64,000 nt of DNA from Actinomycetes bacterium (lineage in GTDB: Bacteria > Actinomycetota > Actinomycetes > DATJPE01). Below the pieces are notes generated by a model. That model had not been told where the DNA came from. It made no database searches and worked only from the letters and a program-made list of their open reading frames with translations. The stretch is from contig JANPBY010000004.1 in assembly GCA_031430645.1 (NCBI GenBank), positions 4,337 to 68,336 of the forward strand, in the 5' to 3' direction. A program made the translations under genes and the position numbers. Numbering within the stretch: position 1 is the first letter of the stretch; the number at the start of each line of letters is the position of its first letter. This document shows, piece after piece, positions 1 through 64,000 of the stretch.

Positions 1-971
1 CGCACCACGGTGTTGGGCGGATCGTCGGCGGAGCCGGCGCCGTCCCCGGAACCGCCACGACGGCGTCTGCGACGCCTGCGGGTCCCGGTGCCGGTCGATC
101 CCTCGTCGTCGTCCTCGCCGTCCGCCCCAGTTTCCTCGTCGCCACGGCCTTCCACCGAGTCCGGCGGGACGTCGCTCCCCGCGGGAGCGTTGCCGTCGTC
201 GGCGTTGCCCGGCTCGGAGCCGTCGGACCCGGCCTCGGTGTTCTGCCCGCCACGGCCACGTCGACCGCGACCCCCACGACGACGGCGGCGGCGCACAGTG
301 CCGTCACCGGACTCGTCGTCGCCGTCTTCTCCGGCGCCGGGCTCGCCCCCAGGCCCGTCGTCGGAGTCGAAGTCCAGGCGCGTCACGTCGGTCGCGCCCG
401 CGTCGAGGTCCTCGGCGATCGGTTCTTCGACCCTGGCCCTGGACCGCCGTCGGCGGGGTGCCTCGGCTTGCTCGGGGTCCGGCGGCTGGAAGACCACGAC
501 CGAAGCGCTGTCCGGGGCGGCCGAGCTGGGCGCCGTCGTGGAATCGACAGCAGCCTCGGACTCTTTAGGGGTGGAGAAAACAGCAGGTGCGGCCTTCTTG
601 CGAGTCCGCTTGGGCTTGGCTGGCGGATCGCCCTGTGCACTTTGCGGCCCGGCATCCACAGCGTCTGCGGGCGCGGGCGGCGCTACCTCGGCCGACGGGG
701 CGTCCGCGGCGGTCGCCTTCTTGGTTGCGCGCTTGCGGGGGGCCGACGTCGCCTTGGCGGGAACGGCAGCCTTCGTCGGCACGCCAGCCGCCGGGACGCT
801 CGGAGGAGCCTCGGCGGACGGAGCCGCAACCGGCGGTGGTCCGGCAGGTCGGCTCGCTGCCCGGCGGCGGGTGCGGGTGGCTGCTGGCGTTGCCGCACCG
901 CCGCTGCTGCCCGTGGTCGCGTTGTCAGCCTTGCTGTCGGTTGTCGTGCTGTCCTTGGGGTTGTCGACCAT
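1..971 (-). CDS. rne: Ribonuclease E/G family, N-terminal disordered region (partial, continues beyond window start)
   Basis: Manual translation from ATG 971 (GGAGG RBS upstream): MVDNPKDSTT...TRRRAASRPAGPP...RRRRRRGGRG...DDPPNTVVR, typical of actinobacterial Rne N-termini; usual position after the TIGR03936 gene. Missing from ORF track because no stop lies in the window. Confidence 0.8.
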   Translation of the reverse strand, partial: MVDNPKDSTTTDSKADNATTGSSGGAATPAATRTRRRAASRPAGPPPVAAPSAEAPPSVPAAGVPTKAAVPAKATSAPRKRATKKATAADAPSAEVAPPAPADAVDAGPQSAQGDPPAKPKRTRKKAAPAVFSTPKESEAAVDSTTAPSSAAPDSASVVVFQPPDPEQAEAPRRRRSRARVEEPIAEDLDAGATDVTRLDFDSDDGPGGEPGAGEDGDDESGDGTVRRRRRRGGRGRRGRGGQNTEAGSDGSEPGNADDGNAPAGSDVPPDSVEGRGDEETGADGEDDDEGSTGTGTRRRRRRRRGGSGDGAGSADDPPNTVV

Positions 972-1135
972 CAGGTCTGCTCCTCCAGGCCCCCGGGCTT
1001 CGCTGCCCCGTGGGGCCGCACTGCCGCGCGGGAGCCATTCTGTTCACCGAGGGGCCGGCACGGTCTGTTGAGGACCGCCACGTTGCCCCGCGTAAGCCTG
1101 GGGGGCACCTGCACCAGCCCGGTCGGTCTGACCGG

Positions 1136-1897
1136 TCAGGTCGGCACGGGTGCCAGTGGGTCGCCGACAGTGCCGGCTGCCACGTCGAGTGGTCCCTGCG
1201 CCAGCCGGGTCACCTGAGGTGGGACCGGCGGCGCCAAGTGAGCCACCAAACGCAGCGCGCTGAGCACGTCGTCGGGTCTTACGGACGGTGTGACGTGCCG
1301 CAGGACCACGTCCAGTATCGCACACGGAGGCTCCCCCACCCCCGAAACGGCGCCTGAAACCTCCGCTCGCCCGATGAGCACGAGCACCGGCCCGCGGGCA
1401 TCGAAGGAGCGGATGCCGTTTTTGGTGAGCCGCTCGACCAGCACCTCCTCCGCCGCCAGGAACGTGCCGACCGCAAGCCTTACGTCGTCGAGATCGGCGC
1501 CCGGCAACCGGATCTCCCACGTCGAGGCTTCCAGCAGGTCGGCCAGCGCACCGGGTGCCGCTTCGACGACCTCGACGATGTCGAGCCCTGGGGGCAGCGC
1601 CTTGTCGAGGGAGGCCCGGAGTCGGTCCGGGTCGCAGCGCTGGGCCACGCCGATCTCGAGGTACTCCGCCTCGCTCGCGGTGCCGGTGGGAGCGGCGTTT
1701 GCGTAGGAAATCTTCGGGTGCGGGGAGAAGCCGGCCGAGTAGGCCATGGGTACGGCCGAGCGGCGCAGCGCGCGCTCGAAGGCACGGGCGAAGTCCCGAT
1801 GCGAGGTGAACCGAAGGCGGCCCCGCTTGGCGTAGCGGATCCGCAGTCGCTGGACGGTGGGCGGCGGGGGTGGACCGTCGGGGGTACGAGCCGGCAT
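1136..1897 (-). CDS. TIGR03936 family radical SAM-linked protein (DUF2344)
   Basis: QRLRIRYAKRGRLRFTSHRDFARAFERALRR...YSAGFSPHPKISYANAAPTG..SEAEYLE signature; ATG 1897 overlaps the upstream stop (TGATG). Confidence 0.9.
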   Translation of the reverse strand: MPARTPDGPPPPPTVQRLRIRYAKRGRLRFTSHRDFARAFERALRRSAVPMAYSAGFSPHPKISYANAAPTGTASEAEYLEIGVAQRCDPDRLRASLDKALPPGLDIVEVVEAAPGALADLLEASTWEIRLPGADLDDVRLAVGTFLAAEEVLVERLTKNGIRSFDARGPVLVLIGRAEVSGAVSGVGEPPCAILDVVLRHVTPSVRPDDVLSALRLVAHLAPPVPPQVTRLAQGPLDVAAGTVGDPLAPVPT

Positions 1898-2469
1898 CAG
1901 CGCGCGGCCAGCGCAGCGGCGATCGCGGCCTCTGCGGCGGCGGCGTCCTCGTCCGGACACATCGGCATGAAGTCCACCCACATCGCCAGCATGGATCCGC
2001 GCAGCTGGAGGGCGCCGAAGGGCCGCGGCATGAACCAGAGGTGGAAGTGCTCGCCGCCATCGCCCCACCGGGCGACGTGCACACGGCCGACTCCCCCGAG
2101 CCCCAGGATCGCCCGCTCGATCCGGGCGGTCAGCGGGCCAAGCTCGAGAAGCAGCTCGTCGCTCAGATCGGCGAAGGAGTCGTGGTGGGCCCGCGTCTCG
2201 AGCAGGACTTGGCCCAGCAGCTCCGTGGGACGGTACGGGCGCAACCGCCAGTTTCGGTCGGACCACAGGAAGTCTGAGTCGGGGGCCGCACACGAACGGC
2301 AGCCCTGGCCGCCCTCCCCTGAGCGAGGCGGCTCCTCATCTGCGAGTGGGAGCAGTTCCTTCACCCGTACGTCTCCGGTGAAGGGGAACCACGGGTCGTC
2401 GAGCAGCTCTGCGGGGACCGGCGGCCGTACGGCTCCGTGCGCGGTCAGCACCACCCGCTCGTCGGTCAT
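1897..2469 (-). CDS. HIT-like superfamily protein
   Basis: CRSC zinc motif near the N-terminus; VHVARWGDGGEHFHLWFMPRP resembles an HxHxH triad with the third His replaced by Trp; ATGA-coupled to the radical SAM gene. Confidence 0.65.
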   Translation of the reverse strand: MTDERVVLTAHGAVRPPVPAELLDDPWFPFTGDVRVKELLPLADEEPPRSGEGGQGCRSCAAPDSDFLWSDRNWRLRPYRPTELLGQVLLETRAHHDSFADLSDELLLELGPLTARIERAILGLGGVGRVHVARWGDGGEHFHLWFMPRPFGALQLRGSMLAMWVDFMPMCPDEDAAAAEAAIAAALAAR

Positions 2470-4451
2470 GCGCTCTGCGGTGATGGGGCCAGCGCCACCT
2501 CGAGGGCGGGCGAGGGCACCACCGTCAATGGAAGCAACGTGATGCCGGTGGGGCCGACCTGGATGTCGGTGCCCATCTGGGGGCACACACCGCAGTCGAA
2601 GCACGGGGTCCAGCGACAGTCGTCGACCTCAACCTCTGACAGCGCATCCTGCCAGTCCTCCCAGAGCCACTCTTTGTCCAGGCCGGAGTCGAGGTGGTCC
2701 CAAGGAAGCACCTCGGACTGCTCGCGCTCCCGGGTGGTGAACCACGCGACGTCGACGCCGGTGTCTGCTAAACCTCGATCAGCGGCGGCCATCCAGGCAT
2801 CGAAGGAGAAGTGCTCGCTCCAGCCGTCGAAGCGCGCACCCTGCTCCCAGACTCCTCGGATGACAGCGCCGATCCGTCGGTCGCCGCGTGACAGAAGTCC
2901 CTCGACAGTGCCGGGCTTGCCGTCGTGGTAGCGAACGCCGATCGCACGGGCGAACTGCTTGTCCGCCCGGATCGCCTCACGGAGCTTGGCCAGCCGGGCG
3001 TCGGTGGTCTCGTGATCGAGCTGAGCGGCCCACTGAAACGGCGTGTGCGGCTTAGGCACGAAGCCACCGATCGAGACGGTGCAACGGATATCGCGGCTAC
3101 CACTGGCCTCGCGGCCGGCGCGGATGACGTTCTTCGCCATCTCGGCGATCTGCAGGACGTCCTCGTCTGTCTCGGTGGGGAGACCGCACATGAAGTACAG
3201 CTTCACCTGACGCCACCCGGCGGCGTACGCCGTGGTGACGGTGCGGATTAGGTCTTCCTCACTGACCATCTTGTTGATGACGCGACGCAGGCGCTCGGAT
3301 CCGCCTTCCGGCGCGAAGGTCAGGCCGGAGCGGCGGCCGTTGCGCGAGAGCTCGTTGGCGAGGTCGACGTTGAACGCATCGACCCGGGTGCTGGGCAGCG
3401 ACAGGCTCGTGTTGGTGCCCTCGTAGCGGTCGGCGAGGCCCTTGGCGACCTGGCCGATCTCGGAGTGGTCGGCGCTGGAGAGGCTGAGCAGGCCGACCTC
3501 CTCGTAGCCGGACGCGGCGAGCCCGCGCTCAACCATCTCGCCGATGCCGGTGATAGAGCGCTCGCGAACCGGGCGGGTGATCATGCCGGCCTGGCAGAAC
3601 CGGCAGCCGCGCGTGCAACCGCGGAAGATCTCGACGCTCATCCGCTCGTGGACGGTTTCGGCCAGCGGGACGAGCGGCTGCTTGGGATAGGGCCACTGGT
3701 CGAGGTCCATCACCGTGTGCTTGGCGACCCGCCACGGGACACCCGGCCGGTTGGGAGCCACTCGACGGATCCGGCCGTCGGGCAAGTAGTCGACGTCATA
3801 GAACTGGGGGACATAGACCCCCCCGGTCCGGGCCAGCCGCAGCAACAGTTCCTCGCGCCCGCCGGGACGCCCTTCGCTCTTCCAGGCTGCCGTCACGTCG
3901 GAGATCTCGAGCACCGCCTGCTCGCCATCACCGAGCACGGCTGCGTCGATGAACTCCGCGATTGGCTCCGGGTTGAAGGCTGAGTGACCCCCGGCAATCA
4001 CGACGGGGTGGTCCACTGTGCGGTCGGTGGCGCGCAGCGGGATGCCCGCGAGGTCGAGCGCCGTGAGCATGTTCGTGTAGCCGAGCTCAGTGGAGAAGCT
4101 GATGCCGAACAGATCGAAGTCACCGACTGGACGGTGCCCGTCGACGGTGAACTGCGGCACCTGGTGCTCACGCATCAGGGCTTCGAGGTCGGGCCAGACG
4201 GCGTACGTGCGCTCCGCGAGAGTGTCGGGGCGCTCGTTGAGCACTTCGTACAAGATCATGACGCCCTGGTTGGGCAGCCCGACCTCATAGGCATCGGGAT
4301 ACATCAGCGTCCACCGGACCATGGCGTCGCCATCGCCCCAGGGCTTCACTTGGGCGTTCAGCTCACCGCCGACGTACTGAATCGGCTTGGTCACCAGCGG
4401 CAACAGCGCCTCGAGGCGCGCGAACACCGAGTCACCCGACCGCTCAACCAT
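2466..4451 (-). CDS. TIGR03960 family B12-binding radical SAM protein
   Basis: KPIQYVGGELN, YPDAYEVGLPNQG, CTRGCRFC (CxxxCxxC), C-terminal CRWTPCFDCGVC. Confidence 0.92.
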   Translation of the reverse strand: MVERSGDSVFARLEALLPLVTKPIQYVGGELNAQVKPWGDGDAMVRWTLMYPDAYEVGLPNQGVMILYEVLNERPDTLAERTYAVWPDLEALMREHQVPQFTVDGHRPVGDFDLFGISFSTELGYTNMLTALDLAGIPLRATDRTVDHPVVIAGGHSAFNPEPIAEFIDAAVLGDGEQAVLEISDVTAAWKSEGRPGGREELLLRLARTGGVYVPQFYDVDYLPDGRIRRVAPNRPGVPWRVAKHTVMDLDQWPYPKQPLVPLAETVHERMSVEIFRGCTRGCRFCQAGMITRPVRERSITGIGEMVERGLAASGYEEVGLLSLSSADHSEIGQVAKGLADRYEGTNTSLSLPSTRVDAFNVDLANELSRNGRRSGLTFAPEGGSERLRRVINKMVSEEDLIRTVTTAYAAGWRQVKLYFMCGLPTETDEDVLQIAEMAKNVIRAGREASGSRDIRCTVSIGGFVPKPHTPFQWAAQLDHETTDARLAKLREAIRADKQFARAIGVRYHDGKPGTVEGLLSRGDRRIGAVIRGVWEQGARFDGWSEHFSFDAWMAAADRGLADTGVDVAWFTTREREQSEVLPWDHLDSGLDKEWLWEDWQDALSEVEVDDCRWTPCFDCGVCPQMGTDIQVGPTGITLLPLTVVPSPALEVALAPSPQSA

Positions 4452-4458
4452 GCGGGCA

Positions 4459-4464
4459 ACCCTA
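4459..4464 (-). promoter_or_regulatory. -10 box TAGGGT of a probable leaderless transcript for the radical SAM operon
   Basis: TAGGGT (TANNNT) lies 7 nt upstream of ATG 4451, with no SD sequence. Confidence 0.55.
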
Positions 4465-4492
4465 CGCGTCGTCCCCCACGCCGCCACTCTTC

Positions 4493-4552
4493 GTTGATCT
4501 TGAGAGATGTACGGGCGACACGCACGCGCATCGCGCTTCTCTCAAGATCAAC
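4493..4552. repeat. Palindromic hairpin element, left copy (GTTGATCTTGAGAGA-N30-TCTCTCAAGATCAAC)
   Basis: Perfect 15-bp inverted repeat 4493-4507/4538-4552 with a 30-nt spacer; shares the 13-bp arm TGATCTTGAGAGA with the 5601-5662 copy. Confidence 0.92.
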
Positions 4553-4641
4553 CTGGTTGCGGTTCATCAACAGGGGCCGGACTATCCACAAGACCAGCCG
4601 GGAGACTCGGCGGCCCAGCCGCAGCGCCGCACTGTGGACGC

Positions 4642-5588
4642 ATGGCCGGTCCACCGGAAGCCGCAGCGCACGCGCTTGCGTCTAGGCAACTCGGCCTGAT
4701 CACGGCCAAGCAGCTGGCGCGGCTCGGGCTAAGCCGGGGCCGGCTCGCTCATCGGCTCACCACCGGCGCCACACGATCCGTCCTCCCGGGTGTCTACCTC
4801 TTCGATGCCTGGTTACACGCCGAGACTTGGGACGGTCTGCCCTTGGATACCCGGGTGCGGGCAACGGTCCTGTTCCACGGGCCGCAGGCTGTGCTCTGCC
4901 TCGACGCGGCGGCTCGGCTCCTGGGGATCGGCGGAGTGGGCTTGGACTGCGGCGTCATTCATGTCCAGCTGCCACCCGGCACGGAGCGTCATCAAGTGTG
5001 GCGGGCGTGATGATCCACACCCGACTGCTCGCCGCTGATGAAGTCATGATCGTCAACGGGATCCCCGTCACGACACCACAGCGCACCGTCCTCGACCTTG
5101 TGCTCAGTTCAGACCGACTGCGCGCCGTCTCCATCCTGGACTCCGCGCTCAATGGCAAACTGATCGACCCGGCGGACATTCCGGACATGAGGCGGAGGGG
5201 GTGGCGGCGGCGGGGCGCGGCCATCGCCCGGGGGTGGTGGGACCTCGCCGACGGCCGAGCCCAATCACCCCTCGAGACCGACGTACGGCTGATCGCGACT
5301 GACGCTGACATGCCCCCTGACGAACTCCAGTACCCCGTGCGAGATTCATGGGGGACGCTACTCGGGTACGGCGATCTCGCGTGGCTACGGCCGGGTCGCC
5401 GCACGCTCATTGCCGAAGCCGACGGCAAAGAGCCCCACAGTCGGCCGCAGGCGCTGTTCCGGGACCGCCACCGGGCCAATGACTTCATCACCACCGGAGA
5501 CGTGGACATCGTCCGGTTCACTGCTGCCGACACCTATCGCAAGGCGTACATCGTCAGCCAACTCAGGCGGCTCCTAGGCCGCGAGTAA
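4642..5588 (+). pseudogene. AbiEi-antitoxin-like N-domain + DUF559/Vsr-like PD-(D/E)xK endonuclease, split by a frameshift near 4996-5010
   Basis: 5' part MAGPPEAAAHALASRQLGLITAKQL...VLPGVY stops at 5010. 3' frame continues VAGVMIH...GIPVTTPQRTVLDL...AQSPLETDVRL...GYGDLAW...LIAEADGKEPH...RDRHRANDF. Removing one TG from GTGTG (4996-5000) restores a single 314-aa ORF. Confidence 0.75.
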
Positions 5589-5600
5589 GCCCAAAATAGT

Positions 5601-5662
5601 CGCTGATCTTGAGAGAAGCACGCGCGGTACGGCGCGGCATTGTGCATCTCTCAAGATCAGCG
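5601..5662. repeat. Palindromic hairpin element, right copy (CGCTGATCTTGAGAGA-N30-TCTCTCAAGATCAGCG)
   Basis: Perfect 16-bp inverted repeat 5601-5616/5647-5662 with a 30-nt spacer; inverted relative to the left copy as judged by the spacer ends. Confidence 0.92.
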
Positions 5663-5669
5663 GGACGTC

Positions 5670-5704
5670 GGGGCTAAGGCGGGGCGAGGCGGGGCGGGGC
5701 GGGG
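5670..5704 (+). repeat. G-tract repeat (five GGGG runs), potential G-quadruplex
   Basis: GGGG at 5670, 5681, 5691, 5696 and 5701, abutting the rodA stop. Confidence 0.6.
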
Positions 5705-6895
5705 TCAGGCGTAGCGGCGCATGTGGACGTTCAACAACAGACCTACGGCCATGAGGGAGGCAAACATCGACGTCCCGCCGTAGGAAACGAAGGGCAACGG
5801 CACGCCCGTCATTGGCATGATGCCGAGAGTCATCCCGATGTTCTCGAATATCTGGAACGTGAACCAGCAGACGATCCCGGTCGCTACGAGCCGGCCGAAC
5901 ATGTCGTCGGATCGCATCGCGATCCGGCAGGCCCGCCACAACACGATGCCGAGCAGCACGATGATGCCGACCGCTCCGACAAAACCGAGCTCCTCCCCTG
6001 CCACCGTGAAGATGAAGTCGGTCTGCTGCTCAGGGATGAACTTCCCGTTCGTCTGGGTGCCCTGGAAGAGGCCCGACCCAGTGAAGCCTCCGGAACCGAT
6101 CGCGATCCGGGCCTGCTTGAGCTGGTAGCCGGCGCCGCCTGGGTCGAACTCGGGGTTGGTGAAGGCAGCGAAGCGGTTGATCTGGTAGCTCGACAGGACT
6201 CCGGCCTGAATCGCGAGCCCTGCTCCCAACGCCCCGAGGGCGACCAGCCCGGCGATCCATGGAGCTGGAGTTCCAGCCACCGCAAGGATCCCCAGCACGA
6301 GGAAACCGATGATGATCGTCGTACCGAGGTCGGGCTGCAGCATGATCAACGCGATGGGCACGGCCGCCACGAGCAGGGCCAATCCCACATCGACCATGCG
6401 CGGCTGGTCCTCCGCATCGCGCTTCTCGGACAAGATCATCGCCAGGCCGACACACAGCGCGACTTTGGCGAACTCCGAGGGCTGCACCGAGAAGCCGCCC
6501 GGCAAGACGATCCAGGAGTGCGAGCCGTTGACAGTGCTCCCAAGCGGCGAGAGCACGACAATGAGCCCGATCACCGAGGCGATGTAGACAAACGGCGCAT
6601 AGGCCCGCAGCATCCGGTAGTCGAAGAGCGCGATCGCGGCCGCGAGCACCAGCCCAATCGAGATGTTGAGCACGTTGCGCTTGAGGTAGGTCATCGGGTC
6701 GACGCCGGCATCGAGCAACCGTCCGCGGGTCGCGGAGTAGACGAGCAGCGTGCCGAGCGAGCACAGGGCGAGCACAGCGAGCACGAGGACCCAGTCGAGT
6801 CGACGGAGTACTGACTCGCGATCGGCCGCACGCGAGGCGAAGCCTCGTCGCCTGGACTGCTCGCCGAAGTTCGGGACCGGATAGCCGTAGGTCAT
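5705..6895 (-). CDS. rodA: Rod shape-determining SEDS protein RodA
   Basis: Multi-TM; GSHSWI..GGFSVQPSEFAK, QPDLGT, IPEQQTDFIF, GVPLPFVSYGG; ATGA overlap with mrdA. Confidence 0.93.
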   Translation of the reverse strand: MTYGYPVPNFGEQSRRRGFASRAADRESVLRRLDWVLVLAVLALCSLGTLLVYSATRGRLLDAGVDPMTYLKRNVLNISIGLVLAAAIALFDYRMLRAYAPFVYIASVIGLIVVLSPLGSTVNGSHSWIVLPGGFSVQPSEFAKVALCVGLAMILSEKRDAEDQPRMVDVGLALLVAAVPIALIMLQPDLGTTIIIGFLVLGILAVAGTPAPWIAGLVALGALGAGLAIQAGVLSSYQINRFAAFTNPEFDPGGAGYQLKQARIAIGSGGFTGSGLFQGTQTNGKFIPEQQTDFIFTVAGEELGFVGAVGIIVLLGIVLWRACRIAMRSDDMFGRLVATGIVCWFTFQIFENIGMTLGIMPMTGVPLPFVSYGGTSMFASLMAVGLLLNVHMRRYA

Positions 6896-9093
6896 AAGCC
6901 ACCACCCCTGCGCCAACCAGCGGCTGCAGCAGCTGAAGTGGAGGAAGCAGACGGGTCGGGCGCCGGAGTCGACGGGGTGGCCGGCGCGCTGGGCTGGAGC
7001 ACCACACCGTCTGAGCCGATCTTGGGCAGCCTCTTCGGCGGTTTGCCATTGGGAAGTACGGCTTTCGCGAGATCGAGCTTGTTGCCCGAAATGCCATACA
7101 ACGCCTCGTAGATCGTCCGAACTCCGGGGCCAGAGGTACCTGACCCCGTACCGCCCTGACTGACCATCATCACGATGGCGTACTGGGGGTCGTCATACGG
7201 CGCGAACGAGGCGAACCACGACGTGTCGTCCTTGCCGAAGACCTGTCCCGAACCAGTCTTTGCCGCCACCTTGATGGGGAAGGTCGATCCGAAGACCCCC
7301 GCAGCGGTGCCCCCAACCGTCACACCTCGGAGCGCATCCTGAAGGAAGGCGATGGTCGCAGCACTCGCGGGCAGTTGGCCCTCCTTGCGGGGCTTGAACT
7401 CCTTGACGACCGTGCCGTCCGGCGCGATCACAGCCTTCGCGACCTGTGGGGTCCACAACGTCCCGCCGTTTGCGATCGCGGCGTAGACGCGGGCCACTTG
7501 AAGCGGAGTGACGAGAGTGTCCCCCTGCCCGATCGCGAAGTTGACTGCGTCGCCCCCGCGGTACTGCCAACCATCGATGCAGTTCTCCGCCGCGATGGCC
7601 TTCAACGTCGCGGCTCGAGCCCGATCCTTCTCCTCCGGATAGCCCGTCTTCCCTCGCTCGCACCACGCGTCCTTGAGCTCGTCATACGTCGCCTGCCGGT
7701 CGGCGCGCGAGACGATCGCCCCTGCTGTCTCCGACGGCAGGTCGATCCCCGTCTTGGCGCCGTACCCAAACCCGCGCGCGGTGTTGACGAAATATTCGTT
7801 GGTCTTGCCCTTGGGGTCGTTTCCCCCGTCGCGCAACCAGCTCTCGTACCCCAGCTTGTAGAACACGGTGTTGCAGGAGACCGCGAGCGCCCGCTTCAGC
7901 GAGATGTCGCCGTAGGCACCGGTCTCGAAGTTCTTCTTGCTCACGTTTCCGACCTGGTAGGTCGAAGGACAGGGGTAGGTGCCGTTCAGGTTGTAGCCGG
8001 CCTTAGCGGCAGCAGCGGTGGACACCACTTTGAAGGTGGAGGCGGGAGCGAAGCCCGCACTCATGGCACGCGAGATCAGCGGAGTGTTGGCCTTCTTGCT
8101 TGTCAGTCGGTCGTACTGCTTCTGCGAGATCCCACCCACCCAGACTCCGGGGTCATAGCTCGGGTACGACGCCATCGCGACGATCCGACCGGTCTTGACA
8201 TCCATGACCACGACGGCGCCGGAGTCCGCCTTGTAGGAGTCACCCTTGTAGGTCTCACCTGCGCGGGCCGCCTTGATGCGATCAACCAGGGCCTTCTCAG
8301 CAATGGCCTGAACCTTGGCGTCGATGCTCGTAACCAGATAGTTGCCGGCGACGGGGTCGGTCTCGCCCACGGTGCCTGTGACACTGCCATCCCTGTCAAC
8401 CGCGAGCTGCTTCACCCCTGGCGTGCCGCGAAGGTAGCCGTCATAGACCTGCTCCAGCCCGGCCTTGCCGATCACGTCGCTCGCCCGAAGCTCAGGGCCG
8501 CCCTCGGCTTTGGCGTTCTCGACGTCAGTGTCGAGCACCGGACCGATGTAGCCGAGCATGTGCGCCGCGTTGGCCTTAGCCGGCGCGGGGTACTCGCGCA
8601 CTGCTTCGAGGTCGGCGCTGACCCCGGGGTAGTCCTCACGCCGTTCGAGCACGGTCAGGGCGACCTCGGTGCTCACATCGCGCGCCACCGGGATCGGCTG
8701 GTAGGGCGACCCGTACCAGCACACCCCGGGCTTTGCTCCCTCGGTCCCGCACAGCTGGACCCGATCGTTGATCTCAGCGAAGTCTGTCTTCAGCAGCCCG
8801 GCCAGCCTCGCCACGACAGCATCGCCGTCGTCGTCCTGCTTGCTCAGGGCCGTCCGGTCGACGGTCACGACGAGGGTCGTCCTGTTTTGGACCAGGGGGC
8901 GACCGCGATCGTCCAGGATCAGCCCGCGTACGGCCGGGGTGATGACCTCGCGTACCCGGTTCTCGGTCGCGGCCTGTTGATAGGTATCCCCCGCGATCAC
9001 CTGGAGATACCAGAGCCGGCCGACCAAGGTGGCGAGGAGTGAGAGCACGAGCACCTGTAGCACGAGCAGACGCAGGCTGGACCGCTCACTCAC
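6892..9093 (-). CDS. mrdA: Penicillin-binding protein 2
   Basis: N-terminal TM, RGLILD, catalytic motifs STFK (SxxK), SCN (SxN), KTG; in the mre cluster. GTG start at 9093. Confidence 0.93.
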   Translation of the reverse strand: MSERSSLRLLVLQVLVLSLLATLVGRLWYLQVIAGDTYQQAATENRVREVITPAVRGLILDDRGRPLVQNRTTLVVTVDRTALSKQDDDGDAVVARLAGLLKTDFAEINDRVQLCGTEGAKPGVCWYGSPYQPIPVARDVSTEVALTVLERREDYPGVSADLEAVREYPAPAKANAAHMLGYIGPVLDTDVENAKAEGGPELRASDVIGKAGLEQVYDGYLRGTPGVKQLAVDRDGSVTGTVGETDPVAGNYLVTSIDAKVQAIAEKALVDRIKAARAGETYKGDSYKADSGAVVVMDVKTGRIVAMASYPSYDPGVWVGGISQKQYDRLTSKKANTPLISRAMSAGFAPASTFKVVSTAAAAKAGYNLNGTYPCPSTYQVGNVSKKNFETGAYGDISLKRALAVSCNTVFYKLGYESWLRDGGNDPKGKTNEYFVNTARGFGYGAKTGIDLPSETAGAIVSRADRQATYDELKDAWCERGKTGYPEEKDRARAATLKAIAAENCIDGWQYRGGDAVNFAIGQGDTLVTPLQVARVYAAIANGGTLWTPQVAKAVIAPDGTVVKEFKPRKEGQLPASAATIAFLQDALRGVTVGGTAAGVFGSTFPIKVAAKTGSGQVFGKDDTSWFASFAPYDDPQYAIVMMVSQGGTGSGTSGPGVRTIYEALYGISGNKLDLAKAVLPNGKPPKRLPKIGSDGVVLQPSAPATPSTPAPDPSASSTSAAAAAGWRRGGGL

Positions 9094-9195
9094 GAGGGAC
9101 AGACTCCTGGCTGGGCTCACTGGGCATTGACATCGGACGGACGGTCCGACCGTAGGACGCACGGTCAGCCCGTGGGGTTCCTGTTGGCTAGATCA

Positions 9196-9223
9196 CAGCA
9201 GGCTCCCAGAACTGGAGCCGCTG
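9196..9223 (-). terminator. GC-rich hairpin immediately after mreD
   Basis: CAGCAGGCTCCCAG-AA-CTGGAGCCGCTG imperfect stem directly after the mreD stop, in a 131-nt gap; no U tract. Confidence 0.35.
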
Positions 9224-9224
9224 T

Positions 9225-9737
9225 TCAGTAGACAGGGGAACGAGGTTCGACCCGCCGACACAACCCACCGACCAGCGGCACGACGAACGGAGCGAGAAGC
9301 ACATCATAAAGCGTCGCGGCGGGCAGGCTGGCGACGACCGCCTCGGCCGTCACCCGCGGATCACCGAGCATCAGTCCCAACCCGGCATAAGCCAACAACG
9401 TGGCTGGGGCGAGCACAGCAACAATCAGGAGGGGCACGAAAGCGCTGCGTTCAGCCGCGTCCTGCATGCGCCCGGCCGCCCAACCGGCGAGGCACAGGAC
9501 AAGGGCCCACCGGCCCAGGGCGCCATCGGCGGGCGGCATGGCATCCAGCAGCAGGCCGCCGAAAAAGCCAGAGACAGCGCCGCTCGTCGGTCCGGCTGCA
9601 AGGGCGAGACCGATGACCACGAGGAGGACCAGATCCGGGGTGGCTCCAGGCAAGGGCAACCTCGAGAGGACGCTGACCTGCACGATTGCGGCGACGACCA
9701 GGAGGACGCCGGCCAGAACCGTGCGGGCGAGCGGCAC
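9225..9737 (-). CDS. mreD: Rod shape-determining protein MreD
   Basis: Hydrophobic, LPGATPDLVLL motif, position after mreC. Confidence 0.9.
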   Translation of the reverse strand: MPLARTVLAGVLLVVAAIVQVSVLSRLPLPGATPDLVLLVVIGLALAAGPTSGAVSGFFGGLLLDAMPPADGALGRWALVLCLAGWAAGRMQDAAERSAFVPLLIVAVLAPATLLAYAGLGLMLGDPRVTAEAVVASLPAATLYDVLLAPFVVPLVGGLCRRVEPRSPVY

Positions 9738-9739
9738 GA

Positions 9740-10657
9740 TCAGCTCTTGGCCGGCGACGGACTGGGGGAACCCGCTGCGGGGCCGCTGGGCGATGGGCTC
9801 GGGGAGGGGGTCGGTTTCGGGGGCAGAACAGAGTCGCGGGGGTCAGTGCGAGGTCCGTCGACCACGACGCCCACCAGGTCCAGGGCCGTCACCCTGACGT
9901 AGGGGTCAACTTGGGCCACCCGGATCAGGGAGCCTGGCGTGCTCTTGACCGACTCGACGACCCCGACCGGGACGCCCGGAACGTAGAGCGAGCCATCCCC
10001 TCGGGTCACGAGCCGGTCTCCCACGGCCAGCGGCGCTTGTGGATCCAGGAGCTTGAGCTCAAGTGGCCCCAGGCCCTGACCTGTGAGGATGCCAAGCTCG
10101 GAGTTTCCCTCGATCCGCACGCCAACTGAGGACTCAGGATCGACGAGGAGAAGCACCGTGGCCGTCGAGGCGGTGACCGCTTCGATCCGGCCAACCAAGC
10201 CGTCCCCGTTGAGAACTGTCTGGTCGACCTTGAGACCGTCTCGAGTGCCCGCGTCGATCAGGACCGTCCAGCCGAAGCCCTGGGCTGCGCCGACGGCGAT
10301 CACCTGGGCGGGCAGGACTCGATACCGCCCGAGTCCAGCGACGCGGAGGAGGTCGTCGAGCTGCTGGGCGCGCTGGCGCGTGTAGTCGTCAGTCCGCTGC
10401 TGAAGGCGGAGCTCGGCGTTCTCCTGCTCCAGCTGGTCGAGCCTGGCCTGCTCGTCCTCGGTGAGCCCACCGAAGAAGTTGCCGATCGGTGTGACGACAG
10501 AGGAGACGGCGCGCTGAACCGGCCCGAAAACCGAAGCGGTCGCGGAGCGGATCCCACTGACCGGACCGCCGTCACCTCGCAGATCGAGAGTGATCAGGGT
10601 GAAGGACGCGAGCAGCAGTGCCCCCAGGACAAAACTCGTACGCCTGTTATCCCTCAT
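9740..10657 (-). CDS. mreC: Rod shape-determining protein MreC
   Basis: N-terminal TM, coiled coil (LEQENAELR), DAGTRDG, GLVGRI, LVTRG...PGVPVG, Pro/Ser tail. Confidence 0.92.
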   Translation of the reverse strand: MRDNRRTSFVLGALLLASFTLITLDLRGDGGPVSGIRSATASVFGPVQRAVSSVVTPIGNFFGGLTEDEQARLDQLEQENAELRLQQRTDDYTRQRAQQLDDLLRVAGLGRYRVLPAQVIAVGAAQGFGWTVLIDAGTRDGLKVDQTVLNGDGLVGRIEAVTASTATVLLLVDPESSVGVRIEGNSELGILTGQGLGPLELKLLDPQAPLAVGDRLVTRGDGSLYVPGVPVGVVESVKSTPGSLIRVAQVDPYVRVTALDLVGVVVDGPRTDPRDSVLPPKPTPSPSPSPSGPAAGSPSPSPAKS

Positions 10658-10693
10658 CAGCGGTCTCGTCCTGAATCAGGGCGCCGTCCTGAA

Positions 10694-11725
10694 TCAGTGT
10701 CGCGGCTCGGAGATGAGCACCTGCTGCAGGGCCTCGAACTCCTCGACGCACTTGCCGGAGCCGTTGGCCACTGAGAGCAGCGGCTCTGCAGTGATGTGAA
10801 TCGGCATGCCCGTCTCGTGGCGCAGCCGCTCGTCCAGCCCCTTGAGCAGGGCGCCCCCGCCGGTGAGCACGATGCCGCGGTCCATGATGTCGCCGGACAG
10901 CTCGGGTGGGCACTTGTCGAGGGTCGACTTCACTGCGTCGATGACAGCGTTGACCGGCTCCTCAAGCGCCTTGCGGATCTCTTCGCTCGATACCACGATC
11001 GTCTTGGGCAGGCCCGAGACCAGGTCACGGCCACGGATCTCAGCGTGCGGTTCATCAGGGATCGGGAAGGCGGACCCGATCGCCATCTTGATTTCCTCAG
11101 CCGTGCGCTCGCCGAGCATCAGCGAGTATTCCTTCTTGACGTACTGAATGATTGCGTTGTCGAGTTCGTCGCCGCCCACCCTGATGCTCTGAGCCGTGAC
11201 GATGCCGCCGAGGGAGATCACTGCAACCTCGGTGGTTCCACCGCCGATGTCCACGACCATGTTGCCCGTGGGCTCGTGGACCGGAAGCCCCGCGCCAATG
11301 GCCGCAGCCATGGGCTCTTCGATGATGTAGACCTTGCGGGCGCCGGCGGCGTAGCCCGCGTCCTTGACCGCCCGCTGCTCGACGCCCGTGATCCCAGACG
11401 GGACGCACACGACGATCCGAGGGCGCGCCCAGCGGCGCCTCTTGTGGACCTTCTGGATGAAGTAGCGGAGCATTCGCTCGGTGGTATCGAAGTCGGCGAT
11501 GACGCCGTCCTTGAGCGGGCGGATGGCCACGATGTTGCCTGGCGTCCGGCCGATCATCTTCTTGGCCTCGGCGCCCACAGCCAGGATGCCGCCCGTATTT
11601 TGGTTGATCGCTACCACCGACGGCTCGTCGAGCACGATGCCGCGCCCGCGCACGTAGACGAGAGTGTTAGCGGTGCCGAGGTCGACGGCCATGTCGCGGC
11701 CGATGAACGCCATCTTGTTGGCCAT
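10694..11725 (-). CDS. mreB: Rod shape-determining actin homolog MreB
   Basis: [46 protein letters not shown]. Confidence 0.97.
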
Positions 11726-11855
11726 GCTGGGAAATGCCTTCCAGGTCTACGGGCGATGTGCGTGAACTTCCATGGTAGGCCCGTTGGCGGACCTCTCTGG
11801 ACCGTTCAGGAGACTCTGTGACGCGTTCAACGCGGCAGAGAACCGGTGCTGGGGC

Positions 11856-12266
11856 TCAGCCCAGCCCGGGAAAGAACAACGCTATCTCTCGAGCAGCCGA
11901 CTCAGCGGAGTCCGAGCCGTGCGTCACGTTGAGCTGAGTCTCGGTGGCCAGGTCTCCCCGGATCGTCCCCGGAGCCGCGTTGACCGGGTTGGTGGCGCCC
12001 ATCATGGTCCGCCAGGACACGATGACCTCCGGCCCCTCGACGACAGCAGCAAGCAGCGGGGCACTCGTGATGAAGTCGACGAGCGAACCGAAGAATGGCT
12101 TCTCGGCGTGCTCGGCGTAGTGGGCTTCGGCGATCTCGCGCGGCAGCGTCCGAAGCTCGACGGCCACGAATCGGAAGCCTTTGCGCTCGAGGCGGCCGAG
12201 CACCTCCCCCACGAGGCCACGAGCAACCCCATCGGGCTTGACGAGGACGAGGGTGCGCTCGGACAT
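11856..12266 (-). CDS. ndk: Nucleoside diphosphate kinase
   Basis: [13 protein letters not shown]...PGTIRGD...NVTHGSDS. Confidence 0.96.
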
Positions 12267-12367
12267 AGCGTTCTCCAGGGGGTACGGGACGGGAAGGGGA
12301 TCGAGCCGGTGAGGGTCACGGAACCCTAACCCAGGTGCCAGCACACCGAAGCTCAGTGAACCCGAGC

Positions 12368-13156
12368 TCAGTGAAGCAGCAGCTTGTCGAGCCGCCGGGC
12401 TGCCACCCAGAGCCCGATGACCCCCATGACGAGGAGATAGGCCAGGTTGAGCAGGAGCGACGGATGCACAGCGCCCGTCGTCAGGGAACGGACGAGGTCC
12501 ACTGCCTGATAGAGCGGGGTCACGCGTACCACCAGCTGCAGGCCTGGTGGGTAGCTGGACAGCGGAAAGAACGTGGCAGACAAGAGGAACATCGGCACGA
12601 TCGTCAAGGTGACCCACTCGAAGTCCTGCCAGCTCCGCATATAGGTCGTCGCAGCCATACCCGCCCCCGCGAAGGCGAACCCGATGGCCACCGACACCGG
12701 GAGGACGAGGATCGCCCAGGGCGAGCTCACCAGGCCGAGGGCAAGCATCACAGCGAGGAAGCCTGTCGAATAGATGAGTCCACGACCCAGCGCCCACACG
12801 ATCTCACCGAGGGCGATATCGAAGGGCGCGACGGGAGTACTGAGCACCGCGTCGTAGATCTTGTTGTATTTCAGCTTGAAGAAGACGTTGAACGTAGAGT
12901 CCGTCACCGCGCCGTTCATGGCGGAGGTCGCGAGCATGGCGGGTGCTACGAAGGCGGCGTAGCTGACCCCGTCGACATCGCCGATGACCGAACCAAGCCC
13001 CACACCCAGCGCCAGCAGGTAGAAGAGTGGCTCAAAGAAGCCGCTGACGATGACGCCCCAGCTGTAGCGATAAACCCGTATGTTGCGGGCGATGACCGCC
13101 GGCGCCCGGCTGCCTACGAGCAGCGAGGGCGTGATGCGAAGGACTGATGTTGCCAT
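12368..13156 (-). CDS. ABC-2 type transporter permease (NodJ-like)
   Basis: Six-TM ABC-2 pattern: [36 protein letters not shown]. Confidence 0.85.
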
Positions 13157-13158
13157 GG

Positions 13159-13962
13159 CTAGAACACCAGCCGGCGGGTGAAGGCTCGTTTCGCGAGCAA
13201 GAGACCGACGAATCCCCAGCTGAGCAGGTAGGCCACGTGGACATAGTCCGAGCTCCAGCTCAGAGTTCCCGTGGTAGCCCCCCGGCAGAGCTCAACACCG
13301 TGGAACGCCGGAGTCAGCTCGGCGACCACCTGCAGCCAGCCGGGCAGCTGGCTGATCGGGAAGAACGCCCCAGCGAACAGACTCATCGGGATGATCCCGA
13401 ATCGATAGAGATAGGCAAAGCTCTCGTTGTTGTCCGTTGTCGCTGAGAAGGCTGTAACCGGGGCCGCAAAGGCAAATCCGATGAGCACGGCGAAGGGCAC
13501 GACAAGCACGCCCTGCCAGTCAGTGACGACCCCGAAGCCAAGCAGCACGATGAAGAAGGCCACTGCGCCCATCAGCACCCGCGTCAGCATCCAGAGCAAA
13601 TGTCCGATGAGCACATCGACTGCTGTCAGTGGTGTCGCCAGCATCGCGAAGTACGTACGCTGCCAGCGGATTGCCCCCATGACCGGGTAGGTCGCCTCCT
13701 CAACGGCCGTTGTCATGGCGGCGGCGGCGAGCAGACCCGGGCCGATGAAAACGAGGTAGGACAAGCCGTCGAAACCGCCTCCTGCGTCCACCAAGGAGCC
13801 CAGCCCGAAGCCCAGGGCGACCAGAGTGAGGATCGGCACGAGAATCGTCGTTGACAAGCTGCCCCGCCAGAGCAACGTGTAGGCGTGGGCGAAGTGGGAG
13901 TAACTGCGAACCGGAGCCGGGACCCACGTGGTTGGGGTCAGCGGGGTGCGAGTGAGGGACAT
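13159..13962 (-). CDS. ABC-2 type transporter permease (second subunit)
   Basis: YLVFIGPG, AMLATPL, PMSLFAGAFFP; in operon with the ATPase. Confidence 0.85.
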   Translation of the reverse strand: MSLTRTPLTPTTWVPAPVRSYSHFAHAYTLLWRGSLSTTILVPILTLVALGFGLGSLVDAGGGFDGLSYLVFIGPGLLAAAAMTTAVEEATYPVMGAIRWQRTYFAMLATPLTAVDVLIGHLLWMLTRVLMGAVAFFIVLLGFGVVTDWQGVLVVPFAVLIGFAFAAPVTAFSATTDNNESFAYLYRFGIIPMSLFAGAFFPISQLPGWLQVVAELTPAFHGVELCRGATTGTLSWSSDYVHVAYLLSWGFVGLLLAKRAFTRRLVF

Positions 13963-13972
13963 CGGCCAGCCC

Positions 13973-14914
13973 CTAATCGACCAACGTGCGGCCGGTGAGG
14001 CGCAAGAAGACGTCCTCCAGCGTGCTGCGCCTGATCAACACACTTGTCGGTGTGACACCCCGCCCGTGCACCGCTACGAGGGCCGCATCGCCGTCATCCA
14101 CATAGAGGAGCAGTCGGTCGGGGAGCACCTCCAGGCGCCCGATGCCATCCAACGCCGACGCATGGCCACCGTGGTCCAGAGCAGCGAACCGCAGCTCCAC
14201 GACCTCACGTGAGGAGTGCGCCGCAATCAGCTCCGAAGGCGAGCCCTCAGCTGCGATCCGGCCCTTGTCCATGACCACCAGTCGATCGCAGAGCTGCTCG
14301 GCCTCATCCATGTAGTGGGTCGTGAGCACGAGGGTGACCCCCTGCTGCCGCAGACGAAACAGCCGCTCCCAGACCACATGGCGGGCCTGCGGGTCGAGCC
14401 CAGTAGTCGGCTCATCCAGCAGCAACAGCTCTGGATCGTTGATCAGAGACCGAGCGATCGTGAGCCTTCGCTTCATCCCACCCGAGAGCGGATCGACCTT
14501 TGACGTCGCCCGGTCGGCCAGCTGGACGAAGTCGAGCAGACGCGTCGCTCGCTCACGGAGCTCGGCCTTCGGGATTCCGAAGTAGCCGCCATAGATGAGC
14601 AAGTTGTCGATAACCGGCAGCTCGGTATCGAGGGTGTCTTCCTGAGGGACCACGCCCAGCCGGGCCCGGATCGCCGGGCCGTCGGTCTGGGGATCGAGGC
14701 CGAACACGCGCAACTCGCCCCCTGAGGGAGGCGAGACGCACCCGATCATCCGCATCGTCGAGCTCTTACCGGCGCCGTTCGGACCCAGAAAACCGAAAGC
14801 CTCGCCCGGGCGGACCTCGACATCGATGCCATCAACCGCGGTGGCATCTCCGAACCGCTTGACGAGTCCGCGGGCAGTAATGAGCAACTCGGGCGCTTCC
14901 GGTCGCCCAGTCAC
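13973..14914 (-). CDS. ABC transporter ATP-binding protein (NodI/DrrA-like)
   Basis: Walker A GPNGAGKS, signature LSGGM, Walker B LLLLDEP, TTH switch. Confidence 0.93.
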   Translation of the reverse strand: MTGRPEAPELLITARGLVKRFGDATAVDGIDVEVRPGEAFGFLGPNGAGKSSTMRMIGCVSPPSGGELRVFGLDPQTDGPAIRARLGVVPQEDTLDTELPVIDNLLIYGGYFGIPKAELRERATRLLDFVQLADRATSKVDPLSGGMKRRLTIARSLINDPELLLLDEPTTGLDPQARHVVWERLFRLRQQGVTLVLTTHYMDEAEQLCDRLVVMDKGRIAAEGSPSELIAAHSSREVVELRFAALDHGGHASALDGIGRLEVLPDRLLLYVDDGDAALVAVHGRGVTPTSVLIRRSTLEDVFLRLTGRTLVD

Positions 14915-15237
14915 GGCGTCCGGGCCGCCTTGATGGCATCAACGCGCCGACCGTAGTAAACCGCTGCCACCCACAACGCCCCGAACATGAGCCCCAGCAC
15001 GAACATGGTCGGAACAACGAAGCCGGTGAGAAACACACACACCTGGAGCACCGAGCCCAGGCCGACTCCCCACGAGCGGCCGAGCAATCCGGCACAAATG
15101 AGGCAGGCCAGAGCCAGCCCGCCGAGGATCCAACCGACAAGGGCGCCGTCTACGTCGCTGAGGGTGAGGGCGACCGGGATGGCCAGGGCGACGATGATGG
15201 CCTCGAAGAAGAGCACGCTGGCGCAGAACATCCGCAC
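14911..15237 (-). CDS. DUF4233 membrane protein
   Basis: MRMFCASVLFFEAIIVALAIPV; usual position between folC and ndk. Confidence 0.75.
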   Translation of the reverse strand: MRMFCASVLFFEAIIVALAIPVALTLSDVDGALVGWILGGLALACLICAGLLGRSWGVGLGSVLQVCVFLTGFVVPTMFVLGLMFGALWVAAVYYGRRVDAIKAARTP

Positions 15238-15249
15238 GACGACGCCGCC

Positions 15250-16632
15250 TCAGCCGACCGCGCCGCGGCCGCGCAGATAGCGCCTGGCATCAGCAACCGT
15301 GACCACGGATCCGGTGACGATGACCCCCGACGCACCGGGATCCAGCTCGTCGGCGCGAGCCATCGCCCAGTCGATGGCGCCGGGAAGGTCGGCGACAGCG
15401 AAGACCCTGTCCTGGCCCAGAATGCCGGCGCCAAGCCGGGTCAGCGATTCGACGTCCAACGCCCGTGGCGAGGATGACTGGGTGAACACGAAGTCGTAGG
15501 CCACACCGGCCAAGGCGGAGATGATGCCCTCCGCGTCCTTGTCTTCGAGGACGCCCACTACGGCAACGAAGGACGTCGCCGCGAAGGCCTCGTCCAAGGC
15601 CACAGCCAGCGCCCGAGCGCCGTCGGGATTGTGGGCTGCATCGAGCACTACCGCCGGCGTCCGGCGGATCAATTCCAGACGGCCGGGAGAGGTCACAGCA
15701 CCGAAGCCCGTACGGACGTGGTCGAGATCGAGCAGACCACGCCCGCCGCCGAAGAAGGCCTCGACCGCAGCGAGGGCGACGGCCGCGTTCTGTGCCTGAT
15801 GGCCGCCGTGGAGCGGGAGAAACACCTGCTCGTAGGTCCCTCCGAGCCCGTTGATGGTCAGCACCTGTCCCCCGACGGCAACCTCGCGGCTCTCAACCCC
15901 GAACTCGATCCCCTCCCGCGCCACCGGAGACTTCGTCTCGGCCACGCGGCGGAGCAAGACCTCACCCGCGGCAGGGTCCTGCTGGGCGAGCACGACGATC
16001 CCCTCGGCCTTGATGATCCCGGCCTTCTCCCCGGCGATCTCCTCCACGGTCGAGCCGAGGTACTCCTGATGGTCCAGACCCACGGGCATCACGACCGCTA
16101 CGACGGGGTCGACCACGTTGGTGGCGTCCCACGTTCCACCCATGCCGACTTCGACGACGGCGACGTCGACCGGTGCATCAGCGAAAACCGCGTAGGCGAG
16201 GGCAGTCATCACCTCAAAGAACGACAGCGGGTCCTCGTGTCGGGCATCGACGAGATCGAGGTAGGGCGCGAGGTCGAGGTAGGCATCGACGAAGCGCTCC
16301 ACCTCGACGGGAGAGCCGGCCAGCGCGATCCGCTCAGTCACCGACGACAGGTGGGGAGAGGTGTAGCGCCCCACTGCGAGGCCGAAGCTCGTGAGCAGGG
16401 AGTCGATCATGCGGCTGGTGGACGTCTTGCCGTTGGTTCCAGCAACAAGGATCACCGGATAGGCGTTCTGCGGCGAGCCGAGCAGGTCCAACAACTCGCT
16501 GATTCGGTCCAGCGAGGGCGCGATCTGAGACTCCGGCCACCGCGTGGAAAGAGCCGCCTCAACCAGGCCGAGACGGGCGTCGAGATCGGCCGCGTCGGGA
16601 GCGGGAGCCTCGGCTGACCCATCGGAAGTCAC
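15250..16632 (-). CDS. folC: Folylpolyglutamate synthase/dihydrofolate synthase
   Basis: GTNGKTS, YTSPHL..VTERI, EVGMGGTWDATN, LDAAHNP, VTGSV. Confidence 0.95.
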   Translation of the reverse strand: MTSDGSAEAPAPDAADLDARLGLVEAALSTRWPESQIAPSLDRISELLDLLGSPQNAYPVILVAGTNGKTSTSRMIDSLLTSFGLAVGRYTSPHLSSVTERIALAGSPVEVERFVDAYLDLAPYLDLVDARHEDPLSFFEVMTALAYAVFADAPVDVAVVEVGMGGTWDATNVVDPVVAVVMPVGLDHQEYLGSTVEEIAGEKAGIIKAEGIVVLAQQDPAAGEVLLRRVAETKSPVAREGIEFGVESREVAVGGQVLTINGLGGTYEQVFLPLHGGHQAQNAAVALAAVEAFFGGGRGLLDLDHVRTGFGAVTSPGRLELIRRTPAVVLDAAHNPDGARALAVALDEAFAATSFVAVVGVLEDKDAEGIISALAGVAYDFVFTQSSSPRALDVESLTRLGAGILGQDRVFAVADLPGAIDWAMARADELDPGASGVIVTGSVVTVADARRYLRGRGAVG

Positions 16633-16721
16633 CCGCCGAGGTTATGGCACCGACCCCTTGCCCGCTGCGCCCGGATTGCCGGTTCGTGCCCCGACCTCCG
16701 CCCTCCGTACGATCACCCCTT

Positions 16722-19280
16722 ATGGAACCACCCCCCCCGAACCCACGCGTGCCCGAGAAGCCGACCATCGACGGCCTCGAGGAGCGGTGGTCCACGGTCT
16801 GGCAGGAGCAGGGCACGTATGCCTTTGACCGGTCCAAGACCCGGGACGAGGTGTACTCCATCGATACTCCCCCACCGACGGTCAGTGGCTCTCTCCACGT
16901 GGGGCACGTCTTCTCCTACACCCACACCGACACGATCGCCCGCTACCAGCGGATGCGCGGGCGCGAGGTCTTCTACCCCATGGGCTGGGACGACAACGGG
17001 CTTCCGACTGAGCGCCGCGTGCAGAACTACTACGGCGTCCGCTGCGACCCGTCGCTCCCGTACGAGCCAACTTTCGAGCCGCCGGACAAACCCGGCAAGC
17101 AGCAAGTACCCATCTCTCGGCGCAACTTCGTCGAGCTCTGCGAACGGCTCACCGCCGAGGACGAGCTGACCTTCGAGGCGCTCTGGCGTCGGCTGGGGCT
17201 CTCGGTCGACTGGTCCATGACCTACGCGACCATCGACGAGGCGTCCCGAACCGCCTCCCAGAGGGCCTTCTTGCGAAACCTGGCCCGTGGTGAGGCCTAC
17301 CAAGCCGAGGCGCCCACCTTGTGGGACGTGACCTTCCGTACGGCCGTCGCGCAAGCCGAGCTCAAGGACGAGGAGCGCGCCGCGGCCTACCACCGCATCA
17401 CTTTCCGGCGTCCCGATGGCGGCGGCATCGACATTGAGACCACGCGGCCGGAGCTGCTCCCGGCGTGCGTAGCCCTGGTTGCCCATCCGGACGACGCTCG
17501 CTACCAACCGTTGTTCGGCACCCACGTCTCCACTCCCGTCTTTGGTGTCCAAGTGCCGGTGGTAGCCCACCGCCTCGCGGATCCGGAGAAGGGCAGCGGC
17601 ATCGCGATGATCTGCACCTTCGGTGACACCACCGACGTCACGTGGTGGCGCGAGCTGCAACTCCCCACCCGGGCCATCCTCGGCCGCGATGGTCGGGTAG
17701 TTGCCGACCAGCCTCCTGGCCTCGACAGCGCTCCTGCTCGCGAGGCGTACGCACGACTCGCGGGGCTGACCGTCCACTCGGCTAGGGAGGCCATGGTCGG
17801 GCTGCTGCGTGAGAGCGGTGATCTGGTGGGTGAACCCCGGCCGATCATGCACATGGTGAAGTTCTACGACAAGGGCGACAAGCCGCTCGAGGTCGTGACC
17901 TCGCGCCAGTGGTACATCCGCAACGGCGGGCGAAACGAAGTTCTTCGTGATGCTCTGGTCGCGCGCGGACACGAAATCACCTGGCACCCGTCGTTCATGC
18001 GGTCTCGTTATGAGAACTGGGTGCAGGGACTGAACGGCGACTGGCTGGTCAGCAGGCAGCGTTTCTTCGGCGTGCCGTTTCCCGTTTGGTACGCCCTCGA
18101 CAGCGACGGCAACCCGATCTATGACACCCCGCTGACCCCTGACGAGTCGCTCCTTCCAGTCGACCCGTCCTCGGAGTGTCCCTCGGGCTACACCGCAGAT
18201 CAGCGTGATGTCCCAGGAGGATTCACCGCCGATCCCGATGTCATGGATACCTGGGCGACCTCGTCGCTGAGCCCGCAGATCGTCAGTGGGTGGGCGCGCG
18301 ACGAGGACCTCTTCGCTCGGGTCTTCCCGATGGACCTGCGCCCGCAAGGCCACGACATCATCCGTACGTGGTTGTTTGCGTCGGTGGTGCGCGCCCACAC
18401 GGAGTTCGGGACAGTGCCGTGGAAACACGCCGCCATCTCCGGCTGGATCCTCGACCCGGACCGCAAGAAGATGGGCAAGTCCGCGGGCAACGCATTGACG
18501 CCGGTTGGCATGCTGGAGGAACACGGCTCCGATGCCGCGCGCTACTGGGCAGCTTCAGGTCGACCCGGCACAGACACCGCCTTCGACGCCAGTCAGATGA
18601 AGATAGGTCGGCGCCTGGCCATCAAGATCCTCAATGCCTCCAAGTTCACGCTCACCTTCGGCCCCGAGGAAAACCTCGCGCTCGTCACTGAGCCCCTCGA
18701 TCAGTCACTGCTTGCCGAGCTGTCCGGCGTCGTCGACCGCGCCACGAAGGCGTTTGACGGCTATGAATACACCCGAGCCCTTGAGGTGGCGGAAAGCTTC
18801 TTCTGGGCGTTCTGCGACAACTACGTCGAACTCGTGAAGGAGCGGGCGTACGGCGCGCGCGGTGAGGCTGCAGCGACCTCAGCGCGGGCCACCTTGGCCA
18901 CCGCACTGTCCGTGCAGCTGCGGCTGTTCGCGCCCTTCCTGCCCTTCGTCACCGAGGAGGTCTGGTCCTGGTGGCAGACGGGTTCGATCCACCGAGCGAG
19001 CTGGCCCTCCGTTGACGAACTCGCCGTCGGCCAAGGCGACCCGGCCGTGCTGTCGGCCTCCTCGGTAGCGCTCTCCGCCCTACGGAAGGCGAAGTCCGAG
19101 CAGAAGCTCTCAATGCGTGCAGAACTGGCTGCAGCGACCGTCTCCGGACCGGAGGCCGAGGTGACCAGCGTCGAGGCAGCAGCGGAAGACCTCCGTGCCG
19201 CCGGGCACGTCCTCGGTGCCCTGGTCTTCGTACCGGACGACACTCCCCAACTGACAGTGACGGTCACCCTGCCCTCCTGA
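16722..19280 (+). CDS. valS: Valine-tRNA ligase (type 2 subfamily)
   Basis: IDTPPPTVSGSLHVGH (HIGH), GWDDNGLPTERR, KMGKS (KMSKS variant); ATG 16722. Confidence 0.96.
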   Translation: MEPPPPNPRVPEKPTIDGLEERWSTVWQEQGTYAFDRSKTRDEVYSIDTPPPTVSGSLHVGHVFSYTHTDTIARYQRMRGREVFYPMGWDDNGLPTERRVQNYYGVRCDPSLPYEPTFEPPDKPGKQQVPISRRNFVELCERLTAEDELTFEALWRRLGLSVDWSMTYATIDEASRTASQRAFLRNLARGEAYQAEAPTLWDVTFRTAVAQAELKDEERAAAYHRITFRRPDGGGIDIETTRPELLPACVALVAHPDDARYQPLFGTHVSTPVFGVQVPVVAHRLADPEKGSGIAMICTFGDTTDVTWWRELQLPTRAILGRDGRVVADQPPGLDSAPAREAYARLAGLTVHSAREAMVGLLRESGDLVGEPRPIMHMVKFYDKGDKPLEVVTSRQWYIRNGGRNEVLRDALVARGHEITWHPSFMRSRYENWVQGLNGDWLVSRQRFFGVPFPVWYALDSDGNPIYDTPLTPDESLLPVDPSSECPSGYTADQRDVPGGFTADPDVMDTWATSSLSPQIVSGWARDEDLFARVFPMDLRPQGHDIIRTWLFASVVRAHTEFGTVPWKHAAISGWILDPDRKKMGKSAGNALTPVGMLEEHGSDAARYWAASGRPGTDTAFDASQMKIGRRLAIKILNASKFTLTFGPEENLALVTEPLDQSLLAELSGVVDRATKAFDGYEYTRALEVAESFFWAFCDNYVELVKERAYGARGEAAATSARATLATALSVQLRLFAPFLPFVTEEVWSWWQTGSIHRASWPSVDELAVGQGDPAVLSASSVALSALRKAKSEQKLSMRAELAAATVSGPEAEVTSVEAAAEDLRAAGHVLGALVFVPDDTPQLTVTVTLPS

Positions 19281-19391
19281 CGACCAAGTGCGCAGGATCA
19301 CGAGTGGTGTTCGGGGCTCAAGGCGAGCACTACTTCGGCCGACCACACGGGGAGGTACCGCGCCGCGGTGACCCCGGACCTGGAGCGGGTC

Positions 19392-20174
19392 ATGAGCCAG
19401 TTCGGCGGGTCTCCCCGCGACCAGGACTTCGGGTTCTTCACGACGCCAGTGAAGCCGTCAGGAGCAACGAGCCAGTTCGGAAGCGAGGTCGGGAACGCCG
19501 CCAACGAGGCGCCACTTCCCCCCGCCTTCGGGCTGCCGGCACCACCTCGACGAGCGCACGCTCAGCACACGCGGTCCAGGCGCCGACCCCTACTGTTCGT
19601 CCTCGCGGTTGTCCTCGCCCTCGTTGCCGGTTGGGCCGCCTACGGTGGAATGGTCCCGGGACTCAACCAGCAGGCTGACGCCGCCGCCAGCTTCGCCACA
19701 CCCGCGGCCAAGACCTACACCGTCGCGGCCCCTCGCACACTGCTCGGATGGAAACGAAGCTCAGGCGACCAGGCCAAGCAGATCGACCTGCTCCTCCGCT
19801 CGGCAGAGACCTTCCCCGACGACCAAGTCACCACGTTCCTCTACCTCAACTCGAAGAAGAAGCCCACGTTGTACGGCCAGGTCACTGCCGCCCCCGCCAG
19901 CAAGGCCCAGCAGAAAGCCTTCCTCGTGGGGATCTCCACCAGCCTCAGCGACGGCAGCAAGCGGACCAGCGTGAGTGCGTTCAAGAACTACAAACCAGGG
20001 GCGCTGGGTGGCGTTCTTCGTTGCGCGAAGCTCGGTACCACTCCGGCGAGCACTGCATGCGTCTTCTCCAACAGCGGCGCCTCGGGTCTCGTCGTCCTGG
20101 TCGGCCGGTCCGGAAACAGTGCCGTCGACAATGCGCGTCAGTCCCGCGAAGCCCTCGTCAAGCCCAGTGAGTAG
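19392..20174 (+). CDS. Uncharacterised single-pass membrane protein (paralog A)
   Basis: MSQFGG..DFGFF N-terminus, one TM, extracellular domain with PGALGGVLRC...TAC. Start set at ATG 19392 by comparison with paralog B; GTG 19368 is an alternative. Confidence 0.7.
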   Translation: MSQFGGSPRDQDFGFFTTPVKPSGATSQFGSEVGNAANEAPLPPAFGLPAPPRRAHAQHTRSRRRPLLFVLAVVLALVAGWAAYGGMVPGLNQQADAAASFATPAAKTYTVAAPRTLLGWKRSSGDQAKQIDLLLRSAETFPDDQVTTFLYLNSKKKPTLYGQVTAAPASKAQQKAFLVGISTSLSDGSKRTSVSAFKNYKPGALGGVLRCAKLGTTPASTACVFSNSGASGLVVLVGRSGNSAVDNARQSREALVKPSE

Positions 20175-20194
20175 CCCGGACGAAAGGGAAGGTC

Positions 20195-20908
20195 ATGAGC
20201 CAGTTCGGTGGGACTAGGCGTGCGGACGACTACGGCTTCTTCGGGCCGTCCAAGCCTTCTGGGACAAGTGGACAGTTCGGTGGTCCGCCCGCTACTGCGT
20301 CTCCCTCCCCGGCACCGTTGGCCGGGACCAACCCGGCGTTCGGTGCGCCCGCACCCGCGGGTTTCGACTATGCGTCACAACCCGCGTTCTCCGGCCCGGC
20401 CGGCCAGAAATCAGGGTTGGGTGCGGGCCGCGTTCTTGGCCTGCTCGGGATTGTTGCCCTGCTCCTCATCGCCGGTTGGTTCGGCTGGACGAGACACCAA
20501 TTGAGCCAACCGGTCCAGGTCCCTGCCACCCTGATCGGTCTCCCCCTGGCTTCCGATCCGGAGTTTGAAGCACTGGTTCTCGAGGCCGAGGATGGCGTGC
20601 GGCAACAAAACCCCGGCCGGCCTGCCGAAGCGGCCGCCTACGGCGCAGAGAACCAAGTGGCTGTGCTGGTCTTGGTCCGCGGCGAGGTCAGGATGGACCA
20701 GGAGTTTACGGACTTCGCGGCGTCATCAGGAGTCCCGGGCCTTTCGAGCCGGCAGGAGATCAACGGTGCCTCGTGTGTAGCGGATGCCGGGGGAACCGTC
20801 GCCTTCTGCGTCCGGAGCTCCCGGACCCTGACGGTCGAGGTAGCGACGATCGGCCGATCAATCAATGATGCTGCGGCCGCTGTCCAGGAAGTCTGGAGGC
20901 TTCAGTAG
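20195..20908 (+). CDS. Uncharacterised single-pass membrane protein (paralog B)
   Basis: MSQFGG..DYGFF N-terminus, one TM, extracellular domain with two Cys; purine-rich RBS. Confidence 0.72.
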   Translation: MSQFGGTRRADDYGFFGPSKPSGTSGQFGGPPATASPSPAPLAGTNPAFGAPAPAGFDYASQPAFSGPAGQKSGLGAGRVLGLLGIVALLLIAGWFGWTRHQLSQPVQVPATLIGLPLASDPEFEALVLEAEDGVRQQNPGRPAEAAAYGAENQVAVLVLVRGEVRMDQEFTDFAASSGVPGLSSRQEINGASCVADAGGTVAFCVRSSRTLTVEVATIGRSINDAAAAVQEVWRLQ

Positions 20909-20935
20909 GTCTGCGCGGCCCTAGGCGAGGACTGA

Positions 20936-22219
<1,284 letters not shown>

Positions 22220-22373
22220 CTCGAGAGTCTCCTTCGTGCCGGGGAAAGACGAATCCGACGGTACCCCGACACACCCTCACATGGCTCCCTCATTGTGCGG
22301 GCGCGTCGCCTTTTGCGCTCAGGGCGAACCTCCGCACCCATTCAGACCAACCCCGCAGCGAACTACAGAAAGA

Positions 22374-22473
22374 GGACGTGGCGTGAGGTCCGCGGTCCCG
22401 CAGAGTTCGTAGGGAGCTCGCCGTAGGCGGCGGGTGTAGAACTTGAAGGGAGTGCGGACCTCACGCCACGTCC
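22374..22473. repeat. Dispersed palindromic (REP/REPIN-like) element, copy 1
   Basis: Perfect 20-bp inverted repeat 22374-22393/22454-22473 around a 58-nt core (22396-22453) that is 55/58 identical to 46875-46932. Confidence 0.88.
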
Positions 22474-22497
22474 GGCTCTCACGACCAGAGAGCGAAC

Positions 22498-23187
22498 TCA
22501 GCTACCCACCGCAGTACCAGTACCCGCACCCGGCCGCCGCGTGCTCAGCACCTGATCGATGATCCCGTAGTCCAGCGCCATGCTGGCGGTGAGGATCTTG
22601 TCGCGCTCGATGTCCTTGTGGATCTCCTCGGTCGTCCGCGAGGTGTGGCTGGCGAGGATGGTCTCCATCTCGGCCCGCATCCGCAGGATCTCGTTGGCCT
22701 GGATCTCGATGTCAGAGGCCTGCCCACCACCCTCGGTGTAGGGCTGGTGGATGAGGATGCGGCTGTGCGGAAGCGCAAAACGCTTGCCGGGCGTGCCCGC
22801 AGCGAGGAGTACGGCGGCTGCGGAGGCCGCCTGGCCCAGACATACGGTTTGTACGTCGGGTCCGACGAACTGCATCGTGTCGTAGATCGCGGTCATCGCG
22901 GTGTAGGAGCCACCGGGGGAGTTGATGTAGATAGAGATGTCTCTGTCGGGGTCCATCGACTCCAGACAGAGCAGTTGCGCCATCACGTCGTCGGCCGAGG
23001 CATCGTCGATCTGCACCCCGAGGAAGATGATGCGCTCCTCGAACAGCTTCCCGTAGGGGTTGTACTCCCGAAAACCCTGCGCGGTGCGCTCGATGAAGTT
23101 GGGCAGGATGTAGCGCGCCTGCGGCGCAAAGTCGGTGTGCGACGTGCTCACAGTGGGCTCTCCGAACGGGCGTGGGTAAGAGGACAT
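22498..23187 (-). CDS. clpP2: ATP-dependent Clp protease proteolytic subunit (ClpP2-like)
   Basis: [16 protein letters not shown] (Ser), IHQP (His), IERDK (Asp); intact triad. Confidence 0.95.
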
Positions 23188-23849
23188 CAGGCGGTGCCAC
23201 CTTCGCCGGTGACGTCGCCGGCGCTGGCGACTACGTGGTCGACGAGGCCGTAGGCACGGGCGTCCTCAGCCGAGAACCAGGTCTCGATGTCGGAGTCTTC
23301 GCGGATCCGTTCAGCGGTTTGGCCGGTGTGCTGGGCGATCAGGTCTTCCATCTGGCGCTTGATGAGCAGCGACTGCTCAGCCTGCTTCTGGATGAAGGAC
23401 GCGGTGCCACCGATGCCGGACGATGGCTGGTGCATCATGATGCGGGTGTGTGGCAGGGCGTAGCGCTTGCCGTTGGTGCCGGCGCACAACAGGAACTGGC
23501 CCATCGACGCGGCCATCCCCATGGCGACGGTCGCCACGTCGTTCTTGACGAACTGCATGGTGTCGTAGATCGCCATGCCCGCCGACACCGAGCCGCCGGG
23601 TGAGTTGATGTAGAGGAAGATCTCCTTGTCGGGATCCTCGGCTGCGAGCAGCAGGAGCTGGGCGCAGATCTGGTTGGCCATCTCATCCTCGACCACGCCC
23701 TTGACGAAGATGATGCGATCGCGCAGCAGTCGCTCGTAGACGGAATCGCCCAGCCCGAAGCCACCACCACCTTGCGGCGCACGGTTGTCGGCGAGCACGA
23801 CGGCGTCGCTGCCCAGAGGCTGCTGGGTCCCAGTGTGCTGGTGCGTCAT
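23187..23849 (-). CDS. clpP1: Clp protease proteolytic subunit (ClpP1-like), divergent at the catalytic Asp
   Basis: [22 protein letters not shown]; DSDIETWF where DSDRDRWF is typical. Confidence 0.92.
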
Positions 23850-23884
23850 GCGGGCATCACCCTTCGTCAGGTCGGTCTCTTTCG

Positions 23885-23943
23885 ACCCTAACGCCAGGAC
23901 ACCCCCGTGCCATCCGCTGGCACGGGGGTGTTCGCTGACGGGG
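23885..23943 (-). promoter_or_regulatory. clpP1 promoter: -10 TAGGGT plus a ClgR-like operator
   Basis: TAGGGT at 23885-23890 (minus strand). GTTCGC-N5-GGG at 23930-23943 (plus strand) matches the actinobacterial ClgR motif GTTCGC-N5-GCG at 8 of 9 positions. Confidence 0.5.
23899..23931. terminator. Perfect 14-bp hairpin between the acidic ORF and clpP1
   Basis: ACACCCCCGTGCCA-TCCGC-TGGCACGGGGGTGT. Confidence 0.55.
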
Positions 23944-23984
23944 TAACTCCCGCCAGGACGTTCTGACGTACCGAAGCTCGGGAC

Positions 23985-24260
23985 TCAGGCCTCTTCGTGC
24001 GCAATCGCCACGTTGCCGTCGGCGTCGGCCACAGCGATGGTTTCCGACACAACCTGCAGGTCACCGTTGTCATCGGCGACGGCGATCGTCTCTTCCATGA
24101 TCACGTCGCCCGCTTCGTCAGCAGCGATGATCGTGTCATCAACGGCCACGATGTTGCCGTCTTCATCGATGACCTCGACGAGGTCCTCCACGACGGCGAT
24201 GCCATCCTCAGTTACTCCACTGGTGATCTCTTCGACAATCTCGAAGCCTTCGCCGTTCAC
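23985..24260 (-). CDS. Small acidic repeat protein (91 aa), unknown function
   Basis: Strong GGGAGG RBS before GTG; TAGGTT -10 at 24308-24313; 27 Asp/Glu and no Lys/Arg; periodic DxDG turns. Confidence 0.75.
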   Translation of the reverse strand: MNGEGFEIVEEITSGVTEDGIAVVEDLVEVIDEDGNIVAVDDTIIAADEAGDVIMEETIAVADDNGDLQVVSETIAVADADGNVAIAHEEA

Positions 24261-24359
24261 GAGTCCTCCCGGACCTAGCCCTTGTACGGCCGGGCGGCCG
24301 CGCGCTGAACCTAGCGCAGCACCCAGGCGGAGGCGACGTGGATCCGGAAGTCGCAGATT

Positions 24360-25616
24360 TCAGGCTTCGGCGAGCGCGTCAAGGTCTACGGCATTGCCTG
24401 CCGTGTCCACGATGGTGGCGCCCTCGAGAACCCTGGCCAGTGCCTTGGCTCGGATGACCTCGCCCATGATCGCCGGCACCTGACCGGCCTCGACCAGGGC
24501 CTGGGCGAAGGCATCCGGCGTCATGCCGTAGCGCGGCGCCTGGCGGATGAGGTACTCGGAGAGCTCGCCCTCCTCGGGCTGGAGCTCTTCCTTCGATGCG
24601 ATCTCGTCGAGCACGAACTGTGCGGTGAGGTTCTTCCGCGTGGTCTCGATGAACTGGTCGCGGTGCTCGTCGTCACCGTGCCCATCCCCGAAGTGCGACT
24701 CGACCTCGGCGTCTACGAGGGCCTGAGGCAGCGGGACGTCGACGAGGGAGAGCAACTTCTCAAGCAGCGCATCGCGGGCCTCGACTCCCTGCTGCATGCG
24801 CTTCACGCGCCCGAGGCGCTCGCGGAGGTCCTCGCGTAGTTCGTCGAGGGTGTCGAACTCACTGGCGAGCTGGGCGAAGTCATCATTGAGGTCGGGCAGC
24901 TCGCGTTCACGAACGGACTGGACGGTCACCGCGATGTCGGCAGGAGCTTCTTCGCCGTCGTTCAACTCGGTCTCGAAGGTGACGTCTTCGCCGGCACTCA
25001 CGCCGACCACCACGTCGTCGAGGCCGTCGAGCAGGTCGCCGCTGCCGACCTCGTAGGACAGCCCGGCGGCAGTCGCGTCCTCGATCGCCTCGCCGTCGCG
25101 GCTAGCCGCGAGGTCGAGGGTCAGGAAGTCGCCGGTCTGCGCAGCCCGCTCGACCGGGGTCAAGGTCGCGAAGCGCGCGCGCAGCGCTTCAACCTGCTCG
25201 TCGACGTCAGAATCGGAGACGACGACCTCAGCGACCTCCACCTCGAGCCCGTTGTAGTCGGGGAGCTCGATCTCGGGGCGGCAGTCCACCTCGGCGGTGA
25301 ACTTCAGATCAGACCCGTCCGCGAACTCGGTGACATCGACGTCCGGCTGCCCGAGCACGCGCACCTCGTGCTCGCGTACGGCAGCGCCGTACGCGTCTGG
25401 GAGGTAGGCGTTGACTGCCTCGTCGAGCACCACCCCACGGCCGAACCGCTGGTCGATGAGCGAGGTCGGAACCTTGCCCTTGCGGAAGCCCGGGATCTGG
25501 ACCTGGGCGCCAATCCGCTTGTAGGCCTCGTCGAGGCTCGGCTTGAGCTCCTCGAAGGGCACCTCGACGGTCAGGCGGACCCGCGTCGGGGTCAGGGTCT
25601 CGACGTCACTCTTCAC
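24360..25616 (-). CDS. tig: Trigger factor
   Basis: MKSDVETLTPTRVRLTVEVPF, IPGFRKGKVP ribosome-binding motif, FKBP-like middle domain. Confidence 0.96.
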   Translation of the reverse strand: MKSDVETLTPTRVRLTVEVPFEELKPSLDEAYKRIGAQVQIPGFRKGKVPTSLIDQRFGRGVVLDEAVNAYLPDAYGAAVREHEVRVLGQPDVDVTEFADGSDLKFTAEVDCRPEIELPDYNGLEVEVAEVVVSDSDVDEQVEALRARFATLTPVERAAQTGDFLTLDLAASRDGEAIEDATAAGLSYEVGSGDLLDGLDDVVVGVSAGEDVTFETELNDGEEAPADIAVTVQSVRERELPDLNDDFAQLASEFDTLDELREDLRERLGRVKRMQQGVEARDALLEKLLSLVDVPLPQALVDAEVESHFGDGHGDDEHRDQFIETTRKNLTAQFVLDEIASKEELQPEEGELSEYLIRQAPRYGMTPDAFAQALVEAGQVPAIMGEVIRAKALARVLEGATIVDTAGNAVDLDALAEA

Positions 25617-25700
25617 GGTGCTCGTGTGCTCCTCGGTCGTCGGTCGGGCAGTGCTTCGTCAGTCGTACGTCCTGCGCACGGCCCAACGATCTGGCATGAG

Positions 25701-25773
25701 TCGGGGCGGGGAGACTCGAACTCCCGATTTCCTGCCCCCAAAGCAGGCGCGCTAGCCACTACGCCACGCCCCG
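25701..25773 (-). tRNA. tRNA-Pro(TGG)
   Basis: Acceptor CGGGGCG/CGCCCCG, anticodon arm CCTGC-TTTGGGG-GCAGG, GTTCGAG T-loop; CCA not encoded. Confidence 0.95.
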
Positions 25774-25824
25774 CGGCTCGCGGTCTAGTCTAGAGGCACC
25801 GGCGGGGCTCAGAATCCGCCGCGT

Positions 25825-25898
25825 GCGGGTGTAGCTCAATGGTAGAGCCCCAGCCTTCCAAGCTGGCCATGCCGGTTCGATCCCGGTCACCCGCTCCA
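25825..25898 (+). tRNA. tRNA-Gly(TCC)
   Basis: GCGGGTG acceptor, CCAGC-CTTCCAA-GCTGG anticodon arm, GGTTCGATCC, 3' CCA. Confidence 0.96.
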
Positions 25899-25986
25899 GC
25901 GTGGAGACCCCCCGTTGAGCGGGGACACCAAGTTCACGCCTCCGCCAACACGGCCGGGAGTCGCTCTTGAGACCGCTACGTTGCCC

Positions 25987-26237
25987 CTATTGACCGTTCG
26001 GTATTCGGATGTGACAGGCGTCCACGTCGTCCACCTGGATGGACGCATCGGGAATGACAGGCGCAGTTGCGTCACGAGTCATGAGACTGAGCTGGGCCTG
26101 CGGCCTTTCCCGGTCGGCCAATGTGATGATCCACCCGTGATCCATCACCGGCTGCAACCCGAACACATCGCCGTAGAAGGCCGTCGCCGCCTCTAGTGAA
26201 TCACTTGAGAAATCTGCACCACTCGCTGAACGCTCAT
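25987..26237 (-). pseudogene. VOC/glyoxalase family protein, frameshifted and 3'-truncated
   Basis: ATG 26237 gives MSVQRVV, then a 1-nt shift into ADFSSDSLEAATAFYGDVFGL..MDHGWI...DASIQVDDVDA; stops before the final WG..RFFVRDPDG strand. Confidence 0.7.
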
Positions 26238-26276
26238 GTGCTCCATCCTCCACTTCCAGGTCGAGGGTCGACCGGC

Positions 26277-26318
26277 GCCCAGCGCCCAGAGCCCAGAGCC
26301 CAGAGCCCAGAGCCCAGC
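26277..26318 (+). repeat. Heptamer tandem repeat GCCCAG(A/C) x6
   Basis: GCCCAGC (GCCCAGA)x4 GCCCAGC, intergenic. Confidence 0.9.
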
Positions 26319-26426
26319 AAGGGATCCTTCCCGGCAGGGATCACGTCACTCTGAAACTGGGACCTCGAGACGTCTGATGTCTCCACTACGTGGGGTCAGT
26401 CTCGCTGCACGACGCGCTCGTCTCAC

Positions 26427-27050
26427 TTAGCCTGATCCGTGGGTCGAGGACAGGAACGTGGCTACGGCGGCCTTCACATGGTCTCGTTGGGCCTGTGTCG
26501 ACGGGATGGCGTCGTCCCCCAGAAACATGGCGTCGTTGACTGGGGCACCCATGACCAGCCAGTTGAGTTGGGTGGCGGCCAGTCTCGGGTCAGGGACGGC
26601 CAAGAGATCGCGGTCGTCGAGGTCGGCAAGCATTTGGGCCAGCCCGGTGACAGCCCGCTGGGGGCCATGCTCGAAAACGGCCCGGGCTAGTTCGGGGAAT
26701 CGAGGGACCTCACCTATCACCAATCTTCGAAGACGCAGCATGCGCGGTTGCAGCACCGCCGCCAGTTGCCGGCTCAGTATCGACTCGAGCGCCGGCGCGA
26801 TGCGGTCGCTTGACTCGACGGGGACAGCGTCGACCTGGTGCACGTCGTCGCCTGCCAGACGGGTCATCGAAGTGACAAGCTCGATGAAGAGTTGTTCCTT
26901 GGTGCCGAAGTGCGCGTACACGGTCTGTTTTGAGACCCCGGAGGAGTGTGCGAGGTCGTCCATGGTCACGCTGTCGTAGTGGGCGGTGAGGAATGCTTCC
27001 TCCGCCGACGCCAAGATGGCTCGCCGTTTCGCGACTGAGCTGGGACGCAT
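26427..27050 (-). CDS. TetR/AcrR family transcriptional regulator
   Basis: HTH VTMDDLAHSSGVSKQTVYAHFGTKEQLF; C-terminal LRRLVIGE..RFPEL; TATGAT -10 upstream. Confidence 0.92.
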   Translation of the reverse strand: MRPSSVAKRRAILASAEEAFLTAHYDSVTMDDLAHSSGVSKQTVYAHFGTKEQLFIELVTSMTRLAGDDVHQVDAVPVESSDRIAPALESILSRQLAAVLQPRMLRLRRLVIGEVPRFPELARAVFEHGPQRAVTGLAQMLADLDDRDLLAVPDPRLAATQLNWLVMGAPVNDAMFLGDDAIPSTQAQRDHVKAAVATFLSSTHGSG

Positions 27051-27135
27051 CTTGGTTGCGTGTTGACCAATCATACTCAACAGTCTAGTGTCTAAATATT
27101 GATCGAGATAGTCCAGAAACTCAGGAGGCAAGACC

Positions 27136-27975
27136 ATGACCGGCTTCAGAACCGCCAACTCTCGGGACGGCACCACCATTGCCTACGAGGTGACCGGCGG
27201 AGGCCCGCCGCTGGTGTACGTCACGGGTGCCATCTGTCACCGTACGTTCCGCCCGGTCCGGCAAGGCGCCTCGGTATTTTCCCAGTCCTTCCAGGTGTTG
27301 TCTTACGACCGACGCGGACGCGGAGACTCGACCGACACCGCGCCTTGGTCGCTGGACCGCGAAGTCGAGGATCTCGAGGCGCTCATCGACACGATAGGAG
27401 GACGAGTATTCCTCTACGGCCACTCATCGGGGGCGGTGCTAGCCCTGCACGCGGCACAAAGGCTCGCGCCGAAGGTAGAGGCGGTAGTTCTATACGACGC
27501 ATCCTGGGTCGCCGACGAGGCTGACGCCGCTCGCTACTCCCAAGTGTGTGCCGGGGTGAACGCCCTTCTCGACGAAAGACGTGGTGGGGCCGCGATCAAG
27601 CGCTTTCTTGTGGGAATCGGCATGCCCAGGCTGTTCGCTGCTCTGCTGCCGTTCACACCGGGGTGGCGTCGGCTCGTAGCGCTAGCACCCACACTCCGCT
27701 ACGACATGTCCCTCACCGGGGCGCCGCCACCGTTGGACGTCGCCGCGATGGTGCGGGTGCCAACCCACGTGATGGTCGGTGAACGCAGCCCCGAGGAGCT
27801 GCACCGTGTCGCCGACGCCCTAGGCGCGACCATCCCCGGCGCTACTCGCGAAACCTTGGCCGGTCAGGATCACATGGTCTCCGAGGAGGTGCTGCTGCCG
27901 AGCCTGGTGCGTCACTTACATCCGAGCGATGAGCAGGCACCATCCCCAGACATTCGCCCTGTTGGTGGCTCCTGA
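27136..27975 (+). CDS. Alpha/beta fold hydrolase
   Basis: SRDGTTIAYEVTGGGP, YDRRGRGDS, GHSSG nucleophile elbow, GQDH; divergent from TetR. Confidence 0.9.
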   Translation: MTGFRTANSRDGTTIAYEVTGGGPPLVYVTGAICHRTFRPVRQGASVFSQSFQVLSYDRRGRGDSTDTAPWSLDREVEDLEALIDTIGGRVFLYGHSSGAVLALHAAQRLAPKVEAVVLYDASWVADEADAARYSQVCAGVNALLDERRGGAAIKRFLVGIGMPRLFAALLPFTPGWRRLVALAPTLRYDMSLTGAPPPLDVAAMVRVPTHVMVGERSPEELHRVADALGATIPGATRETLAGQDHMVSEEVLLPSLVRHLHPSDEQAPSPDIRPVGGS

Positions 27976-28330
27976 CGGGCTGACGCTCTCGGCCTCAAGC
28001 GCGCCCATAGAGCCCCGGTGCGGGAGATCACGGATCGGAAGCCCTCACCGCCAGTGAACTCGACTAGTAGGGCTCGTCTTCAACGAGCACTCCACGACGG
28101 GATCTCCTCCGCTCGCGCCGCGCAAACTGCTCGCCGGGCGACGATGGTTGTACCGGTCAAGGAGAGCTACAACCTGAGCGGAGACGCCGTGGCGGTCGGG
28201 CGTTCGGGCGTCGCACGCTCGGGGAGACTGAGAACCCGCCTGACTGACACTTCGTATCACACGACTGCATCGGCTAGACGCCCTGGGCGGCTTGCTCGGG
28301 TCTCGCGGTAGGGCCTGTCGGTGCCCTTGG

Positions 28331-28549
28331 TCATCGCGGCAGCAGGAGGACCGACTGATTGCGCAGAGGGCTCCAGAGGCTGCCCACTACCCCGAGCACT
28401 GCCGCGATCGCCAGCACGAAGAGACCGATGGTCAGAAGGCTTACGACACCGAAACTCAAAACTGCTCCGGTCACCGCCCACCACAGGTACGCCCACCAGG
28501 TCGGGGGCGCTGAGCGGTTTGCGCTGGAAGAGAAGTCGAAGACTGGGTC
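28331..28549 (-). pseudogene. Degraded small membrane protein fragment
   Basis: Frame without a usable start encodes WWAYLWWAVTGAVLSFGVVSLLTIGLFVLAIAAVLGVVG (TM pair); the nearby GTG at 28551 is out of frame. Confidence 0.3.
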
Positions 28550-28627
28550 ACGACTCAGTTCTCGATGTCAACTGCGCCGAGCGCGTTGCTGGGTGCAGCC
28601 GCTTCGACGGAGCCGTGGTTCGTTAGC

Positions 28628-30988
28628 TCACTGTCTTGCCATGGCGACCCGCCACCGGTCCTCGTCGGTGATCAGGTGGTCGTGGTCATCGTCTCCGATG
28701 TCTAGCTGAACCCACGCGATGGTCCCGGTGAACCTGCTGGACGTCGGCGTGTAGTCGTCGCTGACCGGCGATGCGGTGTCCTGACCGACATCACAGGTCT
28801 CATCGGCGGAGAAGATCATTGGGATGGTGGCGTTGAGCCGGCCGGTGTCCACCTCGTCACCGCCGTCGAACAGGCGTACGTCGCCGCCTTTGGCCAGTCC
28901 GCCGCCGTCGTAGGTGAACTCCATCCGCACCTGGAAGGTGCCCGTGGGAAGCGCCTGGTCGGCCGCGATCTTGATCCTGCTGATGCCTAGGAGGTTGTAG
29001 CAGTAGGTGAGCCGACCCTCGTGGAGATAGAGCGCCCACCCGGCGAAGGCACCCCCCTGGGCAACGATGACGCCGTTGCTCCCGCCTTCGTCGACGGTGA
29101 TTTCGGCGGTGACGCTGTGCGACTTGTTCTTCAGGTTGAGGACAGTGTTCTCGGTCAGTCTCCCCATGCCGGCGAAGAGCTTCTGCGAGGTTCCCTTGAT
29201 CAGCGAGGGCCGCCCGGCAAGCTCGGCGTTGAACCGTTCAACGGTCCGGTCGTCGAGGGGGAAGACGCCGAACTTGGTCGCCTCGAGCATGAACAGGCGC
29301 TGGAGCTCTCGCAGCTTGTCCGGCTGCTCATGGGAGAGGTCCCGCGCCTGGGTCCAGTCGGTGGTGCTGTCGTACAGCTCCCACACGTCGTCGTCGAAGG
29401 GCGTCACCGACGCCATCTCCCACGGCGTGCGGTGCTTGGTCACCGCGGACCAGCCGCGGTGATAGATCCCGCGGTTGCCCATGATCTCGAAGTACTGGGT
29501 CTCGCGGCGCTCCACTGCGTGGGGGTCTTCGAAGCAGTAGCCCATGCTCACTCCATGCAGCGGCATCTGCTGCATGCCGTTCACGAAGGCCGGCGCCGGG
29601 ATGCCCGCCACGTCCAAGACCGTCGCGGCCACGTCGATGACGTGATGGAACTGGTGGCGGACCTGGTCCTGGGCCTGGATGCCGTTCGGCCACGACACGA
29701 TCGTGCCGTTGCGGGTCCCGCCCCAGTGTGAGGCGACCTGCTTGGTCCACTGATAGGGCGTGCACATCGCGTGCGCCCAGCCCACGGCGTAGTGGTTGTA
29801 GGCGGCAGGGCTGCCGATGCTGTCAACGTGGGAGATGAGGAACTCAGGTGTCTCCAAGTGCGCCGCGCCGTTGAAGATGAACATCTCGTTGAAGCTGCCG
29901 TTGATCGAGCCCTCGGCGCTGGCGCCGTTGTCCCCGATGATGAAATAGATCAGGGTGTCGTCATAGACCTCGAGGTCCTCGAGGGTGTCGAGGAGCCGGC
30001 CGATGTGGTGGTCGGTGTGCTCCAGAAAGCCGGCGTAGACCTCCATCTGTCGTTCCAGGACCGGCTTCAACTCCTCGGGCATGTCGTCGTAGGCCGGAAT
30101 CTCCGCGTGCCGCGCGGTGAGCTCGGCGTCGGCCGGGATCACCCCCAGCTCCTTCTGCCGGGCAAACATCTCCTCGCGGAGCACGTCCCACCCGGCCGCG
30201 AACTTGCCGCGATGGTGGTCCGCCCACTCCTCTGGCACGTGGTGCGGAGCATGGGTCGCCCCGGGCGCGTAGTACATGAAGAACGGCTTGTCCGGCATCA
30301 AGGACTTCTGCTGCCGCACCCACCCGATGGCCTTGTCGGTCATGTCCTCGGTGAGGTGATACCCCTGCTCCGGGGTCTTCGCCGGCTCTACCGCCGTCGT
30401 GCCCTCATACAGCGCCGGGTAGTACTGATTGGTCTCACCGCCGAGGAAGCCGTAGAAGTACTCAAAGCCGCTTCCGGTGGGCCACTGATCGAAGGGCCCC
30501 ATCGGGCTGGTCTGCCACACGGGCACCTCATGGCACTTGCCGAACTGCGCGGTGCTGTACCCGTTGAGCAGCAGCGTCTGCGCCAGCGGAGCCGCGTTGT
30601 TGGGACGCAGCGAGCTGTACCCGGGGGCGGACGTGGCGATCTCGGTGATCGCACCCATCCCCACCGCGTGATGGTTCCGCCCGGTCAACAGGGCCTGGCG
30701 AGTGGCCGCACACAACGCCGTCGTGTGAAACCGCGTGAACTTCAGTCCCCTCCCGGCCACGCGTTCGGCGTTGGGCGTCGGGCACGGCCCACCGAAAGCA
30801 CTGGACGCACCGAAGCCGATGTCGTCCAGAAGGATGATCAAGACGTTCGGCGCACCCTCCGGCGGCCGCAGCGGTTCGATCGCCGGGAACGACGTCTCCG
30901 GATCCCGCGCGTCGTAGGTGGTCAAGCCACCCAGGGTGTTTTCGGGGATCGGGAGTACGGACCGCTGGATCGGTGGCTTGGGCGTCAT
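28628..30988 (-). CDS. Arylsulfatase (type I, formylglycine-dependent)
   Basis: LDDIGFG, LCAATR..LLTGRNHH, GKCHE, DNGAS, HVIDV; C-terminal LamG-like domain; ATG 30988 with CAGACT -10 6 nt upstream. Confidence 0.92.
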   Translation of the reverse strand: MTPKPPIQRSVLPIPENTLGGLTTYDARDPETSFPAIEPLRPPEGAPNVLIILLDDIGFGASSAFGGPCPTPNAERVAGRGLKFTRFHTTALCAATRQALLTGRNHHAVGMGAITEIATSAPGYSSLRPNNAAPLAQTLLLNGYSTAQFGKCHEVPVWQTSPMGPFDQWPTGSGFEYFYGFLGGETNQYYPALYEGTTAVEPAKTPEQGYHLTEDMTDKAIGWVRQQKSLMPDKPFFMYYAPGATHAPHHVPEEWADHHRGKFAAGWDVLREEMFARQKELGVIPADAELTARHAEIPAYDDMPEELKPVLERQMEVYAGFLEHTDHHIGRLLDTLEDLEVYDDTLIYFIIGDNGASAEGSINGSFNEMFIFNGAAHLETPEFLISHVDSIGSPAAYNHYAVGWAHAMCTPYQWTKQVASHWGGTRNGTIVSWPNGIQAQDQVRHQFHHVIDVAATVLDVAGIPAPAFVNGMQQMPLHGVSMGYCFEDPHAVERRETQYFEIMGNRGIYHRGWSAVTKHRTPWEMASVTPFDDDVWELYDSTTDWTQARDLSHEQPDKLRELQRLFMLEATKFGVFPLDDRTVERFNAELAGRPSLIKGTSQKLFAGMGRLTENTVLNLKNKSHSVTAEITVDEGGSNGVIVAQGGAFAGWALYLHEGRLTYCYNLLGISRIKIAADQALPTGTFQVRMEFTYDGGGLAKGGDVRLFDGGDEVDTGRLNATIPMIFSADETCDVGQDTASPVSDDYTPTSSRFTGTIAWVQLDIGDDDHDHLITDEDRWRVAMARQ

Positions 30989-31149
30989 GGCCCAAGTCTG
31001 TCTGATTCGAACGGGCGCAGCGAGCCGACCCTGCCGCCTGGTTTCCCAGTCGTCAGGAGCCCGGGGATGGACGGCCCAGATCGACCGGCAGTTCCCTGAT
31101 TCCATGCTGCTACGCAGCGAGAACTTCCAATCAACGGGCGCTTCGAAGG

Positions 31150-31323
31150 GTGACCGACATCGCGCCGGACATGAACTCGCGGGAGTTCGAGCGAGTCGTG
31201 CGCGACTGCCTCGACCGGAGGTTGTTCAGCGTTGGCGAAGCCTCAGCCCGAATCGCCGAGCCCGACATGCTGACCCGACCCGGCGCCCACCTGCTGCGCC
31301 AGTTGCTGCCCACCCAGGAGTGA
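31150..31323 (+). other. 57-aa ORF, possible remnant of an AbiEi/DUF559-type gene
   Basis: VTDIAPDMNSREFERVVRDCLDRRLFSVGEASARIAE...RPGAHLLRQLL resembles the helical mid-section of such proteins; below the ORF-track cutoff. Confidence 0.3.
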
Positions 31324-31336
31324 CCTGACGGTTGAG

Positions 31337-32767
31337 CTAGCCGCGCAGGGCCTCGGCAAGCTCACGGAAGTCGCCTACGAGGAGGTCCATGTCCTCACGC
31401 GTGTGTGCCAGGGACACCAGCCACTGCTCGTCGAGCCCGGGCGGGGTGAGAATGCCGCGGTTGACGCCCCACAGCCAGCTGAGCTCCGCGGCGCCGAAGT
31501 CGGTCCGCTTGTAGTCGCGGTAGTTGCGCACCGGGGTGGACGACCAGGTGACGGCGCCCTTGACTCCGAAGCCGACCGTGTGGGCGGGCAGGTCATGCTC
31601 ACCGATGATCGCGTTCATCGCCTCGAGCGCATCCACGTTGAGCTTCTCCGAAGCAGCCAACGCCTCCACCGTGGCGATCTCGTCGATAGCCATGGCGGCG
31701 GCCACGACGAGCGGGTTGCCGTTGTAGGTACCGAAGTGCGGCATCCGACCATCGGTCAGGCAGGCCATGACCTCGTTCCGTCCACCGAAGGCTGCCAGCG
31801 GAAGGCCACCGCCGATGCTCTTGGCGAGGCAGACCAGATCGGGAGTGACGCCCAGCCGCTGCGAGGCCCCGGCATAGCCGGCCGTGAGACCAGTCTTGAC
31901 CTCGTCAAAGACCAGAAGTGCGCCGTTGGCGTCGCACATCGCACGGACGCTGGTGAGGTAGCCCTCGTCGGGCACCACGATCCCGATGTTCTCAAGCACC
32001 GGCTCCATGAAGACGCAAGCAACCTCCGGGCCGTGCTCGGCGAAGAGCTGCTCCAAGCGCGCGAGGTCGTTGTAGGGGACGACGTGGACCGTGCCGGCCT
32101 CAACCTCGAACGGAGTCACCGGAGTCGGGGCGTGCTCCGGCCCGGCGTCGGCTACGTCCGGCTTCACCGAGACCTGAAGCGCGTCATAGCCCCCGTGATA
32201 GCCGCCCTCGATCTTGATGATCGCCTTCCGGCCGGTAAAAGCCCGAGCGGTGCGCAGCGCGTACATCGTGGATTCGGTGCCGGAGTTGGTGAAGCGCAAC
32301 TGGTCTAGACCGAAACGCCGCTGAAAGCGTTCAGCTGCTTCGGTCGCCGACGGGGACGGGGTGACGAACAAAGTGCCGGTCTCCAGGGCCTTGGCGACAG
32401 CCGCGACGACCGTGGGGTTGAGGTGGCCGACCAGCATCGCGCCGAAACCCATCGAGAGGTCGAGCAACGGTCGGCCGTCGACGTCGGTGAGCCACGCGCC
32501 CTTGGCGCTGGCGATCGCCACGGGGTACGGGTCCCAGTGCTGGAACGACGACGGCACGCCGAGCGGCAGCGATCCGAGCGCGCGGGCGTGATGCGCCGCG
32601 GAGCCCGGGGTCTGCGCCTCAAAGCGCACCCACTCGGCCGCGAGCAGCGATGCCACGCGCATGCGGTCGAGTGGGGCAGTGCCCTCGGGAATGACCCGGT
32701 AAGTTGCCGGGTCGTGCGCCGGCCAGGTCACTGGCGTCGGGACAATTGTCGTGGTCTCGGCAGTCAT
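31337..32767 (-). CDS. Class III PLP aminotransferase (glutamate-1-semialdehyde aminomutase-like paralog)
   Basis: DVDG..LLDLSMGFG, NSGTESTM, EGGYHG, FDEVKTG, LAKSIGGGLP, GTYNGNP. Confidence 0.88.
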   Translation of the reverse strand: MTAETTTIVPTPVTWPAHDPATYRVIPEGTAPLDRMRVASLLAAEWVRFEAQTPGSAAHHARALGSLPLGVPSSFQHWDPYPVAIASAKGAWLTDVDGRPLLDLSMGFGAMLVGHLNPTVVAAVAKALETGTLFVTPSPSATEAAERFQRRFGLDQLRFTNSGTESTMYALRTARAFTGRKAIIKIEGGYHGGYDALQVSVKPDVADAGPEHAPTPVTPFEVEAGTVHVVPYNDLARLEQLFAEHGPEVACVFMEPVLENIGIVVPDEGYLTSVRAMCDANGALLVFDEVKTGLTAGYAGASQRLGVTPDLVCLAKSIGGGLPLAAFGGRNEVMACLTDGRMPHFGTYNGNPLVVAAAMAIDEIATVEALAASEKLNVDALEAMNAIIGEHDLPAHTVGFGVKGAVTWSSTPVRNYRDYKRTDFGAAELSWLWGVNRGILTPPGLDEQWLVSLAHTREDMDLLVGDFRELAEALRG

Positions 32768-32858
32768 CTGGGAACTGTATCGGCGCCATCACACCCGGAC
32801 CAGGGGGTCGAGCCTCAATAGTGGCGAGAGCCTGCTCGATCGTGGAAGCCAGGTGAGC

Positions 32859-33398
32859 TCAGATCGAGCCTCCGGCGGCCGAAGGGGCCGTCGGGTCTGT
32901 GGACTCGGTGGTGCCCTCGCGCGCCAGGTAGTCCTCGAGCAGCATCAAGTTGTCACCCACGCGCTTGGCCACCTGGAGCAGGGTGGACATCGAGGCGACC
33001 TCCTCGACCTGCTCCTTGAGGAACCAGTGCGTGAACTGCTCACCGAGGTAGTCGCCGTCATCCCGAGCCGCAGCAATGATCTGCTCAAAGTCTGTGGTCA
33101 CCCGCTTCTCCTGCTCCAGCGCGAGCTCCACGAGCTCGACCACCGAGCCAAGATCGTTGCGTACGTCGGGCACCGAAGGGATCGAGACCGGAACATCGCG
33201 GTCCATGAGGTACCGCACGAGCATCATCGCGTGGTTGCGCTCCTCGACAGCCTGTCGGTAGAAGTGCAGCGCCAGTTGCGGAAGAGCCTGCTGATCGAGC
33301 CAAACGGCGAAGGCCACGTACTGTTGTGAGGCGAGGAACTCGTTGCCGATCTGCTGCTGCATCAGGGCGTTGGTGCGGGTGAGAGAGGCGTCGGTCAT
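32859..33398 (-). CDS. ftn: Non-heme ferritin
   Basis: EFLASQQY, EERNHAM, EQEKRVT, WFLKEQVEE ferroxidase centre; TACCGT -10 6 nt before ATG. Confidence 0.9.
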   Translation of the reverse strand: MTDASLTRTNALMQQQIGNEFLASQQYVAFAVWLDQQALPQLALHFYRQAVEERNHAMMLVRYLMDRDVPVSIPSVPDVRNDLGSVVELVELALEQEKRVTTDFEQIIAAARDDGDYLGEQFTHWFLKEQVEEVASMSTLLQVAKRVGDNLMLLEDYLAREGTTESTDPTAPSAAGGSI

Positions 33399-33475
33399 TG
33401 CTCCACGGTAGGCGGTCGGCCGTCCGGCCGCGCGCGGGCCACCCCCTCACTGCTCGCTCCGAGGCAGCCGCGTCC

Positions 33476-35086
33476 TCAGGTCACTGCGACTGCATCAGTG
33501 GGACGGCGAGCTGGGGTCGGCTTCTCGTGGGGCAGATCTCGGGTGAAGGCCAGCGAGAGTAGGGCGAGGAACGCGGCCGCGAGAAATCCGACCTTGAGTG
33601 CCTGCAGTTGCGCTTGCGCGTAGTCATCGACCAGGGCCGCAGTTGTCGCCTCGTCCAAGCCGGCGTCTTGTGCTGCGGCCTCGATCTCCGAGGTGGCAAC
33701 AAAATCGATCCCGGAGCCGACCGCAACGCCCACTTGGGTGGAGACCTCGGCACTGATGCGCTCATCTGCTTGGACGTTGGAGATGAACGCGCTGGTGAGT
33801 CCGGCCAGGACGATCGCGCCGATGAGCGCGACCCCGAGCGCGGAGCCGAGCTGCTGGCCGGTGTATTGCAACCCGCCAGCCTCCCCTCGACCCGAAGCGT
33901 CCACCGAGGACTGCACGACGTTGCCCAGCTGCGAAGCAAGCAGTCCCATGCCGACACCAAGCAGAGCCATCGACCAGGCGAAGGCGGCGTCGGCCAGGTC
34001 GGGTTGGACGGTCCAGAGCAGCGCCAGCACCGCCACGACGACGGTCGCCAGGCCCGAACGGACAATCCCTCGCACCGAGAACTTGGACGACAGGCGTGAG
34101 CCCAGGGCCGAGGCTATGAACATCGTGATCGAGACGGGCAGCATCTTGATCCCGGTCTCCAGCGCATCGAGTCCGAGGACGAGCTGCAGGTACAGCGGCA
34201 CGACGAAAAAGACACCCATCAGGATCAGGTTCTGGCTGAACAGTCCGATCACGCCGGCGCGCAACGGCGGCACCTTGAGCAGGTCCAGATGCACCAAAGG
34301 ATCGGTGCCGGATGCCTCGCGATGACGCTGCCAGACTACGAACCCCCAGATCAGGGCACCGCCCAAGGCGATGACAAACAAGGTGAGTGAGAAGCCAAAC
34401 GGCTCCACCGGTGAGTCCTTCGGCTGAATCCAGCCCCACGTGCTGGATTGAAGCGTGCCCAGCACGATCATCCCCAGACCGGTGGCGGACAACGCGGTTC
34501 CGACCACGTCGAGGCGAGGCGGGGGTCCTGTGCGCTCCGCGTCAGCCACAAGGCGACTCATCACCAAGATGAACACGACGAGCACGACCTCGCCGGCGAA
34601 GATGACCCGCCAAGACAGCTCCGTCGTGGCCCAGCCCCCGAGAATCGGGCCGATGGCGATCCCGGCGCCGGCAACGCCGCCGATCACCGCGTACGCCACT
34701 TTGCGTTGTTGCCCCTCGTAGTTCCCAGCGATGAGCGCCGCCATGGCCGGGAGAACCAACGCCGCACCGAGTCCCTCAAGGATCGACCACCCCAAGGTCA
34801 GGATCTCGATGGTCGGAGCAACGGCGGTCAGTGCGGAGCCGCAGCCATAGATGACCAGTCCGATAACGAACGCACGTCGGCGGCCGATGATGTCGCCGAT
34901 CTTCGCGCCCGTCAGCATGAACATCGCCATCACCAGGCAATACAGGGTGATCACGGCCTGAATCGTGGTGACCGTCGTGTCGAAGTCGTCGACCAGGGTG
35001 CTGATGGAGACGTTCATCACCGACTGGTCCAGGACCATCACGAACTGGGCTGTTGCGAGTGCAACCAGCGGCCACCAACGCTTCAC
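33476..35086 (-). CDS. MFS transporter (DHA2-like, about 14 TM)
   Basis: QFVMVLDQSVMNV, KIGDIIGRRR (motif A), GPILGG (motif C). Confidence 0.9.
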   Translation of the reverse strand: MKRWWPLVALATAQFVMVLDQSVMNVSISTLVDDFDTTVTTIQAVITLYCLVMAMFMLTGAKIGDIIGRRRAFVIGLVIYGCGSALTAVAPTIEILTLGWSILEGLGAALVLPAMAALIAGNYEGQQRKVAYAVIGGVAGAGIAIGPILGGWATTELSWRVIFAGEVVLVVFILVMSRLVADAERTGPPPRLDVVGTALSATGLGMIVLGTLQSSTWGWIQPKDSPVEPFGFSLTLFVIALGGALIWGFVVWQRHREASGTDPLVHLDLLKVPPLRAGVIGLFSQNLILMGVFFVVPLYLQLVLGLDALETGIKMLPVSITMFIASALGSRLSSKFSVRGIVRSGLATVVVAVLALLWTVQPDLADAAFAWSMALLGVGMGLLASQLGNVVQSSVDASGRGEAGGLQYTGQQLGSALGVALIGAIVLAGLTSAFISNVQADERISAEVSTQVGVAVGSGIDFVATSEIEAAAQDAGLDEATTAALVDDYAQAQLQALKVGFLAAAFLALLSLAFTRDLPHEKPTPARRPTDAVAVT

Positions 35087-35116
35087 GAGTCTTCTCCGAT
35101 CTCTCGACGAGCTGGA

Positions 35117-37285
35117 CTAGGCAACGGGCTGCGGCTCGTCGACAACGACGTCGGATTCGACCACCGCCGCGTGCGGTTCGACGCGAAGCACGGTCGCTGC
35201 CCACGGCGGCAGCCACCAGTTCCACCGGGCGAACAACGAAACCAGAGCCGGCACGAGCAAGGCGCGCACGATGGTGGCGTCGAGCAAGATTCCGATGCCC
35301 AGGGCCGTCGCAAACACCTTGATGTCAGTCCCGGGTGAGGCTGCCAGCGCGATGAAGGCCATGAACAGGATGAGTGCAGCGCACGTCACCAGCCGCCCCG
35401 TTCGACCGATCCCGACAATCACCGCAGTGTCGGTTTTGCCGCTGCTGTCGTACTCCTCCCTCATGCGCGAGAGGATGAAGACCTCATAGTCCATCGACAA
35501 CCCGAAAAGGAAGGCGAAGATCAGTACGGGGAGCCAGAAGGTCACCGAACCCGTGGCCGAGATCCCGAAGATGAGTTCCGACCCGTTGCCTTCCTGCCAG
35601 AACCAGACCGTCGCGCCGAACGTGGCAGCGACCGACAGGATGTTGAGCACCACGGCCTTGAAGGCGAGAAGGATGGAGCGGAAAGCCCGGGCCAGGAGCA
35701 CGAAGGTCACCAGCGACACAAGCGCGAGCACAAAGGGGAAGTTCCCGTACACAGCGTTGATGTAGTCGAGCACGACGGCGCCCGCCCCGGATACTCCGAC
35801 GAAGCCAGGCACCGACGAGACCGCATCCGTGAGCCGGTTCACGACCTGAGCGTTTTCGCTGTCGACGGTCTCATCGGTCGGGATGACTCCGATGAGTGCG
35901 CTTTCCTCATGACGCCACTGCGGGTTGTCGGGTGCAAACGCGGCACTCACGCCCTCCACGCCTATGGACTTAGTGACCACCTCATCGGCGCTCGTAGCAA
36001 CGTCGCCACCGGCAACCAGAACATCGAGCGGAGAGACCACGCCGCCAGGAACTCCGCCTGCGGTCAGAGTTTGCAGCGCCTCGTAGGCCGGTCCCGCACT
36101 AGCCAAGGAGTCGGTCTGCGCCTGCCCGATCCGAATGCCGAACACGGGCGCGATCAACAGCCCGAGCATCAGGAGGGCAACGCCGGCAGCGATCCATCGT
36201 CGACGCACGATCAGCCTCGCCCAAGCCGTCCAGGCTCCTGAGGCCTTGTCCTCGTGACGAATCTTCGGCCAGTCGACGCGTGGCCCAATCCCGCCGAGCA
36301 ACGCGGGAAGGAGAGTCAGGACGACGACCGTGCTGACCAACGGGATCAGCATGCCGCCCAAGCCCATGCTGCGCAGAAACGGCACGGGGATGACGAGCAG
36401 TGCGGCCAGGCTGATGGCCACGGTGCCCGCACTCGAGATGACGGCCCGACCTGCCGTCTGCATCGCGACAGTCACAGCCTCCTCATTTGGGACGCCATGG
36501 TCGCGCTCTTCACGCCAGCGCGTGACGAGCACCAGGGAGTAGTCGATTGCGACACCGAGGCCGACCAGCGCGATCAGGAACTGCACGATGAAACTCATGT
36601 CAGTCACATAAGTCAGCAGCAGTACGAGGATGAACGTCGTGAGGATTGCAACTGCCGCGATAAGCAACGGCACGAGCGCCAAGAACGACGCAAAGACGAA
36701 GAGCAGAACAGCGAGCGCACCCAGGGCACCCAGCATCGTCTCGAAGAGAACGCTCGGTGAACTCTCTTCTCCGCCGCCTTCGCCTTGGGCTAGCAGGTTG
36801 TAGCCGGTCAGCTCCCAGTCCAAGCCCGTGGTGGCATTGGCACGATCGAGGATCGGCTGAACGGCCTTGTCCGGCTGAGGTTCGGTGAAGCTCAGAGGCG
36901 GCGGGAAGTAGGCCAGGGCGTAGGTCGTACGACCATCCGTGGTGAGAAAGACGTCGTCCTGTGTCACCGAAAAGTCAGCCAGCCGCACGCCAGGAATCGC
37001 AGCGATCTCTGCGAAGACGGCATCGATGGCCGCCTGCTGCTCCTTCACCGTGGTGTCCGCAGGAACAGTGACCACGGGGATGTAGGGCTGGAAGCTGGCG
37101 TCCGTGCCGTACTCGGCGAGGATTTGCTGTGAGGCCTCGTAGCCCGGCTGGCCGGGGAGTGAGAAGTCAGTCGTCAGCCGCTCAGTGGCAGGGCCTGCCG
37201 AGAAGACTCCGATGACAAAGATGACGAACCAGCTGACCATCACCCAACGGCGATGGTGCAGAACGAACGACGCGAGTGCGGTCAC
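35117..37285 (-). CDS. MMPL family transporter
   Basis: LVGLGVAIDYS and FLFGLSMDYEVF Asp-Tyr pairs, GILLDATIVRALLVPA; GTG 37285 with AAGGAG RBS. Confidence 0.92.
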   Translation of the reverse strand: MTALASFVLHHRRWVMVSWFVIFVIGVFSAGPATERLTTDFSLPGQPGYEASQQILAEYGTDASFQPYIPVVTVPADTTVKEQQAAIDAVFAEIAAIPGVRLADFSVTQDDVFLTTDGRTTYALAYFPPPLSFTEPQPDKAVQPILDRANATTGLDWELTGYNLLAQGEGGGEESSPSVLFETMLGALGALAVLLFVFASFLALVPLLIAAVAILTTFILVLLLTYVTDMSFIVQFLIALVGLGVAIDYSLVLVTRWREERDHGVPNEEAVTVAMQTAGRAVISSAGTVAISLAALLVIPVPFLRSMGLGGMLIPLVSTVVVLTLLPALLGGIGPRVDWPKIRHEDKASGAWTAWARLIVRRRWIAAGVALLMLGLLIAPVFGIRIGQAQTDSLASAGPAYEALQTLTAGGVPGGVVSPLDVLVAGGDVATSADEVVTKSIGVEGVSAAFAPDNPQWRHEESALIGVIPTDETVDSENAQVVNRLTDAVSSVPGFVGVSGAGAVVLDYINAVYGNFPFVLALVSLVTFVLLARAFRSILLAFKAVVLNILSVAATFGATVWFWQEGNGSELIFGISATGSVTFWLPVLIFAFLFGLSMDYEVFILSRMREEYDSSGKTDTAVIVGIGRTGRLVTCAALILFMAFIALAASPGTDIKVFATALGIGILLDATIVRALLVPALVSLFARWNWWLPPWAATVLRVEPHAAVVESDVVVDEPQPVA

Positions 37286-37358
37286 CTTGCTCCTTGAGGT
37301 ACGGCAGCGGGAGTCCTCTTTCAAACCTAGCGAACGGCAAGTCGCCTAAGACGCCGGG

Positions 37359-38324
37359 TTAGGTCCGGTAGCTCACGGCGAGGCGGGCGAACCCTTCATC
37401 GAGGGAGACGCGTGGCGACCACCGCAACGCCTCACGGGTCTCGCGTTGGTCGAACCAGTGGGCGGTCGCGAGCTGTTCGGCGAGGAAACGCGTGATGGGC
37501 GGATCGTCCTCGCGCCCCCGGCGCTCCCACACGCTGTCCACGGCGGCGCCGGCCGCCCAGGCCACCCGGAAGGGCACTCGCAGGCGCGGACCGGGAACTC
37601 CTACGGCGGCACAGATCGACGTGAGGATCTCGGCCACCGGTCGCGGCTCCCCGTTGGAGACGACGTACGGCTGCCCGCCAGCAGTGTCAGCGTGGTCAAG
37701 CGCGGCGACGAGGGCGTCAGCGGCGTTGTCGACGTAGGTCGTATCGATGAGAGCACTCCCCCGGCCGATCAACGCCAGCCGACCCGAGCGCCCCCGCTCC
37801 ACGATGCGCGCCACCAACTGGGTGTCGCCCGGACCCCACACCAGATGGGGACGCACGGCGATGACAGAGAAGCCGGGACCGTGCTCGGCCAGGGCCAGTT
37901 GCTCCGCAAGAGCCTTGCTCCGACTGTAGGAACCTCGGGCGGAGTCTGGGTCAGCCGGCCCAGCACCCGCTGCCACCAAGGAGCTCCCGGCGTAGGCGAC
38001 CGAGGGCGACGACACCTGGACAAAGCGGGTCACGCCCGCCTGGCGTGCAGCAGCGACCAGACTCGCGGTGCCCTCGACGTTGGTGGCGAGGTAGTCCTTC
38101 CATACCCCCACGACGTTGACCTTCGCGGCGAGGTGGACGACTGCGTCCATCCCTTCGACGGCTGCACACACGGCTTCGGGGTCTTCGATATCGCCGAGCC
38201 GCTCGGTCAGACCGAGGGAACTGGGTCGGCGCTGCATGACGACGACCTCGTCACCGCGTTCGGCCAGCGCGCGGGCCACGGAGCCGCCGAGCATCCCCGA
38301 CGCGCCCGTGACCAGGACCCGCAT
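37359..38324 (-). CDS. oleD: OleD-like NAD(P)H-dependent 2-alkyl-3-oxoalkanoate reductase
   Basis: TGASGMLG, VHLAAKV, SSPSV, YSRSK (YxxxK), RPHLVWGPGD; follows oleBC. Confidence 0.82.
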   Translation of the reverse strand: MRVLVTGASGMLGGSVARALAERGDEVVVMQRRPSSLGLTERLGDIEDPEAVCAAVEGMDAVVHLAAKVNVVGVWKDYLATNVEGTASLVAAARQAGVTRFVQVSSPSVAYAGSSLVAAGAGPADPDSARGSYSRSKALAEQLALAEHGPGFSVIAVRPHLVWGPGDTQLVARIVERGRSGRLALIGRGSALIDTTYVDNAADALVAALDHADTAGGQPYVVSNGEPRPVAEILTSICAAVGVPGPRLRVPFRVAWAAGAAVDSVWERRGREDDPPITRFLAEQLATAHWFDQRETREALRWSPRVSLDEGFARLAVSYRT

Positions 38325-38326
38325 GA

Positions 38327-40933
38327 TCAGGCCAACTGCTCGGCGGCCCACGTGGCCAGCTCAGCCCGGTCGACTTTGGAGTTGTGCCGTACGTCGACGG
38401 GGAAGTCCCGCCGGACCAGTACCGCTGCAACTGCCACCTTGGCTACGTCACGAACCGCTGCGGCCAGCTCGGGATCAGCCAGAATATCTCGGCCTGCCGG
38501 GGCTTTCTCAGGCACGACCAAGACCACGACGACCTGCGCCCCAGCAGGGCCGACGCCAACGCAGGCAGCGGAGCGGACCAGGGTGAGGCCCTCGACCCGT
38601 TGTTCAACCCCGACTGGCGTGACCGGACCCTCGGCTGTCGTGACGACGTGGGCCAGCCGTCCTTCAATCCACAGTCGACCTTCGGAGTCGAGGTGTCCGA
38701 CATCACCGGTTCGATGCCAGCCGGCGTCACGCGCCGCTCGCGATTCGGTCGCCCAGAGCCGGTCGTAGCGTTGCTTGGCCCACGGCGCGGCAACCAGCAC
38801 CTCACCGCTCACCTCGGTCTGGTCGGTCGGGATACCTGTTGCTGCACCGACGTTGTCGAGCGGGGCGATCCTCAACCGTGCACCAGGAACCGGCCGCCCC
38901 ACACAGATGCCTTCTCCGCCTTCGCCCACGGCATCGATGTCGGTCAGGCTGATGTCGGCAACCGGAAGGACCTCGGTCATGCCGTACGGCGTGTGGGCCT
39001 CGGCCGAGGGAAGCAGGTCGCCCATCTGGTGGAGCAGCCCGGACGGGACCGGGGCACCTGCACTCATCAATAGACGCACTGATCGCAGGTCGTCACGCCG
39101 CACCTCATCGAGGTCACCAGCCGTCGCGACGATGTTGCGCAAGGACGCCGGCGAGGCCCAGACCAGGGTCGCTCCGATCGCGCGTACGGCATCCGCGAGG
39201 CGCACTGCGTCGAGGGATCCGGGCTTGGTGACGTCCATGTCGGGAACCGCTGAGGCGATCCCCATCGCGGGGCCGTACAACGCGAAGGGCGCGAACGCGG
39301 CAACGAGCCGGTCGCTCGGCACAACGCCATAGAGGTCGATCAGGGCGTCTCGGTTGGCCTCAACCTGCCGGTGGAGATAGACGACGCCCTTGGCCGGCCC
39401 GGTCGCTCCGGACGTGAACACGACGGCCGCCTCGTCCTCGGGCCCAGGGCCTTCGGGGAGAACGACCCCGCGACCGGCTGCTGCCAACGCGGCCAGCGTG
39501 GACTCAGCGCCGAGCAGTCTGGCCCGGGTTGCGCTCATCGACCCTGCAGCGAACCGCCTGCCGCCGATGCGCAGGGCTCGGGCGGCGAGCAACCCACGAT
39601 CGATGGCGATGAGGTGGTCCGGCCACGCACCGCGAAGGGCGCGGGCTAGACCTCGTGCGCCAAGTCCGGCATCAGCAACCACGATGACGGCACCGATGCG
39701 CCAGCAGGCGTAGACGGCCGCAGTCAGGTCCGCGCCCGGAGGTACGAGGACGGCTACGCGTTCGCCGCGACGTACTCCTGCTGCCGAGAGCCCAGAGGCC
39801 AGCTCGTCGACCACCTGGCTCAGTCGGCTCCAAGAGATCGACCGGCCCCCGACACCGAGTTCTGCCAGGGCCTGCTCATCGGCTGACGCGGGGTCGGCCG
39901 CGCGCTCCGCGAGCGCCGCCCCCATGGGCCGCCGGGCGCGGGCCTGCGCCGGTCTCGGGGTGACCGCCTGGTCCTCGGGAACAGCTCCGGCCAGTCCTTC
40001 GACCCAGGCCCGCACGTCGTCAAACAACGCTGGCGCATCCTCGGTGACCAGGTGAGAAGCGCCCTCGTAGCGATGGACGTCGGCGTGCGGAATGCGCTCC
40101 AGGAAGTCCTGCAGGTAAAGGTCGGAGAACACCGGATCCGAGGGTCCCCAGGCGAGCAGCACCGGCACCTTCAGCCCTCGCACCCCCTCGGCGATCGCGG
40201 TGAGCGCGGGCATGGACGGGTGATCGTCTTCGAGGGGGATGTCTGCGACGAAGTCGGCGACGGCACTGCGCCGGTCGGCGCTCGAATAGGGAGCCGCAAA
40301 GGCGTCGCGCACCCCCTTCGGCGGATGGGGTCGTGAAAGGGCAGTGGTGCCGCGAACGAAAGCCGGAGTCTGCTCGCAGAGCACCCGCAACAGACCGGGG
40401 GTGCGCGCAGTCCGGATGAGCGCGGGTGCTGGCGAACCCGCTGGCTGGTGCACCGCGGTGTTGGTCAGAACCACGCCAGCGAGCTGGTCGGGGTGGGCGA
40501 GCGCCCAGCCCAACGACACGGGGCCGCCCCAGTCGTGGGCGACGGTGATGACGGGGCCTTTGATCCCGAGGGCATCGGTCAGCCGGCCCAGGTCATCGAC
40601 GCGCGGGGCCAATCGACGTACCGCTCCGATTCGCTCCGACCAGCCCATGCCCAACTGATCGACGGCAACCACGCGCCAACCCACCGGGGGGCGAGCCACC
40701 AGCTCTCGCCACAGATAGGACCAGGTCGGGTTGCCGTGGACGCAGACGAGCGTCCCGGCAAGGGCCGTGTCGGGTCCGGTATCGAGAACATGGAAGCCGC
40801 GGGAAGTACCGTCGGCGTCGACCACGTCAACGACCCGAGACCAGCGCGGGTCAAGACCCGGCAGGTCGTACGGCGGTAGCGATGCGGGAGCCGTCGCAGA
40901 CTCCCGACGGGCGCGTAGGCCCGCGCTCACCAC
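38327..40933 (-). CDS. oleBC: OleB-OleC fusion (beta-lactone decarboxylase + AMP-forming beta-lactone synthetase)
   Basis: N-terminal haloalkane-dehalogenase-like domain (VHGNPTWSYLWR, HDWGG); C-terminal adenylation domain (FTSGATGPAKG, YGMTE, TGDVG, GR). Confidence 0.85.
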   Translation of the reverse strand: MVSAGLRARRESATAPASLPPYDLPGLDPRWSRVVDVVDADGTSRGFHVLDTGPDTALAGTLVCVHGNPTWSYLWRELVARPPVGWRVVAVDQLGMGWSERIGAVRRLAPRVDDLGRLTDALGIKGPVITVAHDWGGPVSLGWALAHPDQLAGVVLTNTAVHQPAGSPAPALIRTARTPGLLRVLCEQTPAFVRGTTALSRPHPPKGVRDAFAAPYSSADRRSAVADFVADIPLEDDHPSMPALTAIAEGVRGLKVPVLLAWGPSDPVFSDLYLQDFLERIPHADVHRYEGASHLVTEDAPALFDDVRAWVEGLAGAVPEDQAVTPRPAQARARRPMGAALAERAADPASADEQALAELGVGGRSISWSRLSQVVDELASGLSAAGVRRGERVAVLVPPGADLTAAVYACWRIGAVIVVADAGLGARGLARALRGAWPDHLIAIDRGLLAARALRIGGRRFAAGSMSATRARLLGAESTLAALAAAGRGVVLPEGPGPEDEAAVVFTSGATGPAKGVVYLHRQVEANRDALIDLYGVVPSDRLVAAFAPFALYGPAMGIASAVPDMDVTKPGSLDAVRLADAVRAIGATLVWASPASLRNIVATAGDLDEVRRDDLRSVRLLMSAGAPVPSGLLHQMGDLLPSAEAHTPYGMTEVLPVADISLTDIDAVGEGGEGICVGRPVPGARLRIAPLDNVGAATGIPTDQTEVSGEVLVAAPWAKQRYDRLWATESRAARDAGWHRTGDVGHLDSEGRLWIEGRLAHVVTTAEGPVTPVGVEQRVEGLTLVRSAACVGVGPAGAQVVVVLVVPEKAPAGRDILADPELAAAVRDVAKVAVAAVLVRRDFPVDVRHNSKVDRAELATWAAEQLA

Positions 40934-42024
40934 TCGATTTCGAGGGCGCAGGCGTTGATGCCGGACCCGATGCCCATGAGCAGCACCCGGTCGCCCGGGG
41001 ACAACGAGTCAGCCTCCATGGCAAGGGTGCACGGGACAGACGCCGGGCCGATGTTGCCGCGGCTCGGGAACGTGCTCGGAGCCTTCGCCGGATCGATGTT
41101 CAGCGCGTGACAGATCGCCGCAGTGTGCACCTTGGAAATCTGGTGAGAGACGTAGCGGTCCATGTCGCTCCAGTCGAACTGAGACTTTGCCTCTGCCCAT
41201 AGCTCGATCGAGATTTGGATTCCTGCAGCGAACAGCGCCTTGGAATCCGTTCGCATGTCCTCGAGGGTCCCGACGCAGAGCTCGTGATGCTGGGTGGCCG
41301 CTCGCGAGGCTCCACCGAGGACGCGGTGCCCCTCGGGATGCTTGTCCGACCGACCCAGAACCATGGCAGCTCCGCCCGAGCCAAGCGTGAGCGACGCGAA
41401 CTGAGACCAGAGGTCCTCGGCAGTCGTCGAACGCCCAGCCAACCGGTCGAGGGTCAACTCCTGCGTGCGCCGGCTGCCCTCGCCGTCGACCACCAGGGCG
41501 TACTCGACCTGACCGCCGTCGATCATCGTGGCAGCCAACTGCATCGCGTTGACGAATCCGAGACAGGCATTGGAGAGATCGAAAGTGAGGCAACTCGTGG
41601 CCAGACCAAGTTGATGATGAACGGAGACGGCCTTGCTCGGCTCGAGGTAGTCGCGGCAAACCGAGGAGTCGATGAGCAGGCCGATCCGGCGAGGGTCGAT
41701 CCCGGACTCGGCGATCGCCTTCGCGCCGGCCATCACGGCCGCGTCGACGAAGGAAACGTCCTCGGGCCACCAGCGGCGCTCCTCGATGCCGGCGACCGCG
41801 GAGAGCATCCCCGGACGTACGCCGGTGCGTTCGTAGGTCTCGGCGAGCCGCTCATCGAAGGAAGCCGAGGTCACAACGATCGGCGCGTCGACCGAGGTCA
41901 CCGACAGGATCGCGGTGTTCTTGTATCGGAACGTGATGTTGCCCGGCATGGCCGAGTCGGGCGTGACCGACCCCGCAGCGCCAGGGACAGAGTCTGCGGC
42001 GGTCGTGGCCGAGTTGTTGCTCAT
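40927..42024 (-). CDS. oleA: OleA thiolase-like acyl-CoA condensing enzyme
   Basis: RDYLEPS (catalytic Glu), DLSNACLGF (Cys), SHQIS (His), GNIGPAS (Asn), GIGSG; alternative start at 41949. Confidence 0.85.
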   Translation of the reverse strand: MSNNSATTAADSVPGAAGSVTPDSAMPGNITFRYKNTAILSVTSVDAPIVVTSASFDERLAETYERTGVRPGMLSAVAGIEERRWWPEDVSFVDAAVMAGAKAIAESGIDPRRIGLLIDSSVCRDYLEPSKAVSVHHQLGLATSCLTFDLSNACLGFVNAMQLAATMIDGGQVEYALVVDGEGSRRTQELTLDRLAGRSTTAEDLWSQFASLTLGSGGAAMVLGRSDKHPEGHRVLGGASRAATQHHELCVGTLEDMRTDSKALFAAGIQISIELWAEAKSQFDWSDMDRYVSHQISKVHTAAICHALNIDPAKAPSTFPSRGNIGPASVPCTLAMEADSLSPGDRVLLMGIGSGINACALEIEW

Positions 42025-42277
42025 CGGGGCCCTTCGAGGCAGGTACTGGAGGTCGCCGGTGCGGAGGCGGGTGGGCCACCGGAGGGCCTGAGCAGTCTCC
42101 CACGACACGCCCGGCGAACTGAAACTCGCCCACCTCGGGCGTGCCTTGCGCCCGCGCAGTTAGGTCACAGGCTGCACCTGAGCCGTTCACAGGGGACGTA
42201 CAGGTTCGAGCAGCAGAGTCGCATCCACCAACCGTTTCAGCCCGCCACGACCAATCGCCGACGACACGGAGCCCGCG

Positions 42278-43135
42278 ATGTCCCGCTATTCGAACACCGA
42301 CCAGGAAGACATTCACGAACATGATCGCGGGCTCGCCCACGACCTGCCGATTCTGCTCAGCCGACGTGGCGCGCTGTCGGTACTCGGGGGGTTTGGCCTG
42401 GTGACGCTCAACGGGTGCGCCGCTTCGCCATTGGCGGGAACCGCGAGCACACCACCAGCGAGCCCTCGCTCGACGCCGAGTGCCTCCGAGTCAAGCACCG
42501 GGGCCGCGACGGGTGAGCTGATCCCCGAGGAGACCGCAGGGCCGTTCCCGTCCAACGGGTCCAACGGGCGCAACGTGCTCAACCAGAGTGGCGTCGTGCG
42601 CAGCGACATCACCGCCAGCTTCGGCACGGCCTCCGGTGTGGTCACAGGCGTTCCGCTGACCGTGACTCTGACCGTCCTCGATTCAAGGAATGGCTCGAGC
42701 GCCTACCCGGGAGCGGCGGTCTACCTCTGGCACGCAACGCCGGACGGTCGGTACTCGATGTACTCCGACGGGGTGAAAGAGGAGAACTACCTGCGAGGCG
42801 TCCAGGAATGCGACGCCGCGGGCCAGGTCACGTTCACGACGATCTACCCAGGGGCATACGACGGGCGATGGCCGCACATCCACTTCGAGGTGTATCCCGG
42901 TGTTGAGGACGCGGTGAACGCGAGCTCACGACTGCGGACGTCACAACTGGCCTTCCCAGAAACGGAGAGTGCGCTGGTCTACGCCACCAACGGATACGCC
43001 AACAGCAGCGCGAACCTGGCCGGCAGCTCACTCGAGTCCGACATGGTCTTCAGCGACGGCTACTCATTGCAGCTGGCAACGATGTCCGGCACCGTGACCA
43101 ACGGCATGCTCGCCACCCTCAACGTCCCCGTCTAG
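42278..43135 (+). CDS. Intradiol ring-cleavage dioxygenase-like protein with a Tat/lipoprotein signal
   Basis: SRRGAL twin-arginine, LNGC lipobox, [12 protein letters not shown]...[22 protein letters not shown]. Confidence 0.8.
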
Positions 43136-45114
43136 CCGTCTCCCGCCCGCAGCGTCGCGAGGACTTGGTCCAGGACGACTTGGTCCCCTACCGAGACGGG
43201 GAGCTCTTTCACGACACCGGGAGCGGATGCGCGGACGACGTGCTCCATCTTCATCGCCTCGACCGAGACCACTGGCTGGCCCGCTTCGACGGAGTCCCCT
43301 ACCGCAACGTGCCACGCCGTGAGCGTTCCCGGCATCGGCGACAGGAGCGGGCCAGCCTGACCTGGCGCGTCCGGGCGCAGCACCACATGTGCCGGCGCCT
43401 CGCGCAGCGCCCACGACTCACCGTTGAGGCCGAGCCAGGTCGTTCCAGCGGTGTACGCGCATGACCATCGGACCGACTGACCCCCAGTCGTCACCAACAA
43501 GTCCTCGCCGTCGACATCCGCGGAAGCAGTCACCACTGGTGATCCCGCCACGCGAACCTCGAGGGAACCGGCTCCGCCTCGAGCCTCCAGGGAGACGACC
43601 TGGCCGCTCGAGTGCATGACCCGGTGGGCGACCCAGGCCGGGCCCCCCAGGCGCCAGTCGGAGAGCGTGACGTACGGGTCGTCCGAGGCAAGGGTCCGTT
43701 TCCGCTCGACCATTCGCGCGAGAGCCCAGGCGACGTACACGGCCTCCGGCACCGCGTCCGCCAAGAGCCTGGGCGTCACCGAATCGATGAGTCCCGTGTC
43801 GAGTCGACCGGCGCGGACGTCAGGGTCGGCGAGCAGCCCCCGGAGGAACGAGGTGTTCGTCGTCACGCCCAGCAACGTCAACTCCGAGAGGGCAGAGTCG
43901 AGCCGATCCAGGGCGATGGCCCGGTCCTCCCCCCACGCGATCACCTTGGACAGCATCGGGTCATAACTGGACCCGATCACAGTCCCGACACTGATCCCCG
44001 AGTCGACGCGCACGTGCTCGCGCTCCGGCTCGTTCAGCCGAAGGACTGTCCCGCCCGTGGGCAGGAATCCCCGGGCCGGATCCTCGGCATAGATCCGAGC
44101 CTCGACGGCGTGCCCAAGCATGCGGATGCCTTCCTGCCTGAATCCCAGCGCTTCGCCCGCGGCTACCCGGAGCTGTTGCTCGACGAGATCGATGCCGGTG
44201 ACCAGTTCGGTGACGGGGTGCTCGACCTGCAGCCGGGTGTTCATCTCCATGAAGAAGAACTCTCCGGGACGGTCATCACTCATGATGAACTCCACCGTGC
44301 CGGCACCGACGTACCCGCAGGCCAAGGCCGTTTTGACCGCGCTAGCGCCGATGGCTGCTCGCACACTTTCCGTGAGCAGGACCGAGGGCGCCTCCTCGAT
44401 GACCTTCTGGTGGCGGCGCTGCAGGCTGCATTCGCGCTCGCCCAGGTGCACGACGGTGCCGTGCTGGTCGGCCAGCACCTGAACCTCGATGTGGCGGGGT
44501 CGGTCGACGTAGCGCTCGATCAGGAGGGCGTCGTCGCCAAAGGCTGTACGGGCTTCGCGGCGCGCGGAGGCCAGGGCCGCGGCAAGGTCAGCCGGCTCCT
44601 CGACTCGTCGCATGCCCTTGCCCCCGCCGCCGGCGGACGGCTTGATCAGCACCGGGTAGCCGATGGCATCAGCTGCGGCGATCAGATCCGAATCCGTGAG
44701 ACCCGGGACGTGCCGTCCTGGAACGACGGGGACGCCCGCAGCCTCGACGGTCTGCTTCGCGCGAATCTTGTCGCCCATGGCTTCGATCGCAGCGGGCGGT
44801 GGACCGATGAAGACCAGGCCTGCCGTCGCGCACGCCCGGGCGAAGTCGGCATTCTCGGACAAGAAGCCGTAGCCCGGGTGTACGGCTTCGGCGCCGACCG
44901 ACAGGGCGGCTGCCACCACGGCGTCGATGTCGAGGTAGCTGCGCCGAGCCTCTGCTGGTCCGATCCGAACGGCCACGTCAGCAGCAAGGACATGGCGCGC
45001 ATCAACGTCGGCATCGCTGTAGACGACCGCGGTGCGGATTCCGAGACGATGGAGTGTGCGTGTTACGCGGACGGCAATCTCACCGCGGTTGGCGATCAGA
45101 ACCGTTGAGAACAA
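43132..45114 (-). CDS. Biotin-dependent acyl-CoA (methylcrotonyl-CoA-like) carboxylase alpha subunit
   Basis: [55 protein letters not shown] biotin site; TTG start. Confidence 0.93.
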
Positions 45115-45136
45115 TGGACTTCCCGGAGACACGGCG

Positions 45137-46750
45137 CTACATCCGGAAGACGCCGTAGCCCACGGGCTCAAGCGGCGCACCTGCACAGGCCGAAAGCGCC
45201 AGGCCCACGACCGACCGAGTGTCCTTCGGGTCGATCACGCCGTCATCCCAGAGACGGGCGGTGCCGTAGTAGGGATTTCCTTGGCGCTCGTACTGCTCCC
45301 GGATCGGCACCTTGAACGACTCCTCGTCCGCTGCAGACCAGGTCTCGCCGCGATCCTCGAGGGAGTCTCGGCGCACTGTTGCGAGCACTGAGGCCGCTTG
45401 GTCGCCACCCATGACGGAGATCCGCGCGTTGGGCCAGGTGAAGAGGAACCGAGGTGAGTACGCGCGTCCGCACATCGAATAGTTGCCGGCGCCGAAGGAG
45501 CCACCGATGACCACGGTCAGCTTGGGGACTCGAGCACAGGCGACCGCCGTCACCATCTTGGCTCCGTGCTTAGCGATCCCTGCGGCTTCGTAGTCGCGGC
45601 CGACCATGAACCCGGTGATGTTCTGCAAGAACAACAACGGGATTTGCCGCCTGTCGCAGAGCTGGATGAAGTGCGCGCCCTTCAAAGCTGATTCGCCGAA
45701 CAAGACACCGTTGTTGGCAACGACGCCCACTGGATGGCCGTGGATGTGCGCGAACCCGGTGACCAGGGTGGGCGCATAGTTCCTCTTGAACTCCTGGAAC
45801 CGACTCCCGTCCACGATGCGGGCGATCACCTCGCGGACGTCGTACTGAGTGCGCGGGTCGACCGGCACAACGCCGTAGAGCTGGGCGACGTCGACCGCGG
45901 GTTCCTCGACTGACTGCCGTAACCACGGTGCCGCCCCAGCAGGCGGGCAAGTCGCCACGATCTCCCGAACGATGCGCAGCGCATCGACGTCGTCCTCCGC
46001 GAGATGGTCGGCGACGCCCGACTTTCGCGCATGCACATCGCCGCCGCCTAGATCCTCAGCCGTAACGACCTCGCCGGTCGCGGCCTTCACCAGCGGTGGC
46101 CCACCCAGGAAGATGGTCCCTTGGTTGCGCACGATCACGGTTTCATCGCTCATGGCAGGGACGTAGGCGCCTCCGGCCGTGCACGATCCGAGAACCGCAG
46201 CCACCTGCGGGATACCGATCGCCGACAACCTCGCCTGGTTGAAAAAGATCCGCCCGAAGTGATCACGGTCGGGAAACACCTCGTCCTGCATTGGTAGGAA
46301 CGCCCCGCCGGAGTCGACGAGATAGAGACACGGCAGCCGGTTCTCCAGCGCGACCTCCTGGGCGCGAAGGTGCTTCTTCACCGTGAGCGGAAAGTAAGTG
46401 CCCCCCTTCACCGTGGCGTCGTTGGCCACGATCAGGCACTCGCGACCCGCGACCCGGCCGATGCCGGTGATCAACCCCGCACCCGGCGCTTCGTCGTCAT
46501 AGAGGCCGTTGGCTGCCAGCGGTGACAGCTCGAGGAAGGGCGACCCAGGATCGAGCAACTCATCCACCCGGTCGCGCGGCAACAACTTGCCGCGCTCGAC
46601 ATGCTTGACCCGGGCCCTCTCGGGTCCCCCCTCGCGATTCCTGGCCAACCGCCCATGCAAGTCACCGACGAGCTCGCGGTGCGCCACCTCGTTCGCGGCA
46701 AAGGCCGCGCTACGCGGGTCGCAGGCTGACTGCAGCTCAGTTCCACTCAC
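45137..46750 (-). CDS. Acyl-CoA (methylcrotonyl-CoA-like) carboxylase carboxyltransferase beta subunit
   Basis: [51 protein letters not shown]. Confidence 0.93.
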
Positions 46751-46815
46751 GCGCCGACCGTAGCCCGAACCCGCCCCCGACGAAGGCAGCGGCACACGAA
46801 CGTCCAGCAGGCAAA

Positions 46816-46950
46816 GGCACGACGAGGGGCCGAACTCCCGCAGAGTTCGTACGGAGCACGACGAGGGGCCGAACTCCCGCAGAGTTCGTAGGGAGCACGC
46901 CGAAGGCGGCGGGTGTAGAACTCGAAGGGAGTTCGGCCCCTCGTCGTGCC
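46816..46950. repeat. Dispersed palindromic (REP/REPIN-like) element, copy 2, with a tandem-duplicated left arm
   Basis: 35-bp direct repeat at 46817-46851 and 46856-46890 (period 39); 23-bp perfect inverted repeat 46856-46878/46927-46949; core 46875-46932 is 55/58 identical to 22396-22453. Confidence 0.9.
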
Positions 46951-46976
46951 GCCCCGCGACCCCTCAACTAAAACCC

Positions 46977-48062
46977 TCAGCTACGCCACAACAGAACGAG
47001 CGCCCGATCGTCATCAAGGCCCCGCCGTCCGAGCACGTCCACGAGCCGACGAGCTCCCCGATGGAACCCCTGCGGCACCAGTCGCTCGGCCGCCCCCAGA
47101 AGCTTGTCGATGCCCACGTCGATATCCCCACCCGGAATCTCAACCACTCCATCGGTGTAGAGCAACAGTGCGTCTCCCACACCAAGTGCTCCGTGCTCGA
47201 GCAAGAACACGGCATCAGGGTCAACGCCCAGGGCCGGACCGCGGGCTGACGTGAGCGTCCAGCGCCCCGAACCCGCAAGGAAGTGGGCTGCCGGCGGGTG
47301 ACCCGCTGACCCGAGCACGTAGGAGCCCGTACGCAGGTCGAGGGCGAGATGGACTGCTGTGGCGAAACCGTCCTCCCAACGCTGTCGACGGAGGTAGGAG
47401 TCGGCGGCCTCGAGGAACTCCTCGGCCGGCATCGCCCCGAGCAGGCCCCCGAGCGCACCGGACAACAGAAGAGCACGGGTGCCAGCATCGACGCCCTTGC
47501 CGGACACGTCGCACACGACGAGCTCGAGCACGTGGCCATCCGGTGACTGGGTCGCCACCAGGAAGTCACCGCTGAAGGACGCGCCACCCGCTGGGCGGAG
47601 GAGGGATTCCGCGTGCCAGCCGGAGGGAAGCTCCGGGAGTTCCCCGAGCAGCTTCAGCCGGTCGCGCAGGTCAACCAGCATCGACTCCCCGCGCATGGCC
47701 TGAACTCCGAGCCGAGCCCTGGAGCGGGCCACGGCAAGCACAACGGCAGCCGTACCACCAACCACCAGCAGCGTTCCAGGGCGCACCATGTCCCACCCGA
47801 GCACCCGAATCTCATAAGCGAGAACCCCTGTCGCCACCGCGAGCAGCAGCCATAGGCCACGGACCGACAGCAAGAAACCCCCGACCAGGACAACGAGGCT
47901 GAGCAGGCCGGGCGGCGCCCACTCAGTGTTGTTGACCGCAGCCCACCCCAGCGCGAGTGCCACCCCTACGAGGGCCAGGAGCACAAATCCGTCGGAGCGC
48001 AGAAAACCGCGCCGCAACCGGAGCAGGAGGCGGCGGAACCTGGCGGCGCCTGAGGGGGGCAT
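46977..48062 (-). CDS. Membrane-anchored PP2C/SpoIIE-family Ser/Thr phosphatase
   Basis: N-terminal TMs; GDF, VCDVSGKG, AGHPP, LYTDG, DD catalytic motifs. Confidence 0.9.
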   Translation of the reverse strand: MPPSGAARFRRLLLRLRRGFLRSDGFVLLALVGVALALGWAAVNNTEWAPPGLLSLVVLVGGFLLSVRGLWLLLAVATGVLAYEIRVLGWDMVRPGTLLVVGGTAAVVLAVARSRARLGVQAMRGESMLVDLRDRLKLLGELPELPSGWHAESLLRPAGGASFSGDFLVATQSPDGHVLELVVCDVSGKGVDAGTRALLLSGALGGLLGAMPAEEFLEAADSYLRRQRWEDGFATAVHLALDLRTGSYVLGSAGHPPAAHFLAGSGRWTLTSARGPALGVDPDAVFLLEHGALGVGDALLLYTDGVVEIPGGDIDVGIDKLLGAAERLVPQGFHRGARRLVDVLGRRGLDDDRALVLLWRS

Positions 48063-48070
48063 CGTCGAAA

Positions 48071-48180
48071 ACCTACCGGGGCTGTCTCAGGATGCCGACC
48101 TTTCGGGCACCGGATCACCCGATAAGCCTCACCCCCAGAAAAGGGTGGGCGCCCCGACGAGGCACCAGGCAGGATGGCCG
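48071..48180 (-). ncRNA. Candidate structured 5' leader, c-di-AMP (ydaO/yuaA) riboswitch-like variant
   Basis: Follows TAGGGT -10 at 48186-48191. Motif order GCCAUCCUG..CGGGG..CCCA..GGGGUGA..GGGU..GCCCGAA..GUCGGC/GACAGC..CCCGGUAGG parallels the actinobacterial c-di-AMP aptamer as I recall it, with deviations. Confidence 0.35.
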
Positions 48181-48237
48181 CCATGACCCTAGGGCAGCTG
48201 AGTGATCAGCACGGGCGCGGATGTCGGGACAGTCCTC

Positions 48238-49488
48238 ATGGGTGAGCGACGCAGCGCCAACACGGTCGAGGTGCACCCCGCTGACTCGGACAGTTGGCCG
48301 CGCCTTCAACGCATCGACGAGCTCGCCTTCGGGTTCACCTGGCCGGAGACCGGTGGGGACATCCACCGAGATGTCCTTGAGCTCGACCGCACCCTGATCG
48401 CCACCATTGGCGGCCACGACGCCGGCATCGCCTCGACGTACTCCCTTGAGATGTCGGTGCCAGGCGCGCCCCGCCAGCCAGTCGCAGGGCTCACGTGGGT
48501 TGGCGTACTGCCCACGCACCGTCGTCGAGGGGTGCTGACTGCGCTCATGCGGCACCACCTCAACGAGCTCCACGATCAGACTCGCGAACCAGTGGCGGCC
48601 CTGTTCGCATCCGAGCCGAGCATCTACGGTCGCTTCGGGTACGGCCCTGCTTCGCAGCGACTCAGCATCCGGATCCCTCGCGAGTTCGCCCGGCTGACGA
48701 CTCCACCTGAGCAGGACGATCCGCGCCCCGAGTTCGCGGATGCCGACCAGGTCCGTCCGCAGCTCGCCTTGGTCGCCGACGCGGTCGCGATGCAGCGCCC
48801 TGGCCTTCCCGCGCGCAGCCCGATCTGGTGGGATCGGACCTTCGACGATCAGCCCGGGGACCGCGAAGGTTTCTCAGCCTTGCGCACATTGCTGGTGGCC
48901 GACGAGAGCGGGCCCCGCGGCTACGCGATCTATAGCACCAAGGAGTCGTGGGGTCCCGGTGGCTCCAAGGGAGAGCTCGGAATCCGTGAGATCGCTGCCA
49001 CTGATCCGGCCGCCCACCGAGCGCTGTGGCGGGTGTTGCTCGACACCGACCTGATGGGAGAGGTCGTCTACGGGATGTTGCCGATCGACGACCCGCTGCT
49101 CCATCAGCTGGTCGACCCGAGACGGATCCAGGCCACCGTCGGCGACGCCTTGTTTGCGCGCTTGGTCGACGTCGACCGCGCCTTGACCTCGCGCACCTAC
49201 GCAAGTGCCATCGACGTAGTCCTTGACCTCGATGACCCCTTCTGTCCGTGGAACACCGGCCGCTGGCACCTCTCGGGGGATTCAACGGGAGCCACCTGTG
49301 CCCCGACTACGCAGGCACCGGACCTCGCGCTCGACGCGCGAGTGGCGGGCGCGGTTTATCTCGGGGGTACGTCGCTGCGCGGTCTGGCCGACGCGGGCCT
49401 GGTCACGGAGCACCGATTGGGAGCGGTGGATGCCACGAGCAGAGCCCTGCTCTCAGCGCGAGCCCCATGGTGCCCGTTCGTGTTCTGA
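48238..49488 (+). CDS. eis: Eis-like GNAT acetyltransferase
   Basis: VGVLPTHRRRGVL, LFASEPSIYGRFGYG, SCP2-like C-domain, terminal PWCPFVF. Confidence 0.85.
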   Translation: MGERRSANTVEVHPADSDSWPRLQRIDELAFGFTWPETGGDIHRDVLELDRTLIATIGGHDAGIASTYSLEMSVPGAPRQPVAGLTWVGVLPTHRRRGVLTALMRHHLNELHDQTREPVAALFASEPSIYGRFGYGPASQRLSIRIPREFARLTTPPEQDDPRPEFADADQVRPQLALVADAVAMQRPGLPARSPIWWDRTFDDQPGDREGFSALRTLLVADESGPRGYAIYSTKESWGPGGSKGELGIREIAATDPAAHRALWRVLLDTDLMGEVVYGMLPIDDPLLHQLVDPRRIQATVGDALFARLVDVDRALTSRTYASAIDVVLDLDDPFCPWNTGRWHLSGDSTGATCAPTTQAPDLALDARVAGAVYLGGTSLRGLADAGLVTEHRLGAVDATSRALLSARAPWCPFVF

Positions 49489-49621
49489 GTCAACTGGCCG
49501 CAACGCATGCCACGAACCGGGGCTGCGTCCTCTAGCGTGTGCGGCACCACATCGAAGCGTGCTCGGCACACGGTCCGCCCGGGACCCTGATCAGCCGTGC
49601 GGCCCCCCGAGGAGTCCCCCC

Positions 49622-52165
<2,544 letters not shown>

Positions 52166-52194
52166 GGGCCAAGGCCCACGCGCTGACCTGGGTC

Positions 52195-52234
52195 GGGTTG
52201 ATCAGGGTCGGTCAGGGTTGATCAGGGTTGATCT
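52195..52234 (+). repeat. 10-bp tandem repeat GGGTTGATCA x4 (degenerate), overlapping a stop codon
   Basis: GGGTTGATCA GGGTCGGTCA GGGTTGATCA GGGTTGATCT. Confidence 0.75.
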
Positions 52235-52614
52235 AGATGCAACGTGCGCGGGTGACGGGCATGCTCGGCGAGGGTGCGCAGTCCGTTGACGATCCCGCCC
52301 GAGAGGTCGCCGAGACTGAACTGCGACGTCATCGCGAGAGCTGCCAGGGCGCACGACCTGTCATCCAGGGACTTCTTGGCCACGGCCCCGGTCACGACTT
52401 CCAGTCGGTGAGCAGCCGGATCCACGGCGACGAGGACAACATCAGCGGCCAGCGGGCCGAGCCGACCATGGAGAGCCTCGGCGGCAGGACGAGGATCACC
52501 CTCGAGGACTCCTACGTAGACCGAATAGCGCAGGCCAGATTCCTCGCGGGCTTGCCGTATGGCGCGCTGGATGTCCTCGCGCTGCCGGTCTGAGAAGGCT
52601 TCACCAGCGGGCAC
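52222..52614 (-). CDS. DUF5130 (TPM-like) protein, CtaI-like
   Basis: AIRQAREESGLRYSVYVG, LVAVDP..HRLEVVTG, GDLSGG; syntenic with pepN and the ctaJ-like gene as in mycobacteria. Confidence 0.75.
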   Translation of the reverse strand: MPAGEAFSDRQREDIQRAIRQAREESGLRYSVYVGVLEGDPRPAAEALHGRLGPLAADVVLVAVDPAAHRLEVVTGAVAKKSLDDRSCALAALAMTSQFSLGDLSGGIVNGLRTLAEHARHPRTLHLDQP

Positions 52615-52972
52615 TGGTCCCCCCTCCCTCGTGGTTCGGCTCCGACTCGAGTGGGGAGTCACCGGTGGGTCCCCCGAACCAGACCGGGTTCGCCCACCAG
52701 GAAAGACCAGGGCGATATCGCGGCGCACTAACCATGGACGGGATCGAGGCGAACAGCCAGATCAGCCCGATGATGGCGAGCGGGATCCCTCCATAGATCA
52801 GCGCCGCCTGGCCGAGCGGCAACGGTGCGGCGAGCACCTCTCCGTCGTCACCGGAGTCAGCCAACGCCGCACCAGCCGGACCCAGCGCGAGCCATCCGCC
52901 GAGGACTACAGAGGTGATCACGGCCGTCTTACGCCGGCGCACCTTGGGTGAACTGAGTCGTGGCCTCATCAC
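52601..52972 (-). CDS. ctaJ: Small membrane protein, CtaJ-like (cytochrome aa3 supercomplex accessory)
   Basis: Signal-like N-terminus, TM GGIPLAIIGLIWL, APRYRPGLSWWANPVWFGGP. Confidence 0.6.
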   Translation of the reverse strand: MMRPRLSSPKVRRRKTAVITSVVLGGWLALGPAGAALADSGDDGEVLAAPLPLGQAALIYGGIPLAIIGLIWLFASIPSMVSAPRYRPGLSWWANPVWFGGPTGDSPLESEPNHEGGGTSARW

Positions 52973-52981
52973 GAAGCAAGC

Positions 52982-55147
52982 CTACTGGGCCGGGTTCGGT
53001 GCCAAGACAGCTGCCAGCCGTCGGGCGAGTGCGGCACCGCCGGGTGTGGCTAGGTCGTCGAGGAGCACGCACGCCCCGGCGCCGTCAGTGAGCGGCAACT
53101 GCCAGTTCGGGTACTCCTGGTCGGTGCCGGGCTGGTTGATCGCTCGACGATCCCCGACCGCGTCCGCCAAAGACACACCGAGCAACCGACACGGAGTCCG
53201 CGAAAGCTGTGCGTGCAGGGCCACGAGCACGTCCTCCAACTCTTCCTCGCTGCCAACCGCGTCGTCAGACAGCAGTCCGGACTCACGAAGCACCTGGATC
53301 ACCGCAAAGCGCTCCGCCTGATCGGTCGCCTGCTCTTCCTGGAGCGACTGAGTGAGCAGCCCGAGACGCTCACGGATCACCAGGTGTTCACCTCGCAGAT
53401 ATCCGGCGGTCGGCGGCAGGTCGTGGGTGGTGACGGTCCCTAGACAAGCCTCCCGCCAGTGCTCCGGCGCCAGTGGCTCGCCCGACCAACCCTTCTCGAA
53501 CCAGCTGATCGACGTCCCCAGCAGCCCGCGCTGGACGAGGTATTCGCGGACCCATGGCTCGACGACGCCGAGATCTTCCCCGATCACCACCGCCCCCGCT
53601 CGGTGCGCCTCCAGAGCAAGGATCCCCACGAGTGCCTCGTGGTCGTAGCGGACATAGGTCCCCTCCGAGGCGGGCAGCCCGTCGGGCACCCACCAGATGC
53701 GGAACAAGCCGATGACGTGGTCGACCCGCAGCCCTCCCGCATGTCTCAACGCCCCACGAACCAGATCGCGAAACGGTGCGTATCCGACGTCGGCGAGCCG
53801 CCCTGGGTGCAGCGGCGGCTGCGACCAGTCCTGACCCACCTGGTTGAACGCGTCCGGCGGTGCGCCCACAGAGCATCCGGCGGCGAAAACTCCGCGCAGC
53901 GACCATGAATCGGCCCCGTCAGGATGAACGCCCACGGCGAGATCGTGGATGAGCCCGATGCGCATGCCGGCCGCCCGAGACGCTTCTTGAGCGGCGGCCA
54001 GCTGTCCCTGCAGCAGCCACTGCAACCACACGTTCAGCTCCACCAGATCCTCGAGCTCGGCGCGCGCGGTCTTGACGGCCGGGTTCCCGCAGTCCCGGAG
54101 GTCTTCGGGCCAGGTCTCGACCTTGGGGCCGTACGTCTCCGCCAAGGCCGACCAAGTCGCGAAGCCAAGCAGTCCGGAACCTTCCTCCTGCCGAAAGCGC
54201 TCAAGGTCAGCCGCCCGATCAGGGGTCAAAGGAACCGATCTGATCAGCACGAGAGCGGCTCTCTTGGCCGACCACGACGCGTCCCGGTCCAGCAAGACAT
54301 CCGTCCGGAGGCCCGCCCGCAACGGCGCAGCGAGCGCCTGCACCGACGCCCGGTCGGTCGAGGAAAGAAATGCGTACTCGGGGATGTCCTCGACCCTGAG
54401 GTAGAGCGGGTTGGCGTAGCGCCGGCTCGTTGGAAGGTAGGGGGATGGCGTCATGGGCGCGATTGGCTCAGCCGCATGCAGGGGGTTGACGAGGACGAAG
54501 TCGGCGCCCAGCTCGGTGGCGCTCCACTCCGCCAAGGCCATCAGATCGGCGACGTCGCCAAGTCCCCAGGAACGAGTAGAACGCAATTGGTAGAGCTGGG
54601 TCATCAGCCCCCAGGCGTGGCTGCCCCGAGGAGCGCACGTCGGTTCGAGCCGGTCCGGGGTGACGATGAGGACCGCCGAGCTGACCGCGTCCCCGGACGT
54701 TGCCCGCAGCGTGTGCCACCCGAGCGGAAGGTCCCTGGGCAGGGCGACGGTCGCGCGTCCGACCAGACCGCCGTCAATCTCTTGGGGCTGCACCCAGACA
54801 TCGCGAGACTCAACGTCGCGGCGAAGTGAGCCATCCTCGAGCTCCACCCAGACGCTGACCGGAGCACCGTGTCGAACATGGACGGCAACCTCGCAGTCGG
54901 CGCCGCCGCGAGTGACGATCGTCGGCGGCAGCATCTGGCGCCACGGTGCAAGGGATCGATCGGCGAGCGCTGCCTGTGTCGACTCGGCGGTCGAGACATC
55001 CACACCGAGGGCACCGAGCACAGCCCGGATGGTGTCTGCAGCGACGACAACCTCGCGTCCCTGCCAATCCCAGTAGTCCAGCGTGACTGAGTAGCTCTCG
55101 GCCAGGGCGCGCAACAACTCACCGGGCAGCTCGGGCGGTCCACTCAC
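52982..55147 (-). CDS. malQ: 4-alpha-glucanotransferase (GH77)
   Basis: QLYQLRS..SWGLGD, NPLHA, SPYLPTSR, HDLAVG, GAPPD, RVDHVIG, GEDLG, THD. Confidence 0.94.
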   Translation of the reverse strand: MSGPPELPGELLRALAESYSVTLDYWDWQGREVVVAADTIRAVLGALGVDVSTAESTQAALADRSLAPWRQMLPPTIVTRGGADCEVAVHVRHGAPVSVWVELEDGSLRRDVESRDVWVQPQEIDGGLVGRATVALPRDLPLGWHTLRATSGDAVSSAVLIVTPDRLEPTCAPRGSHAWGLMTQLYQLRSTRSWGLGDVADLMALAEWSATELGADFVLVNPLHAAEPIAPMTPSPYLPTSRRYANPLYLRVEDIPEYAFLSSTDRASVQALAAPLRAGLRTDVLLDRDASWSAKRAALVLIRSVPLTPDRAADLERFRQEEGSGLLGFATWSALAETYGPKVETWPEDLRDCGNPAVKTARAELEDLVELNVWLQWLLQGQLAAAQEASRAAGMRIGLIHDLAVGVHPDGADSWSLRGVFAAGCSVGAPPDAFNQVGQDWSQPPLHPGRLADVGYAPFRDLVRGALRHAGGLRVDHVIGLFRIWWVPDGLPASEGTYVRYDHEALVGILALEAHRAGAVVIGEDLGVVEPWVREYLVQRGLLGTSISWFEKGWSGEPLAPEHWREACLGTVTTHDLPPTAGYLRGEHLVIRERLGLLTQSLQEEQATDQAERFAVIQVLRESGLLSDDAVGSEEELEDVLVALHAQLSRTPCRLLGVSLADAVGDRRAINQPGTDQEYPNWQLPLTDGAGACVLLDDLATPGGAALARRLAAVLAPNPAQ

Positions 55148-55160
55148 CAAGGTCCCGAAC

Positions 55161-55685
55161 TCATGCAGACACCGCGCTGGCCTCTGCCAGGCCGTGTCCG
55201 AGGAGGTAGTCGGCCCAAAGCGGGTCGGCCCGACCTGTGCCGAGGATCCGCCAGGCAGAGCCGGTCGGTTGGCGTGGGGTGCTTCGCAACCTCCACCCGA
55301 GCTCGGCGACTGAACGGTCAGCCTTGACCCGGTTGCATCGGGAACACGCTGCGACCACGTTGTCCCACTGGTGGCGCCCGCCGCGACTGCGTGGGACGAC
55401 ATGGTCAACGCTGTTAGCGGTGCCACCGCAGTAGGCGCATCGACCGTGGTCCCGCGCAAAGATCGCCCGTCGGGTCAATGGGACATGGGCGCGGTGCGGG
55501 ACCCGGACATAGCGGGTCAGTCTGATCACCGACGGCACCTCGATCGCCCGGGTGGCACTGTGCGCGATCGACCCGCTTTCCTCGACCGTGATGGCCTTGT
55601 CCGCGAGGACCAGGAGCAGCGCACGCCGATCTGACACCACGCCGAGCGGCTCGTACGTGGCATTCAGCACCAGGGTGTGCGCCAT
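55161..55685 (-). CDS. HNH endonuclease (Rv2469c-like conserved actinobacterial family)
   Basis: TLVLNATYEPL, RRAIFARD..RCAYCG, VDHVVPRSRGG..WDNVVAACSRCN. Confidence 0.92.
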   Translation of the reverse strand: MAHTLVLNATYEPLGVVSDRRALLLVLADKAITVEESGSIAHSATRAIEVPSVIRLTRYVRVPHRAHVPLTRRAIFARDHGRCAYCGGTANSVDHVVPRSRGGRHQWDNVVAACSRCNRVKADRSVAELGWRLRSTPRQPTGSAWRILGTGRADPLWADYLLGHGLAEASAVSA

Positions 55686-55774
55686 CGTGAAGTGACCTCC
55701 GGTGCTTAGTCTGCGCATCGGACACGCCCACCGCCACCGTGAATCGCCAACCTCACCCACCTAGGTTGGATGTC

Positions 55775-57871
55775 ATGACCTCCGATCCCGGCCGTCCGGA
55801 CTACCCAGTCGCCCATCGACTCGACCTCGTCGAGGACCTCCACGGTCACAAGGTGAGCGACCCCTATCGCTGGTTGGAGACCTCAGATGATCCGGCGACC
55901 AAGGAGTGGGGCGCGGCCCAGGACGCCTTGTTGGTCTCCCAGCGCGCAACCTGGCCGGGTCAGGACGCCCTGCGCGCCCGGATGGGCCAGTTGCTCGACG
56001 CGGGCATCGTCTCCGCCCCCGTCTGGCGGGGTGAGCGCCAGTTCTTCATGCGCCGCAACGCTGCGCAGGAGCATGCCGTACTCCTGACCGTCGACCCTGA
56101 TGGCACCGAGCGGGTCCTCATCGACCCCATGGCCCTGGATGCCACTGGCTTGACGACCCTCGACACCTGGCAGCCCACAAAGGAAGGTCACCTCCTCGCC
56201 TACCAGGTGTCCGAAGGCGGCACCGAACAGGCGGTGCTTCGCGTCATCGACGTCACGACTGGCGAGATCGTCGACGGCCCGATCGACCGGGCCAGATACT
56301 CACCGGTGGCCTGGCTGCCTGGCGGCAGGTCTTACTACTACGTACGTCGGCTGGCTCCCGAGCTGGTGCCCGACGGCGAGGAGCAGTTCCACCGACGCGT
56401 GTGGCTGCACCGGCTGGGCACCGATCCAGCCGAAGACGTCCTCGTCTTCGGCGAGGGACGCAAGCACACCGAGTATTACGGAGCCTCGGTCAGCCGCGAC
56501 GGGCGATGGCTGCAGGTCTCGGCTTCGGAAGGCACCGAACCCCGAAACGACCTCTATCTGGCTGATCTGACGACCAGCTCCCTGGATGGACCCGATCTTC
56601 GTCCCGTTCAGGTAGACGTCGATGCTCAGACCGGACTCGAGGTGTGCCGCGACGGCCGGGTGCTGGTCTTCACTGACCGTGACGCGCCCAGGGGTCGGCT
56701 CTGCTTCACGACACCTGACCACCTCGAGGTCGACGACTGGACCGATCTGCTCGCCGAGGACCCGATCGCCGTGCTCGACGGTTACGCCGTCCTGGACGGA
56801 CCTGAGCTCGACTCACCCGTCCTGCTCGCATCCTGGACCCGGCACGCGGTGTCTGAGCTAACGGTCCACGACTTGGCCACCGGACTGCAACTTGCGGACG
56901 TGCCCCTCCCCGGGGTCGGCACGATCGGCGGCATCATCGAACGACCGGAGGGAGGACACGAGGCGTGGTTCGGCTACACCGACCACACCACCCCCTCCAC
57001 CGTCCAGCGCTATGACGCCCGCACCGGCGAAACGACACTGTGGGCCACGGCGCCGGGCACGGTCGATGTCCCGCCGATCACGACGCAACAGGTCACCTAC
57101 CAGTCTGCTGACGGCACCGAGGTGCGCATGTTCGTCATCTCCAAGACGGGCGACCCCACCGGTCCCCGGCCGACGATCCTCTACGGCTACGGCGGGTTCG
57201 GCCTCCCACTGACCCCCGGATTCTCGGCCACCGTGCTTTCGTGGGTCGAAGCTGGGGGCGTCTGGGCCGTCGCTGGGCTGCGCGGCGGTGGCGAAGAAGG
57301 CGAGCAATGGCACCGCGACGGGATGCTGGGCAACAAGCAGAACGTCTTCGACGACTTCCACGCCGCGGCTGAGTGGCTGGTCGACAACGAGTGGACGACT
57401 GCCGACCAGCTAGCCATCAACGGCGGCTCAAACGGTGGGCTGCTGGTGGGCGGCGCGGTCACCCAACGACCCGAACTCTTCGCAGCGGTGGTCTGCTCGG
57501 CGCCACTTCTCGACATGGTGCGTTACGAACAGTTCGGCCTCGGCGCGACGTGGAACGTCGAGTACGGCTCGGCCGCGCTGCCAGAGGAACTCGCCTGGTT
57601 GCTCGCGTATTCGCCCTACCACCGCGTCGTCGAGGGCACCGACTACCCGGCCACGTTGTTCACGGTTTTCGACGGTGACTCCCGGGTCGACCCGTTACAC
57701 GCCCGCAAGCTGTGCGCGGCGATGCAGCACGCGACCTCAGGAAACCGGCCGATCCTCATCCGCGCTGAACCTGATGTCGGGCACGGAGCGCGCGCCGTGA
57801 GTCGGTCGATCGACTTGTCGGTGGAGGTGCTGGCCTTCACTGCAGCGCACACAGGTCTTGCACTGACGTGA
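55775..57871 (+). CDS. Prolyl oligopeptidase (S9A)
   Basis: DPYRWLE, YGYGGF, GGSNGG (Ser), DSRV (Asp), GHG (His); TAGGTT -10 7 nt before ATG. Confidence 0.94.
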   Translation: MTSDPGRPDYPVAHRLDLVEDLHGHKVSDPYRWLETSDDPATKEWGAAQDALLVSQRATWPGQDALRARMGQLLDAGIVSAPVWRGERQFFMRRNAAQEHAVLLTVDPDGTERVLIDPMALDATGLTTLDTWQPTKEGHLLAYQVSEGGTEQAVLRVIDVTTGEIVDGPIDRARYSPVAWLPGGRSYYYVRRLAPELVPDGEEQFHRRVWLHRLGTDPAEDVLVFGEGRKHTEYYGASVSRDGRWLQVSASEGTEPRNDLYLADLTTSSLDGPDLRPVQVDVDAQTGLEVCRDGRVLVFTDRDAPRGRLCFTTPDHLEVDDWTDLLAEDPIAVLDGYAVLDGPELDSPVLLASWTRHAVSELTVHDLATGLQLADVPLPGVGTIGGIIERPEGGHEAWFGYTDHTTPSTVQRYDARTGETTLWATAPGTVDVPPITTQQVTYQSADGTEVRMFVISKTGDPTGPRPTILYGYGGFGLPLTPGFSATVLSWVEAGGVWAVAGLRGGGEEGEQWHRDGMLGNKQNVFDDFHAAAEWLVDNEWTTADQLAINGGSNGGLLVGGAVTQRPELFAAVVCSAPLLDMVRYEQFGLGATWNVEYGSAALPEELAWLLAYSPYHRVVEGTDYPATLFTVFDGDSRVDPLHARKLCAAMQHATSGNRPILIRAEPDVGHGARAVSRSIDLSVEVLAFTAAHTGLALT

Positions 57872-57930
57872 GTCCTCAGCAACTGGCCCCCCACTGGACT
57901 CGCAGCTGGCCGAACCGGCAAGGTAGCGCG

Positions 57931-58563
57931 GTGGACCTTGACCGCTACACCACCAGCCGCATGTGCCTTCACGGCCTCGCCGAAGGGCTGCTGTCCGGCC
58001 CGCAATTCATGGCGTCCGGGACGATCCGGCTCCGAGTCATCGACGGAGCGATTGCCACGGTCGCCGCCCCTGACGCTCGCTACCTCAAAGGTGCTCTGGT
58101 GGTCGACGGGCGCACCGTTGCCGTCACCGGCACCTTCGGTCAGCTCGCAGCCGAGGCGGGTCTGAACTGGTCAGTGCCGACGCACTACAGCGACCACTCC
58201 GGAAGCGTCGCTGAGGACCCGGCTGACATCGAGGTTGCGGACGCAGAGTTGATGGTCGAGTGGTTCGCTCGCGGCCAAGAAGCGATCAACTCGCTGTGGC
58301 CCGAGGTGACGCCGGTGCTCTGGCCCGAGCATTTCGACCTGGGCGTCAGCGTCGAAGAGGTCAACTACGGAGTTTCCCCGGGCGACACCGCGCACCCGGA
58401 GCCGTATGCCTACGCCGGGCCTTGGGCCTTCGCTCAATGGACCGACGTCGACCCGTTCTGGAACGCACCCTTCGGCGCCCTGCGTCCAGCCACCGCCTTC
58501 GCTGACGCCGAGGCGGTCGCTGAATTCTTCTCCCAGGCGCGGACATTGGCCTCAGGCCCGTGA
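57931..58563 (+). CDS. Conserved hypothetical protein
   Basis: LHGLAE..LSGPQF...LWPEHFDLG...NYGVSPGD...EPYAYAGPW...FWNAPFGA; coding-like composition. Start could be 57868. Confidence 0.7.
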   Translation: MDLDRYTTSRMCLHGLAEGLLSGPQFMASGTIRLRVIDGAIATVAAPDARYLKGALVVDGRTVAVTGTFGQLAAEAGLNWSVPTHYSDHSGSVAEDPADIEVADAELMVEWFARGQEAINSLWPEVTPVLWPEHFDLGVSVEEVNYGVSPGDTAHPEPYAYAGPWAFAQWTDVDPFWNAPFGALRPATAFADAEAVAEFFSQARTLASGP

Positions 58564-58573
58564 GCCCCGCTCC

Positions 58574-59554
58574 GTGAGCACGCTCTTGGGCAACACCCTG
58601 ATCTCCATTTTGTCCGAGATACCAGGCTCCAGCTCGCCCAGTCCGTCAGCATCGGCTGAAACCACGGCACAAACGGTAGGCAGGGTCCTGTCGTGGCCGA
58701 TCAAGGTCGCCGGCGTCATCATCGTCGCGGTCCTCGTGCGTTGGTTGATCTGCCGCATTCTCGACCGCACCATCGTGCACCTGGCCGACAACGCCCTCTC
58801 CCGGCGGCTCGCAACGACGAGCACCGCAGTCGGCGTGACTGACAGCGACGAGATGGCTGAGAGACTGCGTCAGCGTGCCCGCACGGTTGCCGGAATTCTC
58901 AAGAGCATCACGACCCTCGTCGTGTTCGGCATTGCTGCGGTCTCCGTGTTGGCCTCGCTGGGAGTGGACGTCGGGCCACTTCTCCTCAGCGCCGGCGTGG
59001 TCGGAATCGCGATCGGCTTCGGTGCCCAGAGCCTGGTCAAGGACTTCTTGACCGGGATCTTCATGATCCTCGAGGACCAATACGCCGTCGGCGATTTCGT
59101 GGACACCGGTGAGGCCCTCGGCACGGTCGAGGAAGTAGGACTTCGGCTCACCCGCCTGCGCGACGACCAGGGCGTGATCTGGTACGTACCGCACGGCTCG
59201 ATCCAACGCATCGGCAACCGGAGCCAGGGTTTCGGGCTAGCCATCGTGGACATCCCGCTGGCGTACGGCGCTGACGTCGATGCGGCCGCGGACGCGATCC
59301 GAGCAGCTGTTGCCGAGCTCGCCGCGGACCCAGCCTGGGCTCCAGACATCCTTAGCGACCCCCCGACCGTCGCGGTCGAGTCAATGACGGCCACAGCCGT
59401 CAACTTGCAGGTGCGGCAACGCACCAAACCTTTGCGCAACCTTGCCGTCGGGCGCGCTTTGCGCGAGCGGGTGCTCACCGCGCTGGACGCCGCGGGCATC
59501 GCGCGCCCCGCCGTCGCCGGGCCTGGAGCCAGGGCATTCCCCGACGCCCCTTAG
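58574..59554 (+). CDS. Small-conductance mechanosensitive channel (MscS family)
   Basis: SAGVVGIAIGFGAQSLVKD, DQYAVGD, GTVEEVGLRLTRLR. Confidence 0.92.
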   Translation: MSTLLGNTLISILSEIPGSSSPSPSASAETTAQTVGRVLSWPIKVAGVIIVAVLVRWLICRILDRTIVHLADNALSRRLATTSTAVGVTDSDEMAERLRQRARTVAGILKSITTLVVFGIAAVSVLASLGVDVGPLLLSAGVVGIAIGFGAQSLVKDFLTGIFMILEDQYAVGDFVDTGEALGTVEEVGLRLTRLRDDQGVIWYVPHGSIQRIGNRSQGFGLAIVDIPLAYGADVDAAADAIRAAVAELAADPAWAPDILSDPPTVAVESMTATAVNLQVRQRTKPLRNLAVGRALRERVLTALDAAGIARPAVAGPGARAFPDAP

Positions 59555-59609
59555 CCACGCGCCATGGGGTGGGGGTGCGGAGGTGAGTCGTCCGCGGGAG
59601 GATCAGTGG

Positions 59610-61142
59610 GTGACGCCCATCGCCGCGGAGCCCGGAATGCTGTGCCTGGTGACCGGGGCTACTGGCTACGTCGGTGGCCGCCTGGTGCCGGAACTGCTCG
59701 CTGCCGGCTACCGAGTTCGCTGTTTGGTGCGCGCGGCCGAACGCCTCCGCGACCACCCGTGGGTAGATCAGGTCGAAGTCGTCGAGGGCGATGCGGGGAG
59801 CGCAAAAGACCTCGACCGAGCCCTCGCAGACGTCGACGTCGCCTACTACCTGATCCACGCGCTCGGGTCGGACTCCTTCGAGACCGAGGACCGCGACATG
59901 GCCCGCGGCTTTGGCGCCGCCGCCGAACGCGCGGGAGTGGGGCGCATGGTCTACCTCGGCGGCCTCAGCCCCACGGACGAGGCGCTGTCGCCACACCTGC
60001 GTTCGCGCGCGGAGGTTGGCGAGATCCTCCTCGCCTCGAGCGTGCCCACCGTGGTGCTCAAAGCCGCGGTGATCATCGGTTCCGGCTCGGCGTCCTTCGA
60101 GATGCTGCGCTATCTCACCGAACGTCTCCCCGTGATGGTCACGCCGCGGTGGGTCGCTAACCGCATCCAACCCATCGCCATCCGCGACGTGCTCCGCTAC
60201 CTCGTGGGGTGCGCGGCGCTGCCGCCCGAGGTCGATCGTGGCTTCGACATCGGCGGCCCCGACGTACTGACGTACGAGCAGATGATGCAGGCGTACGCCC
60301 TCGCGGCCGGGCTGAAGCGTCGGGTGATCATCCGGGTGCCGGTCCTGTCCCCCACGCTGTCCGCGCACTGGGTCGGAATCGTGACCCCCGTGCCTGGAGC
60401 CCTGGCCAAGCCTCTCGTGGAATCGCTCAAGCACGAGGTGTATTGCCGCGAGCACGACATCGCCGGCTGGATCCCCAATCCTCCTGAGGGTCTGCTTCCC
60501 CTAACCGACGCATTGCGACTCGCTCTCCAGCGGATCCGGGACGCCCGGGTCGACACGCGTTGGTCCTCCGCCTTGGTCCCGGGTGCGCCGAGCGACCCGC
60601 TGCCCACCGACCCGGACTGGGCAGGCGGGAGTCTCTACGAGGACAAACGCAGACGAGAGGTCGCGTCGACCCCTGCTGCCCTGTGGTCGGTCATCGAGGG
60701 CATCGGCGGCGAGAACGGGTGGTACTCGTTCCCCCTTGCCTGGGAGGTTCGCGGTCTCCTCGACCGAGCCGTTGGAGGCGTCGGCCTGCGGCGGGGCCGG
60801 CGGGACCCCGAACACCTCTACGTGGGTGAGGCGTTGGACTTCTGGCGGGTCGAGGTGCGCAAGCCCGAGGAGCTCCTTAGGCTGCGCGCCGAGATGCGCA
60901 TGCCCGGCCTCGCCTGGCTCGACCTAAGAGTCGAAGAGAGCCCCCACGGCACCACGGTCTACGCCCAGCGCGCACTGTTCCACCCGCGCGGTCTCGCCGG
61001 ACATCTCTACTGGTGGTCGGTGGCGCCCTTCCACGGCATCGTGTTCGGATCGATGGTGCGCAACATCGCTCGCGCCGCCGAAGGGCGAGAAGGGCGAAGG
61101 ACGTACGTCAGCGAGCAGACCTCTATGCCTTCGGCTTCATGA
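59610..61142 (+). CDS. NAD(P)-binding SDR/NmrA-like protein with a C-terminal DUF2867 domain
   Basis: TGATGYVGG, YYLIH, HLRSR, IIGSGSASFE, GGENGWY, DFWRVE, LRLRAEM. Confidence 0.87.
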   Translation: MTPIAAEPGMLCLVTGATGYVGGRLVPELLAAGYRVRCLVRAAERLRDHPWVDQVEVVEGDAGSAKDLDRALADVDVAYYLIHALGSDSFETEDRDMARGFGAAAERAGVGRMVYLGGLSPTDEALSPHLRSRAEVGEILLASSVPTVVLKAAVIIGSGSASFEMLRYLTERLPVMVTPRWVANRIQPIAIRDVLRYLVGCAALPPEVDRGFDIGGPDVLTYEQMMQAYALAAGLKRRVIIRVPVLSPTLSAHWVGIVTPVPGALAKPLVESLKHEVYCREHDIAGWIPNPPEGLLPLTDALRLALQRIRDARVDTRWSSALVPGAPSDPLPTDPDWAGGSLYEDKRRREVASTPAALWSVIEGIGGENGWYSFPLAWEVRGLLDRAVGGVGLRRGRRDPEHLYVGEALDFWRVEVRKPEELLRLRAEMRMPGLAWLDLRVEESPHGTTVYAQRALFHPRGLAGHLYWWSVAPFHGIVFGSMVRNIARAAEGREGRRTYVSEQTSMPSAS

Positions 61143-62457
61143 GGTCGAGGGTCCCGCCCGGCAGACCGGGGAAAATCGACCCTAGGTCACCGGCAGACAC
61201 CCGGCAGCGCTTGGACAGGATCTCCTTCAGCACGATCCGGTAGTCGGTCGTCACGTCGAGGTCGCCGTCGACGAGAGCACCATCGTCCAGCGTCGGCCAG
61301 GGACCGGACATCTTGACCGAGCCGCCCTTGACCCCGTTGCCGGCAAGCATGACGGCCGTGGCATAGCCGTGGTCGAGGCCTTCGGAGGTGTTGTCCTCGG
61401 CCCGGCGCCCGAACTCGGTGAGAGTGACCACCGTGACGTCGTCCATCTTCGGCCCGAGGTCCTGCATGAAGGCGGCCAGCGCGGTCGTGAACTCCAGGAG
61501 ATGGTCCGCAAACCAATACTCCCCCCCCGTTTGACCTGGGGGGCGGATCGGACCGAGATCCGTGTGCATGTCCCAGTTGCCGTAGTCGATACAGGCCACC
61601 TGCAGACCGACCCCGGCCTTGATCATCCGAGCAACATCACGCAGGGACCGAGCGAAGCCGCTGCCTGTGTCATAGACAGCCCCGTCGCCCGGCAGATAGT
61701 CGTTGGCGGTACCCATCCCTGCCACAGTCTGAATGGCGTCGAGGGTCGTATACGTCGGCTGCTTCAGCGACGTCGGGGAGGTGTCGTGCAAGGATCGCAG
61801 CGCCGCATCCCAACGCAGGCGATCAGCGGTGGATGATGCACCGTCCAAGCGGAATCTGTCGAGGTTGTCCATGGTTAGTTCGGGGTTTGGGCCGAGCAGA
61901 CTGTCGGGCGGGAGCGTGTCGCCGACCTGGACCGCCTGGAAGGACGAGCCGAGTCCGTTGATCCCGATCACGCGGTCCAGCCAACCTGAACGAGCCGAGG
62001 TTCCCGGAGCGGCCCGCTCCATCTCGGCCTGCGCCTCGAAGTGGGACCGGTCCGGTGCCCACAGCCCGCAGGCGTGGACGACCCCGAAACTTCCTGAGTC
62101 CCAATAGGGCTTGAGTGGCGCGAAGGAAGGGTGCAGCCCGAAGTATCCGTCCGTGGTGCCGTCGAGAAGCTGGGCCTGCGGCACGGCGGTGTTGTGGCTG
62201 CGCAACCCGAGATAGGCCGGGTCGCCGTAGGGGACCACGGCTGACAGCCCGTCAAACCCACCACGCATCGACAAGACCACGACGGTGTCGCCGGTGTAGT
62301 CGGGCGCGGCCAACGCCACCTGCGTCGAGAGCAAAGGCGAGGCCACGCCCGCTGCGCCAACGATGCCGGCGCTGCGCAGCAGGGTCCGGCGTGACAACGT
62401 GGCGCGCTCGTGGTCGGGGCAACCGCACCCGGGGTCCTGGACCGTTCGTGGAGTCAT
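61123..62457 (-). CDS. DUF1501 domain protein with a Tat signal
   Basis: LSRRTLLR twin-arginine, MRGGFDGLS, RSHF, WDMH, TEFGRR, GLDHG. Confidence 0.88.
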   Translation of the reverse strand: MTPRTVQDPGCGCPDHERATLSRRTLLRSAGIVGAAGVASPLLSTQVALAAPDYTGDTVVVLSMRGGFDGLSAVVPYGDPAYLGLRSHNTAVPQAQLLDGTTDGYFGLHPSFAPLKPYWDSGSFGVVHACGLWAPDRSHFEAQAEMERAAPGTSARSGWLDRVIGINGLGSSFQAVQVGDTLPPDSLLGPNPELTMDNLDRFRLDGASSTADRLRWDAALRSLHDTSPTSLKQPTYTTLDAIQTVAGMGTANDYLPGDGAVYDTGSGFARSLRDVARMIKAGVGLQVACIDYGNWDMHTDLGPIRPPGQTGGEYWFADHLLEFTTALAAFMQDLGPKMDDVTVVTLTEFGRRAEDNTSEGLDHGYATAVMLAGNGVKGGSVKMSGPWPTLDDGALVDGDLDVTTDYRIVLKEILSKRCRVSAGDLGSIFPGLPGGTLDLMKPKA

Positions 62458-62463
62458 GTCAGG

Positions 62464-64000
62464 TCACCGCAACGCGTGGTAGGGGCTATTGAGGATGAGT
62501 GCGACGAGGTCGCCGAACTGCCAGCGCACTGCGCCATCGGTCTCCTTGGGCACGGTCGAGGCTGTCTTGGCGAGGAACGTCAAGGCCGCGTCCCTGTGCT
62601 CTGGGCGCATCGGCTGCTGGAGGAGCCGACGAGCGAGCACGTCCACGAGTTCGCCGTACGTCGCTGGCAGCGGCTGCGGCAGCAACGCACGGCACAGCGC
62701 CACGTCATTCGCCGTGAGTCCGGCGATCGTCGGCTTTGCCGGCCAAGTGAAACCGTTGTCCGACGCGCTGGGCCAATACCCGTAGGCGTGGGATCGATGG
62801 TTGTTCCAGCGACCCAGCATGCCGTTGGCCGACTGCCAGTCCTTGGCAGTGTCGGGATAACCGTTGGGCGGGCCCCAGTTCAGCGGCGCGTTGCCAAGGT
62901 CTCGACTCTGGTAGTAGACGGCTTCGAGGCCTCGGAAGTAGCTGTCGCCGTCGGCCGGGAAGTCCGGCTTGGTGCTCGGCTTGACGTCGATGGCGCGCAG
63001 TCCGGCGATCAGGTCCTCGTAGGGGCGCCGCACCTTCATACCTGAGGAGTAGCGGAACTCCCTCGACGTGAACAGCGCACGGAGCATGGGAACGATCGCC
63101 GTATCGTTGGCCTGATAGACGTCAGCCAGCCGCGAGGTCAAAGACGACGGTGGCTCGTCGGCCACGAAGTGCTGTCCGAGCTTGTAGGCGATCCGCTCGG
63201 CAGTCTTGCGGTGCCTCGCCAGGTAGTTGACGTAGGCGTCGATGTGGGTCAGGCCCTGACCTGCGCTGTGGCTGGACCAGGAGTAGCCGAGCACCTTGCC
63301 CGCAGTGGCGTCGTGAATGCTCGCATCAAATCTGAAGTCCTGCCGCGTCCAGCTCGGGTTGGAGTTGCTGTAGGGAGGGTTCGGGTTGAACGTGGTGAGG
63401 CCGGTGAGCAACCGGGCGGCTGCATAGATGTCCGCTTCGTCGTAGCCACCCTCAACACCGACGCTGTGCAGCTCGAGCAGCTCACGGGCGTAGTTCTCGT
63501 TGGGGGCGTACTTGTTGGACTCGGCCTGGTTGAGGTACTGCAGCATGGCAGGGTGCTTGGCGGATGCCAGCAACATGTTCTTGTAGGAACCGAACGTGTG
63601 CGGCCGGATCACGTCGCGGTCGTAGCGATGCCGGTTGTCCCAGCCGTCACCGGGACAGGTCACGTTGAGGTGGTTGGACCAGAAGTCCACCATCACCTCG
63701 AAGAGCTGACGCTTGCTCCACAGAGCCCGGCCGATCGTTGAATACAGCAGGTCCTGCATGACCTCCCAGCTGAAGTTGTCCAGCTTGAGCGGGTCGTTGT
63801 CAGGCCGGTTCTCGGCGTCCCAGACCGTCCTGATCGACCACTTCAGGCGCGGGAAGTGCGCGAGCATCGCATCGGCTGTGGTGTCCGTGATCGAGCTGGG
63901 CGCGAGCTGCTCCTCCAGCCAGCCGCGCGGTCCGAGCGCCTTCGCATGGGACACCAGCGAGGGCGTCAGCCCGTACGTCGTCCGTCGGAGCAGGTGCAGC
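62464..64000 (-). CDS. DUF1800 domain protein (5' end outside window)
   Basis: HLLRRTTYG, QLFEVMVDFWSNH, ML.YL, NENYARELLELH, YEDLI; the frame is open to the window edge. Confidence 0.88.
   Translation of the reverse strand, partial: LHLLRRTTYGLTPSLVSHAKALGPRGWLEEQLAPSSITDTTADAMLAHFPRLKWSIRTVWDAENRPDNDPLKLDNFSWEVMQDLLYSTIGRALWSKRQLFEVMVDFWSNHLNVTCPGDGWDNRHRYDRDVIRPHTFGSYKNMLLASAKHPAMLQYLNQAESNKYAPNENYARELLELHSVGVEGGYDEADIYAAARLLTGLTTFNPNPPYSNSNPSWTRQDFRFDASIHDATAGKVLGYSWSSHSAGQGLTHIDAYVNYLARHRKTAERIAYKLGQHFVADEPPSSLTSRLADVYQANDTAIVPMLRALFTSREFRYSSGMKVRRPYEDLIAGLRAIDVKPSTKPDFPADGDSYFRGLEAVYYQSRDLGNAPLNWGPPNGYPDTAKDWQSANGMLGRWNNHRSHAYGYWPSASDNGFTWPAKPTIAGLTANDVALCRALLPQPLPATYGELVDVLARRLLQQPMRPEHRDAALTFLAKTASTVPKETDGAVRWQFGDLVALILNSPYHALR

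Follow-up and report, generated by a model that had tools for sequence, protein, structure and literature searches.

An AbiEi-like, DUF559-type nuclease gene framed by its own dispersed palindromes: a candidate REPtron-like module of Actinomycetota

In the stretch of actinobacterial DNA analysed here (the window, 64 kb; its genome is called G000), a lone gene between rodA and a radical-SAM gene is bracketed by two inverted copies of a long palindrome. We think it probable, with some reserve, that this region is one frameshift-inactivated copy of a widespread actinobacterial module. With similar reserve, the comparisons of sequences reported below lead us to favour a REPtron-like module with an unrelated enzyme: a protein that would recognise its cognate palindromes, a nuclease activity that would nick or cut them, and host repair or replication that would spread them. 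As we picture it, the module would comprise a gene for an AbiEi-like winged-helix protein with a Vsr/DUF559-type PD-(D/E)xK nuclease domain, DnaA-box-like motifs before this gene, and palindromes of its own, of approximately 56 bp, on both sides.

The cassette between rodA and the radical-SAM gene

The features of the locus are as follows, with positions given in the window.

2466 to 4451, minus strand: radical-SAM gene (Radical_SAM_N2 and Radical_SAM), its ATG start at 4451 chosen by alignment to relatives
4493 to 4552, plus strand: left framing palindrome, GTTGATCTTGAGAGA-N30-TCTCTCAAGATCAAC, with 15-bp arms that are 100% complementary; loop motif GGGCGACACGC on the plus strand, forward orientation
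4582 to 4590, plus strand: DnaA-box-like 9-mer CTATCCACA, past the left palindrome and ahead of the gene
4632 to 4640, minus strand: second DnaA-box-like element (CTGTGGACG on the plus strand, CGTCCACAG on the minus strand), directly before the ATG
4642 to 5010, plus strand: N-terminal part of the cassette gene (AbiEi-like winged helix), ending at a premature TGA (5008-5010)
4996 to 5000, plus strand: frameshift site GTGTG, placed by comparison with the intact orthologues of genomes G001 and G004
4998 to 5588, plus strand: C-terminal part of the cassette gene in the shifted frame (AbiEi-like C-domain and Vsr/DUF559-like PD-(D/E)xK nuclease)
5601 to 5662, minus strand: right framing palindrome, CGCTGATCTTGAGAGA-N30-TCTCTCAAGATCAGCG, in reverse orientation, its loop motif degenerate
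5705 to 6916, minus strand: rodA (FTSW_RODA_SPOVE), a neighbour given for context

The framing palindromes share the core TGATCTTGAGAGA-N30-TCTCTCAAGATCA (56 bases, at 4495-4550 and 5604-5659), and the arm 13-mer occurs four times in the 64-kb window, in these four arms and nowhere else. The left palindrome lies 41 nt from the radical-SAM start codon, on its upstream side, and the right one 42 nt downstream of the rodA stop codon. When both were folded as single strands, z-scores ranged from -4.5 to -8.1 relative to shuffled sequences, none of 200 shuffles folding as well. Coordinates and folding thus confirm what an earlier note on this DNA had described, namely two hairpins with 13-bp arms and 30-nt spacers around a lone gene. 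Their opposite orientation, also described there, is borne out by a covariance model (R1) built from 39 members of the hairpin family, which gives the left hairpin 53.3 bits on the plus strand versus 36.1 on the minus strand, and the right one 54.6 bits on the minus strand versus 42.9 on the plus strand. The analogy drawn with the fixed mismatch that HUH enzymes recognise fails, because the T:T at the foot of the stem, present in both G000 copies, is specific to this genome; 38 of the 39 family members have a T:A pair at this position, and it is therefore no conserved recognition mismatch.

The stems have a higher AT content than the genome and are followed by ACCTGGTTGC or GCGGGACGTC. As a T-run is absent on both strands, they are no canonical intrinsic terminators. 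A search for a known RNA family in Rfam yielded sub-threshold microRNA look-alikes only. The placement of the cassette had been called clean. It does lie between rodA and the radical-SAM gene, but since these genes are only ~66 bp apart in relatives with an empty site (a plain spacer in G003 and G002), they probably form one operon that the cassette interrupts.

On the simplest reading of the sequence comparison, the frame of the cassette gene moves by two extra bases at GTGTG relative to the intact orthologues. Past this site, the C-terminal frame runs to a TAA stop at 5586-5588 with its SPLE, GDLAW, EADG..H and FRDRHRAND motifs intact. The N-terminal part is 70% identical to the G004 orthologue and 48% to that of G001, and the C-terminal part 67% and 55%, respectively. 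The AbiEi/DUF559 identity given in the earlier note holds through homologues and a conserved motif, and not through a direct match to DUF559, as the Pfam search of the window returned none in the G000 copy. The N-terminal part has an AbiEi_4 match (E 4.9e-5, under the Pfam cut-off). The nuclease domain falls under the Pfam thresholds both in G000 and in the two closest orthologues, the G001 protein matching MTES_1575 with an E-value of 0.0085, below the cut-off. Homologues at ~40% identity bear PF04480 or PF18741. The motif core across homologues reads E...D...E-x-D-G..H...D-R-x-R-x-N, and E215, D248, E264, D266 and H271, invariant in 35 homologues, are all kept in the G000 copy. It is on the PF04480- or PF18741-bearing homologues and the E...D...ExD...H motif that the predicted DUF559 assignment rests.

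An AlphaFold model of the cassette protein (pLDDT 92.7) has a nuclease domain with strands at 231-265 flanked by helices. In Foldseek searches, the N-terminal two thirds match an AbiEi antitoxin (6y8q_A; E 7e-6, TM 0.56 on the target), and the nuclease domain matches TnsA weakly (E 0.1); profile comparison of this domain with the DUF559 structure 3hrl is likewise weak (E 0.57). The cassette encodes a single ORF, and a strand-transfer enzyme is absent from it. As already observed in the earlier note, no AbiEii-type partner is found beside the cassette, whose neighbours are the radical-SAM gene and rodA (groES and ppa in relatives). Upstream of the gene, CTATCCACA has two mismatches to the actinobacterial DnaA-box consensus TTGTCCACA. 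Motifs with at most one mismatch to this consensus precede the gene in 9 of 19 cassettes, versus 2.1% of background windows; those of G000 are weaker matches than this class.

Inheritance of the unit and variation of its palindromes

At the rodA/radical-SAM junction, the hairpin-gene-hairpin unit is present in G000, in G001, which belongs to another genus, and in the metagenome contigs L102 and L105, with partial versions in G004 and G005. An empty site was sought at this junction in relatives and found in three congeners, G003, G002 and G006; these gene-less genomes were also searched there for leftover hairpins and carry none. The boundaries between presence and absence coincide with the outer ends of the hairpins. 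Exact empty-site boundaries cannot be drawn against G000, where the intergenic DNA is too diverged, and the comparison of G003 with G004 served instead, at the solo sites described below. In G005, a deletion ends within the left hairpin. Homologous genes were examined for flanking palindromes as well, and relatives at 46-66% identity are framed by this inverted hairpin pair too, over three loci in all, including sites next to groES (L104) and ppa (L106) for relatives at 46-51% identity. Inverted framing, left copy forward and right copy reversed, was established by model score for G000 and G001 and by the loop motif for L102, L104 and L105. In all six loci, the gene keeps one orientation with respect to its neighbours rodA and the radical-SAM gene, and no recombinase is adjacent. 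Orthologues are few in the contigs of the order because it holds only 7 species genomes in all.

Each genome has one cassette gene per type, and synteny at the rodA locus extends over two genera. At that locus, the cassette has been passed on vertically in both genera and is not recently mobile. Of the mobile unit proposed earlier, the notion that hairpins and gene act as a unit stands; recent movement at the rodA locus does not.

Hairpins of the family number 24 in G004 and 7 in G001, both with an intact gene, 18 well-preserved sites in G005, where the gene is truncated to a C-terminal remnant, and 5-6 partly degenerate sites in G000. Among the genomes without the gene, G002 has two, G003 at most one and G006 none. 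The expected co-occurrence of hairpins and gene is thus seen as a positive trend across seven genomes, a small sample confounded by phylogeny, with a sharp contrast between the close pair G004 and G003; G005, G002 and G124 do not fit, the last having 18 GATCTTGAC-type hairpins of which none adjoins its five homologues. In G000, the frameshifted gene, the small number of partly degenerate hairpins and the degenerate right loop make a decaying relic with a dead gene copy the most likely interpretation.

Solo copies are intergenic, mostly 10-50 nt past stop codons, and both G004 and G005 also have hairpins behind the radical-SAM gene. Their arms equal the outermost arms of the cassette. The strand of the hairpin relative to the upstream gene is split 13 to 6, too weak for a conclusion. 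In G004, G005 and G001, some solo hairpins come in pairs at distances of 0.8-4.6 kb; these were considered as further cassettes and rejected, as the genes between them are ordinary ones. Integron attC sites were also discarded: the GTT...AAC ends of some copies are not conserved in G000 and G001, and the copies are single and scattered.

The inner stem alternates between CG and GC (22 versus 13 copies), and its covariation exceeds that of all 500 shuffles. Inner stems are specific to genomes, and hence to lineages, orthologous framing copies included; both framing copies of L102 have GATCTTGAAAGA/TCTTTCAAGATC, and 22 of the 24 G004 copies share a stem specific to that genome. Also in G004, nearly every copy has its own version of a 7-8-nt segment beside the conserved GACACGCCG motif, the other ~48 nt being identical. 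An origin of this segment from the target was rejected, with 21 matches of 5-mers observed versus 24.4 expected.

All three G004 solo sites that could be tested are empty in the other congeners, which makes them insertions specific to the one lineage whose gene is intact, and one of them (L040) is a clean indel of ~65 nt. In the flanks of the solo sites, G003 and G004 are 90% identical, yet G003 is without the gene and without the hairpins; at the site corresponding to the G004 solo copy L036, it bears a different cassette of the protein family. No clear target-site duplication was found at these sites, the indel at L040 having an ambiguous CAA(C) overlap. There are also old solo sites that species or even genera have in common (L060 of G005 with L073 of G001, and L055 of G004 with L056 of G005), with perfectly conserved stems and unalignable flanks. 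This conservation could reflect selection at the level of the host, for example at transcript ends, rather than maintenance by the enzyme.

Cognate pairing across actinobacteria

Of 401 genomes in the class, 53 have palindromes of the form GATCTTGA-N34-52-TCAAGATC (~55 nt), the reversed control giving ~0. A hairpin-first scan of G000 returned only five loci where two hairpins, 0.4-2.5 kb apart, have an 11-mer in common. At four of the five they bracket a member of this protein family, each time with a different palindrome; besides the cassette, three paralogues in G000 are framed by unrelated, likewise dispersed palindromes of their own. Paralogues at 30-37% identity in genomes of the order were considered as users of GATCTTGAGAGA hairpins and rejected, as none adjoins such hairpins; the three framed paralogues of G000 are among them. 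Among the best 30 homologue loci, from 14 other genomes, at least 14 are framed by paired palindromes, either of the GATCTTGA type or unrelated. Framing was found for every orthologue examined, with at least eight unrelated palindrome types; of five unrelated types tested for dispersed copies, four have them, at about 12-30 sites each. Mycolicibacterium homologues have a similar layout with a 62-nt palindrome family whose copies are dispersed, the framing copies in M. senegalense and M. porcinum being direct, not inverted. Taken at the level of sequence, the pairing between gene and palindrome is cognate for many unrelated palindrome types. A RAYT/IS200 enzyme as hidden mobiliser was rejected: none of the order's 7 genomes encodes the Y1/RAYT transposase domain PF01797, and control genomes gave matches.

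To our knowledge, no host-resident enzyme other than RAYT has been firmly tied to a dispersed palindromic repeat of its own, and REP/RAYT systems are essentially proteobacterial. The comparison with REPtrons made in the earlier note proves apt. Like these units of a RAYT gene and REP or REPIN sequences in Proteobacteria, the cassette is a single-copy, vertically inherited enzyme gene between two inverted palindromic repeats, with solo copies of the repeat dispersed extragenically and with several cognate pairs able to coexist in a genome. In both systems, the repeat sequence co-varies with the enzyme lineage, and copy numbers differ sharply between close relatives. The enzymes are different, an HUH/Y1 transposase in REPtrons and an AbiEi-like winged helix with a Vsr/DUF559 PD-(D/E)xK domain here. 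The palindromes of the cassette are also longer (about 55-70 bp, with stems of 13-30 bp), DnaA-box-like motifs precede its gene, and the taxon is Actinomycetota.

Other known systems resemble parts of the cassette. AbiEi proteins are repressors that bind inverted repeats near their own gene; Rv2827c of M. tuberculosis is an antitoxin of this type. The N-terminal two thirds of the cassette protein superpose on the antitoxin of the type IV AbiE system of S. agalactiae (PDB 6y8q), in keeping with the weak AbiEi_4 match. However, the cassette lacks an AbiEii nucleotidyltransferase, has a fused C-terminal nuclease domain, and has repeats on both sides of the gene and throughout the genome. The acidic core E, D, E-x-D and the D-R-x-R-x-N motif are shared with Vsr/DUF559 (PF04480) and REase_MTES_1575 (PF18741). 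Vsr is a stand-alone repair enzyme that nicks mismatches and is tied to a cytosine methylase, whereas the nuclease domain of the cassette is tethered to a predicted sequence-specific DNA-binding module and paired with palindromes. Finally, hairpin ends, short non-autonomous intergenic copies and lineage-specific bursts recall IS200/IS605 elements and palindromic MITEs such as Correia elements, for which we know of no dedicated transposase. Unlike IS200/IS605, the cassette has no TnpA or TnpB, its ends are inverted rather than on one strand, and its gene hardly moves.

Proposed mechanism and competing explanations

In the REPtron-like reading, the winged-helix part would recognise the conserved palindrome ends GATCTTGA/TCAAGATC, and the interior would need only to be self-complementary, so that recognition would presumably be of an extruded hairpin or cruciform. 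At the recognised palindrome the nuclease would nick or cut, and host repair or replication might then copy, homogenise or move the palindromes. Binding and cutting of the palindromes by the protein, and its causal role in their spread, are inferred from these sequence patterns. It is tempting to extend this to the whole phylum, and as a tentative possibility, about which we are rather doubtful, AbiEi-Vsr (DUF559) proteins might be the dedicated enzymes of unrecognised REP-like palindromes across Actinomycetota, mycobacteria included. Each paralogue would recognise its own ~55-bp palindrome by the invariant ends, in extruded hairpin or cruciform form, and cut it, and host repair would copy, homogenise or re-insert it. 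The variable 7-8-nt segment in G004 might then be a processing scar of the propagation reaction, and the module a replicator, domesticated or selfish, by which DNA spreads with no transposase or recombinase. A PD-(D/E)xK nuclease alone is incapable of strand transfer, and we know of no precedent for repeat propagation by such an enzyme.

A less likely alternative is a self-contained regulatory or selfish cassette. An AbiEi-like repressor-nuclease would control its own gene through the palindromes, which would act as operator and insulator sites and be bound in the way AbiEi binds its inverted-repeat operator, and the nuclease would have another role, such as defence or repair. Solo copies would be leftovers of lost cassettes, by solo-LTR-like recombination, or elements kept by the host at transcript ends. 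The AbiEi fold of the N-terminal two thirds fits this scheme, as do the DnaA-box-like motifs and left palindrome in the promoter region, the location of solo copies 10-50 nt past stop codons, some of them old and kept across genera, the G005 deletion that ends inside the left hairpin, the different family cassette of G003 at the L036 solo site, and the persistence of hairpins without an intact gene. However, an operator accounts for one upstream site, not for the downstream copy at nearly every family member, and it leaves 20-110 dispersed copies unexplained. Nor would a duplex operator need an interior that co-varies freely between fixed ends, and the lack of a T-run is at odds with canonical terminators. 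Moreover, the three G004 solo insertions of ~65 nt did not arise from cassette decay in situ, since they hold no remnant of a gene, and in four relatives the sites are empty.

Autonomous movement of the whole cassette, by transposition or homing, with the hairpins as terminal repeats and the solo copies as MITE-like derivatives mobilised in trans, seems to us improbable. The inverted framing in five cases (G000, G001, L102, L104 and L105), the occurrence at three different loci, the presence/absence borders at the outer hairpin ends, the solo insertions in a lineage with an intact gene (G004) and the weak likeness of the nuclease domain to TnsA would agree with it. Yet with one copy per type per genome and synteny of the rodA locus in two genera, movement of the entire unit is at best rare; the lack of a clear target-site duplication and of an encoded strand-transfer enzyme, and the direct flanking copies at some Mycolicibacterium loci, also argue against it. 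A coincidence, with generic REP-like or terminator hairpins around an orphan gene, is very improbable: hairpins of the family do occur in many 3' intergenic regions, that of the radical-SAM gene in G004 and G005 among them, but framing in every orthologue examined, with at least eight unrelated palindrome types, and the bracketing of this protein family by four of the five paired-hairpin loci genome-wide in G000 speak against chance. Just as improbable is a variant in which the inverted repeats serve programmed gene inversion. A table row in PMC9881135 lists 'DUF559 domain-containing protein' as enriched among predicted inversion targets (odds ratio 14.3), but the gene has the same orientation in all six loci and no adjacent recombinase. 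Beyond this row, nothing in the portion of the literature covered by our search links DUF559 or AbiEi to flanking palindromes, and no description of the present module was found in it.

The REPtron-like reading would thus amount to the logic of REP/RAYT with an unrelated enzyme, with several cognate pairs in the 3.2-Mb genome of G000 alone. Even without a causal link, these genes are strictly framed by palindromes of their own, a rule that is helpful for annotation. The palindromes break short-read assemblies, and inside operons, as here between rodA and the radical-SAM gene, they may alter expression. A causal link would account for how many actinobacterial intergenic palindromes arose and add a nuclease-based route to the known modes of repeat propagation. 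It would also provide a source of sequence-programmable hairpin- or cruciform-specific nucleases, and a function for a very large family of proteins annotated as 'AbiEi antitoxin domain' or 'DUF559'.

The cassette and its counterparts in relatives

The earlier note had described a lone gene bracketed by two hairpins with the same arm and 30-nt spacers, facing in opposite directions. Both the bracketing and, by covariance-model score, the opposite orientation were recovered, the latter also in G001, a genome of another genus of the order.

Features of the cassette and its surroundings (window positions)
2466-4451: radical-SAM gene, neighbour of the cassette
4495-4550, forward: left hairpin, TGATCTTGAGAGA-N30-TCTCTCAAGATCA (sequence search and covariance model)
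4582-4590: weaker DnaA-box-like motif
4632-4640: weaker DnaA-box-like motif
4642-5010, + strand: first frame of the cassette gene, weak AbiEi_4 match
4996-5000, + strand: frameshift (GTGTG) breaking the gene
to 5588, + strand: second frame, nuclease motif E...D...ExD...H intact
5604-5659, reversed: right hairpin, TGATCTTGAGAGA-N30-TCTCTCAAGATCA (sequence search and covariance model)
5705-6916: rodA, neighbour of the cassette

The single plus-strand gene between the hairpins runs opposite to both neighbours, and this copy is a broken example of the module. The arm 13-mer is absent from the rest of the 64-kb window by exact search, and single-strand folding of both hairpin regions far exceeds that of shuffled sequence (z -4.5 to -8.1). 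The stretch separating the right hairpin from the rodA stop codon (5663-5704) contains a G-rich run, GGGGCTAAGGCGGGGCGAGGCGGGGCGGGGCGGGG. The corresponding junction is G-rich as well in G001 (GGGCGGAGGGCGCGGGAGCGGGCGGCGG) and in the related genome G005 (GGGGAATGGACGAGCGGGCTGGACGG); in G003 and G002, where the site is empty, the tracts upstream of the rodA stop are C-rich instead.

The junction in G001 has the same hairpin-gene-hairpin order as the window, with an intact gene of 336 aa. G004 has an intact gene and the left hairpin, the right side having decayed, and in G005 half of the left hairpin is fused to a gene remnant, its C-terminal half, followed by the right hairpin. An unrelated gene occupies the junction in G006. 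As for the empty site that the earlier note proposed to look for, G003 and G002 provide it: neither gene nor hairpin is found at their junctions, only a plain spacer of ~66 bp. Metagenomic or MAG-derived relatives of the protein at 66% and 47% identity are also located at the rodA/radical-SAM junction, between the same hairpins in inverted arrangement, and in one of them both hairpin copies have the same compensatory stem variant. A 51%-identity relative adjoins groES and is framed as in the window; a 46%-identity relative adjoins ppa, with an upstream hairpin, on a contig that stops just past the gene. Given these comparisons, the hairpin-gene-hairpin unit is conserved and vertically inherited at the rodA junction, and it has also arrived at other loci.

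For the G001 orthologue AlphaFold gives a confident model (pLDDT 92.7), in which the first two thirds can be superposed on the AbiEi antitoxin 6y8q (E 7e-6). The remaining third forms an alpha/beta nuclease, with weak matches to TnsA (E 0.1) and to the DUF559 structure 3hrl (profile E 0.57). The acidic core of the cassette protein is invariant across 35 homologues. Homologues in Micromonospora and Catellatospora carry annotations as AbiEi-domain or DUF559 proteins. The N-terminus of the G004 orthologue (L029, ~1750-1830, minus strand) has a tandem repeat of ATGCCCGCCGCCTCC units encoding MPAAS/MSAAS four times, in the open frame that precedes its conserved portion; the other orthologues lack this repeat. 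No Y1 transposase was found in any of the seven genomes of the order.

Dispersed copies of the hairpin

The genome carrying the window, G000 (3.16 Mb, 67% G+C, 230 contigs; window on contig C4), has three to four more hairpin copies on other contigs, none adjoining a homologue. A covariance model with 39 copies as input was searched in the seven species genomes that make up the order.

Hairpin sites found with the covariance model, and inner stems
G004: 24 sites; TCCACG/CGTGGA
G005: 18 sites; TGCACG or TGTACG
G001: 7 sites; TGCAGGG/CCCTGCA
G000: 5 sites
G002: 2 sites
G003: at most 1 site
G006: 0 sites

The family consensus is GATCTTGAGAGA-T-(5-6 bp inner stem)-GCGACACGCCG-(6-8 variable nt)-(inner stem)-A-TCTCTCAAGATC, with compensatory changes in an inner stem whose sequence is specific to each genome. 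The T:T mismatch to which the earlier note drew attention is confined to the two window copies and is not a family feature, as 38 of 39 relatives have T:A there. Copies are intergenic, usually 10-50 nt beyond a stop codon, show no T-run, and their strand is weakly related to that of the upstream gene.

Recent movement of solo copies is seen in G004, whose gene is intact. A search of four congeners with the joined flanks of G004 solo sites showed all three testable sites to be contiguous, and therefore empty, in the others. One appears as a clean ~65-nt indel, and the alignment of another leaves a possible remnant in G003. In these flanks G003 and G004 share ~90% identity, but G003 lacks the gene and is essentially hairpin-free. 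Among the G004 solo hairpins (loci L035-L055), 22 of 24 copies have the G004-specific stem and are identical across ~48 nt; the 7-8 nt that immediately follow GACACGCCG vary in nearly all and are unrelated to flanking DNA. Neutral drift cannot account for such localised variation in recent-looking copies. Not every copy is young, however, since a few solo sites are common to several species, even genera, with perfectly conserved stems.

One intergenic site downstream of a conserved gene looks like an insertion hot spot. Its contents are a solo GATCTTGAGAGA hairpin (G004, L036), another cassette of the family, framed by CTTCACCCAC...GTGGGTGAAG palindromes of its own (G003, L146), unrelated inserts of 1.5 kb in G005 (L147) and 0.8 kb in G006 (L148), and nothing in G002 (L149).

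Other palindromes framing homologues

The expectation that homologous genes would be framed by palindromes was confirmed. A hairpin-first scan of G000 (661 hairpins; pairs with a common 11-mer 0.4-2.5 kb apart) gave only five paired loci, four of which bracket a member of the cassette protein family, with a different palindrome each time. In a class-level sample of 14 hairpin-rich genomes, the 30 best homologue loci include at least 14 that are framed by paired palindromes. Across the class, 53 of 401 genomes (35 of 174 genera) contain GATCTTGA-N34-52-TCAAGATC, with up to 110 copies (reversed control, ~0); these palindromes measure ~55 nt overall, with fixed ends and a variable yet self-complementary interior. 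The cognate framed gene accompanies them in at least nine of the 14 hairpin-rich genomes and was not seen in another of these, G124. Four of five other palindrome types tested are dispersed as well (12-30 copies each). In Mycolicibacterium, palindromes of a 62-nt family frame the homologues (~30% identity) and also occur as solo copies elsewhere; the framing copies are direct in some species but inverted in another. A DnaA-box-like TTGTCCACA (up to one mismatch) was found 5' of 9 of 19 cassettes, compared with 2.1% of background windows, and 3' of none of the 19.

The 10-mer CGACACGCCG occurs 73 times in G000, against 17 for the reversed motif and a mean of ~30 for shuffled motifs (e.g. C129:24618-24688 and 25774-25842, C2:27131 and 27257, C113:55686-55760, C18:5949). 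It is the core of three otherwise unrelated palindrome families: the GATCTTGAGAGA family; CCCCAACTTCACGCGCGACACGCCGTCCTCACGCGTGAAGTACC, with ~25 copies, often inverted doublets ~126 nt apart, which frames a paralogue on C129; and a 70-nt perfect palindrome, CCCCGCTGAGTGTGACG...GCGACACGCCGCGTGTCGC..., with ~20 copies. The genome-wide hairpin scan also gave an 80-nt palindrome at C4:26720-26799 and a similar one at C224:4417-4496. The first coincides with a separately noted dispersed palindrome (window 22374-22473 and 46875-46932) that has a conserved core and unrelated stems, a family distinct from the cassette hairpins.

A protein and its cognate palindromes

We lean towards a REPtron-like partnership between the protein and its cognate palindromes. 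In REPtrons a RAYT (Y1 tyrosine transposase) gene is flanked by inverted REP/REPIN repeats that are also dispersed; the cassette follows the same anatomical logic, so that the resemblance drawn in the earlier note holds for anatomy, although the enzyme is unrelated. The combination of fixed ends with a freely co-varying interior argues that a folded form, hairpin or cruciform, matters and that the ends would be read sequence-specifically. The AbiEi-like module would be the obvious reader of these ends, with the fused nuclease as the likely effector.

Several observations argue against a simple causal link. G004 and G001, with 24 and 7 sites, have an intact gene, but hairpins are also present in G005 (18) and G002 (2), neither of which has an intact gene, and G124 is an exception. 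A number of solo sites are old and have been conserved, and propagation by a nuclease alone has, to our knowledge, no known chemistry. An operator or insulator cassette, whose solo copies would be independent or relics, seems less likely, and a mobile unit with MITE-like derivatives less likely still; both overlap with the REPtron-like reading. Coincidence or an inversion switch we consider highly improbable.

Our literature search for a DUF559/AbiEi-palindrome module found no paper describing one among those searched. Its one trace there is a table row in PMC9881135, in which DUF559 proteins are enriched among predicted inversion targets; inverted repeats framing the gene could be a source of this enrichment.

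Follow-up and report, generated by a model that had tools for sequence, protein, structure and literature searches.

Two palindromic modules in the window

The window, by which we mean the whole 64-kb stretch of DNA analysed, carries two copies of a 58-nt core, each enclosed in a long perfect stem. The first lies between the minus-strand genes clpP2 and clpX, and the second between minus-strand genes for a PP2C/SpoIIE phosphatase and a carboxyltransferase, 28 nt downstream of the stop codon of the former and upstream of the latter. The cores are identical at 55 of 58 positions; the core pattern matched exactly at both places and nowhere else in the window, and 100 shuffles yielded no match. 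The stems are perfect over 20 bp at the first site and, counting TCCC/GGGA, over 23 bp at the second. When the arms were anchored at the core junction they were 38% identical, against 37% expected from composition, and the arms of the window pair are therefore unrelated. The three core differences fall at places that look structure-neutral: an unpaired base in the 5' strand of the internal loop, the middle base of a GWA triloop, and a position in helix P2 that is either G-C or G-T. The folding z-scores of the window copies ranged from -8.5 to -10.8. The first-pass annotation, made from the sequence alone, had described the repeated core, the perfect but unrelated stems, the neutrality of the three differences and the minus-strand gene context, and all of this held on reanalysis. 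The coordinates of these and other features are collected in Table 1.

Table 1. Features of the two window copies and of other repeat families encountered (C, contigs of the source genome).
Feature	Position	Strand	Remark
Whole inserted module, site 1	22330..22497	+	162 nt plus second GCGAAC; from alignment with six relatives
clpP2 stop codon	22498-22500	minus	bounds the site-1 module; the other side is the conserved clpX leader
GCGAAC, left direct-repeat copy bounding the insertion	22324..22329	.	candidate target-site duplication
GCGAAC, right direct-repeat copy	22492..22497	.	
5' frame, site 1	22336..22373	+	C/A-rich tract and CCCCGCAGCGAAC..AGAAAGAG
Outer stem 5' arm, site 1	22374..22393	+	20 nt, copy-specific, G-rich
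Conserved core, site 1	22396..22453	+	
P1b, site 1	22396-22399/22448-22451	+	
3x3 loop, site 1		+	GCA/GAA
P2, site 1	22403-22408/22439-22444	+	
5' loop strand, site 1	22409-22418	+	GTAGGGAGCT
P3, site 1	22419-22422/22426-22429	+	GTA triloop
3' loop strand, site 1	22430-22438	+	GCGGGTGTA
Outer stem 3' arm, site 1	22454..22473	+	20 nt
Tandem duplication, site 2	46817..46855	+	39 nt: left arm and first 20 nt of core, one mismatch; junction at GCACG microhomology
Complete hairpin, site 2	46856..46949	+	core 46875-46932
Perfect stem, site 2	46856-46878/46927-46949		
AbiEi/DUF559 framing hairpins, window	4493-4552 and 5600-5662		cassette 4493-5662
AbiEi/DUF559 framing hairpins, source genome	C9:22959-23020, 24039-24102; C109:3139-3200, 4201-4258; C104:8646-8708		
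REP-like palindrome, copies include	C61:21081-21143, C71:40-110, C80:34319-34383, C88:17100-17162, C102:3936-4008		
REP-like palindrome, further copies	C113:55686-55760, 56219-56287; C211:2357-2509		
MITE-like element	C2:27126-27271, C27:30146-30299, C88:13593-13732, C163:7538-7677, C180:14541-14687, C213:6523-6676		
MITE-like element halves	C129:24618-25842		flank a DUF559-like gene
Fourth hairpin family, G001	L025 ~2124-2585	reverse	
Fourth hairpin family, source genome	C83:11052-11140, C172:2699-2772, C190:30588-30679, C205:3364-3451		

A conserved apex on a sequence-free stem

Family members share one fold, in which a variable outer stem leads through a 3x3 internal loop into helix P2 (6-7 bp), an asymmetric purine-rich internal loop and finally the P3 hairpin. 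The base stem is 15-30 bp long, free in sequence, and ends in YCC(C)/(G)GGR; the apex is a conserved structured domain of 56-60 nt that includes P1b. The purine-rich loop has the consensus GT[A/T]G[G/A]GA[G/A]C facing G[G/T]G[G/A][A/T]G[C/T]A, and P3 is a G+C hairpin of 4-8 bp, mostly closed by a GAA or GTA (GNA) triloop and often reading GCGAAGC. GNA triloops of this kind, GCGAAGC among them, form very stable DNA mini-hairpins. In a structural alignment of 27 copies, which was fitted to the model and includes some non-independent copies from arrays, 96.4% of cells were paired, against 40-45% when the partners were slid; 18 of the 23 pairs had changed on both sides, and no shuffle reached any of these measures. 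P2 occurs as GAGTTC/GAACTC, GGTTTC/GAAACC, GCGTTC/GAACGC and GGGTTC/GAACCC, and P3 as CGCC/GGCG, CGCGGC/GCCGCG, CGTGGC/GCCACG and GTC/GAC. The fold is thus strongly supported by pairing and by compensatory changes.

The wobble pair that distinguishes the two window cores had been proposed to work on the plus (core) strand, which neither operon transcribes, and the wider family agreed: across the outer stems of 28 copies, which are partly non-independent, G.T pairs outnumbered A.C pairs by 35 to 15 when read on the core strand. This preference was seen whatever the gene direction, at 9:3 where the core is antisense to the upstream gene and 14:4 where it is sense. Whether folded as RNA or as DNA, the core strand had a stability advantage of 2-8 kcal/mol over its complement. 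The strand that folds would be the core strand, either as single-stranded DNA or as an RNA made independently of the neighbouring genes; we found no promoter-like sites inside or beside the core.

A family confined to one actinobacterial clade

By BLAST and a covariance model, the source genome (3.16 Mb, 230 contigs, 67% G+C) has 11 copies, so that the window pair belongs to a dispersed structured family, as first supposed, rather than being a two-copy coincidence. Seven of the copies are of type A, with the apex strands GTAGGGAGCT / GCGGGTGTA of the first window site; one is of type B, with GTTGAGAAC / GTGAAGCA; and in the three of type C the small apical hairpin is swapped for a C/A-rich insert of ~35 nt. 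With a broader covariance model, six other genomes of the same taxonomic family had one to six copies each, G069, a genome of another family, had one, and ~393 other genomes of the class had none; the genomes are MAGs, 69-99% complete. A degenerate pattern run over ~185,000 species representatives gave true matches only in uncultured Actinomycetota MAGs of the clade, and four matches in unrelated phyla, which scored 12-13 bits with the covariance model, were discarded as chance. Two further members came from soil metagenome contigs. The only carriers are one group of uncultured soil actinobacteria.

Several other origins and identities were considered. A phage origin was rejected, viral contigs giving no match, and so was a role of the arms as guides, which had no genomic matches beyond the arms themselves. 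In the window, Rfam 15 matched only tRNAs and no family reached its gathering score at the hairpins; a permissive Rfam search returned generic miRNA-precursor hairpins far below threshold. The core motif does not appear in the searchable literature, where it matched only unrelated primers and shRNA sequences. As side observations on the source assembly (a MAG of 95% completeness), its 230 contigs contain no 16S or 23S rRNA signature sequences, and C216:1-95 is a run of more than 40 C at the contig start, probably an assembly or sequencing artefact.

Copies of types A, B and C in the source genome have a common frame beyond the arms, made up on the core strand of a C/A-rich tract and GCAGCAA(A/C)G, the latter recurring 3-15 nt from the stem. 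On the other strand the frame reads as a T-rich tail, TTGCTGCG, with G/T tracts that are telomere-like in two copies; at the first window site the minus strand of the frame places such a tail (TCTTTCTGTAGTTCGCTGCGGGGTTGG) straight after the hairpin. The tail holds 4.4 T per 12 nt versus 0.9, and lies opposite the core strand in 6-7 of 9 loci of the source genome. Neither frame nor tail was found in the other carrier genomes. We rejected the idea that the tail motif is a general terminator feature of the source genome, where it is essentially confined to the studied family. The frame could be a terminator U tract, either co-opted or carried along. Separately, the telomere-like G/T repeats GGGGTTGGGTTTGGGGTTCGGGGTTGGGGG and GGGTTTTGGGTTTTGGGTTTGG (C224:4521-4560 and C69:15109-15130) abut two copies; these tracts are potential G-quadruplex motifs and elsewhere are no commoner than in shuffled sequence.

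Genomic position and empty sites

With few exceptions, a copy is found 7-60 nt past a stop codon, in an operon spacer or a convergent one, and the orientation of the core to the upstream gene is about 50:50, as tabulated from crude ORF/GC3 gene calls. Tandem arrays of modules occur on C104 of the source genome and in G004 and G006. One copy is universal: all 8 genomes, and the metagenome contig L233, carry it in the spacer that separates infB from the DUF503 gene ahead of rbfA (in the source genome an assembly break falls inside this copy, with the end of C69 and the start of C81 overlapping by 20 nt). In other actinomycetes infB is often followed by a plain hairpin that lacks the family core, and the founding copy may have been the one in the infB-DUF503 spacer, where they have such a post-gene hairpin. 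That three genera retain a single copy at the same locus suggests a host function more than a selfish element. As a side observation, contig L141 (JAJAYQ010000041.1) bears the label 'Spirochaetaceae bacterium' and has, next to an infB end, a gene whose DUF503 product is 80% identical to that of the clade; it is likely a mis-binned actinobacterial contig.

In the empty-site comparison that the first reading had called for, both window copies were absent at the orthologous sites of relatives. At clpP2-clpX, six relatives lack the whole block: the empty site of G001 reads GGGCGAAC followed at once by TCAGCT, and the window has 162 extra nt and then a second GCGAAC. The insertion is bounded exactly by this 6-nt direct repeat, which we regard as a candidate target-site duplication from the alignment; a third GCGAAC lies inside the module (22358-22363). 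At the C182 site, convergent stop codons stand ~9 nt apart in relatives versus ~160 nt in the source genome, with no clear duplication. Blocks of ~150-168 nt have thus been inserted at these two sites, where the spacers of relatives measure ~10 nt. In G001 the second window site is occupied by two hairpins that belong to a different family (GGCGGGAGGCCGAGCG[C/A]AGCGAGGCCGGATGG), which is also present in the source genome; at the C17 site relatives carry a different, plain hairpin, and the C113 and C224 spacers could not be aligned with those of relatives. A clean direct repeat was found at one insertion site only, the module ends have no terminal inverted repeats, and no copy adjoins a transposase gene. 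As a separate observation, the clpP2-clpX spacer of G003 (L017) has a tandem repeat, (GGATAGCC)x4, where the source genome has the hairpin module.

Concerted arm drift and in-place flipping of the apex

Orthologous loci allowed us to follow single copies over time. At the infB locus of G003 and G004 the coding flanks are ~90% identical and the core 98%, and the arms are 62% identical, with compensatory partners. The C224 copy of the source genome and its counterpart on contig L238 have arms 81% identical, together with a compensated 1-bp insertion in P2. These comparisons show that, once copied, the arms diverge at about the neutral rate yet remain complementary; the apex is under purifying selection. 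Arms are shared between loci too: certain copies at non-orthologous loci have an arm identity of 0.75-0.88 (G003_278148 scored 0.81 against G003_C3 and 0.88 against G004_C2b), and in the source genome 13 of 16 arm positions match between the infB copy and C104b. Between loci with shared arms the module (80-144 nt) is the only homology. Because the arms are inherited at orthologous loci and shared at others, they move with the core; the module of frame, arms and core is copied whole to sites just after stop codons and is amplified locally in tandem. Since the arms at orthologous loci change while remaining paired, age and concerted arm evolution, rather than regeneration, account for the unrelated stems of the window pair.

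Two arguments that might have been drawn from the unrelated stems were abandoned. One held that paralogous stems are too unlike for their cores, and was dropped since the orthologous infB pair of G003 and G004 itself combines 98% core with 62% arm identity. The other took a conserved core with unrelated stems to be a habit of four families in the source genome; the second and third of these have conserved stems.

The orientation of the apex also changes between orthologues. In the infB spacer, G002 and G006 have the core in sense orientation; in G001, G003, G004, G005, G069, L233 and the source genome it is antisense. A second locus, between a L,D-transpeptidase-like gene and a convergent membrane protein gene, has one copy in G003 and three in tandem in G004; here the right arm and flank are homologous (GACCCGACTCTCCACAC vs GACCCGACCCTGCAGC) and the core is inverted. 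Judged from these alignments, the core is inverted between conserved arms at two orthologous loci. An inverted core beside a homologous right arm and flank implies in-place flipping of the apex between the arms of one and the same copy, and such flips explain the mixed core orientations. Both the complementarity of the arms and the flips could arise from intrastrand pairing together with arm-to-arm templated correction or recombination.

Candidate partners and other repeat families

The first-pass annotation had envisaged an enzyme acting in trans from elsewhere, and no enzyme is in fact encoded next to the copies. The Pfam family Y1_Tnp (PF01797; RAYT/IS200) had no match in any of the 8 carriers (69-99% complete), and 6 control genomes scored over the cut-off. 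A single DUF559 gene, on C104, is bracketed by family copies; just 1 of ~30 copies is adjacent to such a gene, and the identity of DUF559 paralogues does not track family copy number. The DUF559/AbiEi genes moreover have a hairpin family of their own (TGATCAAGGA...TCCTTGATCA), unlike the studied one. DUF559 was rejected as a partner on these three grounds (own hairpins, no other copy nearby, paralogue identity unrelated to copy number), and because such genes carry their own hairpins, the one on C104 is a separate cassette which has inserted into a tandem array.

Other repeats came to light in the same searches (Table 1). Genes for AbiEi/DUF559-type nucleases, with 3-7 paralogues per genome in the clade, are framed by (G)TTGATCAAGGA...TCCTTGATCAAC or TGATCTTGAGAGA... 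hairpins. A REP-like palindrome of ~70 nt with conserved stems (CCCCGCTGAGTGTGACGTT..GTACGCGACACGCGGCGTGTCGCGTAC..AACGTCACACTCAGCGGGG) has at least 11 copies in the source genome, which is without a Y1 transposase; its C211 copy is a perfect palindrome of 153 nt with 61-bp arms. A MITE-like element of ~150 nt with conserved terminal inverted repeats (CTTCACGCGCGACACGCCGTCCTCAC) has at least seven copies. A fourth hairpin family (core GGCGGGAGGCCGAGCGAAGCGAGGCCGGATGG), two copies of which fill the G001 spacer orthologous to the second window site, has partly copy-specific stems. It has GGGAG, GGATG and a GCGAAGC-type hairpin in common with the studied family, and may for that reason be its distant relative.

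Discussion

The family described here is a clade-specific, structured, RAYT-less variant of the bacterial palindromic intergenic repeats. For the window pair itself we favour, with rather more confidence than doubt, the reading that it belongs to clade-restricted palindromic intergenic repeat modules of ~100-170 nt that are copied whole and whose arms drift in concert. The conserved internal loop would then be the putative recognition site of a clade-specific protein outside the Y1/HUH class. In transcripts, the long stem is probably a 3'-end or attenuator hairpin whichever way round it lies.

The rival that survives best, though we think it unlikely, is that the hairpins are cis-acting RNA elements of the host: 3'-UTR or intercistronic terminators, attenuators or processing hairpins whose apex binds a clade-specific RNA-binding protein, with rare duplications kept as useful. 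The placement of nearly all copies 7-60 nt after a stop codon would suit such elements, as would the universal infB-DUF503-rbfA copy, kept in at least nine genomes, and the plain hairpins in the same spacers of relatives; protein-binding RNAs typically combine conserved loops with covarying helices, and in the source-genome subfamily a T-rich tail directly follows the hairpin on one strand. That tail is absent outside the source genome, however, and a transcript-borne element sits poorly with an orientation of about 50:50 to the upstream gene and with wobble pairs that favour the core strand also where it lies antisense to genes (9:3). The apex, moreover, has been inverted between close species at two orthologous loci, yet is 93-98% conserved, and no Rfam family matches.

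A bolder version of the preferred whole-module copying, which we consider quite unlikely, would see a RAYT-independent REP-like system of the Actinomycetota, in which an undescribed, clade-specific, non-HUH protein that recognises structure docks on the purine-rich internal loop and copies whole modules to just after stop codons. This system would have been founded on an ancient functional hairpin of infB-DUF503-rbfA, and the in-place flip of the apex might act as a heritable two-state switch.

It is improbable that the core alone is mobile and inserts into the apical loop of pre-existing terminator hairpins whose stems are native to the site. In its favour, the sites are terminator niches, relatives having plain hairpins after infB and in the C17 spacer; paralogous stems are mostly unrelated; and the core is found in both orientations. 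Against it, in-place flips between conserved arms account for the changes of orientation, and non-orthologous copies share arms at 75-88% and, in the source genome, the 5' frame as well. At clpP2-clpX and C182 the ~10-nt spacers of relatives are too short to contain a hairpin, and the entire ~150-168-nt block is new.

Least probable is the original proposal, in which a RAYT/TnpA(Y1)-type or DUF559/GIY-YIG enzyme acts in trans to mobilise a REPIN-like element recognised as single-stranded DNA, and every insertion regenerates the stems: palindromic extragenic repeats, GTAG in type A cores, the bias toward core-strand folding, stable GNA triloops and one DUF559 gene bracketed by copies speak for it, but Y1_Tnp is absent from 8 of 8 carriers with positive controls, which refutes Y1/RAYT as far as 69-99% complete genomes allow, the proposed GTAG tag becomes GTTG or GCAG in type B cores, the repeats number 1-11 and are not two inverted REPs, the arms are inherited, drift with compensation and are in part shared at 75-88% between non-orthologous copies, and the sole adjacent DUF559 gene belongs to a separate cassette of a type that has its own hairpin family and whose similarity is unrelated to the number of copies. 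The candidate 6-nt duplication is likewise unlike HUH transposition, of which a target duplication of this size is not expected.

The family invites comparison with several known systems. REP/REPIN repeats of Proteobacteria, with their RAYTs, are short extragenic palindromes after genes that persist vertically within a lineage, sometimes with A/T runs suggesting co-option for attenuation, and their literature includes long palindromes in which an arm and its complement enclose a palindrome (PMC3116915, PMC3337134). The studied family resembles them in being short, extragenic, placed after genes and vertically persistent. Unlike them, it has no RAYT/Y1 gene in any carrier (a RAYT is typically flanked by repeats) and 1-11 copies per genome rather than tens to hundreds; it forms a single nested hairpin with an asymmetric conserved apex rather than two inverted REPs round a spacer, is conserved at the apex and not the stem, and has its GTAG in an internal loop (GTTG/GCAG in type B) rather than at the foot of the palindrome.

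ERIC/IRU, Correia/NEMIS and BIME/RIP are MITE-like intergenic repeats with conserved terminal inverted repeats. Like them, our modules are imperfect long hairpins of ~100-170 nt in transcribed spacers, in either orientation and with a possible target-site duplication at one site; unlike them, the arms are sequence-free and the centre is conserved and covarying, and we found no parent insertion sequence for the family. The attC sites of integrons are imperfect palindromes after gene ends, in which structure is conserved over stem sequence and one strand folds as single-stranded DNA. The studied family likewise lies directly after gene ends and conserves structure rather than stem sequence, but its layout is the opposite of attC, where the outer R and L boxes are conserved and the apex varies; no RYYYAAC/GTTRRRY boxes, integrase or cassette array were seen with it. 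In chloroplast non-coding DNA, hairpin loops are described that flip in place between inverted-repeat arms, recurrently and between close relatives (PMC7393888, citing Kelchner and Wendel 1996; Kim and Lee 2005). Our apex flips between its arms in the same manner, although the flipped segment is no anonymous loop but a conserved structured 56-nt domain of a multi-copy family.

For repeat finders keyed on stem sequence the family is a caution, and its 56-nt core offers a bait for finding a new DNA- or RNA-structure-binding protein. Palindromic intergenic repeats are understood mainly in Proteobacteria, where they are explained by the RAYT transposase. An uncultured actinobacterial clade now presents the opposite pattern of conservation, a fixed structured apex on free stems, without a RAYT and with a universal copy in a core translation operon. 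Orthologous comparisons show where perfect but unrelated stems come from, namely arms that drift in concert, and they likewise show in-place flipping of hairpin apices in bacteria.
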